A DNA stretch of 20,499 nucleotides from a virus, in the UHGV virus genome UHGV-0263856; one strand, written 5' to 3'. A model generated the notes under the pieces. The model made no database searches and had not been told where the DNA came from. It saw only the letters and a list, made by a program, of their open reading frames with translations. The position numbers were made by a program, and so were the translations under genes. Numbering within the stretch: position 1 is the first letter of the stretch; every line of letters begins with the position of its first letter. This document shows, one piece after another, positions 1-20,499 of the stretch.

Positions 1-209
1 AACCAGATCACCAGGACGACTACTTGCGCTGATTATCTGCTGCAGCATTTCTGCCGGTTTTTCGCACGGATGTTTCCCGGGATAGTACTGCACCGGTTTA
101 TGCAGTACTATCCCGGGAAACATCCGTGCGAAAAACCGGCAGAAATGCTGCAGCAGATAATCAGCGCAAGTAGTCGTCCTGGTGATCTGGTTGCGGATTT
201 TTTCATGGG
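1..209. repeat. Palindromic duplication of an internal 3'-region fragment of the methyltransferase gene
   Basis: 1-101 is identical to 809-909 (same orientation). 103-209 is the exact reverse complement of 792-898. Arms 1-90 and 103-192 form a perfect inverted repeat around a 12-nt centre (91-102). The left arm is cut by the window start. The + strand ORF 70-285 only re-reads the methyltransferase C-terminal residues and then diverges. Confidence 0.9.
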
Positions 210-337
210 ATCCGCGATTATCCCATATACCTACTCGCTGATTGCCCCTCCGCACAGGGGGATTCACCATGCCAGTTTCTTTTAACAAACTCCCCGCAAA
301 ACAGACAACTGTCAACCGTCTGAATTGTGAGACATTT

Positions 338-363
338 AAAAAAAAGGCCCGCAAAAGCGAGCC
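338..363 (-). terminator. Intrinsic terminator downstream of the tRNA cluster
   Basis: On the - strand RNA: 7-bp stem GGCUCGC/GCGGGCC (one G-U pair), 4-nt loop, then 8 U (A-tract 338-345 on +). Confidence 0.7.
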
Positions 364-377
364 AGGGAAAATAAGTG

Positions 378-454
378 TGGCGCGTTGTACTGGATTCGAA
401 CCAGTGACCGATTGCTTAGAAGGCAATTGCTCTGTCCGGCTGAGCTAACAACGC
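378..454 (-). tRNA. argO: tRNA-Arg (anticodon UCU)
   Basis: Reverse complement reads GCGTTGT-TA-GCTC...GAGC-ATTGC-CTTCTAA-GCAAT...GGTTCGAATCC...ACAACGC-G-CCA. Cloverleaf is complete with a 7-bp acceptor stem and encoded CCA; anticodon loop CUUCUAA. Symbol is by analogy with the 933W-type ileZ-argN-argO cluster (from memory). Confidence 0.85.
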
Positions 455-467
455 AGGGTACAGATAA

Positions 468-544
468 TGGACCGCCATCGAGGACTCGAACCCCGCGCAA
501 CCAGCTTCGAAGGCTGGCGCTCTATCCTGATGAGCTAATGGCGG
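468..544 (-). tRNA. argN: tRNA-Arg (anticodon UCG)
   Basis: Reverse complement gives a cloverleaf with D-stem GCTC/GAGC, anticodon stem CCAGC/GCTGG, loop CUUCGAA, T-loop GGTTCGAGTCC and encoded CCA. The acceptor stem starts with C1-G72, which is unusual, so the exact 5' end is uncertain by 1 nt. Confidence 0.8.
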
Positions 545-551
545 TATGTGA

Positions 552-627
552 TGGTGGCCCTTGCTGGATTTGAACCAGCGACCTGGCGATTATGAGTCGC
601 TCGCTCTCACCACTGAGCTAAAGGGCC
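552..627 (-). tRNA. ileZ: tRNA-Ile2-like (anticodon CAU, lysidine type; Met not formally excluded)
   Basis: Reverse complement GGCCCTT-TA-GCTCAGTGGTGAGAGC-G-AGCGA-CTCATAA-TCGCC...GGTTCAAATCC...AAGGGCC-A-CCA. Near-identical in layout to E. coli tRNA-Ile2 (ileX) as recalled. Confidence 0.85.
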
Positions 628-676
628 GCGCGCAGAATAATAACGTTACGGAATTAATACTGCAATCTCATCCGTT

Positions 677-1726
677 TCAAACGATTAAATCCTGAACTTC
701 CCTGACTGTCTGCTCAAAACGTCCGGTCTCCAGCTCAACACCAATCGCACGACGCCCCAGTGCCATCGCCGCTTTTACCGTTGAACCCGACCCCATGAAA
801 AAATCCGCAACCAGATCACCAGGACGACTACTTGCGCTGATTATCTGCTGCAGCATTTCTGCCGGTTTTTCGCACGGATGTTTCCCGGGATAGTACTGCA
901 CCGGTTTATACGTCCACACATCGGTGTACGGCACCTGCACCGTCACACCGAAATACCGCCGCAAATTTTTATATTCACTCAGCAGTTCCATATACTGCCG
1001 GTTCAGCTCACTGTATGTGCTGACCAGCTGGTGGTGTGGCTTTTCCAGTTCCCCGCGCTGATGTTTCTCTTCTGCCACCCGGGCAAACAGCGACTGTAAT
1101 TTCAGATAATCGCTTTCGTTCGGTAGCTGCCACTGACTGGCACTGAACCAGTGCGGCACCATGTTTTTCTTTCCTGTGGCATCTGCAATCTGTTTTGCCG
1201 TTATCCCCAGGGCAGCGCGCGCATCACGAAAGTAAGCAATCAGCGGGGCCATCACATGCTGTTTCAGTGCCCTGCCCTTCGCCTCATACCCGGCATCTTT
1301 CGGACGATACGGCCCCTGATAATGTTCCGCGAACAGAATGCGCTCTGTGGCGGGGAAATACGCCCGCAGGCTTTCCTTGTTGCATCCGTTCCAGCGTCCG
1401 GACGGCTTCGCCCAGATAATATGGTTCAGCACACTGAAGCGTTCACGCATCATGATTTCGATATCAGATGCCAGGCGATGACCACAGAACAGGTAAAGAC
1501 TTCCGGCAGGTTTCAGCACCCGCCAGAACTGCGCCAGACACTGGTCCAGCCACTTCAGGTAATCATCGTCGCCCTTCCACTGGTTATCCCAGCCCTCAGG
1601 CTTCACTTTAAAGTACGGCGGGTCCGTAACTATCAGGTCAACAGAATTTTCGGGTAACGACCGGATAAATTCCAGGCAGTCGGCGTTGATTAACTCACAA
1701 CTGGATATTTTTACAGTATTAAGCAT
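677..1726 (-). CDS. DNA N6-adenine methyltransferase (beta-class, DPPY motif IV before FxGxG motif I)
   Basis: 349-aa ORF. N-terminal DLIVTDPPYF (motif IV) and C-terminal DFFMGSGST (motif I), the order typical of PF01555-type N6A/N4C MTases. No adjacent restriction gene, so it looks like an orphan phage MTase. Confidence 0.85.
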   Translation of the reverse strand: MLNTVKISSCELINADCLEFIRSLPENSVDLIVTDPPYFKVKPEGWDNQWKGDDDYLKWLDQCLAQFWRVLKPAGSLYLFCGHRLASDIEIMMRERFSVLNHIIWAKPSGRWNGCNKESLRAYFPATERILFAEHYQGPYRPKDAGYEAKGRALKQHVMAPLIAYFRDARAALGITAKQIADATGKKNMVPHWFSASQWQLPNESDYLKLQSLFARVAEEKHQRGELEKPHHQLVSTYSELNRQYMELLSEYKNLRRYFGVTVQVPYTDVWTYKPVQYYPGKHPCEKPAEMLQQIISASSRPGDLVADFFMGSGSTVKAAMALGRRAIGVELETGRFEQTVREVQDLIV

Positions 1727-1860
1727 GGATCATTAAGCCTGTCTCTGATAGGCTCATTCTGCTTTTGCGCAAAGCAGTGGGCCTGAGGTTTGCTTGTGAA
1801 CCCAACGCATGAGCAGATGGCTGGCAGGTGCCGCTAACACCCACCAGCCGCCCATTACCA

Positions 1861-1889
1861 CAAATAAAAAAGCCTTCACTGAGGAAGGC
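1861..1889 (-). terminator. Intrinsic terminator at the end of the small winged-helix ORF
   Basis: - strand RNA: GCCUUC / loop CUCAGU / GAAGGC followed by UUUUUUAUUUG. The stem overlaps the last codons of ORF 1876-2073. Confidence 0.65.
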
Positions 1890-2073
1890 GTCTGTAACAA
1901 CCGAACTGATAATCTGCCAGACCCGCCATAACAAGCTGGGTCAGTATTAACTGGCAACGTTCGCGTGAAAGGTAAGTATTATGCGCAATTTCCCCGACGG
2001 TCGCCGGTTCGGTGACGCTTAATTCATTAAACACCACTCTGGCAGTTTCGGTCATATCCTGCTGTTTTAGCAT
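1876..2073 (-). CDS. Small winged-helix DNA-binding protein (PapI/FaeA-like fold suspected)
   Basis: 65 aa with a TVGEIAHNTYLSRERCQLILTQLVMAGL helix-turn-helix-like segment. Purine-rich stretch before the ATG; bracketed by terminators on both sides, so it is a stand-alone unit. Confidence 0.45.
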   Translation of the reverse strand: MLKQQDMTETARVVFNELSVTEPATVGEIAHNTYLSRERCQLILTQLVMAGLADYQFGCYRRLPQ

Positions 2074-2191
2074 GCCTTTTCCCTTTTCTGGTTAACGTGA
2101 CATACCAATAACTCTTGTCGAAAAAGCCAGCAAGCTGAAAGACCGATATTAATAACTACCAGCGCGTTTAATGTACCGCACTTCGGGCATC

Positions 2192-2216
2192 AAAAAACCC
2201 GCTCAATGGCGGGTTT
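2192..2216 (-). terminator. Intrinsic terminator after the membrane-protein cassette
   Basis: Stem CCCGC/GCGGG (extendable to 7 bp) with a 6-nt loop, A6 on one side and T3 on the other; on the - strand RNA the hairpin is followed by UUUUUU. Sits 20 nt after the stop of 2236-3033. Confidence 0.7.
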
Positions 2217-2235
2217 AATTAATGAGGTAACAACC

Positions 2236-3033
2236 TTAACTTGTTTGATTCTGTACTTCAGTGGCCTTCTTCCCTTCAATACCTGCCTTGAAAGTCTCGA
2301 ATGTTTCAACATTAAACAGCGAAAAAGATTCGATCTGATCGAAGGGCAACACATGCCTAAACTGATAAACTGACAATGGCTCAGAAGTTAATGTGATACC
2401 CTGACTAAGGTAGTAGTCCACATAATTATGCTCAACACAAAAAGTCAGAGTATCTTTATCTCTGTACCCGGACATAAAAGGGATTAGCACCAATGTGTTA
2501 GTATCTAACTGATTGAAACGTGCCTCATCAATCATCCCCACATAGACCTTGCGAGACTTCAGTGTAACCAACAATAACAATCCACGCTCAACTGATTCAA
2601 GAAGGATATTTTCCACGGCACTATGAGCCGCAATTTCTTCAAAAATAGCCTTGCGCTTTTGTGGGTCTTTATGGTTTTTGGTTGCCTCTGATGCCTTCCC
2701 GATACTTACAATAATAGTGAAAGCTATCGACATAGCAGGGAACATGCTCAACCCAAACACTTGCATTTTGAGAAAGTCATGGGCGAAAGTAAAGGGAGCG
2801 TACCAACCAAACAAGTACGCTGGAATGTTCCAAAGTGACATTCCAGCGTACAGAACAACAACCAATAAGGCAGCGATAAGAATACCACTTATGAGAAACT
2901 CACCACCTTTCAGTGCAACATCAAAGTATGCATTCCAACCGATCGCTTTGCTTTGACGGTATCGTGACGGCAAATGGCAGTTGGTATAGTGATAACCACA
3001 AACTAAAACAATAACAATCAGCGCAGCCCACAT
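2236..3033 (-). CDS. Uncharacterised membrane protein (3 predicted N-terminal TM helices plus ~150-aa soluble C-terminal domain)
   Basis: 265-aa ORF. Hydrophobic segments WAALIVIVLVCGY, FLISGILIAALLVVVLYAGM, VFGLSMFPAMSIAFTIIVSIG. AT-rich by eye relative to the replication genes. No motif I recognise. Confidence 0.7.
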   Translation of the reverse strand: MWAALIVIVLVCGYHYTNCHLPSRYRQSKAIGWNAYFDVALKGGEFLISGILIAALLVVVLYAGMSLWNIPAYLFGWYAPFTFAHDFLKMQVFGLSMFPAMSIAFTIIVSIGKASEATKNHKDPQKRKAIFEEIAAHSAVENILLESVERGLLLLVTLKSRKVYVGMIDEARFNQLDTNTLVLIPFMSGYRDKDTLTFCVEHNYVDYYLSQGITLTSEPLSVYQFRHVLPFDQIESFSLFNVETFETFKAGIEGKKATEVQNQTS

Positions 3034-3039
3034 AGAAGA

Positions 3040-3267
3040 CTAACCCTTCTTCTTAGTACTCAATCCCTTAATATTGGCTGCGAAAGCCTTTTGCACATCA
3101 GCGTTGTTGCGATTCAAAACCATCGAACCATTACTATCAATGAAAAACTTGTCACTTTCATGCTTAGCTTCTTTTCCATCACACATGGAAGCTATATCTG
3201 CAATTTTTTTGATGATCTTCTCAGGTGAGAGGATCGCGCGAGCGGCAAGTGTTAGATATTTCGGCAT
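3040..3267 (-). CDS. Small hypothetical protein, first gene of the Q-proximal cassette
   Basis: GGAGG 6-7 nt upstream of the ATG at 3267 (MPKYLTLAARAIL...). The ORF track extends it to 3324 but that start lacks an SD. Stop is 7 nt before the start of 2236-3033. Confidence 0.55.
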   Translation of the reverse strand: MPKYLTLAARAILSPEKIIKKIADIASMCDGKEAKHESDKFFIDSNGSMVLNRNNADVQKAFAANIKGLSTKKKG

Positions 3268-3446
3268 GCTCCCCTCCGTTAACAGATAAAACACAAAAAG
3301 CACACAAACAAAGTATGCGCACATCCTAACCTATGTGGCTAACAACCACTTTCTTTTATAAGATGAGTGTATTACCTAAAGGGTAACTCGGCAATAGCAG
3401 AATAGTTTTAGCAAGGTAAAATCGATGGTCTTTCGCTCAACTTACG

Positions 3447-3475
3447 ACAAAAGATAGCCCGCTCAGCAGCAGGCT
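3447..3475 (-). terminator. Candidate tR'-like intrinsic terminator downstream of Q
   Basis: - strand RNA: AGCCUGC / UGCUGA / GCGGGCU (one G-U) followed by AUCUUUUG, about 65 nt after the Q stop. The PR' promoter itself could not be pinned down. Confidence 0.35.
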
Positions 3476-3539
3476 TTGTTTAGTTTGCCATCGTGTACAA
3501 AATCAGCAAAATATCAGATTTACACGAAATGTACGCGAT

Positions 3540-4235
3540 TTAATTGACTTTTGCAATAACCCGCCGCGAAAAGGTCGCTTTTTGTTGCGATCTTGTTTTC
3601 ATGGTATAAATCAAAGATTCGTTGTCGAGGTTCTTAAAAATGTCGCACATATCACGCCAGTAGTGCGCATAATTGTGGCTCCAGTTGTCTGACTTAACTC
3701 CACACAGTCTGGCAAGTTCCTGTCGCTGGTAGACGTCACACCCAGTAATCCTCCCCCTGACATCCTGCGCCGCCAGCCAGATTAATTTCTTCAGACGCTC
3801 AAGCGTTTTCCCTGTAATTTTTCTGGTGCCAAAATGCACCTGAAACTTATCCCACGCCCATTTCGCAATGACCACCTGATAATCCCAACTCGGATTTTCA
3901 CTGTATACCCACAGTACCCACGCCTTCTGATGCTCTTCAAGAGACAGAACGGCGCGTCGCCATGATGATGTCGAAAACTCAACCGGACTGACTAGGGCAA
4001 TTGATGAACCTTTCGCCAGCGATTGCTTTCCCGGGATCGGTGGATTATCCAGCGTTACCATTTTTCCAGTGACCTTATCGCGGTACCGGATTTTTTTACG
4101 TCTGTAACGCCCTGTATCAAACATGGCATTCTCCTGCCAGGCTTCAAGCTGACCTTTTGTTGCCCCACTCAAATCGGCGGTGGCGATAATGAGTTGCTCA
4201 CGAACAAACTGTAAATACTGGTTATTCATGCGCAC
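3540..4235 (-). CDS. Late-gene antiterminator Q-like protein
   Basis: 231 aa. Last gene of the early-right operon, immediately after rusA and before the terminator-rich late-region entry, as in lambdoid phages. Assignment rests mainly on position and size. Confidence 0.55.
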   Translation of the reverse strand: MRMNNQYLQFVREQLIIATADLSGATKGQLEAWQENAMFDTGRYRRKKIRYRDKVTGKMVTLDNPPIPGKQSLAKGSSIALVSPVEFSTSSWRRAVLSLEEHQKAWVLWVYSENPSWDYQVVIAKWAWDKFQVHFGTRKITGKTLERLKKLIWLAAQDVRGRITGCDVYQRQELARLCGVKSDNWSHNYAHYWRDMCDIFKNLDNESLIYTMKTRSQQKATFSRRVIAKVN

Positions 4236-4585
4236 TCCAGCTCTGTGATTTTTATCCCCAACCGACCACCAGGAACAGGCAGTCCGCGCACAATATTGAT
4301 TTCATCAAACTGCTCGTCGTCGATAAGCAACCCCGCATGTGTCAGTGCATCCAGTGGTGCTTTCAGAATATTGTCCAGGTCACGACGGCGCTTATCCGGT
4401 GGCTCTGCAATCACCTTTATCGCCAGCCTTCCGGACAGGCTTAATTTCAGCCGCTGCTGGCGAACAATAAGCGCCACTGCCCGGCGATAACGCTCCCCGG
4501 CTTTTGATACAAAATATGTGCTGCCACGGCGTCGCCAGTAAGTGTTCACCGTCGGCGGGTAAGGTAAAACCAAATCTATGAGCAT
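4226..4585 (-). CDS. rusA: RusA Holliday-junction resolvase
   Basis: 119 aa. LPYPPTVNTYWR...DKRRRDLDNILKAPLDAL...GGRL matches the RusA pattern including the catalytic DxRRRDLDN region. Confidence 0.85.
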   Translation of the reverse strand: MLIDLVLPYPPTVNTYWRRRGSTYFVSKAGERYRRAVALIVRQQRLKLSLSGRLAIKVIAEPPDKRRRDLDNILKAPLDALTHAGLLIDDEQFDEINIVRGLPVPGGRLGIKITELECA

Positions 4586-4597
4586 CAGTCACCTCTT

Positions 4598-5593
4598 TTA
4601 CCCAAGCACGCCAGTTGCAAAGGCGTGATCAAGAAAACGAAAAATTAAATCAACCTGAGAACCATGCTTTTCTTCGAACGCCAGAGGATCCGCATGAAGC
4701 TCGTTGTGATGCTCCCGACACAGCGGTAGCGTGAAAATATCGTGAGATTTTGTCCCCATTCCGCCCTGACCATGACCAATCAGGTGATGGGGATCGTCGG
4801 CTGGCTTACCACAACATGCACACGGCTGCGTCTTAACCCAGCGCGTGTACTTTTCATTAACCCAGCGACGACGTTTTGGGCGTAACATAAAAGACTCCGG
4901 CGACTCCGGATCCACTTTCAGCGCCAGCACCTTTTTCGCCTTATCCTGGATGATGCTGGTGGCAGTAACCGAAGGCACAAGGTCACTTTCCCGGGTGACA
5001 GACGGCACAACAGGCTTCGGTAATCTCAGTGCCTTACGGGCTGCACTTTCCGGTAAGGCATCCGCCAGGTCATTACGAATCAGCCACCAGCACAGTTCCG
5101 GCATTGTCACAACGTGACTGTCATCAAAACCAAGATCACGGCGCACAACAGACAACACCCAGCGGGCACAGTTATCCGTTGCCATTGCTTCCAGCCGTTC
5201 CGTGAACTGGTCACGGAGAAGATTGTCACAGTGCCAGCACAGACGGATTGCGCCTGGCGCGTGCCGCATTGTGGTCATGTTCTCGCTGTGCCAGTCGGAA
5301 TGAGGCCACTGACAGCCTTTTTCACGAAGTAACCAGCTCTCAAGGCATTCCACGCCACCAGCACGACGGATCACCGCCTCATGGCGGAACACGGCCCGAA
5401 CGGCAGGATCATCCGCCAGCGGTTGTGATGCTGCCGGAACGGCACCGCTGGCGAAAGATGAATAACGTTCCGGCTCAGGCTCCAGCAGGACACGCCCCTG
5501 CATAAACAGGGGCATCAGCTCTGAACCGGGCCTGAACAATACAATCCCCATACGCGGGGCAATTTCAGGGGTCAGCAGTGCTCTCACGGTCAC
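4598..5593 (-). CDS. DUF968/YdfU-NinG-like protein with C-terminal Cys/His (HNH-like) motif
   Basis: 331 aa. C-terminal CACCGKP...HHLIGHGQGG...CREHHNELH. Sits in the nin-region position between the replication genes and rusA. Confidence 0.45.
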   Translation of the reverse strand: MTVRALLTPEIAPRMGIVLFRPGSELMPLFMQGRVLLEPEPERYSSFASGAVPAASQPLADDPAVRAVFRHEAVIRRAGGVECLESWLLREKGCQWPHSDWHSENMTTMRHAPGAIRLCWHCDNLLRDQFTERLEAMATDNCARWVLSVVRRDLGFDDSHVVTMPELCWWLIRNDLADALPESAARKALRLPKPVVPSVTRESDLVPSVTATSIIQDKAKKVLALKVDPESPESFMLRPKRRRWVNEKYTRWVKTQPCACCGKPADDPHHLIGHGQGGMGTKSHDIFTLPLCREHHNELHADPLAFEEKHGSQVDLIFRFLDHAFATGVLG

Positions 5594-5639
5594 CTCAGCG
5601 AACGGTATTGCATGAACGCAGGAGAAAAAAATTCAGCCA

Positions 5640-5897
5640 TCACGCAGTAAACTCCTTCACCAGCGTTTCAAACTGGCTTACCTGTCCTTCCAGTTCCGCC
5701 ACGCAATCCACCAGCTCATCCACCGCCTTTTGTGTGCGGTGTTTTGCCTGCAGCAGATCACGAAGCGCCGGAGTAAGCTGCTTGCGGAGCGTATCTTTTT
5801 TCACGCTCGTTTTTTTCATCTGTTCAGCACAACGAAGCATCTCCTGCGCCTGCCGACGAAGTTGTTCCGGTGAAACAGTGATTGTTCTGTTGTTCAA
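5640..5897 (-). CDS. Hypothetical nin-region protein
   Basis: 85-aa ORF whose start overlaps the DnaB-like stop by 4 nt. Charged, helical-looking sequence. Confidence 0.5.
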   Translation of the reverse strand: MNNRTITVSPEQLRRQAQEMLRCAEQMKKTSVKKDTLRKQLTPALRDLLQAKHRTQKAVDELVDCVAELEGQVSQFETLVKEFTA

Positions 5898-7294
5898 AAT
5901 AAACGCTCCGTTTTACTGCCCGACATGCGGTTATTGCTGTATCTGCGCGGATTGCCCGGCGTCATGGGTGTGGAAAGAACCCGGGCACTCTCCTGGTCCA
6001 CAGGCAGAAAATGTCCGTTATGAAAACGCCGGTAAATGGTCCCGAGCGTGCCATTACGCTGTTTCGTGATGTTGATTTCTGCTATGCCTCTGGCCTGAGT
6101 TTCCGGGTTGTATACCTCATCCCTGTAAAGCATCAGAATGATGTCGGCATCCGCCTCGATTTCCCCGGAGTTTTTCAGGTCCGAGTTCATTGGGCGTTTA
6201 TTGGGTCTGGATTCCACGCCGCGGGAGAGCTGGCTCAGAGCAATCAGCGGAAAACCGCCGGATTTTGCCAGGCTTTTAAGTCCCTTTGAGATTTCCCCCA
6301 CCGCAAGGTCGTGACGCCCCGTGCTGCGGGTTTTAATCAGGCCGAGGTAATCGACCACCACCAGCGCCGTTTCCGGGTGTTTCATCCGGTGGTGCTTCGT
6401 GGTTGCACATATCTCATCAATGGTCAGGTTTGCCTGGTCCACCATCCAGATATTACGCCCCGTCATTCGTCCCACGCCCTGCGAGAAACGCGCCCAGTCT
6501 TCATCTTCAAAACGGGCAACAGACTTAAGACGGGATACCGGCATTCCACCGGCAGCAGACACCATACGTTCACCAATCTGGATGTTCGCCATCTCCATGG
6601 TGAACAGAAGCACGCCATGCCCCTGCTCAGTCACCTTGTCGATGATGTCCAGCGCAAGTTCGGTTTTCCCCATCGAAGGACGGGCGGCAATGAATACCAG
6701 GTCTCCGGGCTCCATACCGCCCGTTTTTGCGTCCAGTTCATCAATACCGGTCATCAGCGCCCTGGATTTCTCCAGTCCCTGATTGCGGCATTCAACACGG
6801 TCGACCACTTCCGGAAGGACATCATCAATGTGAACCGGCTGAATGACGCCCTTTCCGGTCGACAGTGAGGCCATCATGTTCTGCACATCCTTCAGGGCAT
6901 CCTCGGCTGCTTCACAGGTATACGCATCACGTAAATTCTGTAATGCTTCAGTCAGTGTTTTTTCTGCATCGCGCAGTGCGGCATTGCGCCGCAACGCTGC
7001 GACATAGTGCTCCAGTGAAGACTTCACCCAGGTTTTGCGTCCGGTGTCGGTAATCACCGGGGCAAGTTCCGGCATCTCATTGCACAGCAGTACGGGGTCA
7101 ATGACGCCGGATATGCGAGCCTGTCTGCAAATCCCCGCGTAAATATCCCGGTACTGACGCACAAAAAATACATCCGCCGGAAGTGTGGCCAGAATATCCA
7201 TCACTTCCGGATCGGCCCCACGCAGAAAAAACGCACCGATGACAGCGCCTTCCAGGTCATCGTTACGCCATGCCGGGGTGTTCTGGCTGGTCAT
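5894..7294 (-). CDS. Replicative DNA helicase, DnaB family
   Basis: 466 aa. Walker A ARPSMGKT, then EDEDWARF, IDYLGL, ALSQLSRGVESRPNKRPMNSDL, ADIILMLYRDEVY: collinear with E. coli DnaB motifs. Confidence 0.9.
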   Translation of the reverse strand: MTSQNTPAWRNDDLEGAVIGAFFLRGADPEVMDILATLPADVFFVRQYRDIYAGICRQARISGVIDPVLLCNEMPELAPVITDTGRKTWVKSSLEHYVAALRRNAALRDAEKTLTEALQNLRDAYTCEAAEDALKDVQNMMASLSTGKGVIQPVHIDDVLPEVVDRVECRNQGLEKSRALMTGIDELDAKTGGMEPGDLVFIAARPSMGKTELALDIIDKVTEQGHGVLLFTMEMANIQIGERMVSAAGGMPVSRLKSVARFEDEDWARFSQGVGRMTGRNIWMVDQANLTIDEICATTKHHRMKHPETALVVVDYLGLIKTRSTGRHDLAVGEISKGLKSLAKSGGFPLIALSQLSRGVESRPNKRPMNSDLKNSGEIEADADIILMLYRDEVYNPETQARGIAEINITKQRNGTLGTIYRRFHNGHFLPVDQESARVLSTPMTPGNPRRYSNNRMSGSKTERLF

Positions 7295-8199
7295 GCGGCA
7301 ACACCTCCGATACGAGAACGGTAGCTGGGCCAGTTAAACGACAACCAGTTGCGCCCGCCATCGGTGATCCTGTCGGCAATCCGGGGACTGATGAACGCCC
7401 ACAATTCTTCCGGTGAAAGATTGCTGATCAAGATAGTTGGCAAAATACCCTCATACCGGGCATTGATAATTTCCTGCAAAATGGCCATTTCAGCCGCACT
7501 GCCAAACTGAACGCCGACTTCGTCGACAATCAGCAAATCCAGTGACGCATAATGCTCAATGACGTCATCCGCTGTTTTTTCACTGTCATTCCGCCAGCAG
7601 TTTTTCACAGCCCGGGTAAGGCGCATCACGTCGGTGATCTCCACACTGGCCAGATAGTTACGGATGATGTGTTTTGCCATTGATACCGCCAGATGATTTT
7701 TCCCGGTACCGCAACTGCCGGTCATAACAAGACTGGTACCGTTCTCCAGCATATCTGGCCAGTTCTCCGCATAGCGGCGACAGGCCGCAAGATTTCTGGC
7801 TGCGTCAGGATTAACCTCCAGATAATTATCAAACTCGCAGTCCCGAAAACGCAGAGCAATTCCGGCGTTATCAGTCAGTTCTTCCGCCTTGAGGGACGAC
7901 AGTTCCATGGTCAAATCACTGGCCTCAGCGATCAAGCAGTCAGGGCAGCATGAAATTTTTTCTCTGTCCTCGCCATTACGATCGATCCACACCAGTATAT
8001 GCGTACGATATTTACCGTGTTTTTCGCAATATCCGCGACCTTCACGCATCAGGCAGGAACGATAAGGCCATGGCTTTTCGCCCTTCTGAGCAAATGCAAT
8101 CTCTGCCCGTAACTCATCCATTTCTGCCCGTAACTCATCCATTCGCGCCTGTAGTCTTGTTTGTTTCTCACGTTGGTCAATCGTCATCATCGCTGTCAC
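7291..8199 (-). CDS. DnaC/IstB-like AAA+ helicase loader with Cys-rich N-terminus
   Basis: 302 aa. GSCGTGKNHLAVSMA (Walker A), LLIVDEVGVQ (Walker B), C-terminal WLSFNWPSYRS like DnaC. N-terminal Cys cluster CEKH...CCPDC. Contains the 21-bp tandem duplication at 8103-8144. Confidence 0.8.
   Translation of the reverse strand: MTAMMTIDQREKQTRLQARMDELRAEMDELRAEIAFAQKGEKPWPYRSCLMREGRGYCEKHGKYRTHILVWIDRNGEDREKISCCPDCLIAEASDLTMELSSLKAEELTDNAGIALRFRDCEFDNYLEVNPDAARNLAACRRYAENWPDMLENGTSLVMTGSCGTGKNHLAVSMAKHIIRNYLASVEITDVMRLTRAVKNCWRNDSEKTADDVIEHYASLDLLIVDEVGVQFGSAAEMAILQEIINARYEGILPTILISNLSPEELWAFISPRIADRITDGGRNWLSFNWPSYRSRIGGVAA
8103..8144. repeat. 21-bp tandem duplication inside the DnaC-like gene
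   Basis: ctgcccgtaactcatccattt / ctgcccgtaactcatccattc, 20 of 21 identical and in frame, encoding MDELRAE twice. Confidence 0.9.
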
Positions 8200-8200
8200 C

Positions 8201-9187
8201 TCAGAATGTCAATTTGTTACTGGATTTACCGAATTTGTCAGACATGGCTCCCAGGCCAGCCAGGACATCGACCTGTCGCTGTCGCCCACCTCCGTGAGCG
8301 GCTGGCTGTTGCCAGTAATCTTCGAAGTGACGATCGGGTCCAAAGAACGTCGCAGCCTGCTTCACGAACTGTGTGCCGGTATTTCCTGTAGCACGTACCC
8401 AGGCGGCATACCGCTTCACGCCATCAAGCATGGTCTCCGGTTTTATTCCCTCCCTGATACGGGCTTTCCAGGCTTTGAAGGCCGCTGACTTGGAATTGCC
8501 ACCAGCACGTTTGGGATATTCCTGCCAGGCCTGTTCAAATTCCGGTGAATATTCCTGTCGGGCAGAACGCGCAGACGCGTCAGCGGATGCATCAATAGTG
8601 TTTTTAGTCTCCGTTGTAATCTCTGTAGTAATCTCTGTATTTGTATCAACATTCGGCGTATCCCCTGTTCCGTTATGACGTCGGGGGGTGTTCCGTTTTA
8701 ACGTAATAGCTGTATCGCTGATTGCATTATTGCTGTTACTTTCTGGCGAAACAGAAGAAGGTGTGGTGATGACCGCAATTGCCTGTGGGTTGATCCCGAC
8801 AAACAAAATATTGCTGCATTTCACCCCATCGAGCATTTCCACCGTGCGTAAATCCAGAGTAATAAACCCTGCATCGCGCAGACGCTTCAGCGCATCTGCG
8901 GTTTCCCTTTTCCCGAAACCAAACTGCTCAGCAAACGCCTGGTAGCTTCTTTGCAGTTTGTCGCCCTGAAAACGCTTGCGATATCCCAGCAACGCTCCGG
9001 TGTGCTCATCCCTGACCTCTGTCGGGCGGTACCAGTAAACGATCTCTGAAAGCAGAGCGATAGCCGTCGCATCCGGACGCCCACTGGGTAGTCGAATATA
9101 TTTCCACCAGTTCGCAGGTGTAACATTGCCGGAAATATTAATTTGACCAATAGCCATAACTTCCGGTGTGGGGGCGTAACGGCTCAT
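8201..9187 (-). CDS. Replication initiator (lambda O-like role)
   Basis: 328 aa. Directly upstream of the DnaC/DnaB-like genes, with a mid-gene low-complexity linker (TEITTEITTE, DASADASARSA) that carries iteron-like repeats, as in lambda where ori lies inside O. Confidence 0.55.
   Translation of the reverse strand: MSRYAPTPEVMAIGQINISGNVTPANWWKYIRLPSGRPDATAIALLSEIVYWYRPTEVRDEHTGALLGYRKRFQGDKLQRSYQAFAEQFGFGKRETADALKRLRDAGFITLDLRTVEMLDGVKCSNILFVGINPQAIAVITTPSSVSPESNSNNAISDTAITLKRNTPRRHNGTGDTPNVDTNTEITTEITTETKNTIDASADASARSARQEYSPEFEQAWQEYPKRAGGNSKSAAFKAWKARIREGIKPETMLDGVKRYAAWVRATGNTGTQFVKQAATFFGPDRHFEDYWQQPAAHGGGRQRQVDVLAGLGAMSDKFGKSSNKLTF
8605..8652. repeat. Iteron-like 12-bp direct repeats (candidate ori) inside the initiator gene
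   Basis: tagtctccgttg / taatctctgtag / taatctctgtat / ttgtatcaacat: four adjacent 12-mers, the central two near-perfect. Confidence 0.45.
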
Positions 9188-9483
9188 ACAACCTCCTTCC
9201 GCGGCATGAGAATTGTGTAGCCACGCGCAGGTTGTAGTCTGGCTTTTGCATCAATAGTAAGCGTTGCAATTTTTCGGATATGAAGATAACCAGCTCTTTC
9301 CAGTGCCAGGGTTTCCCTGAATATCGCTTGCTTAGAACAACAGCAGAAATCAGCAAGCACCTGATGATCAATAACTCTCTCGCCTTCACCGTCTGAAGAA
9401 CCCGACATCAAAACACGCAACATAATTAGGCGCTGAATCGGGTTATCGAAAGCACATCCGCACACAAACTGAAAACAGTTCAC
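9184..9483 (-). CDS. Hypothetical HTH protein (cII-position)
   Basis: 99 aa. HQVLADFCCCSKQAIFRETLALERAGYL resembles an HTH. Start and stop each overlap neighbours by 4 nt. Confidence 0.4.
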   Translation of the reverse strand: MNCFQFVCGCAFDNPIQRLIMLRVLMSGSSDGEGERVIDHQVLADFCCCSKQAIFRETLALERAGYLHIRKIATLTIDAKARLQPARGYTILMPRKEVV

Positions 9484-9704
9484 GCCACACCTCCCAGACG
9501 CTTAAACATTTTTCCAGACAGAAATACCGCCAGAGGGTAACTGATGGTGTAGCTACGCCCCTGTAGTTCGCACACGACTTTCTGGCTTTCAGCGTTGACT
9601 AGGCAAACCCGCAGAACGTGACCGTTGCTGGTGGCGAACCACTGCCCCACACGGGGGCAACGGTTGTATCGGTGATACAGGGAATTAACGATGTGGCGGA
9701 TCAT
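9480..9704 (-). CDS. Hypothetical protein
   Basis: 74-aa ORF, translationally coupled (4-nt overlaps) on both sides. Confidence 0.4.
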   Translation of the reverse strand: MIRHIVNSLYHRYNRCPRVGQWFATSNGHVLRVCLVNAESQKVVCELQGRSYTISYPLAVFLSGKMFKRLGGVA

Positions 9705-9895
9705 GGACGCACCTCCACCGTAGTTACGTATTTAACCGGGCTACCTTTCATTGAGATGGTTTCACACATCTCTGCCGCTTTCAGTTCCGCTGTTTTTCTG
9801 GATTTATAGCGACGGTGCCAGACAGATACATCCGTGCGAACTGATACATCGTTTCTGTATTCCGTAGTGGAGATGATGATTTCGTAACTAATCAT
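9701..9895 (-). CDS. Hypothetical protein
   Basis: 64-aa ORF, translationally coupled on both sides. Confidence 0.4.
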   Translation of the reverse strand: MISYEIIISTTEYRNDVSVRTDVSVWHRRYKSRKTAELKAAEMCETISMKGSPVKYVTTVEVRP

Positions 9896-10443
9896 GGGCG
9901 AACCTCCTTGTCAGAACCATTCAGCCTGGAATCAACAAGTGCAGCGCCAAAAACAGCATCACCAACACGGTCGTACAGTTTGCTAGCCAGCGGAGATTCA
10001 ACGGCCTTAAGCATTGGATAAAGCTGGCTTGTCCAGATTTGATGGATTTCACGCAAATGCAGGTATACGCCTCTGGCGTTTCGTGCGACAGCTGACATAT
10101 CAGACGCATCGGCACCTGATAAACTCTTCTCCATCAGGTTAAAGGCGTTGATGTATGCCTCTTTGAACCGGGCTGCACGTTTGCCAGTAAAGCCCATAGC
10201 AAGGAACGCGAAGCCATCACGGGTGATTTGATAGCAAGGTAGTTTGCGGCCTGTGCAATCGGTGTAATCACTCACCGAAAAATTGCGGGCAGTGAATGAT
10301 GCGGAGCATTCAAGCGTGCGGATCTTTTTCAGTACATCGTCATGACGCTTGGAGAAGAAGTTGGCAACAGCCAGGGATGAAGTAACAGCCTGACCATCAA
10401 CGATGGCAATTTCAGGTTGAGTGAGGGTTGGGATCGTAGCCAT
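9892..10443 (-). CDS. Rha-family phage regulatory protein
   Basis: FSKRHDDVLKKI and DGFAFLAMGFTGKRAARFKEAYINAFN match the Rha domain as recalled. GGAGG 8 nt before the ATG at 10443. The ORF track extends in frame to 10743 but that N-terminal 100 aa is low-complexity with no SD. Confidence 0.6.
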   Translation of the reverse strand: MATIPTLTQPEIAIVDGQAVTSSLAVANFFSKRHDDVLKKIRTLECSASFTARNFSVSDYTDCTGRKLPCYQITRDGFAFLAMGFTGKRAARFKEAYINAFNLMEKSLSGADASDMSAVARNARGVYLHLREIHQIWTSQLYPMLKAVESPLASKLYDRVGDAVFGAALVDSRLNGSDKEVRP

Positions 10444-10828
10444 GATGGCAGCCTCCGTTGACTGTGGAAAACTTCCACCACCGGAGCTGCGAAACTCACT
10501 GGTGGCAGACTGAACAGGGTTCGCAGTACCGGCGTCAACGGAAACCGGCGAGCCTTTCGGCTCCCCTGCCCAGCCCACCATAATTCTGGCGTGCGTGAGC
10601 GCGGACGATAAAAAAGACGCTGGCGCGTCATATATCGCCGTTGACAATTCCGGGCTGCGACCCCCGGCACCCGCTTTATAAGGTGCAGAGACAGTGTAAC
10701 GTCCCGAAATTGCAGAATCAATATTTGGTCTTGAAATGATCATATAGCTGCTGATATCTTTAGAACTGTTCTTGGATGTTTCGGAGCCGTTTTATGCGAA
10801 ACAGCTCCCCGTTATTGATGTTGAGTGA

Positions 10829-10852
10829 GCCGGGTTACTCCCGGCTTTTTTT
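10829..10852 (+). terminator. Intrinsic terminator oriented opposite to the flanking genes
   Basis: + strand: GCCGGG / TTACT / CCCGGC followed by T7. It abuts the stop codon of the convergent - strand gene 10852-11559. Confidence 0.6.
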
Positions 10853-11559
10853 CACCGCTGCCAACCAATAACCTGAAATAACCCCATTTTCGGGTGATAC
10901 CAGCGAGTCCCTCGCGGTTCTGCTTCCTCCATAACCCGATAAAAAGCAGCCATAAACGGTTCCACAGCAACAATTGCGCGACGTGACAACAATCCGTCCG
11001 GCGTCATGAACTCATGGGTGTCTGTAGGAATCTGATAGGCGTTCACCAGATTGCGGCATTTATCATCTGACAAACCGGTTTTTGCTTTCAGTTGGCGATA
11101 TCCGGCATAGCCCTCACGAATAGTGCCCTTTTTAATTTGCTCGACTGTTTCAGCAACGTGGCTGACTTTTTCTTCCACCTGAGTGATCCGTTTCTGTTGG
11201 CGAACGGCTTCAAGAGCCATCGCGGCAACCATTTCGATTTCGCTCATTGGCTTACGGATCTGTTCTTCCAGTTCGCGCCAGCGATCTACCAGGCGAGCAG
11301 TGAATTCAGGACAGAGCTGTGCGACGACAATGATGCTGTCGCGCTTACCTTGTTCTCCTTCAAACAGGTAATGCTCATATTGAACTTTAAAACCTAAGTT
11401 ATTGATTCTTTCGGAAACCTCAATTTGAGGAGACCGGACAACGCCACCTTTGGCTAATGTTTCAATAGTGCGTTTCACATTGTCATGACGTTTACCCACC
11501 AGCTCTGCGATCTCAACGCTGGTCATGGATGCTTTGCCGTTAAAAATTGCGGTGTTCAT
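10852..11559 (-). CDS. Rha/antirepressor-like phage regulatory protein
   Basis: 235 aa. N-terminal SVEIAELVGKRHDNVKRTIETL (Rha-type motif). AGGAGA 6 nt before the ATG at 11559. Confidence 0.55.
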   Translation of the reverse strand: MNTAIFNGKASMTSVEIAELVGKRHDNVKRTIETLAKGGVVRSPQIEVSERINNLGFKVQYEHYLFEGEQGKRDSIIVVAQLCPEFTARLVDRWRELEEQIRKPMSEIEMVAAMALEAVRQQKRITQVEEKVSHVAETVEQIKKGTIREGYAGYRQLKAKTGLSDDKCRNLVNAYQIPTDTHEFMTPDGLLSRRAIVAVEPFMAAFYRVMEEAEPRGTRWYHPKMGLFQVIGWQR

Positions 11560-11783
11560 TGTTGGTCTCCTGTGGGCTTGTCATCTTCTGTATTCGCTAG
11601 ACTTGGGTGTGTATATGGAATGCTCGGATCCAGATGACAAAGAATGGCAACATCCTCCGGAACACCTCGCGTTTTCCACTTTCCAACACCTTGACTGCCA
11701 CGAGGCCTTCCTTTCTTTGGGAACCTGCGACCAATAGCGGCATTGGTTTTAAATTGAATTTTTAATATTTCATAAAGGGTCAT
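11556..11783 (-). CDS. Small basic ORF in the Cro position (no recognisable HTH)
   Basis: 75 aa, Arg/Lys/Gly/Pro-rich. Its stop overlaps the next ATG (ATGA). Weak SD; coding status uncertain. Confidence 0.3.
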   Translation of the reverse strand: MTLYEILKIQFKTNAAIGRRFPKKGRPRGSQGVGKWKTRGVPEDVAILCHLDPSIPYTHPSLANTEDDKPTGDQQ

Positions 11784-11894
11784 TCTTTAGTCTCACACCA
11801 GATACTTTGTTATCCAACGATGTTAACCACGGGAATCCAAAGTATCAAGAAATTCTGTTACTTTAGTATCAACAGCCATGAGAGGAGAAGAAAA
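11784..11894. promoter_or_regulatory. Divergent immunity control region (OR with PR/PRM candidates)
   Basis: Motif copies at 11803-11811 (reverse orientation), 11840-11848 and 11864-11872. Candidate - strand PR: -35 TTGATA (rc of 11843-11848), 17-nt spacer, -10 TAACAT (rc of 11820-11825). Candidate PRM -10 TAGTAT at 11864-11869. Confidence 0.5.
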
Positions 11895-12551
11895 ATGAAG
11901 TCTTTAGGTGAACGTCTCATCAACGCACGGCAAAAAGCTGGGTTAACACAAGATGCGTTGGCTAAAAAAGCTGGGATCACCAGAGTTGCAATCAGTAAAG
12001 CCGAGCAAGGCCTTACAAAAAGTTTCAACGGTGACACCCTTTTTAAAGTTGCAGCTGCACTGCGGTGTTCACCGCAGTGGCTTCAGAACGGAGATGAAAA
12101 AGATAAGCATTGGGAAAATAATGTTAAGAGCTGCCCACAGAGAGACACAGCACACTCTTACCCTGTAATTAACTGGGTTCAGGCAGGATTATTCGCAACT
12201 TCTGGTGATGACTACAACATGTATGATCAGGATAATTGGAGGCATTCTGTAAAATACGCTGGTGAGAGGGGGTTCTGGCTGGAAGTGCACGGAGACTCAA
12301 TGACTTCGCCCGTAGGAATAACATTTCCTGAAGGAATGTCGATCCTTGTCAACCCAGATAAAGAAGTTTTTTCAGGGTGTTACGTCATCGCCAGAAAAAA
12401 ATCGACCAATGAAGCAACATTCAAAAAATATATTTCTGACATGGGAAAGGCGTTTCTAAAGCCCCTTAATCCACAATATCCAATCATAGAAATGGACAAT
12501 GATTGCGAAATAGTAGGTGTTGTGGTTGATGCCAGGTGGGATATTTTCTGA
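11895..12551 (+). CDS. cI: CI-like prophage repressor (HTH plus S24 LexA-type peptidase domain)
   Basis: AGGAG 8 nt before the ATG at 11895. N-terminal LTQDALAKKAGITRVAISKAEQG (HTH), C-terminal WLEVHGDSMTSP...GCYVIARKK (Ser/Lys autocleavage dyad). Confidence 0.9.
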   Translation: MKSLGERLINARQKAGLTQDALAKKAGITRVAISKAEQGLTKSFNGDTLFKVAAALRCSPQWLQNGDEKDKHWENNVKSCPQRDTAHSYPVINWVQAGLFATSGDDYNMYDQDNWRHSVKYAGERGFWLEVHGDSMTSPVGITFPEGMSILVNPDKEVFSGCYVIARKKSTNEATFKKYISDMGKAFLKPLNPQYPIIEMDNDCEIVGVVVDARWDIF

Positions 12552-12654
12552 CCAGACACAAAACACAAAAAGAAACCAAAGTATCAAAAATCACTTGCCA
12601 CACCTTGATACCTTAGTTACCATAAAACAAAGTTCGTAACTGAGGTATCATCTC
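12552..12654. promoter_or_regulatory. OL/PL-like control region
   Basis: Motif copies at 12579-12587 (aagtatcaa), 12605-12612 (ttgatacc, reverse orientation) and 12643-12650 (ggtatcat). Candidate -35 TTGCCA at 12595-12600. Confidence 0.45.
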
Positions 12655-13155
12655 ATGATCAATAAAGCTACAACTCTTGACTGTCTCGAAGAACTGAAAA
12701 ACCTCGGCAGCCTCATTACACTAATAGCAAAAGCAACACCTGATGCTACGCTCTCTAGCGATATAGAGTCATGCGCAGGACTGGCATGGGATATGACAAA
12801 TAGCATATCCAGAAAGCTATCGTCAGCAATGCTTTTACAGAACAAAAATTCTGCAATCAACAACCGTCTTCGCACCCAACGCGAAGCCTGCGGCTTAACA
12901 ACCGCCGAACTCGCCAGGCTGCTCGATCTCGATGAAGAAATTATCATCCAGTGGGAGAGCGGAGAGTATGAACCAACTATCAGTATGCTTATCCCACTGG
13001 CAAATATTCTTGGCTGCGATCCGATGTGGCTGTTAACTGGTGAGGTTACTCCTCCGGAGCAACCAAAAAGTGAGGAGCAGCAACACCATGACGCATCTCA
13101 ACAAGTTTGCCCCTTATCTCGCGAAGCTCTTCTGCGGAAGAACCAATACCAATAG
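12655..13155 (+). CDS. HTH (XRE-type) protein, first gene of the early-left operon
   Basis: 166 aa. C-terminal half LRTQREACGLTTAELARLLDLDEEIIIQWESGEYEPTISMLIPLANILGCDPMWLL is a classic XRE HTH. N-terminal ~90 aa unassigned. Confidence 0.65.
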   Translation: MINKATTLDCLEELKNLGSLITLIAKATPDATLSSDIESCAGLAWDMTNSISRKLSSAMLLQNKNSAINNRLRTQREACGLTTAELARLLDLDEEIIIQWESGEYEPTISMLIPLANILGCDPMWLLTGEVTPPEQPKSEEQQHHDASQQVCPLSREALLRKNQYQ

Positions 13156-13286
13156 TGACATAATCGCCGCTTCGCCCTTCAAGGTACATGCGAACATTTT
13201 TATCAATCATTGCGGAAACAGTCTCAATATGAAAACACTTCTGAGACTCGCTATATAGCAGAACATATAAGTCAGCTGAGGAAGCC

Positions 13287-13652
13287 ATGAAAAAGTTCGA
13301 AAACATAACTGTTCTCCATGTTGATGACTTTGATTATACAAACCCGGAACTTCTCCCGGAGGTTGTAAAGGCAATAGATGTTGCCGATATAGTGATTAGA
13401 GAAAAGAGAATTGTCAAAAACAGGCTCGCATGCACTTCAGGAGCAATGACAGAAACAACCTCACAGCAAGATAATTACGAAGGCATTTGTCTGGAGCCTG
13501 ATTCATTTGCGGTAAATGTTTATCATTTATTGCATGCAACACAGGTATTACATATGTCCAGTAATCACGAAACGAAAACACTCGGCAGCGAAATTCTGAG
13601 TTTTGCATGTGAGTATACAAAAGCTGCTGCCGAAAAAGAATTAGCGCAATAA
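13287..13652 (+). CDS. Hypothetical protein
   Basis: 121 aa. GAGGAAG SD before the ATG. AT-rich. No motif recognised. Confidence 0.55.
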   Translation: MKKFENITVLHVDDFDYTNPELLPEVVKAIDVADIVIREKRIVKNRLACTSGAMTETTSQQDNYEGICLEPDSFAVNVYHLLHATQVLHMSSNHETKTLGSEILSFACEYTKAAAEKELAQ

Positions 13653-13730
13653 CAACAAATATGCCCTGAACGTTTATTGCGGTTTTATCGCCGGGGATTG
13701 TTACAACCTTAATCCACAGGAGGCTTTATT

Positions 13731-13844
13731 GTGACTTTTATAAAGAATATGGCATCACACAAGACCGCCTGCCTTATTGCACAATACGGTGAAAATTACA
13801 TGCATATTGCCTGCTTATTTCTGCGTAAAGCATACGGGAGATAA
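13731..13844 (+). CDS. Candidate small ORF (37 aa) upstream of 13847
   Basis: GGAGG 7 nt before the GTG at 13731 (in-frame ATG at 13749). Stop is 2 nt before the next ATG. Below the ORF-track length cutoff. Confidence 0.3.
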   Translation: MTFIKNMASHKTACLIAQYGENYMHIACLFLRKAYGR

Positions 13845-13846
13845 TA

Positions 13847-14041
13847 ATGCATCAGAAAACAGCAGAACACGAACAAACCAGAATATTGCTGACCATCAAA
13901 AACGGGAAAGTAATATTCATTCGCCATGTTCATGACGATGAACTTGTAGGAACTCTTTCAACATTCCTGTTTATTGCAGAAAGGGCAGGATATGACGTTA
14001 TTGCACCAGCAGATGAAGATGAAGATGAAGATGAGGAATAA
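13847..14041 (+). CDS. Small protein with poly-acidic C-terminal tail
   Basis: 64 aa ending APADEDEDEDEE. GGGAG SD. Confidence 0.5.
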   Translation: MHQKTAEHEQTRILLTIKNGKVIFIRHVHDDELVGTLSTFLFIAERAGYDVIAPADEDEDEDEE

Positions 14042-14046
14042 ATATC

Positions 14047-14628
14047 ATGCAATACGATGAATTCCAGGCTGAAGCAACAGCCAATGGTATACGAACTGGC
14101 AGTATGACGATTGATTATCACGACGCCATACGTCGTCTGGATGCCGGAGAATTCGATACTCCTAATGTGCGAGGTTTACGTATCCTTCAGTGTCTGGCGC
14201 AAGCCGACGAAGCAGGATTACTGGGTAAACTTCCGGTTGAGATGAAGGTTGCTCAGTGGCGATGGTTGTATGTGACGACATTCATCAACGAAGAAGAAGA
14301 CAAGAACGGCACAATTGATATCCTGAATGAACACGGAACAACTGAACACGCCGTGGTATATAACGGGATGTATGGGTTTATGACGATATATCCCGGCCCC
14401 ATTCGATTTGCCTTACAACAGTATATTGAATGGAATTTAATTCAAAAATACGGCGAAGCTGAAGGAATGGGAAGAGCGCTGTTTCTTTATCAGAAAATGC
14501 TCACTACTTCCCCTGATAAAGGTTTCATTCTTTCAGATATGGGTCGAGAAGGGCTTGAAATCCTTCTGGATGAAATTATTAACGAAATGAATACTCATGG
14601 CATGCAATCCGAAACAGATATTAAGTAA
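14047..14628 (+). CDS. Hypothetical protein
   Basis: 193 aa. GAGGA SD. No motif recognised. Confidence 0.6.
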   Translation: MQYDEFQAEATANGIRTGSMTIDYHDAIRRLDAGEFDTPNVRGLRILQCLAQADEAGLLGKLPVEMKVAQWRWLYVTTFINEEEDKNGTIDILNEHGTTEHAVVYNGMYGFMTIYPGPIRFALQQYIEWNLIQKYGEAEGMGRALFLYQKMLTTSPDKGFILSDMGREGLEILLDEIINEMNTHGMQSETDIK

Positions 14629-14638
14629 AAGGGACCAC

Positions 14639-14887
14639 ATGACCGTTATCGAGTATATCCAGGAAAATCCAGATTGCAGTAGAGAAGATATATCCCTCGC
14701 ACTTGGAAGAAGCGCAACTTCTATCAGTAATGAATTATCACGGTTATTGTGGAATGGGTTAATAGTACGAACTGGAGAAAAAAACAAAATGATTCTGTAC
14801 TGCGTAAACAATCTGCCGTTTGGATACAGCAATCCCCTAAGTGTTATGTTCAACCAGTTACTTAAACAGGTAAGAAATGGCAACTGA
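14639..14887 (+). CDS. Small winged-helix-like DNA-binding protein
   Basis: ATG at 14639 preceded by AAGGG. EDISLALGRSATSISNELSRLLWNGLIV looks HTH-like. The ORF track's alternative start 14597 overlaps the previous gene and lacks an SD. Confidence 0.5.
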   Translation: MTVIEYIQENPDCSREDISLALGRSATSISNELSRLLWNGLIVRTGEKNKMILYCVNNLPFGYSNPLSVMFNQLLKQVRNGN

Positions 14888-15194
14888 CTCACAACTAACC
14901 ATAGAAACGGCCCTGAATGTCGGCCTGGCGCTCCTTGGTTATTTTTACATCGTGTTCTGCAGCGGACGGTGGCTGTCGCTGTTGTTCCTGAAAAAATGGA
15001 ATAAACGCCGTAAGCAGGATGAACGCCAGAAGGCAATGAATGCGTTTTCCGAAGCCTTCGGAATTGACGGCATGGAACCAGGGGATCCAGCTCGCGCAAT
15101 CAGCAGAGGGGGTGTAGTAATCCTTGTATATCGGAGTGAAGAGAAAAATGACGATCACAAAACAACGAGTAGAAAAAATCATATATCGCCATGA
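14877..15194 (+). CDS. Small membrane protein (one TM helix)
   Basis: 105 aa with LNVGLALLGYFYIVFCSGRWLSLLFL. The 3' end overlaps the next ORF by about 47 nt, so the true extent is uncertain. Confidence 0.4.
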   Translation: MATDSQLTIETALNVGLALLGYFYIVFCSGRWLSLLFLKKWNKRRKQDERQKAMNAFSEAFGIDGMEPGDPARAISRGGVVILVYRSEEKNDDHKTTSRKNHISP

Positions 15195-15462
15195 AATGGG
15201 ACTGAACAGCGATGTCACTGCCGAAGAGGTTTATGACCTGGCTGTACTGGCGCTGAATTTATCAAATATCGCAAACCTGAAGCGATACGAGCTTGATATG
15301 GATGGTTGCGACTCGTGCGGTCAGGATTGTGGCGCAGATATGACTGAAGATCCTGATGGTGATTATGTCCTGTTTGATGACGTGGTTAAGTTGTTTGAAT
15401 TTGATACAACCACTCAAAAGTTAGAAATCCCGGCAAAGGAGGCTGCCAGTGAGCAAGATTGA
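15148..15462 (+). CDS. Hypothetical acidic protein
   Basis: ATG at 15148 with an upstream purine-rich stretch. C-terminus acidic with CDSCGQDCG. Confidence 0.45.
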   Translation: MTITKQRVEKIIYRHEMGLNSDVTAEEVYDLAVLALNLSNIANLKRYELDMDGCDSCGQDCGADMTEDPDGDYVLFDDVVKLFEFDTTTQKLEIPAKEAASEQD

Positions 15463-15631
15463 CTATCAGGCACTGCGCGAGGCGGCGGAACAGGCAACGC
15501 AAGATGAATGGGTAGCATATATTTGCCGGGTCATAACGGCATTTATCCTGCGCGCACGTCTGAGGGTAGGCATTGCGGATACTTTATTGACTGGCCTGGC
15601 GTCTGTCAGGGGCGGGAGAGCATCAACATGA
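15449..15631 (+). CDS. Ea22-like N-terminal module (possibly the 5' part of a frameshifted Ea22-like gene continuing in 15628-16134)
   Basis: AAAGGAGG SD and GTG start. MSKIDYQALREAAEQATQDEW is paralogous to the start of 16131-16616. The rest of the ORF is Arg-rich and looks out of frame. Confidence 0.35.
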   Translation: MSKIDYQALREAAEQATQDEWVAYICRVITAFILRARLRVGIADTLLTGLASVRGGRAST

Positions 15632-16134
15632 GCATCAGAACCTACGCAGTGAATTGCAATGACGCATGGCTAAACACCGAAGGTGATGACATCTCCGGCT
15701 CATACGTTAAGTACAAAGACCATCAGGAAGTGGTTGCCGCTCTTGAGGCCAAGTGCGCGGCGCTGGCAGCGGAGAATGCGGGAATAAAGTCTGCAATTCC
15801 AGAATCACGGGATATTGAGGATGACAATGACAATATGGATGACGTATCTCTCGCGGAAGACTTCGGGTTCAATCATGCAATAGAACGGATGAGGAGACAG
15901 ATACCTGAAACGCCAACCACTGATGCTTTCCTGGCTGAAGTCCGGGCGCAGGGGGTGGACGCTGCTATAGAAGCTGCAAAAAATCTGGTGGCCCAAGAAT
16001 ATGAGTATAAGGATTTCAAAGCGGCGCAGAGTGATTGCTGTATGTACCCTGGTTCAGACCTGGTAGGGAAGGTTGAAATGACTGAGTGGTTAGTTGACTT
16101 TGCTGCCCAGCTTCGCAAAGGAGGCAACCAGTGA
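15628..16134 (+). CDS. Hypothetical protein (Ea22-like body suspected)
   Basis: GGGAGAG SD before the ATG at 15628, which overlaps the preceding stop (ATGA). 169 aa. Confidence 0.55.
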   Translation: MSIRTYAVNCNDAWLNTEGDDISGSYVKYKDHQEVVAALEAKCAALAAENAGIKSAIPESRDIEDDNDNMDDVSLAEDFGFNHAIERMRRQIPETPTTDAFLAEVRAQGVDAAIEAAKNLVAQEYEYKDFKAAQSDCCMYPGSDLVGKVEMTEWLVDFAAQLRKGGNQ

Positions 16135-16616
16135 GCGAAATTAATTACCAGGCACTGCGTGAGGTGGCGGAACGTGCAATTCCAGCAATGGAACGCCTGT
16201 TAATGTTGCCAGCTGATGATGACTTGTTAAGTGAACAGGAACTTAAAGATTACGGTGTGGATATTGATGCGCTCAACGCCTTCAAATTTCTGACCGGACC
16301 AGAAACCGTGCTGGCACTGCTGGATGAACGGGAAAGAAACCTGCAATACATCAAAAGCCGCGATCAGGAGAACGAGGATATTGCGCTAACGGTAGGGAAG
16401 CTGCGCGTTGAGCTTGAAGCAGAAAAACAGCGGGCAAAAGTTCTATTTATGGAAAATGCTCGGCTTAAGTCAGGCATAGCCGGTCTGATACACCTCGGTA
16501 TTCGATATGCAGATGTTGAGGTCATGAAAATTGCTGGAGATGCCCAGCTTTCTACCCCATGCACTGACAGCATCATAAACAGCATTGCAACAGGCATTCG
16601 CATCAAAGGAGAGTGA
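16131..16616 (+). CDS. Ea22-like family protein
   Basis: AAAGGAGG SD and GTG start. N-terminus MSEINYQALREVAERA; coiled-coil-like middle. Confidence 0.5.
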   Translation: MSEINYQALREVAERAIPAMERLLMLPADDDLLSEQELKDYGVDIDALNAFKFLTGPETVLALLDERERNLQYIKSRDQENEDIALTVGKLRVELEAEKQRAKVLFMENARLKSGIAGLIHLGIRYADVEVMKIAGDAQLSTPCTDSIINSIATGIRIKGE

Positions 16617-16617
16617 T

Positions 16618-17133
16618 ATGGCGTTAACACACCACGAACTCTGTCAGATTGCGTACAAGTTCCTTAAGCGCAACGGGTTCAAGGTTTGCTTTCATGACCG
16701 CTTTGTTGCTGTAACCAGTACCGGAGAACAGCCAGATGCTATGGGATTCAGAAATTCAGCATCATGCCTGATAGAGGCGAAGTGTTCTCGTGCTGACTTG
16801 TTGGCAGATAGAAAAAAGCGTTTCCGTAAAAATCCCTCACTTGGCATGGGCGACTGGCGATTCTTTATTAGTGAGCCGGAAATTATTTCAGTTGAGGATT
16901 TACCTCCCGGCTGGGGATTACTTCACGTTGTTAACGGAAGAGTACGGAAAGTACATGGATGGCCCAGGGGTAATTGCTGTTGGGGTAATCCTGACGATAA
17001 GCCATTTACTGGGAATAAGCAGGTTGAATGCGATTACATGTTATCTGCATTAAGGCGCATGGAGTTGAGAGGGCACCTTAATGAAATATATGACGGTGTG
17101 ATTGTTAATAAGAAAGAAGGAAACGCGGCATGA
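16618..17133 (+). CDS. PD-(D/E)xK-type nuclease-fold protein (MmcB-like suspected)
   Basis: AAAGGAGAG SD before the ATG at 16618. Motif GEQPDAMGF...CLIEAKCSRADL fits the PD...(D/E)xK signature. Confidence 0.5.
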   Translation: MALTHHELCQIAYKFLKRNGFKVCFHDRFVAVTSTGEQPDAMGFRNSASCLIEAKCSRADLLADRKKRFRKNPSLGMGDWRFFISEPEIISVEDLPPGWGLLHVVNGRVRKVHGWPRGNCCWGNPDDKPFTGNKQVECDYMLSALRRMELRGHLNEIYDGVIVNKKEGNAA

Positions 17134-17315
17134 TCACTATTACCAAAGGGCGACTGCTGACAATCAAGCAGTGGCGCGAAACATACGGACCGGGTAGCAA
17201 CGTTGTACTGCCAGCAGAAGAAGCGGAAGAACTGGCACGAATTGCACTGGTATCGCTGGAAGCAGAGCCGGTTGTGTTCTGGTTTGAAAAATATCAAGAA
17301 GGGGCTACGGCATGA
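17130..17315 (+). CDS. Hypothetical small protein
   Basis: 61 aa. Shares the [10 protein letters not shown]-encoding 26-bp repeat with the next gene. Confidence 0.45.
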
Positions 17316-17656
17316 CGACTTTTACCAGAGAGCAGTTAATAGCTCACGCAGAGGAGACTATTGAAGCACAGAGACTGTGCATACCGGGTACAATCGACCA
17401 TGACATCATCCGCACATATAAGATGGATATTGCTGTTCTGGAAATCGCACTGGTATCGCTGGCAGCAGAGCCAGCCGGTAAATTGCATGAATACAAACCA
17501 GTGGGATATCAGCGTCTGGTCGATGAGTTAACCATGCTGGTAAAGCAGTTAACCTGGCAACTGAGGAAAGCGAAGCCAGACTGCAAATTACCGGATAAGG
17601 CGATGAGTTATCTGGAGCGGAACGGACTGATAAGCGTGGAGGATATTTTACGATGA
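17312..17656 (+). CDS. Hypothetical protein
   Basis: 114 aa. 4-nt start/stop overlaps with neighbours. Confidence 0.5.
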
Positions 17657-17736
17657 CCTGGCCTGAAGCATTAACAACGGTAGGAATTGCGATGGCGGTG
17701 ACGCTGATGGTGTATTCGATTTGCCGCTGGGGATAA
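17653..17736 (+). CDS. Candidate 27-aa hydrophobic peptide
   Basis: ATG overlaps the preceding stop. [27 protein letters not shown] is a single TM-like helix. GGAGG 11 nt upstream. Confidence 0.3.
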
Positions 17737-17740
17737 CCAC

Positions 17741-17983
17741 ATGTTCGCTTTGATTCAACGCGGTCAGATATACACGGACAGAGCCGGATACCCCGTGGTG
17801 ATTACTCGCATCACTGAGCACTCAGTGTTCTTTCGACGGATGGACGGACGATCCGGGCGGGTACGCATTGGTGAGTTAAACTGCCTGTTCGAACATATTG
17901 ACCACCAGGAGTACCGCAAAATTCTCGCGGACACTGAGCAGGAAAAGCACCTGAAAAAATTACGAGCCATAAAAAGGAAGTAA
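17741..17983 (+). CDS. Hypothetical protein (DUF4222-like suspected)
   Basis: 80-aa ORF; the family name is recalled, not verified. Confidence 0.5.
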   Translation: MFALIQRGQIYTDRAGYPVVITRITEHSVFFRRMDGRSGRVRIGELNCLFEHIDHQEYRKILADTEQEKHLKKLRAIKRK

Positions 17984-17986
17984 AGA

Positions 17987-18133
17987 ATGAATAAAGCATT
18001 TGAACGATGGGTCCACCAGCGTTACGGCAATCGCTATGACCTGACGCGAGATGTTGACGGCTTCTACTGTCGTGAAGTTGTGAAGCGAATGTTTGAAGTG
18101 TGGTGCCACTGCCGTGGGCTGAGTGTTGTGTGA
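17987..18133 (+). CDS. Candidate small Cys-containing protein (48 aa)
   Basis: AGGAAG 6 nt before the ATG. Contains C..(n)..CHC. Below the ORF-track cutoff. Confidence 0.35.
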   Translation: MNKAFERWVHQRYGNRYDLTRDVDGFYCREVVKRMFEVWCHCRGLSVV

Positions 18134-18141
18134 GGTAATAC

Positions 18142-18378
18142 ATGGGCAATGTGATTCAACTGGCTCCCAATGAATGGGTTTGTGAAAGCGTTCTTATCGC
18201 AATTACCGGGCTCAAACCAGGCACAATTCTTCGGGCCCGGAAAGAATGCTGGATGGTTGGAAGAGAGTATATTCACGTATCACCAGACGGTAATCCAAAG
18301 CCTTCCAGTGAATGTATGTATAACAGAAAAGCAATAGATGCCTGGGTCGCCTCAATGAAAAACAAACAACCCAGGTGA
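18142..18378 (+). CDS. xis: Excisionase (Xis-like)
   Basis: 78 aa immediately upstream of int. RARKECWMVGREYIHVS resembles lambda Xis (RRWVRECRIF...GREYLFHES). Confidence 0.6.
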   Translation: MGNVIQLAPNEWVCESVLIAITGLKPGTILRARKECWMVGREYIHVSPDGNPKPSSECMYNRKAIDAWVASMKNKQPR

Positions 18379-18433
18379 TTTAATATCATGAAATATGTAA
18401 GCTCGTATCGCTCTTGGGCGTCTGGAGGTATCG

Positions 18434-19747
18434 ATGGATAAAGTCAAATATCCAACAGGCGTCGAAAACCACGGCGGCACATTACGCATCTGGTTTAATT
18501 TTAAAGGTAAACGTGTCAGGGAAAATCTTGGTGTCCCTGACACTGCCAAGAACAGGAAGATCGCCGGGGAACTGCGGACATCAGTATGTTTTGCCATCCG
18601 CACAGGAAGCTTTGATTATGCTGCACAGTTCCCTGACTCCCCCAACCTTCAGGCTTTTGGGGTAAGTAAAAAAGAAATTACGGTGAAGGAACTTGAAGAA
18701 AAGTGGCTGGATCTGAAACGAATGGAAATCTCTGCAAATGCATTCAATCGCTATGAATCCGTTGCAAGAACGATGGTTCCGAAAATTGGAGGCAGTAGAC
18801 TGGTGTCATCGGTAACCAAAGAGGAATTGCTGTATATCAGGAAAGATTTGCTTACCGGGTATCAGAATTCAACGAAAAACAAAGCAGCAGCAAAAGGACG
18901 GAGCGTCGTTACTGTAAATTATTACATGACGACAATCGCTGGAATGTTTCAGTTTGCTGCAGATCACGGTTACTTAGAAGCAAATCCCTTCCAGGGAATT
19001 AAGCCTCTTAAAAGAGCCAGGGCAGAGCCAGATCCGCTAACTCGTGACGAATTTATTCGCCTGATAGATGCTTGCCGACATCAGCAGACGAAAAACCTGT
19101 GGTCATTGGCTGTGTACACAGGAATGCGTCACGGTGAACTGGTCTCCCTGGCCTGGGAAGATATCGATCTGAAGGCAGGAACAATTACCATCAGGCGCAA
19201 TTATACGAAACTTGGTGAGTTCACTCTACCGAAAACTGAAGCAAGCACAAACAGGGTTGTGCACCTTATCCAGCCCGCTATCAGTGTCCTGAAAAATCAG
19301 GCTGAAATGACAAGACTGGGTAAGCAGTACAACATCAAGGTGCAACTACGTGAATATGGACGTTCAGTGAACCATGAATGTACTTTCGTGTTTAACCCTC
19401 AAGTGGTTAGAAAAAGCGAACAGGTAGGTTTTGTCTACAAAGTCGATTCTGTAGGTGACTCATGGGAAACAGCCATTAAGCGTGCAGGGATCAGGCATCG
19501 AAAGGCATACCAGTCACGACACACTTATGCGTGCTGGTCATTATCTGCCGGAGCAAACCCAAGCTTCATTGCCAGCCAGATGGGCCATGCAAGTGCCCAG
19601 ATGGTATTCAATGTATACGGAGCATGGATGACTGACAGCAATGCAGAACAGATCGCAATGCTGAATCAGAAGCTGACAGATTATGTCCCAATGATGCCCC
19701 ATAGTCACCAAAGTGACACCAGAGGCTTATTAAAATCAGTAAGTTAA
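18434..19747 (+). CDS. int: Tyrosine-type site-specific integrase
   Basis: 437 aa. GGAGG SD. C-terminal catalytic region TGMRHGEL...SRHTYACW...GHAS...VYGAWM (R, HxxR, Y). Confidence 0.9.
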   Translation: MDKVKYPTGVENHGGTLRIWFNFKGKRVRENLGVPDTAKNRKIAGELRTSVCFAIRTGSFDYAAQFPDSPNLQAFGVSKKEITVKELEEKWLDLKRMEISANAFNRYESVARTMVPKIGGSRLVSSVTKEELLYIRKDLLTGYQNSTKNKAAAKGRSVVTVNYYMTTIAGMFQFAADHGYLEANPFQGIKPLKRARAEPDPLTRDEFIRLIDACRHQQTKNLWSLAVYTGMRHGELVSLAWEDIDLKAGTITIRRNYTKLGEFTLPKTEASTNRVVHLIQPAISVLKNQAEMTRLGKQYNIKVQLREYGRSVNHECTFVFNPQVVRKSEQVGFVYKVDSVGDSWETAIKRAGIRHRKAYQSRHTYACWSLSAGANPSFIASQMGHASAQMVFNVYGAWMTDSNAEQIAMLNQKLTDYVPMMPHSHQSDTRGLLKSVS

Positions 19748-19775
19748 TCCTTAATACCCGTCATGTTAACTGCGT
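19745..19775. other. Prophage-host junction (int-proximal att site) within the yecE-like reading frame
   Basis: The int stop is at 19745-19747. The yecE-like frame is open from 19717 and reads ...RHVNCVEGNTT across the junction. The exact core cannot be defined because the other prophage end is outside the window. Confidence 0.4.
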
Positions 19776-20499
19776 GGAGGGTAACACCACGCTTTATGCC
19801 CTGCCGAAACCCGAGGTTGTCCTGCGCTGGCGTGAGCAGACCACAGATGACTTCCGCTTCTGTTTTAAGTTTCCGGCGACCATTTCGCATCAGGCAGCAT
19901 TACGGCATTGCGATGATTTAGTGACTGAATTTTTGACCCGCATGTCACCGTTGGCTCCGCGCATTGGACAATACTGGCTGCAACTGCCTGCCACATTCGG
20001 CCCACGGGAGCTGCCTGCGCTTTGGCATTTTCTCGATTCTCTTCCCGGTGAATTTAATTATGGGGTGGAAGTCCGCCATCCACAGTTTTTCGCCAAAGGG
20101 GAAGAGGAACAAACGCTTAATCGCGGTTTACATCAGCGCGGCGTTAATCGGGTGATTTTAGACAGCCGCCCGGTTCATGCAGCACGTCCACACAGTGAAG
20201 CTATTCGCGACGCTCAACGAAAAAAACCTAAAGTTCCGGTACATGCTGTACTGACGGCGAAAAATCCACTGATCCGTTTTATCGGTAGTGATGATATGAC
20301 GCAAAACCGGGAGTTATTTCAGGTCTGGTTACAAAAATTAGCACAGTGGCATCAGACCACTACGCCTTATCTTTTTTTACATACGCCAGATATTGCCCAG
20401 GCCCCGGAACTGGTACATACCCTGTGGGAAGACTTACGTAAAACGCTTCCAGAGATCGGAGCAGTTCCGGCTATTCCACAGCAATCTTCTCTTTTCTGA
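19774..20499 (+). CDS. yecE: YecE-like DUF72 protein, 5' end displaced by the prophage
   Basis: 241-aa ORF running to the window end. The upstream frame has no ATG between the stop at 19714 and GTG 19774. Identification as yecE is from memory of the protein and of yecE as a known Stx-phage integration site. Confidence 0.55.
   Translation: MEGNTTLYALPKPEVVLRWREQTTDDFRFCFKFPATISHQAALRHCDDLVTEFLTRMSPLAPRIGQYWLQLPATFGPRELPALWHFLDSLPGEFNYGVEVRHPQFFAKGEEEQTLNRGLHQRGVNRVILDSRPVHAARPHSEAIRDAQRKKPKVPVHAVLTAKNPLIRFIGSDDMTQNRELFQVWLQKLAQWHQTTTPYLFLHTPDIAQAPELVHTLWEDLRKTLPEIGAVPAIPQQSSLF

What the first reader, a model, noticed from the sequence alone, without database searches (positions are those of the whole stretch)
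15436..16181. Paralogous Ea22-like 5' modules, one apparently frameshifted
The SD plus first ~20 codons are duplicated at 15436-15500 and 16117-16181 (MSKIDYQALREAAEQA vs MSEINYQALREVAERA). After the conserved N-terminus the first copy runs into an Arg-rich, out-of-frame-looking tail and stops at 15631, overlapping the ATG of 15628-16134. This pattern fits either a frameshifted Ea22-like gene or modular recombination at a conserved 5' cassette.
Basis: partly seen in the sequence, partly recalled or inferred. Interest (0 to 1): 0.4.

Follow-up and report, generated by a model that had tools for sequence, protein, structure and literature searches.

The report
Frameshifted Ea22-like prophage gene beside paralog
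Two neighbouring Ea22-like genes of a lambda-type prophage in E. coli share the family's conserved start region, and the first gene is broken by the loss of one T; this is a real, widespread and already annotated mutation, so the finding is ordinary.

Summary
A 65-nt repeat (15433-15497 / 16115-16179, 83% identical) holds the ribosome-binding site and the first ~16 codons of two tandem Pfam PF13935 (Ead/Ea22) genes. They lie in the early-left operon of a lambdoid prophage, upstream of xis and int.

The first gene (15449-16134) is a frameshift allele. The window has TTT at 15522-15524 where intact alleles have TTTT. Adding one T gives a 228-aa protein identical to a common E. coli protein. RefSeq marks the identical locus in strain SF-088 as a 'frameshifted' ead/Ea22-like pseudogene.

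It is not a sequencing error: the same 60-aa product is on 741 contigs and in five complete genomes that are identical over the gene. There is no slippery site for programmed frameshifting.

The shared 5' module is family-wide. In IMG/VR it is fused to at least 12 unrelated downstream modules, in line with the published mosaic build of Ea22.

One point goes beyond routine. Three independent lesions (delta-T, delta-G, TG duplication) lie within 54 nt, and all shift into the frame that stops at the ATGA overlap at 15628. About a third of sampled copies carry one. The 168-aa restart product may therefore be tolerated or functional, which is untested. Interest is low.

The parts
15433..15497 (+). 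5' junction cassette, copy 1. It holds the Shine-Dalgarno AAAGGAGG, lying in the last codons of the upstream gene 15124-15462, then GTG 15449 and the first ~16 codons (MSKIDYQALREAAEQA).
   Evidence: Direct repeat, 83% identical to copy 2. It aligns with the conserved island at about -16..+45 around the start codon in 97 unique IMG/VR loci.
16115..16179 (+). 5' junction cassette, copy 2. The Shine-Dalgarno lies in the last codons (RKGGNQ*) of the first Ea22-like gene, followed by GTG 16131 (GTGA stop/start overlap) and the first ~16 codons (MSEINYQALREVAERA).
15449..16134 (+). Frameshifted Ead/Ea22-like gene. It is 686 nt; the intact allele is 687 nt and encodes 228 aa.
   Evidence: The identical locus in SF-088 is annotated by PGAP as 'ead/Ea22-like family protein, frameshifted'. 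An intact allele sits at the same locus in BEC1-S17-ESBL-09. The T-restored translation is identical to P0001. Pfam PF13935 scores 102 bits on the restored protein.
15522..15524 (+). Lesion site: a TTT run where intact alleles have TTTT (1-nt deletion at codon 25/26).
   Evidence: Alignment A1.
15449..15631 (+). 60-aa ORF. Residues 1-25 are the authentic Ea22 N-terminus; the next 35 residues are out-of-frame (CRVITAFILRARLRVGIADTLLTGLASVRGGRAST).
   Evidence: Pfam matches only residues 2-26. The exact sequence is on 741 contigs. phrog_14804 covers the whole length.
15628..16134 (+). 168-aa ORF in the original frame, equal to residues 61-228 of the intact protein. Its ATG overlaps the TGA of the 60-aa ORF (ATGA), and GGAG at 15615-15618 lies 9 nt upstream. 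It is a candidate for termination-reinitiation.
   Evidence: Pfam profile positions 48-138 are matched. The exact sequence is on at least 1000 contigs.
16131..16616 (+). Intact paralogous Ead/Ea22-like gene, 161 aa. It ends in IRIKGE*, whose codons AAA GGA GAG form the Shine-Dalgarno of the next gene (ATG 16618).
   Evidence: Pfam PF13935 at 108.8 bits, profile positions 1-139. It is 27% identical to the 228-aa paralog beyond the cassette. The 3' junction is described.

Best explanation
The locus is a tandem pair of Ead/Ea22-like genes. They lie in the early-left (pL-type) operon of a lambdoid prophage of E. coli, between the CI-type repressor and xis-int.

Both genes begin with the family's conserved junction cassette: a Shine-Dalgarno sequence placed in the 3' end of the preceding gene, plus about 15 codons reading xSxIxYQALREAAE. 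The family is a mosaic in which this cassette is joined to many different downstream modules.

The first gene carries a genuine, inherited 1-nt deletion (TTTT to TTT at 15522-15524) at codon 25/26. Ribosomes starting at GTG 15449 therefore read 25 authentic residues, then 35 out-of-frame residues, and stop at TGA 15629-15631. The full-length 228-aa protein is not made, and the strand-rich half of its N-terminal domain is lost.

The stop overlaps an in-frame ATG (ATGA) preceded by GGAG. I infer that the remaining 168 codons, which cover the coiled-coil and C-terminal parts, can still be translated by coupling.

I take the allele to be a neutral or mildly defective pseudogene-type variant that is carried along in prophages. 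The downstream 161-aa paralog is intact.

Shown: the repeat, the lesion, the intact allele at the same locus, family membership, and the wide distribution of the allele. Inferred: translation of the fragments, and loss or reduction of function.
For: Repeat.

Lesion and intact allele at the orthologous locus. The T-restored gene is identical to P0001.

Intact alleles: intact 228/226-aa proteins at 97-100% identity occur on well over a thousand contigs.

Reading frame: the intact frame is conserved in a divergent homologue, 37% identical straight through the frameshift zone.

Family: Pfam PF13935 covers the restored protein in one stretch. The two fragments match profile positions 1-25 and 48-138 separately.

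Annotation: PGAP labels the identical locus as frameshifted.

Not an error: the exact 60-aa product is on 741 contigs and in 1468 index blocks, and five complete genomes are 100% identical over the gene.

Decay: extra frameshifts downstream (delta-G at 15951, delta-T at 15966) occur only in alleles that are already split. The count is 3 of 14 against 0 of 31.

Neighbours: nearby genes are also flagged as frameshifted or incomplete.

Context.

Mosaic family with a shared N-terminal segment: and PMC10834534.
Against: The allele and two other independent frameshift alleles are very common. In a spread sample of 60 E. coli records carrying the N-module, 21 have a frameshifted length.

Each lesion occurs in several different mosaic backgrounds.

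All three primary lesions lie in the first 26% of the gene, upstream of the internal ATG, and all enter the same frame. The stronger homopolymers downstream (G5 at 15951, A6 at 15978) are not sites of primary lesions.

This pattern fits tolerance of, or selection for, an N-terminally truncated product better than purely random decay.

The secondary-lesion statistic is weak: p = 0.026 counting genomes and 0.09 counting events.
Confidence: 0.7

Rival explanations
1. Functional split. The lesions are tolerated or selected because they remove the N-terminal domain while an N-terminally truncated 168-aa Ea22-like protein (coiled coil plus C-terminal domain) is still made by termination-reinitiation at the ATGA overlap. 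The locus would then work as two genes, as PGAP annotates it in O111:H2 strain 12A.
For: There are three independent primary lesions: delta-T at 15522-24, delta-G at 15528-30 and a TG duplication at 15574-75. All lie upstream of ATG 15628, and all enter the frame that stops at 15629-31.

The chance that 3 of 3 lesions fall in that 26% of the gene is about 0.018, computed post hoc.

GGAG lies 9 nt before the ATG.

Each lesion is found with different C-terminal modules, and every one of those modules is open: 168, 232, 137 and 147 aa.

About 35% of sampled copies are split.

Lambda Ea22 naturally lacks the strand-rich part of the N-terminal domain (PMC7093339).
Against: Second frameshifts inside the 168-aa ORF occur only in split alleles.

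Intact alleles with in-frame 6- or 12-nt deletions lose the internal ATG, so that codon is not conserved as a start.

Recombination can keep supplying fresh intact C-modules, so open ORFs are not proof of selection.

The lambda Ea22 C-terminal domain alone is inactive (PMC10834534).

No expression data exist. The statistics are post hoc and rest on three events.
Confidence: 0.22
2. Sequencing or assembly error in a homopolymer of this particular window.
Against: The same T3 allele is 100% identical in five complete genomes from different laboratories. Its exact product is on 741 contigs from NCBI, ENA and Logan and in 1468 index blocks. Point variants of the T3 product also exist.
Confidence: 0.02
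3. Programmed -1 ribosomal frameshift or transcriptional slippage restores the full-length protein from the T3 allele.
For: A -1 shift near 15521-15525 would recreate exactly the intact protein. A weak 5-bp hairpin (15524-15541) follows the run.
Against: There is no X XXY YYZ heptamer in any phase between 15449 and 15629. No homopolymer of 4 or more bases lies at the site. A run of three T is far too short for polymerase slippage. The two other lesions sit at different positions and have no shared slippery motif.
Confidence: 0.02
4. The 60-aa ORF is an independent conserved small gene, or a chimera made by recombination at the 5' cassette.
For: phrog_14804 is a 60-residue family that matches the ORF end to end. 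RefSeq names 60/61-aa 'ead/Ea22-like family proteins'.
Against: Every such protein examined is a product of one of the three frameshift alleles. The tail is the out-of-frame reading of a domain that is conserved in the other frame. Pfam matches only residues 2-26.
Confidence: 0.03

Closest known systems
Ea22 of phage lambda and the mosaic Ea22 variants of Stx phages (exo-xis region; Dydecka et al. 2020, PMC7093339; NMR and mosaic analysis 2024, PMC10834534); Pfam PF13935 / InterPro IPR025153 Ead_Ea22
   Same: Both window genes score far above the PF13935 threshold. They share the N-terminal segment, have variable C-terminal parts, and lie in the early-left operon upstream of xis-int. The second gene ends in the K/RGE tripeptide described for Ea22 proteins.
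   Different: No exo/bet genes were recognised in this window. Neither protein matches any solved chain, the lambda Ea22 C-terminal domain included, so the C-terminal domains are of other types. Two paralogues sit in tandem, and one of them is frameshifted. The pro-lysogenic function and the tetrameric state were not tested here.
PGAP-annotated 'frameshifted' ead/Ea22-like pseudogene AN203_RS10140 of E. coli SF-088 (NZ_CP012635.1)
   Same: The sequence is 100% identical over window 15100-16700, with the same lesion and the same neighbours.
   Different: None in sequence. PGAP annotates the TG-duplication allele in O111:H2 strain 12A as two separate genes rather than a pseudogene.
Short conserved boundary or 'linker' sequences at gene junctions of lambdoid phages, proposed as sites of homologous exchange between modules (modular-evolution concept; cited from my own knowledge, not from a paper read here)
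   Same: There is a sharply bounded conserved island of about 60 nt at the gene start, and a conserved 3' junction (GGCATTCGCATCAAAGGAGAGTGA(T/G)ATG). Unrelated sequence lies on both sides. The cassette is joined to at least 12 different modules. A mosaic breakpoint falls at the start of the gene at 17129/17130.
   Different: Whether the cassette is kept by recombination, by protein function of the N-terminal helix, or by translation-initiation needs was not resolved.

Membership tests
Pfam PF13935 Ead_Ea22 (ead/Ea22-like family) | Whole-protein score above the curated gathering threshold (27 bits) | tested here: met
   Restored 228-aa protein 102.2 bits; 161-aa paralogue 108.8 bits; 60-aa fragment 38.8 bits (profile 1-25); 168-aa fragment 43.3 bits (profile 48-138).
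Pfam PF13935 Ead_Ea22 (ead/Ea22-like family) | Shared amino-terminal segment followed by a central coiled-coil region (PMC10834534) | tested here: inconclusive
   The N-terminal segment is clearly present. A coiled coil is supported only by Pfam coverage and by a helix at residues 92-110 in a low-confidence AlphaFold model (pLDDT 46.6).
Lambda-type Ea22 (exo-xis region gene) | Position in the early-left operon between the immunity/recombination genes and xis-int | tested here: met
   CI-type S24 repressor at 11820-12551 (+); the Ea22-like genes at 15449-16616; DUF1233 excisionase at 18142-18378; integrase at 18434-19747, all on the + strand.
Lambda-type Ea22 (exo-xis region gene) | Lambda-type C-terminal domain (solved by NMR) | tested here: not met
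   phmmer of both proteins against all PDB chains gives only chance hits with E of 0.14 or higher. This agrees with the published variability of the C-terminal domain.
Lambda-type Ea22 (exo-xis region gene) | Pro-lysogenic activity; tetrameric protein | not testable with these tools
   Requires lysogenisation and induction assays and biophysics (PMC7093339, PMC10834534).
Frameshift pseudogene allele | A single indel restores an ORF colinear with intact homologues, and an intact allele exists at the same locus | tested here: met
Frameshift pseudogene allele | The lesion is reproducible in independent assemblies | tested here: met
Frameshift pseudogene allele | Loss of function or relaxed constraint | tested here: inconclusive
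   Secondary lesions occur only in split alleles, 3/14 against 0/31, p = 0.026 or 0.09. Against this, the split alleles are very common, and their lesions cluster upstream of a possible restart codon.
Programmed -1 ribosomal frameshift | Slippery heptamer X XXY YYZ in the 0 frame within the overlap zone | tested here: not met
   None in any phase between 15449 and 15629.
Translational coupling (termination-reinitiation) | Overlapping stop and start codons with an upstream Shine-Dalgarno-like sequence | tested here: met
   ATGA at 15628-15631; GGAG at 15615-15618. Actual reinitiation was not testable.

The most novel reading that the evidence does not exclude
Recurrent, independent frameshifts confined to the 54 nt between codon 25 and codon 43 repeatedly convert a full-length Ea22-like gene into a two-ORF form. 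In that form a 168-aa protein lacking the N-terminal domain is made by termination-reinitiation at an ATGA overlap. This truncated form would be functional and favoured, or at least maintained, in prophages and P1-like phage-plasmids. It would amount to a natural domain deletion of a lysis-lysogeny modulator.
Probability: 0.2. Interest if true: 0.4.

Novelty: already known. Interest (0 to 1): 0.18.

Why it matters
As it stands, little. It is a correctly spotted pseudogene-type allele in a mosaic phage gene family of poorly understood function, and RefSeq already flags it.

It has some practical value for annotation. The 60/61-aa 'ead/Ea22-like family proteins' and phrog_14804 are frameshift products, not a gene family.

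If the truncated 168-aa product proved functional, these natural alleles would be ready-made domain-deletion mutants. They could be used to dissect what the conserved N-terminal domain of Ea22-like proteins does in the lysis-lysogeny decision.

Tried and rejected
1. Sequencing error. Rejected because identical alleles occur in many independent assemblies.

2. Programmed frameshift or slippage. Rejected because there is no slippery heptamer and no long homopolymer at the site.

3. An RNA element in the cassette. Rfam at gathering thresholds finds nothing between 15000 and 17000. The promoter and terminator scan there is at or near chance and shows nothing that bears on the finding.

4. Solved-structure homologues. 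None were found for either protein.

5. NCBIfam. No model matches.

6. AlphaFold2 on the single sequence of the intact 228-aa protein. The mean pLDDT was 46.6, too poor for fold searches, so only rough secondary structure was used. A deeper alignment could not be supplied, because the 120 listed homologues are 97-100% identical.

7. A fourth lesion type. I looked in other length classes among plasmid and chromosomal hits. The split copies examined carried the delta-G or TG-duplication lesion, and the other length classes were in-frame deletions.

Full report
**Observation**

The stretch 15433-15497 is repeated at 16115-16179. The copies are 65 nt long, 83% identical and 682 nt apart. Similarity begins abruptly at GCAAAGGAGG and ends near codon 16, with no alignable sequence on either side. 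A degenerate 19-mer from the repeat occurs twice in the window against 0.01 expected from shuffles.

Each copy holds a Shine-Dalgarno sequence, a GTG start inside the motif CCAGTGAGC, and about 16 codons. The N-termini read MSKIDYQALREAAEQA and MSEINYQALREVAERA.

The first start opens a 60-aa ORF (15449-15631). Its TGA overlaps the ATG of a 168-aa ORF (15628-16134). The second start opens a 161-aa ORF (16131-16616).

**Context**

The window is the regulatory and early part of a lambdoid prophage of E. coli.
- On the minus strand lie a DNA methylase, three tRNA genes, a Q antiterminator, DUF968, a DnaB-type helicase, a DnaC-like loader and Rha/Ash proteins.
- On the plus strand lie a CI-type S24 repressor (11820-12551), an HTH protein, DUF4752, the two Ea22-like genes, several small genes, DUF4222, a DUF1233 excisionase (18142-18378) and an integrase (18434-19747). 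A host DUF72 gene follows.

The Ea22-like genes thus sit where ea22 sits in lambda: in the early-left operon upstream of xis-int.

**What the first gene is**

The window is 100% identical over 15100-16700 to four complete E. coli genomes. In one of them, SF-088, PGAP annotates 15449-16134 as 'ead/Ea22-like family protein, frameshifted'.

Strain BEC1-S17-ESBL-09 carries, at the same locus and with the same neighbours, an intact 687-nt gene of 228 aa, WP_033877702.1. In the 265-column alignment around the lesion, the window differs from it only by TTT instead of TTTT at 15522-15524. Over the whole gene there are also two synonymous substitutions.

Adding one T to the window sequence gives a protein identical to P0001. 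The restored protein matches Pfam PF13935 Ead_Ea22 in a single stretch (profile 1-138, 102 bits). The 60-aa and 168-aa ORFs match only profile positions 1-25 and 48-138.

A divergent homologue from IMG/VR (L078) is 37% identical straight through the frameshift zone in the intact frame. Compare WVAYILPGHNGIYPARTSEGRHCGYFIDWPG with WVAFISSGTGTYAVHTPGDKRCEDVIKWPG. The intact frame is therefore the one under protein-level conservation, and the Arg-rich tail is out-of-frame reading.

Intact 228/226-aa proteins at 97-100% identity are abundant, with individual sequences on up to 395 contigs.

**Not an error, and not programmed**

The exact 60-aa product is on 741 contigs from several sources and in 1468 index blocks. 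Point variants of it exist. Five complete genomes carry the 686-nt allele.

There is no X XXY YYZ heptamer anywhere between 15449 and 15629, and no homopolymer of four or more bases at the site. Programmed frameshifting and polymerase slippage are therefore not supported.

**Other alleles**

Among complete genomes with a full-length match, allele lengths are as follows:

| Length (nt) | Allele | Genomes |
|---|---|---|
| 687 | intact | 24 |
| 681 | in-frame 6-nt deletion (226 aa) | 7 |
| 686 | T3, as in the window | 5 |
| 685 | T3 plus delta-G in the G5 run at 15951 | 2 |
| 689 | TTTT plus a TG duplication at 15574-15575 | 6 |
| 688 | TG duplication plus delta-T at 15966 | 1 |

A third primary lesion is delta-G in GGG at 15528-15530. 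It occurs in P1-like phage-plasmids and in one chromosomal prophage.

All three primary lesions put the ribosome into the same frame, which stops at 15629-15631. The third frame would stop much earlier.

Each lesion occurs in several mosaic backgrounds.
- T3 occurs with a 161-aa or a 221-aa downstream paralogue.
- Delta-G and the TG duplication occur with different upstream genes and with C-terminal modules of 137, 147, 168 and 232 aa.
- TG-duplication products with variant N-termini occur, including one named from Salmonella.

In a spread sample of 60 of the 175 E. coli records that carry the N-terminal module, 21 have a frameshifted length and 39 an intact length.

**Pseudogene or functional split?**

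Evidence for decay:
- Second frameshifts inside the 168-aa ORF occur only in alleles that are already split, 3/14 against 0/31. Fisher's test gives p = 0.026 by genome and 0.09 if the two 685-nt genomes count as one event.
- Intact alleles with 6- or 12-nt in-frame deletions at the 8-nt direct repeat GAGCATCA (15618-25 / 15630-37) lose the internal ATG, so it is not conserved as a start.
- Neighbouring genes are flagged as frameshifted or incomplete.
- The lambda Ea22 C-terminal domain alone is inactive (PMC10834534).

Evidence for a tolerated or functional split:
- All three primary lesions lie in the 26% of the gene upstream of ATG 15628 (P about 0.018, post hoc).
- Stronger homopolymers downstream (G5, A6) are not primary lesion sites.
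- The stop and start overlap as ATGA, with GGAG 9 nt upstream.
- The split alleles are common and persistent.

I rank the plain pseudogene-type allele first (0.70) and the functional split second (0.22). The sequence-level facts are the same under both.

**The 5' cassette**

In 97 unique loci, the N-terminal 13-16 residues xSxIxYQALREAAE are fused to at least 12 unrelated continuations.

Mean pairwise nucleotide identity rises from a background of 0.27-0.35 to 0.5-0.97 only between about -16 and +45 relative to the start codon. This holds at positions the search pattern left free, although requiring an exact pattern match biases the sample towards similar sequences.

This matches the published description of Ea22 proteins as mosaics that share an amino-terminal segment and a coiled coil and have unrelated C-terminal domains (PMC10834534; PMC7093339).

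Megablast matches to the gene in other genomes break repeatedly near nt 330, 460 and 500 of the gene. Compared with L127, the window has a replaced block from 16422 (mid coiled coil) to 17129, the next gene start.

It does not explain the aberrant tail of copy 1.

**Structure**

AlphaFold2 on the single intact sequence gave a poor model with mean pLDDT 46.6. I take only its rough secondary structure: a helix at 6-15, strands at 21-44, a helix at 92-110 and a helical C-terminal part. This agrees with the 'one helix plus three strands' N-terminal domain predicted for Stx-phage Ea22 (PMC7093339). The frameshift at codon 26 would remove the strand-rich part. No solved structure matches either protein.

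**Verdict**

The feature is already annotated in RefSeq and fits the known mosaic Ea22 family. Interest is low. The only point beyond routine is the recurrent clustering of common lesions upstream of a plausible restart codon.

Noticed in passing
window 16596-16620; also 16115-16134 and 15433-15462: The C-terminal K/RGE tripeptide of Ea22 proteins is described as of unknown significance in PMC7093339. It is encoded by AAA GGA GAG, which is the Shine-Dalgarno sequence of the next gene (IRIKGE* then TGATATG at 16618). In IMG/VR loci, 70 of 102 Ea22-like ORFs have [KR]G[EG] in their last 8 residues. Most of these share a conserved 3' junction, GGCATTCGCATCAAAGGAGAGTGA(T/G)ATG, followed by diverse genes. 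The first Ea22-like gene (RKGGNQ*) and the upstream gene (PAKEAASEQD*) likewise carry the next gene's AAAGGAGG in their last codons.
   Followed up: partly
window 15618-15625 and 15630-15637: An 8-nt direct repeat, GAGCATCA, with a 12-nt period brackets the internal ATG. Intact alleles in P1-like plasmids carry in-frame 12-nt (L137) or 6-nt (L139, the 226-aa form) deletions here that remove the Met codon.
   Followed up: partly
window 17114-17151 and 17296-17333: This is a second pair of paralogous 5' cassettes (38 nt, 74% identical). They start the small genes at 17130-17315 (MITITKG...) and 17312-17656 (MTTFTRE...). The first corresponds to the CDS PGAP marks incomplete (missing C-terminus) in near-identical genomes. 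A 252-aa 'phage protein' starts at the same position in O111:H2 strain 12A. Many genes that follow Ea22 3' junctions elsewhere also start MTTIT....
   Followed up: partly
window 16618-17133: This is an open 171-aa ORF with strong matches to phrog_9263 (1e-120) and phrog_631, but no Pfam or NCBIfam hit. In near-identical genomes PGAP annotates only its first 179 nt, as a 'frameshifted hypothetical protein'. That looks like an annotation artefact or an unrecognised fusion.
   Followed up: no
window 10498-10585 (-) and 10610-10686 (-): Rfam finds a C4 antisense RNA (81 bits) and the isrK Hfq-binding RNA (59 bits) side by side. Both lie within the coordinates of the Ash/Rha ORF at 9892-10743. This suggests an antisense-RNA-controlled antirepressor-type module in this prophage.
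   Followed up: no
window 381-627 (-): Three tRNA genes are clustered between the DNA methylase gene (677-1726) and the window start.
   Followed up: no
window 19747-19774: The integrase gene ends at 19747 and a DUF72-family (host-type) gene starts at 19774. The prophage end and attachment site should lie in or near this short gap.
   Followed up: no
L006, L135-L139, L141 (IncY / P1-like plasmids of about 90-120 kb): The same Ea22-like N-terminal module is very common on non-mobilizable P1-like phage-plasmids: 100 of 181 matching places in E. coli genomes, and 284 plasmid records. There it is again arranged in tandem Ea22-like arrays with varied C-terminal modules.
   Followed up: partly

What the first reader, a model, noticed from the sequence alone, without database searches (positions are those of the whole stretch)
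16618..17133. PD-(D/E)xK nuclease-fold protein in the integrase-proximal accessory region
The motif GEQPDAMGF...CLIEAK fits the PD-(D/E)xK signature. It could be a recombination or repair nuclease (MmcB-like) or the effector of a defence or anti-defence function; its neighbours are unassigned.
Basis: partly seen in the sequence, partly recalled or inferred. Interest (0 to 1): 0.45.

Follow-up and report, generated by a model that had tools for sequence, protein, structure and literature searches.

The report
Mobile-element MmcB-like PD-(D/E)xK nuclease gene
This is an intact, strongly conserved gene for a small DNA-cutting enzyme distantly related to the bacterial MmcB repair nuclease; its family sits among the early-expressed genes of many phages and conjugative plasmids, has no curated annotation, and has no known role.

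Summary
Window 16618-17133 (+) is an intact 171-aa ORF with a Shine-Dalgarno site. It is translationally coupled to both neighbours in the early-left operon of an E. coli lambdoid prophage inserted at yecE.

The motif GEQPD...IEAK is real. D40, E53 and K55, plus E37, are at least 98.5% conserved in 334 homologues that are 34-100% identical to it.

The protein itself hits no Pfam, NCBIfam or PADLOC model. I therefore read it as a divergent, uncurated, mobile-element branch of the MmcB-like lineage.

Relatives occur in several settings:
- Stx phages
- Ackermannviridae and Vibrio phage replication modules
- IncI2 plasmids
- IncF plasmids, directly after psiB-psiA in the leading region

No partner gene is fixed. 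The most likely role, which is inferred, is an early-expressed endonuclease specific for DNA structure or damage that serves the element's own DNA. An anti-defence role is not excluded. Interest is moderate.

The parts
16618..17133 (+). Intact 171-aa ORF (stop included) encoding a stand-alone PD-(D/E)xK nuclease of a mobile-element branch of the MmcB-like lineage
16606..16611 (+). Shine-Dalgarno AAGGAG, 6 nt before the ATG; it lies inside the end of the upstream Ea22-like ORF (stop 16614-16616), which suggests translational coupling
   Evidence: Sequence read directly
16723..16782 (+). Catalytic core codons G36-K55: E37 (16726-16728), P39-D40 (16732-16737) at the start of strand 2, and E53-x-K55 (16774-16782) at the end of strand 3
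   Evidence: D40, E53 and K55 align to D39, E53 and K55 of MmcB proteins
16786..16827 (+). Helix-2 signature S57-R58-x-D60-(F/L)-x-x-D64-x-x-K67-x-x-R70. The SRxDFxxD part is shared with MmcB-like proteins. The KxFRxxPxxGMG continuation (to G78) corresponds to a shorter segment in MmcB proteins (7 fewer residues in the hhalign alignment)
16696..16698 (+). D27 codon: an acidic residue after strand 1 that is always D or E in the family (234 D, 94 E of 334); candidate additional metal ligand (inference)
16131..16616 (+). Context: upstream Ead/Ea22-like ORF in the same operon
   Evidence: Pfam PF13935, E 4e-31
17130..17656 (+). Context: two short downstream ORFs (61 and 114 aa) that match pieces of modular phage proteins (phrog_60/660); the first ATG overlaps the nuclease stop
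11820..12551 (+). Context: CI-like repressor of the LexA/S24 family. It is co-directional with the leftward early operon that contains the nuclease gene, so expression should follow SOS-triggered repressor cleavage (inference)
   Evidence: RefSeq 'LexA family protein'
18142..19747 (+). Context: excisionase (18142-18378) and tyrosine integrase (18434-19747) at the prophage end next to yecE

Best explanation
Shown: the gene is intact and under purifying selection. It encodes a single-domain PD-(D/E)xK nuclease-fold protein whose nearest characterised relatives are the MmcB-like (PF06319/DUF1052) proteins. It belongs to a large family found on phages and plasmids that no curated model covers.

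Inferred mechanism: it is a Mg2+-dependent endonuclease. D40 and E53, possibly with D27 or E37, would bind the metal, and K55 would position the attacking water. The conserved basic residues R58, K67, R70, R81, R146 and R147 would hold DNA.

Inferred specificity: it has no methyltransferase, inhibitor or other fixed partner, yet it is tolerated on temperate phages and conjugative plasmids. It therefore most likely recognises a DNA structure or lesion (branched, stalled-fork or cross-linked DNA, as proposed for MmcB) rather than a sequence.

Inferred timing and role: it is made in a short early burst. In this prophage that would come from the leftward early operon once the LexA-like repressor is cleaved during SOS induction. 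On IncF plasmids it would come with psiB-psiA as the leading region enters a recipient. Its role would be to repair or process the element's own DNA while it is damaged, single-stranded or starting replication and recombination.
For: - Fold and motif.
- MmcB function: an SOS-regulated PD-(D/E)XK endonuclease giving mitomycin C and cisplatin resistance in Caulobacter (PMC9578287).
- Early, DNA-metabolism contexts:
  - the window operon;
  - IncF, immediately after psiB-psiA;
  - IncI2, about 3 kb from mobC and the relaxase;
  - a Pseudomonas plasmid between rdgC/methyltransferase and ssb;
  - an Acinetobacter plasmid between transfer genes and a Dam methylase;
  - Vi01, directly upstream of the gp61 primase;
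  - Vibrio phage MAR10, after polymerase, primase and helicases;
  - a Kushneria prophage, after RdgC;
  - a Microbulbifer prophage, in a nin-like region next to YbcO.
- No conserved partner across these contexts.
- Purifying selection.
Against: - No biochemical or genetic data exist for any member of this branch.
- The function of MmcB itself is only partly defined, and it is a chromosomal alphaproteobacterial protein.
- The window protein does not reach any Pfam threshold. The C-terminal third, the KxFRxxPxxGMG segment and E37 are not shared with MmcB proteins, so substrate specificity may differ.
- The prophage already carries a RusA resolvase, so a junction-processing role would be partly redundant.
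- No LexA box is present in the window; SOS control is inferred only through the repressor.
- The plasmid contexts are the 'anti-defence island' type described by Samuel et al. 2024 (PMC11541004), which fits the anti-defence rival equally well.
Confidence: 0.5

Rival explanations
1. Anti-defence or establishment factor. The nuclease is produced first on entry and destroys or processes a nucleic-acid component of host immunity, or helps repair breaks made by restriction or CRISPR. This would protect incoming phage or plasmid DNA.
For: It is co-directional with, and abuts, psiB-psiA in the IncF leading region. It lies near methyltransferases, ssb and toxin-antitoxin genes on Pseudomonas and Acinetobacter conjugative plasmids. 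Of the 864 matching plasmid records, 411 are conjugative. Leading regions are enriched in anti-defence genes, and a third of their prevalent families are uncharacterised (PMC11541004). In the phage it lies in an early accessory region.
Against: No known anti-defence protein was found to resemble it. The supplements of PMC11541004 do not mention MmcB, DUF1052 or Hjc. In lytic phages it sits inside replication modules next to primase and helicases, not in obvious counter-defence islands. Its closest characterised relative is a repair enzyme.
Confidence: 0.2
2. Holliday-junction resolvase or debranching enzyme (works like archaeal Hjc or T7 endonuclease I). It would resolve recombination and replication intermediates before packaging or segregation.
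Against: The Hjc similarity is at the general superfamily level and below threshold. This prophage and the O104:H4 relative already encode RusA. The plasmid leading-region location is not where resolvases are expected.
Confidence: 0.15
3. Defence or superinfection-exclusion effector, or an orphan restriction endonuclease, that attacks competing phages or plasmids.
Against: There is no PADLOC hit even at E<=10. No adjacent methyltransferase, sensor or immunity gene appears in any context examined. The gene would be repressed in the lysogen as part of the early-left operon. It is present in virulent phages and in plasmid leading regions.
Confidence: 0.05
4. Decayed gene or pseudogene, as NCBI's annotation pipeline suggests ('frameshifted', or only a 111-aa internal ORF).
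For: RefSeq records with identical DNA mark a 179-nt 'frameshifted' pseudogene or a truncated CDS.
Against: The 171-aa frame is collinear with full-length homologues from many genera, with no frameshift. dN/dS is 0.22, and protein identity far exceeds DNA identity. The catalytic residues are intact.
Confidence: 0.02

Closest known systems
MmcB-like DNA repair proteins (Pfam PF06319 / DUF1052 / COG5321; structure 3dnx SPO1766; Caulobacter MmcB)
   Different: The window protein gives no Pfam hit at all. E37 is conserved here but is Leu in MmcB proteins. The KxFRxxPxxGMG segment is 7 residues longer here. The C-terminal third is not aligned by hhalign. MmcB proteins are chromosomal and mostly alphaproteobacterial (PMC3424549). 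This branch is carried by phages and plasmids, mostly of Gammaproteobacteria.
Archaeal Holliday junction resolvases Hjc/Hje (PF01870)
   Same: Minimal PD-(D/E)xK domain of similar size. Relatives give weak profile hits. A historical profile link exists between DUF1052 and these resolvases (PMC1189080).
PHROG families phrog_9263 and phrog_631 (phage orthologous groups of unknown function)
   Same: The protein is a clear member of both (E 1e-120 and 1.5e-93), so the sequence family is already catalogued among phage proteins.
   Different: These groups carry no functional annotation. The link to MmcB-like nucleases and to plasmid leading regions is not recorded there.
Type II restriction endonucleases and CARF-associated nucleases (SdaI, NgoMIV, Can2/Card1)
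   Different: There are no recognition or sensor domains, no methyltransferase partner and no defence-system model match.

Membership tests
PD-(D/E)xK phosphodiesterase superfamily | alpha-beta-beta-beta-alpha-beta core fold | tested here: met
PD-(D/E)xK phosphodiesterase superfamily | Conserved D on strand 2 and (D/E)xK on strand 3 | tested here: met
   D40 precedes strand 41-45, and E53-x-K55 ends strand 48-54. Conservation is 329-331 of 334 homologues.
PD-(D/E)xK phosphodiesterase superfamily | Metal-dependent phosphodiester cleavage | not testable with these tools
   Needs purified protein and D40A/E53A/K55A controls.
MmcB-like (Pfam PF06319 / DUF1052) | Score at or above the Pfam gathering threshold (22 bits) | tested here: not met
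   The window protein has 0 Pfam hits even at E<=10. Among relatives, 11 of 43 give weak hits and one (P0265) reaches 23.1 bits.
MmcB-like (Pfam PF06319 / DUF1052) | Demonstrable homology to family members (profile-profile) | tested here: met
   hhalign of A3 against 21 PF06319 proteins: probability 98.2%, E 3.1e-14, 98 columns. The family profile hits 3dnx at E 3.2e-5.
MmcB-like (Pfam PF06319 / DUF1052) | Best structural match is the family's solved structure (3dnx) | tested here: met
MmcB-like (Pfam PF06319 / DUF1052) | Family signature ECKxSRxDFxxD after strand 3 | tested here: met
   IEAKCSRADLLAD aligns to IECKSSRADFQAD. S57, R58, D60 and D64 are conserved in 305-330 of 334 homologues.
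MmcB-like (Pfam PF06319 / DUF1052) | SOS-regulated gene giving resistance to DNA cross-linkers (the property that named MmcB) | not testable with these tools
   No LexA box is present in the window. SOS dependence is only inferred through the LexA-family phage repressor. The phenotype needs genetics.
Archaeal Holliday junction resolvase Hjc (PF01870) | Pfam threshold (21.1 bits) and close structural match | tested here: not met
Archaeal Holliday junction resolvase Hjc (PF01870) | Homodimer that cleaves four-way junctions | not testable with these tools
   A multimer prediction could not be submitted; a biochemical assay is needed.
Restriction-modification or known anti-phage defence effector | Match to a defence-system model and a conserved partner (methyltransferase, sensor or immunity gene) | tested here: not met
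   PADLOC gives 0 hits at E<=10. No neighbour is shared across the phage and plasmid contexts examined.

The most novel reading that the evidence does not exclude
The family is a pan-mobile-element 'first-minutes' nuclease. On this reading it is a dedicated establishment or counter-defence enzyme, shared by temperate and virulent phages and by conjugative plasmids, and co-transcribed with psiB-psiA on IncF plasmids. It would act on the entering element's DNA or on a host immune nucleic acid, and its activity would differ from MmcB-type cross-link repair.
Probability: 0.15. Interest if true: 0.7.

Novelty: new variant of a known kind. Interest (0 to 1): 0.4.

Why it matters
The gene is common. 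Close copies occur in 928 of 5,426 complete E. coli genomes, including Stx1 and Stx2 phages of EHEC and O104:H4. An identical copy sits on an IncI2 CTX-M-15 plasmid, and a 67%-identical homologue follows psiB-psiA on IncF plasmids of ETEC. The wider family has more than 2,400 clusters (at 50% identity) with E<=1e-10.

It has no Pfam, NCBIfam or PADLOC model, and NCBI's pipeline often records it as a pseudogene or a truncated ORF. It is therefore invisible in most annotations.

Linking it to the MmcB lineage gives a concrete hypothesis that can be tested cheaply. Mitomycin C and other DNA-damaging agents induce Stx prophages. A phage-borne MmcB-like nuclease made immediately after induction could then affect how well a damaged prophage genome is rescued, and so affect phage and toxin yield. 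On plasmids it could be one of the uncharacterised leading-region functions that influence transfer success.

Tried and rejected
- Direct family searches of the window protein gave nothing: Pfam at E<=10, NCBIfam, PADLOC. A single-sequence PDB search gave only noise at E>0.2.
- The search for related loci with the divergent alignment A3 failed because no stretch was conserved enough. I used the look-up of encoding contigs and annotated records instead.
- The afdb50 fold library was unavailable.
- The primary MmcB paper (PMID 26162909) is not held. MmcB function is cited from a review.
- The exo-xis modelling paper (PMC8614690) does not mention a nuclease in this region. The supplements of the leading-region paper do not name MmcB, DUF1052 or Hjc.
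- The LexA-box search was negative. The promoter and terminator scan around the gene found promoter-like sites at the chance level and nothing that marks off the gene. GC content is uniform with the neighbours, so the gene is not compositionally distinct.
- Host-DNA-degrading 'takeover' nuclease: rejected because the gene sits on temperate phages and conjugative plasmids that must keep the host alive.
- Pseudogene: rejected.
- Fusion proteins (a TniB-like ATPase plus the nuclease in P0137; the nuclease plus a dATP/dGTP pyrophosphohydrolase in P0215; an Ea22 N-terminus plus the nuclease in P0122) are rare. They may be gene-calling read-throughs, so I did not use them for functional inference.

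Full report
**1. What is in the sequence**

Window 16618-17133 (+) is an open reading frame of 171 codons plus a stop. AAGGAG at 16606-16611 lies 6 nt before the ATG. The upstream Ead/Ea22-like ORF stops at 16614-16616. The target's stop overlaps the next ATG (ATGA at 17130-17133). The gene is therefore tightly packed and probably translationally coupled within a long co-directional operon.

GC content matches the neighbours at about 47%. The promoter and terminator scan found promoter-like sites at the chance level and nothing that marks off the gene.

The window is the early region and right end of an E. coli lambdoid prophage inserted at yecE (DUF72). On the minus strand it carries Q, RusA, DnaB-like helicase and Rha genes. 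On the plus strand it carries:
- a LexA-family CI-like repressor;
- a run of small accessory genes (DUF4752, two Ead/Ea22-like genes, the target, DUF4222);
- the excisionase (18142-18378) and integrase (18434-19747).

**2. Is the motif real?**

The protein reads ...TG-E37-Q-P-D40-AMGF...CLI-E53-A-K55-CSRADLLADRKKRFR... In 34 Enterobacterales homologues E37, D40, E53 and K55 are invariant. In 38 distant homologues (34-57% identity) D40 is invariant, and E37, E53 and K55 are at least 90% conserved.

Across 334 homologues the counts are E37 329, D40 331, E53 329 and K55 329. Further near-invariant positions are H5, D/E27, R58, D60, D64, K67, R70, G78, R81, W99-G-L, E137 and R146-R147.

The gene is under purifying selection. 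dN/dS is 0.22 against an Stx2a phage allele. A Klebsiella phage copy is 90% identical in protein but only 77% identical in DNA.

**3. Fold**

AlphaFold2 with the 34-sequence alignment gives mean pLDDT 85.6 and pTM 0.80. The elements are helix 5-18, strands 23-25, 41-45 and 48-54, helix 58-64 and strand 80-85, followed by two more strands and C-terminal helices. D40 sits at the start of the second strand and E53-x-K55 at the end of the third, the classical PD-(D/E)xK arrangement.

- Foldseek against the PDB finds only 3dnx significant (E 6.4e-6; TM 0.57/0.65).
- Foldseek against viral models returns several proteins named 'MmcB-like' or 'MmcB family' DNA repair protein.

**4. Family relationship**

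The window protein matches nothing in Pfam at E<=10, nothing in NCBIfam and nothing in PADLOC. It is a clear member of phrog_9263 and phrog_631, both of unknown function, and weakly matches phrog_5429 'DNA repair protein'.

A profile of distant family members hits the 3dnx sequence at E 3.2e-5, aligning PD, ECK and SRxDFxxD. I checked with a tool, rather than from memory, that 3dnx is a bona fide MmcB-like protein: a 98-aa fragment scores 112.9 bits on PF06319.

Profile-profile comparison of the family against 21 PF06319 proteins gives 98.2% probability and E 3.1e-14 over 98 columns. Eleven of 43 family members give weak PF06319 hits and 23 of 43 give weak Hjc hits. One member, P0265, passes the PF06319 cut-off.

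The published literature had already placed DUF1052 in the PD-(D/E)XK superfamily near the archaeal junction resolvases. It described the family as mostly alphaproteobacterial and chromosomal (PMC1189080, PMC3424549).

My conclusion is that the protein is homologous to MmcB-like proteins but lies outside the curated family. Three features distinguish this branch:
- an extra conserved acid, E37, which is Leu in MmcB proteins;
- the KxFRxxPxxGMG segment after helix 2, which is 7 residues longer than in MmcB proteins;
- a different C-terminal third.

**5. Distribution and context**

Close DNA copies occur in 928 of 5,426 complete E. coli genomes, with 248 of the 1,297 places on plasmids. An exhaustive HMM search finds 3,236 clusters (at 50% identity) at E<=1e-3 and 2,434 at E<=1e-10. 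All named relatives are 'hypothetical protein'.

Phages (642 matching records):
- Stx1 and Stx2 phages at 95-100% identity.
- Klebsiella temperate phages.
- Vibrio MAR10-like phages at 52% identity. There the gene follows the polymerase, primase/helicase and SNF2 helicase.
- Ackermannviridae such as Vi01. There it abuts the gp61 primase gene.

Plasmids (864 matching records, 411 of them conjugative):
- An identical copy lies on the IncI2 plasmid pHNY2, about 3 kb from mobC and the relaxase.
- A 67%-identical homologue (WP_001178556.1) lies immediately after psiB-psiA and before hok in IncF leading regions. It occurs only on plasmids, in 176 genomes.
- Pseudomonas and Acinetobacter conjugative plasmids carry it among rdgC, methyltransferase, ssb and toxin-antitoxin genes.

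More distant prophages place it after RdgC near xis and int (Kushneria) or in a nin-like region beside YbcO (Microbulbifer).

No neighbour is constant. What recurs is an early-expressed, DNA-metabolism neighbourhood.

**6. How it most likely works**

Shown: an intact catalytic constellation on a nuclease fold, homology to MmcB, and the absence of any partner gene.

From the literature: MmcB is an SOS-regulated PD-(D/E)XK endonuclease that protects Caulobacter from mitomycin C and cisplatin. It is hypothesised to act in interstrand cross-link repair (PMC9578287).

Inferred: the protein is a metal-dependent endonuclease that recognises a DNA structure or lesion rather than a sequence. An unregulated sequence-independent or sequence-specific nuclease without protection would not be tolerated on temperate phages and conjugative plasmids.

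Also inferred: in this prophage it should be silent in the lysogen and made immediately after the LexA-like repressor is cleaved, which is exactly when the prophage DNA has been damaged. On IncF plasmids it should be made with PsiB and PsiA as the leading strand enters.

I put about 0.9 on 'active PD-(D/E)xK nuclease of the MmcB lineage' and about 0.4-0.5 on the repair or processing role. Overall confidence in the best explanation is 0.5.

**7. Rivals**

- Anti-defence or establishment factor (0.2). This fits the plasmid leading-region contexts described in PMC11541004, but it has no direct support and fits the lytic-phage replication-module contexts less well.
- Holliday-junction resolvase (0.15). 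The support is weak superfamily-level similarity and some contexts. RusA is already present in this prophage.
- Defence or restriction effector (0.05). There is no model hit, no partner, and the location is wrong for it.
- Pseudogene (0.02). This is contradicted by collinearity with full-length homologues and by purifying selection.

**8. Novelty and score**

New here are three points:
- A very widespread phage and plasmid gene family can be tied with statistical support to the MmcB lineage, despite having no curated model.
- It occupies 'early' positions across very different mobile elements, including directly after psiBA.
- Standard annotation frequently mis-calls it.

This is a useful lead, not a surprise of principle. 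Novelty is 'new variant of a known kind' and interest is 0.4.

Noticed in passing
window 16618-17133; L001 17001-17179; L011 16402-16580; L007 6181-6516; L009 4438-4950: NCBI's pipeline mis-annotates this intact gene. Identical DNA is recorded as a 179-nt 'frameshifted' pseudogene in two chromosomes, as a truncated 111-aa CDS that lacks the catalytic core on IncI2 pHNY2, and has no CDS in PLSDB's (incomplete) gene table for a 95-kb plasmid. PHROG 16308 (58 aa) and cluster P0052 (111 aa, 645 members) appear to be products of such partial calls.
   Followed up: partly
L008 9001-9519 (ETEC H10407 plasmid p948): A 67%-identical homologue (WP_001178556.1, 172 aa) starts at the last base of psiA and precedes hok in the IncF leading region. 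It is found only on plasmids, in 176 of 5,426 E. coli genomes.
   Followed up: partly
window 15449-16134: The first of two tandem Ead/Ea22-like genes looks frameshifted. A 60-aa ORF beginning MSKIDYQALREAAE... resembles the N-terminus of the intact paralogue at 16131-16616, and it overlaps a 208-aa ORF that carries the rest. RefSeq marks the equivalent as 'frameshifted'.
   Followed up: no
window 378-627 and 677-1726: Three tRNA genes (Arg-tct, Arg-tcg, and a CAT-anticodon tRNA) lie next to a DNA methyltransferase gene on the minus strand. ARAGORN calls the CAT-anticodon tRNA Met, whereas RefSeq calls it Ile.
   Followed up: no
window 19729-20499: The integrase ORF (ends 19747) overlaps the annotated start of yecE (DUF72). 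The prophage is inserted at the 5' end of yecE and may supply its first codons.
   Followed up: no
window 17130-17656: The two ORFs downstream of the nuclease (61 and 114 aa) match separate parts of longer modular phage proteins (phrog_60/660). In related prophages a single DUF551 or 'phage protein' gene of 190-252 aa occupies this position, and RefSeq marks one piece as incomplete.
   Followed up: no
P0152, P0137, P0215, P0122 (family members): P0152 has lost E53 and K55 (His and Val) and may be inactive. Rare fusions exist: TniB-like ATPase plus nuclease (P0137), nuclease plus dATP/dGTP pyrophosphohydrolase (P0215), and Ea22 N-terminus plus nuclease (P0122). Some of these may be gene-calling read-throughs.
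   Followed up: partly
L003 4847-7492; L012 2223-6663: RdgC (recombination-associated protein) lies within a few genes upstream of the nuclease homologue in two unrelated elements, a Kushneria prophage and a Pseudomonas aeruginosa conjugative plasmid.
   Followed up: no

What the first reader, a model, noticed from the sequence alone, without database searches (positions are those of the whole stretch)
19714..19775. Integration inside yecE with the reading frame kept open across the junction
The int stop at 19745-19747 is followed immediately by yecE-like coding sequence, and the yecE frame is open from 19717, so the phage supplies a substitute 5' segment. No ATG or SD is present before GTG 19774, so host gene function is probably altered. 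yecE is a known Stx-phage target (from memory).
Basis: partly seen in the sequence, partly recalled or inferred. Interest (0 to 1): 0.4.

Follow-up and report, generated by a model that had tools for sequence, protein, structure and literature searches.

The report
Prophage junction inside host gene yecE
This is the ordinary, already documented end of a lambda-like prophage that has inserted into the E. coli gene yecE; the open reading frame across the junction is a coincidence and does not show that the phage repairs the gene.

Summary
The int ORF (18434-19747) stops at TAA 19745-47. Identity to chromosomal yecE starts 18 nt later, at 19766. The yecE frame is open from 19717, and its only canonical start is GTG 19774, which is native codon V32 and has no Shine-Dalgarno.

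It is the int-proximal att junction of a phiP27-family prophage:
- The 11-bp repeat TTAACTGCGTG (19766-19776) equals the attL annotated in phage phiP27. It recurs at the far junction next to yecD in a genome identical to the window over the junction (19600-20499).
- An allele difference in another lysogen places strand exchange inside the 7 bp TTAACTG.
- Around the core lie core-type half-sites, an IHF-consensus site and two arm-type sites (TGYCCCA) inside int's last codons. Five more arm-type sites sit on the far arm.
- At least 506 of 5426 complete E. coli genomes have an integrase abutting yecE here.

The "frame kept open / substitute 5' segment" reading fails:
- 19 open codons is what chance gives (P about 0.3-0.5).
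- The phage stretch resembles yecE only in the 13 nt next to the core.
- In 11 relatives from other genera the open stretch is 6-42 codons, and only one has a canonical start.

yecE is most likely inactivated while the prophage is in place and restored on excision. This is already known and of low interest.

The parts
18142..18378 (+). Excisionase (xis) gene, 78 aa
   Evidence: ORF. Pfam PF06806 'putative excisionase' at E=9.5e-33. Annotated as excisionase in the 09-02E genome at the equivalent position, and in phiP27.
18434..19747 (+). Tyrosine integrase gene (437 aa), stop TAA 19745-19747
   Evidence: Pfam Arm-DNA-bind_2 (residues 7-70, E=1e-23) plus Phage_integrase (residues 202-395, E=3e-18). 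94.8% nt identical to phiP27 int and 99.9% to phage PhiR49_2 int. 95% aa identity to phiP27 Int.
19684..19701 (+). Two arm-type integrase binding sites (TGTCCCA 19684-19690 and TGCCCCA 19695-19701), inside int codons for V-P-M-M-P-H
   Evidence: A 19-mer here matches 17/19 a 19-mer on the far prophage arm (L005 2143-2161); 0 of 300 shuffles reach that. The far arm carries 5 copies at +128..+180 from the core. The same two sites lie at -82/-71 or -81/-70 in AST217, FHI_NMBU_11 and phi297. Binding itself is inferred.
19714..19716 (+). TGA stop that closes the yecE reading frame on the phage side (a second in-frame stop, TAG, lies at 19702-19704)
   Evidence: Direct reading; translation.
19734..19746 (+). 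IHF-consensus site AATCAGTAAGTTA (WATCARNNNNTTR) between the arm sites and the core, overlapping the int stop
   Evidence: One of only 2 matches in the window, so not significant alone. It sits at -32 from the core in all 14 window-type junctions examined, with variation only in the NNNN positions. It also encodes Int's last residues, so the conservation is ambiguous. The function is inferred by analogy with the lambda H' site.
19757..19765 (+). Phage-side core-type site region (CCCGTCATG; half-site GTCATG abuts the overlap)
   Evidence: 8/13 identity to yecE only here. CCGYCAY is conserved in three integrase lineages and in attB. It forms a dyad with CGTGAC on the other side of TTAACTG in phiP27 attP. 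Inferred binding site.
19766..19776 (.). att core: 11-bp direct repeat TTAACTGCGTG; strand exchange inferred within the first 7 bp, TTAACTG (19766-19772)
   Evidence: Identical to the annotated phiP27 attL and attR. It is repeated at the yecD-side junction, L005 2016-2026. In AST217 the far junction has ...TTAACTGCGTG and the int-side junction ...TTAACTGTGTG. Position 8 therefore segregates with the right flank.
19766..20499 (+). 3' portion of host gene yecE (codon 29 position 2 to the stop; 241 codons from V32 = GTG 19774)
   Evidence: Megablast to intact yecE starts at window 19766 or 19754, depending on the allele. Alignment to the JJ1887 and MC4100 yecE genes. Pfam DUF72. Followed by yecN-cmoA-cmoB in the 09-02E relative.

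Best explanation
Positions 19714-19775 span the integrase-proximal attachment junction of a phiP27-family lambdoid prophage inserted in the E. coli gene yecE. This junction is attL in the lambda/phiP27 convention and is labelled attR in the phi297 record.

Mechanism. Sequence features are shown here; binding and catalysis are inferred from lambda-type integrases.
- The prophage's heterobivalent tyrosine integrase binds arm-type sites TG(T/C)CCCA. Two lie in the int-proximal arm, inside its own last codons. Five lie on the distal arm.
- It also binds core-type half-sites that flank a 7-bp overlap, TTAACTG, probably with IHF bending at AATCAGTAAGTTA.
- It exchanged strands between attP and codons 29-31 of yecE.

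Consequences.
- yecD plus the first 31 yecE codons stay at the far end of the prophage, where the frame stops 5 codons into phage DNA.
- The remaining 241 codons lie 26 nt downstream of the int stop, on the same strand, with no terminator between.
- The yecE remnant has no canonical start codon or ribosome-binding site. It lacks the conserved N-terminal segment (MIYIGLPQW...). yecE is therefore most likely null while the prophage is integrated.
- Int plus Xis excision would restore it exactly.
- The in-frame open stretch 19717-19773 is an incidental by-product of DNA largely taken up by candidate recombination-site elements and the end of int.
For: Junction and repeat.
- Homology to intact yecE begins at 19766.
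- The 11-bp repeat is present at both prophage ends in genome 09-02E. That genome is 100% identical to window 19600-20499 and has a single yecE locus.
- The repeat equals the attL/attR annotated in phiP27, AJ298298.

Integrase and excisionase.
- Arm-binding and catalytic domains are both present.
- An excisionase gene lies upstream.

Recombination-site elements.
- Arm-type sites: the two arms share a 17/19 match that 0/300 shuffles reach. There are 2 plus 5 copies at fixed distances, conserved across phiP27, AST217, FHI_NMBU_11 and phi297.
- Overlap mapping comes from the C/T polymorphism in AST217.
- An IHF consensus sits at -32 in 14 of 14 window-type junctions.

Expression of the remnant.
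- No promoter-like or terminator-like site lies between int and the remnant.
- There is no SD at GTG 19774.
- The native N-terminus aligns from residue 1 with the solved DUF72 protein 1VPY. The deleted part is therefore within the conserved fold.

Prevalence and prior knowledge.
- At least 506 of 5426 complete E. coli genomes carry an integrase-yecE junction covering at least 80% of a 401-bp junction probe.
- Literature: yecE is listed as an Stx-phage site citing the phiP27 paper. Stx1a, Stx2a, Stx2d and non-Stx phages occur at yecE with a 21-bp att.
Against: - Nothing here measures expression. PGAP annotates a 256-aa DUF72 protein starting at ATT 19729 in the identical junction. A weak AGAGG precedes ATT 19729 and ATC 19735. 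Low-level translation of an N-terminally altered protein therefore cannot be excluded.
- Integrase, IHF and Xis binding to the proposed sites, and the 7-bp overlap, are inferred from sequence comparison, not shown biochemically.
- The far junction was read in a relative (09-02E), not in the window's own assembly. No genome in the collection matches the full window exactly; the best is 99.9%.
Confidence: 0.93

Rival explanations
1. The phage-host fusion ORF is translated. Initiation could be at a near-cognate codon (ATT 19729 or ATC 19735, behind AGAGG 19721-19725). Alternatively, ribosomes could re-initiate at GTG 19774 after terminating int 26 nt upstream. Either route would give an N-terminally altered or truncated YecE whose expression is tied to int transcription.
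For: - The frame is open from 19717.
- The AGAGG duplex energy is -5.8 kcal/mol.
- PGAP models exactly this protein, WP_050575735.1, from ATT.
- There is no terminator between int and the remnant.
- The 19717 ORF scores 11 bits more against Pfam DUF72 than the GTG-19774 ORF.
Against: - ATT and ATC are very poor initiators (general knowledge).
- AGAGG is only at the 10th percentile of random positions in the window, and it is 3 nt from ATT.
- GTG 19774 has no SD.
- The extra Pfam bits come from Arg-His-x-Asn-Cys. These residues are encoded by the core and the adjoining core-type site.
- The open frame is not conserved in 11 relatives, and 2 of them have a stop in the spacer.
- The product would lack the conserved N-terminal segment that aligns with 1VPY.
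Confidence: 0.05
2. Gene-restoring integration: the phage carries a diverged copy of the yecE 5' end so that insertion rebuilds a working gene. Phage 21 and e14 do this for the 3' end of icd, and many phages do it for tRNA genes.
For: - Similarity CCCGTCAT vs CCCGCCAC next to the core differs only at third-codon positions.
- In two other integrase lineages at the same site (FHI_NMBU_11 and phi297), the frame is open for 32 codons back to an in-frame GTG.
- In those lineages the phage peptide resembles the native N-terminus in register: P=0.0009 and P=0.011.
- The FHI chimera scores 167.9 bits against DUF72, versus 171.5 for the native protein.
Against: For the window's lineage:
- There are two in-frame stops (19702, 19714) and no canonical start.
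- The peptide similarity test gives P=0.28.
- DNA identity beyond 13 nt is 23/72.
- The frame is not conserved across 11 relatives.

For the FHI and phi297 lineages:
- The 47-nt spacer peptide differs non-conservatively between the two lineages.
- The GTG is part of an arm-type site.
- The conserved IGxxxW-type first strand is absent.
- De Greve's record annotates yecE as partial.
Confidence: 0.02
3. The adjacency is an assembly chimera, or a fossil junction of a decayed prophage that can no longer excise.
For: - The first 212 bases of the window are a fold-back duplication that looks like an assembly artefact.
- No genome in the collection matches the full window at 100%.
Against: - The same junction occurs base-for-base in complete genomes: 09-02E and SF-088 at 100%. 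It also occurs in at least 506 genomes overall.
- int and xis are intact, and both cores are intact in the relative.
- A near-identical element is deposited as phage PhiR49_2, a complete genome from ECOR13.
- The yecE remnant shows no decay: up to 99.9% identity to intact alleles, with an intact frame to the native stop.
Confidence: 0.03

Closest known systems
Stx2e phage phiP27 (AJ298298 / NC_003356; Recktenwald and Schmidt 2002), integrated in yecE
   Same: - The integrase is 94.8% nt and 95% aa identical.
- The excisionase-integrase-att order is the same.
- The annotated 11-bp attL/attR, TTAACTGCGTG, is identical to window 19766-19776.
- The arm-type site arrays on both arms are the same.
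   Different: - The closest relatives of the window's prophage (09-02E, strain 167) carry lambda-like head and tail genes. They have no stx genes between the tRNA cluster and the esterase gene.
- phiP27 is an Stx2e phage with a different morphogenesis module.
- AST217 carries the phiP27-like structural module with the same int type.
- This is a different phage chassis using the same integration module.
Phage phi297 / EH297 (AJ431361; De Greve et al. 2002) and the Stx1a, Stx2a and Stx2d phages at yecE in O145:H28, O157:NM and O80:H2 (PMC8112680, PMC9751135)
   Same: - They use the same crossover position in yecE...TTAACTGCGTG GAGGG.
- They have the same arm-type motifs at -81/-70.
- They have the same xis-int-att layout.
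   Different: - The integrase belongs to a different lineage: 428 aa, 75% aa identity.
- There are 47 nt rather than 18 nt between the int stop and the core.
- The att is annotated as 19 or 21 bp, with mismatches to attB (CCGTCACATTAACTGCGTG[GA]).
- In the yecE frame they have an in-frame GTG 30 codons upstream, which the window lacks.
Phage lambda attL (B-O-P') architecture
   Same: - The integrase is heterobivalent, with an arm-binding domain.
- The overlap is inferred to be 7 bp, flanked by imperfect inverted core-type sites.
- An IHF-consensus site lies between the core and the int-proximal arm sites.
- There are more arm-type sites on the distal arm, and xis lies upstream of int.
   Different: - Different sequences and a different target.
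- The int-proximal arm sites and the IHF-like site lie inside or overlap the int coding region. The int stop is only 18 nt from the core.
- The target is inside a protein-coding gene, near its 5' end, rather than intergenic.
- No binding data exist.
Gene-restoring insertions (phage 21 and e14 in icd; tRNA-gene integrating phages)
   Same: Integration occurs within a gene, with some phage-host similarity next to the crossover.
   Different: In those cases the phage carries a functional replacement for the displaced gene end. Here the similarity stops after about 13 nt. No start codon or ribosome-binding site is supplied, and the frame is not conserved.

Membership tests
Lambda-type tyrosine-integrase prophage attachment junction | Tyrosine recombinase catalytic domain encoded next to the junction | tested here: met
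   PF00589 at E=3e-18, residues 202-395. Candidate active-site residues are invariant in the 4-integrase alignment; they were not analysed further.
Lambda-type tyrosine-integrase prophage attachment junction | N-terminal arm-binding domain, with matching repeated arm-type sites on both prophage arms | tested here: met
   PF12167 at E=1e-23. TGYCCCA occurs x2 at -82/-71 and x5 at +128..+180. The inter-arm 17/19 match is reached by 0/300 shuffles. The sites are conserved in phiP27.
Lambda-type tyrosine-integrase prophage attachment junction | Short direct repeat (core) at both prophage ends, equal to a single copy in unoccupied attB | tested here: met
   TTAACTGCGTG lies at window 19766, at L005 2016 (the far junction), and once in the intact yecE of MC4100.
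Lambda-type tyrosine-integrase prophage attachment junction | Excisionase gene adjacent to int | tested here: met
   PF06806 at E=9.5e-33 for ORF 18142-18378.
Lambda-type tyrosine-integrase prophage attachment junction | Demonstrated integration and excision activity | not testable with these tools
   Only indirect evidence is available. A near-identical element is deposited as a phage genome, PhiR49_2. Alleles in AST217 are consistent with a reciprocal exchange.
phiP27-type yecE integration module | Integrase closely related to phiP27 Int, with an identical att core | tested here: met
   94.8% nt and 95% aa identity. The core is identical to the annotated attL and attR.
Shiga-toxin-converting phage | stxA and stxB genes downstream of Q and the tRNA cluster | tested here: inconclusive
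   The window starts 377 nt beyond the tRNA cluster, so the stx slot is mostly outside it. The closest complete relatives (09-02E, strain 167) have only about 490 bp and no stx between the tRNAs and the esterase gene.
Gene-restoring integration (phage supplies a working replacement gene end) | Phage segment homologous to the displaced gene portion up to the gene's end | tested here: not met
   Identity is 8/13 next to the core, then 23/72, about the background level. The peptide similarity test gives P=0.28.
Gene-restoring integration (phage supplies a working replacement gene end) | Start codon and ribosome-binding site supplied in frame | tested here: not met
   There is no ATG, GTG or TTG between the stop at 19714 and codon V32. 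GTG 19774 has no SD.
Gene-restoring integration (phage supplies a working replacement gene end) | Open frame conserved among related phages at the same site | tested here: not met
   The open stretch is 6-42 codons in 11 relatives. Stops lie within the spacer in L017 and L019. Only one relative has a canonical start.
YecE / DUF72 | Downstream ORF belongs to DUF72 and is the chromosomal yecE at its native locus | tested here: met
   PF01904 at E=6e-43. 97-99.9% nt identity to yecE across E. coli. yecN-cmoA-cmoB follow in the relative, and yecD-yecE' sits at the far junction.

The most novel reading that the evidence does not exclude
The fusion across the junction might not be inert. In this lineage, a low level of an N-terminally altered YecE could be made from ATT 19729 or ATC 19735, or by re-initiation at GTG 19774 after int. 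More interesting are the phi297 and FHI_NMBU_11 lineages at the same site. There, an in-frame GTG embedded in an arm-type site inside int's 3' end opens a 271-aa chimera. Its phage-encoded N-terminus resembles the native one in register (P about 0.001-0.01). This would be a gene-restoring insertion at the 5' end of a gene, encoded in overlap with the integrase gene and its own binding sites.
Probability: 0.05. Interest if true: 0.45.

Novelty: already known. Interest (0 to 1): 0.1.

Why it matters
The practical value is for annotation.
- It pins the prophage boundary to the base: core 19766-19776, with exchange within TTAACTG.
- It shows that the yecE remnant should be treated as a disrupted gene.
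- RefSeq often hides this disruption by calling the remnant a complete DUF72 protein from ATT or ATA start codons.
- yecE occupancy is used as a typing marker for Stx and related prophages. About 9% of complete E. coli genomes have this site occupied.

No new biology follows, unless the chimeric ORFs of the phi297-type lineages prove to be expressed.

Tried and rejected
- **Substitute yecE 5' end.** I looked for extended phage-yecE homology upstream of the core, as expected if the phage carried one. I found none beyond 13 nt and rejected the idea.
- **Significance of the open frame.** I tested the 19-codon open frame with local shuffles and against all positions of the window. It is not unusual.
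- **Promoters and terminators.** I scanned between int and the remnant and on the far arm. The scan gave nothing informative and nothing above shuffled expectation.
- **Motif counts in the whole window.** Counts of ATGCCCCA, TGYCCCA and the IHF pattern are at chance level. Only their clustering, their fixed distances and their conservation across relatives carry weight.
- **The original phiP27 paper (PMC127862).** It is not held. I relied on its GenBank annotation and on reviews that cite it.
- **The other end of the PhiR49_2 record (L011).** It does not contain the core, so it was not usable for the repeat.
- **Integrase homologues of 47-75% identity in other Enterobacterales.** 67 of the 78 loci are not followed by yecE, so they say nothing about this site.
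- **Structure prediction.** Not run. A model of the truncated protein would not decide whether it is translated.
Full report
**1. What is at the coordinates**

- The + strand carries an excisionase-like ORF (18142-18378; PF06806, E=9.5e-33).
- It is followed by a 437-aa integrase ORF (18434-19747) ending in TAA 19745-19747.
- The integrase has an arm-DNA-binding domain (PF12167) and a tyrosine-recombinase catalytic domain (PF00589).
- Downstream, the ORF in the frame of GTG 19774 runs to TGA 20497-20499, which is the last base of the window. It is DUF72/YecE (E=6e-43).
- In that frame there is a TGA at 19714-19716 and a TAG at 19702-19704. From 19717 to 19773 there is no ATG, GTG or TTG.
- Two details need correcting. 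Exact identity to chromosomal yecE starts at 19766, 18 nt after the int stop, not immediately. A weak AGAGG at 19721-19725 precedes the near-cognate codons ATT 19729 and ATC 19735.

**2. It is a prophage-chromosome junction at a known att site**

- A 900-nt probe across the junction hits all 5426 complete E. coli genomes. In genomes with intact yecE the match begins at window 19766, or at 19754 in alleles with fewer mismatches.
- Alignment to the intact yecE of JJ1887 and MC4100 places the breakpoint in codons 29-32 of the 272-codon gene. GTG 19774 is native Val32.
- The integrase is 94.8% nt identical to that of the Stx2e phage phiP27, and 99.9% identical to that of phage PhiR49_2 from ECOR13.
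- The phiP27 record annotates an 11-bp attL next to int and an 11-bp attR at the other end. That sequence, TTAACTGCGTG, is window 19766-19776.
- In E. coli 09-02E, which is 100% identical to window 19600-20499 and has a single yecE locus, the far end of the prophage lies about 49 kb upstream.
- There, yecD and yecE codons 1-31 are followed by the same TTAACTGCGTG (L005 2016-2026) and then phage DNA. The yecE frame stops 5 codons later...FNCV-IRNF*.

**3. Anatomy of the recombination site**

*Overlap*
- In lysogen AST217 the far junction reads TTAACTGCGTG and the int-side junction reads TTAACTGTGTG.
- Position 8 therefore travels with the right-hand flank at both junctions.
- Strand exchange must have taken place within the first 7 bp, TTAACTG. 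This assumes the host allele carried T, as JJ1887 does.

*Core-type sites*
- TTAACTG is flanked by imperfect inverted half-sites.
- These are GTCATG / CGTGAC in phiP27 attP, GCCACT / CGTGGA in attB, and GTCATG / CGTGGA at the window junction.
- The motif CCGYCAY to the left of the overlap is shared by attB and by three integrase lineages.
- This accounts for the only phage-yecE similarity outside the core: 8/13 nt, then 23/72, about the background level.

*IHF-like site*
- AATCAGTAAGTTA (19734-19746) fits WATCARNNNNTTR.
- A single match is not significant in 20.5 kb: 2 were found and 1.85 expected.
- It lies at -32 from the core in all 14 window-type junctions examined, with variation only in the four unspecified positions.
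- It overlaps the last int codons, so coding constraint is an alternative reason for the conservation.

*Arm-type sites*
- TGTCCCA (19684) and TGCCCCA (19695) lie at -82 and -71, inside the int codons for V-P-M-M-P-H.
- The far arm has five copies at +128 to +180.
- A 19-mer is shared 17/19 between the two arms, and 0 of 300 shuffles reach that.
- The arrays are conserved in phiP27, AST217, FHI_NMBU_11 and phi297, although surrounding sequence diverges.

The layout (core, IHF-like site, two int-proximal arm sites, more arm sites on the distal arm, xis upstream of int) is that of lambda attL. It is compressed so that part of the arm lies within int. Protein binding is inferred, not shown.

**4. 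Is the open frame meaningful?**

- *Chance.* 19 stop-free codons occur in 29% of local shuffles and upstream of 48% of arbitrary positions in the window.
- *Initiation.* GTG 19774 has no SD: +1.2 kcal/mol, versus -10.6 for int. The AGAGG before ATT and ATC is only at the 10th percentile of background. No promoter or terminator was detected between int and the remnant.
- *Homology.* The phage-encoded peptide HQRLIKISKLILNT shows no in-register similarity to native residues 13-26 (P=0.28).
- *Conservation.* A scan of one genome per species found 11 prophages with window-type integrases (81-89% aa identity). They are in Citrobacter, Kluyvera, Pseudescherichia, Superficieibacter and Enterobacter, inserted at the same yecE codon. 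In them the open stretch upstream of Val32 is 6, 10, 17, 17, 17, 18, 23, 23, 23, 34 and 42 codons. Two have a stop between the int stop and the core. Only one has a canonical in-frame start.

The frame is therefore not 'kept' open, and the phage does not supply a functional 5' segment.

The native N-terminus (MIYIGLPQW...) aligns from residue 1 with the solved DUF72 protein 1VPY/1ZTV. The displaced 31 residues are therefore part of the conserved domain. The most likely state is a yecE null allele that is reversible by excision.

**5. How common and how well known**

- At least 506 of 5426 complete E. coli genomes have an integrase abutting yecE that covers at least 80% of a 401-bp junction probe. 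181 best hits fall in the 60-80% identity band, and the sampled divergent junction (FHI_NMBU_11, 77%) falls there.
- A third lineage, phi297/EH297, is carried by Stx1a, Stx2a and Stx2d phages of O145:H28, O157:NM and O80:H2. It uses the same position.
- Its att is annotated as 19 bp (CCGTCACATTAACTGCGTG, AJ431361) or as a 21-bp duplication (LC567842).
- Reviews list yecE among the Stx-phage sites, citing the phiP27 paper.
- Nakamura et al. describe Stx1a, Stx2a, Stx2d and non-Stx prophages at yecE, and a yecE-derived attB inside another prophage.
- An O80:H2 Stx2d phage was shown experimentally to lysogenise at yecE.
- The finding is therefore already known in kind and in detail.

**6. The prophage**

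- The window holds a lambdoid early region. It has a DNA methyltransferase gene (677-1726) and three tRNA genes (378-627), as in Stx phages.
- Relatives annotate Q antiterminator, replication and repressor genes over the equivalent region; these were not mapped in the window itself.
- The best full-length matches (99.9%; strain 167 and others) and 09-02E have lambda-like structural genes. They have no stx between the tRNAs and the esterase gene.
- This lineage is therefore probably a non-Stx prophage that shares the phiP27 integration module. The window itself cannot settle the point.

**7. Side lead not excluded**

- In the FHI_NMBU_11 and phi297 lineages the yecE frame is open for 32 codons, back to a GTG that is part of an arm-type site.
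- The resulting 271-aa chimera scores 167.9 bits on DUF72. The native protein scores 171.5 and the truncated form 147.8.
- The phage-encoded N-terminus resembles the native one in register: P=0.0009 and P=0.011.
- Against function, the two lineages differ non-conservatively in the 47-nt spacer peptide. The conserved first strand motif is missing. The test was also chosen after seeing the data.
- This is recorded as a low-probability lead. It does not apply to the window's lineage.

**Verdict**

This is a correctly observed, ordinary and already documented prophage att junction in yecE. The reading-frame feature is incidental.

Noticed in passing
window 1-212 (versus 789-909): The window opens with a fold-back. 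Positions 1-101 copy 809-909, and 101-212 are an inverted copy of 789-900; both come from the interior of the methyltransferase gene. The closest complete genome (strain 167) lacks this; its match starts at window 210. It is probably a contig-end or assembly artefact.
   Followed up: partly
window 378-627 (minus strand): There are three tRNA genes: Arg-tct, Arg-tcg and a CAT-anticodon tRNA that RefSeq calls Ile. They lie downstream of a DNA methyltransferase gene, the module that precedes stx in Stx phages. The nearest complete relatives have only about 490 bp and no stx between these tRNAs and a SASA-family esterase gene.
   Followed up: partly
window 19729 (L004 20130); L008 1763: RefSeq/PGAP annotates the disrupted yecE remnant as a complete DUF72 protein by using non-canonical starts. 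It uses ATT in the window-type junction (WP_050575735.1) and ATA in FHI_NMBU_11 (WP_053295293.1), and sometimes gives the gene name yecE. The gene disruption is therefore invisible in the annotation.
   Followed up: partly
L008 1727-1819; L014 1846-1938: Two other integrase lineages at the same yecE site (FHI_NMBU_11 type and phi297/EH297 type) have an in-frame GTG 30 codons upstream of Val32, inside an arm-type site and the int 3' end. FHI has AAGGAG 10 nt upstream of it. The phage-encoded N-terminus resembles native YecE in register (P=0.0009 and P=0.011).
   Followed up: partly
L016-L024, L052, L074 (int end to +40): Window-type integrases in Citrobacter, Kluyvera, Pseudescherichia, Superficieibacter and Enterobacter sit at the same yecE codon. 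The 7-bp overlap varies (TTAACTG, TCAACTG, TCAATTG) by synonymous changes in the Phe-Asn-Cys codons. The phage cores therefore seem to track host codon usage at the target.
   Followed up: no
L025-L051 and others: Integrase homologues of 47-75% identity in many Enterobacterales (67 of the 78 loci) are not followed by yecE. The family evidently uses other targets too. Those targets were not identified.
   Followed up: no
L010 2440-2560 (E. coli 23CRST022): A phage bet gene is fused directly to yecE at the equivalent of window 19808, about 40 nt inside the att site. This is a different, apparently illegitimate junction or a deletion at the same locus.
   Followed up: no
L005 2221-2290 (far arm of the 09-02E prophage): A LexA-box-like CTGT-N8-ACAG and a promoter-like TTGACA-N18-AAAAAT lie just upstream of a DinI-like gene. 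This is the last phage gene before the yecD-side junction.
   Followed up: no
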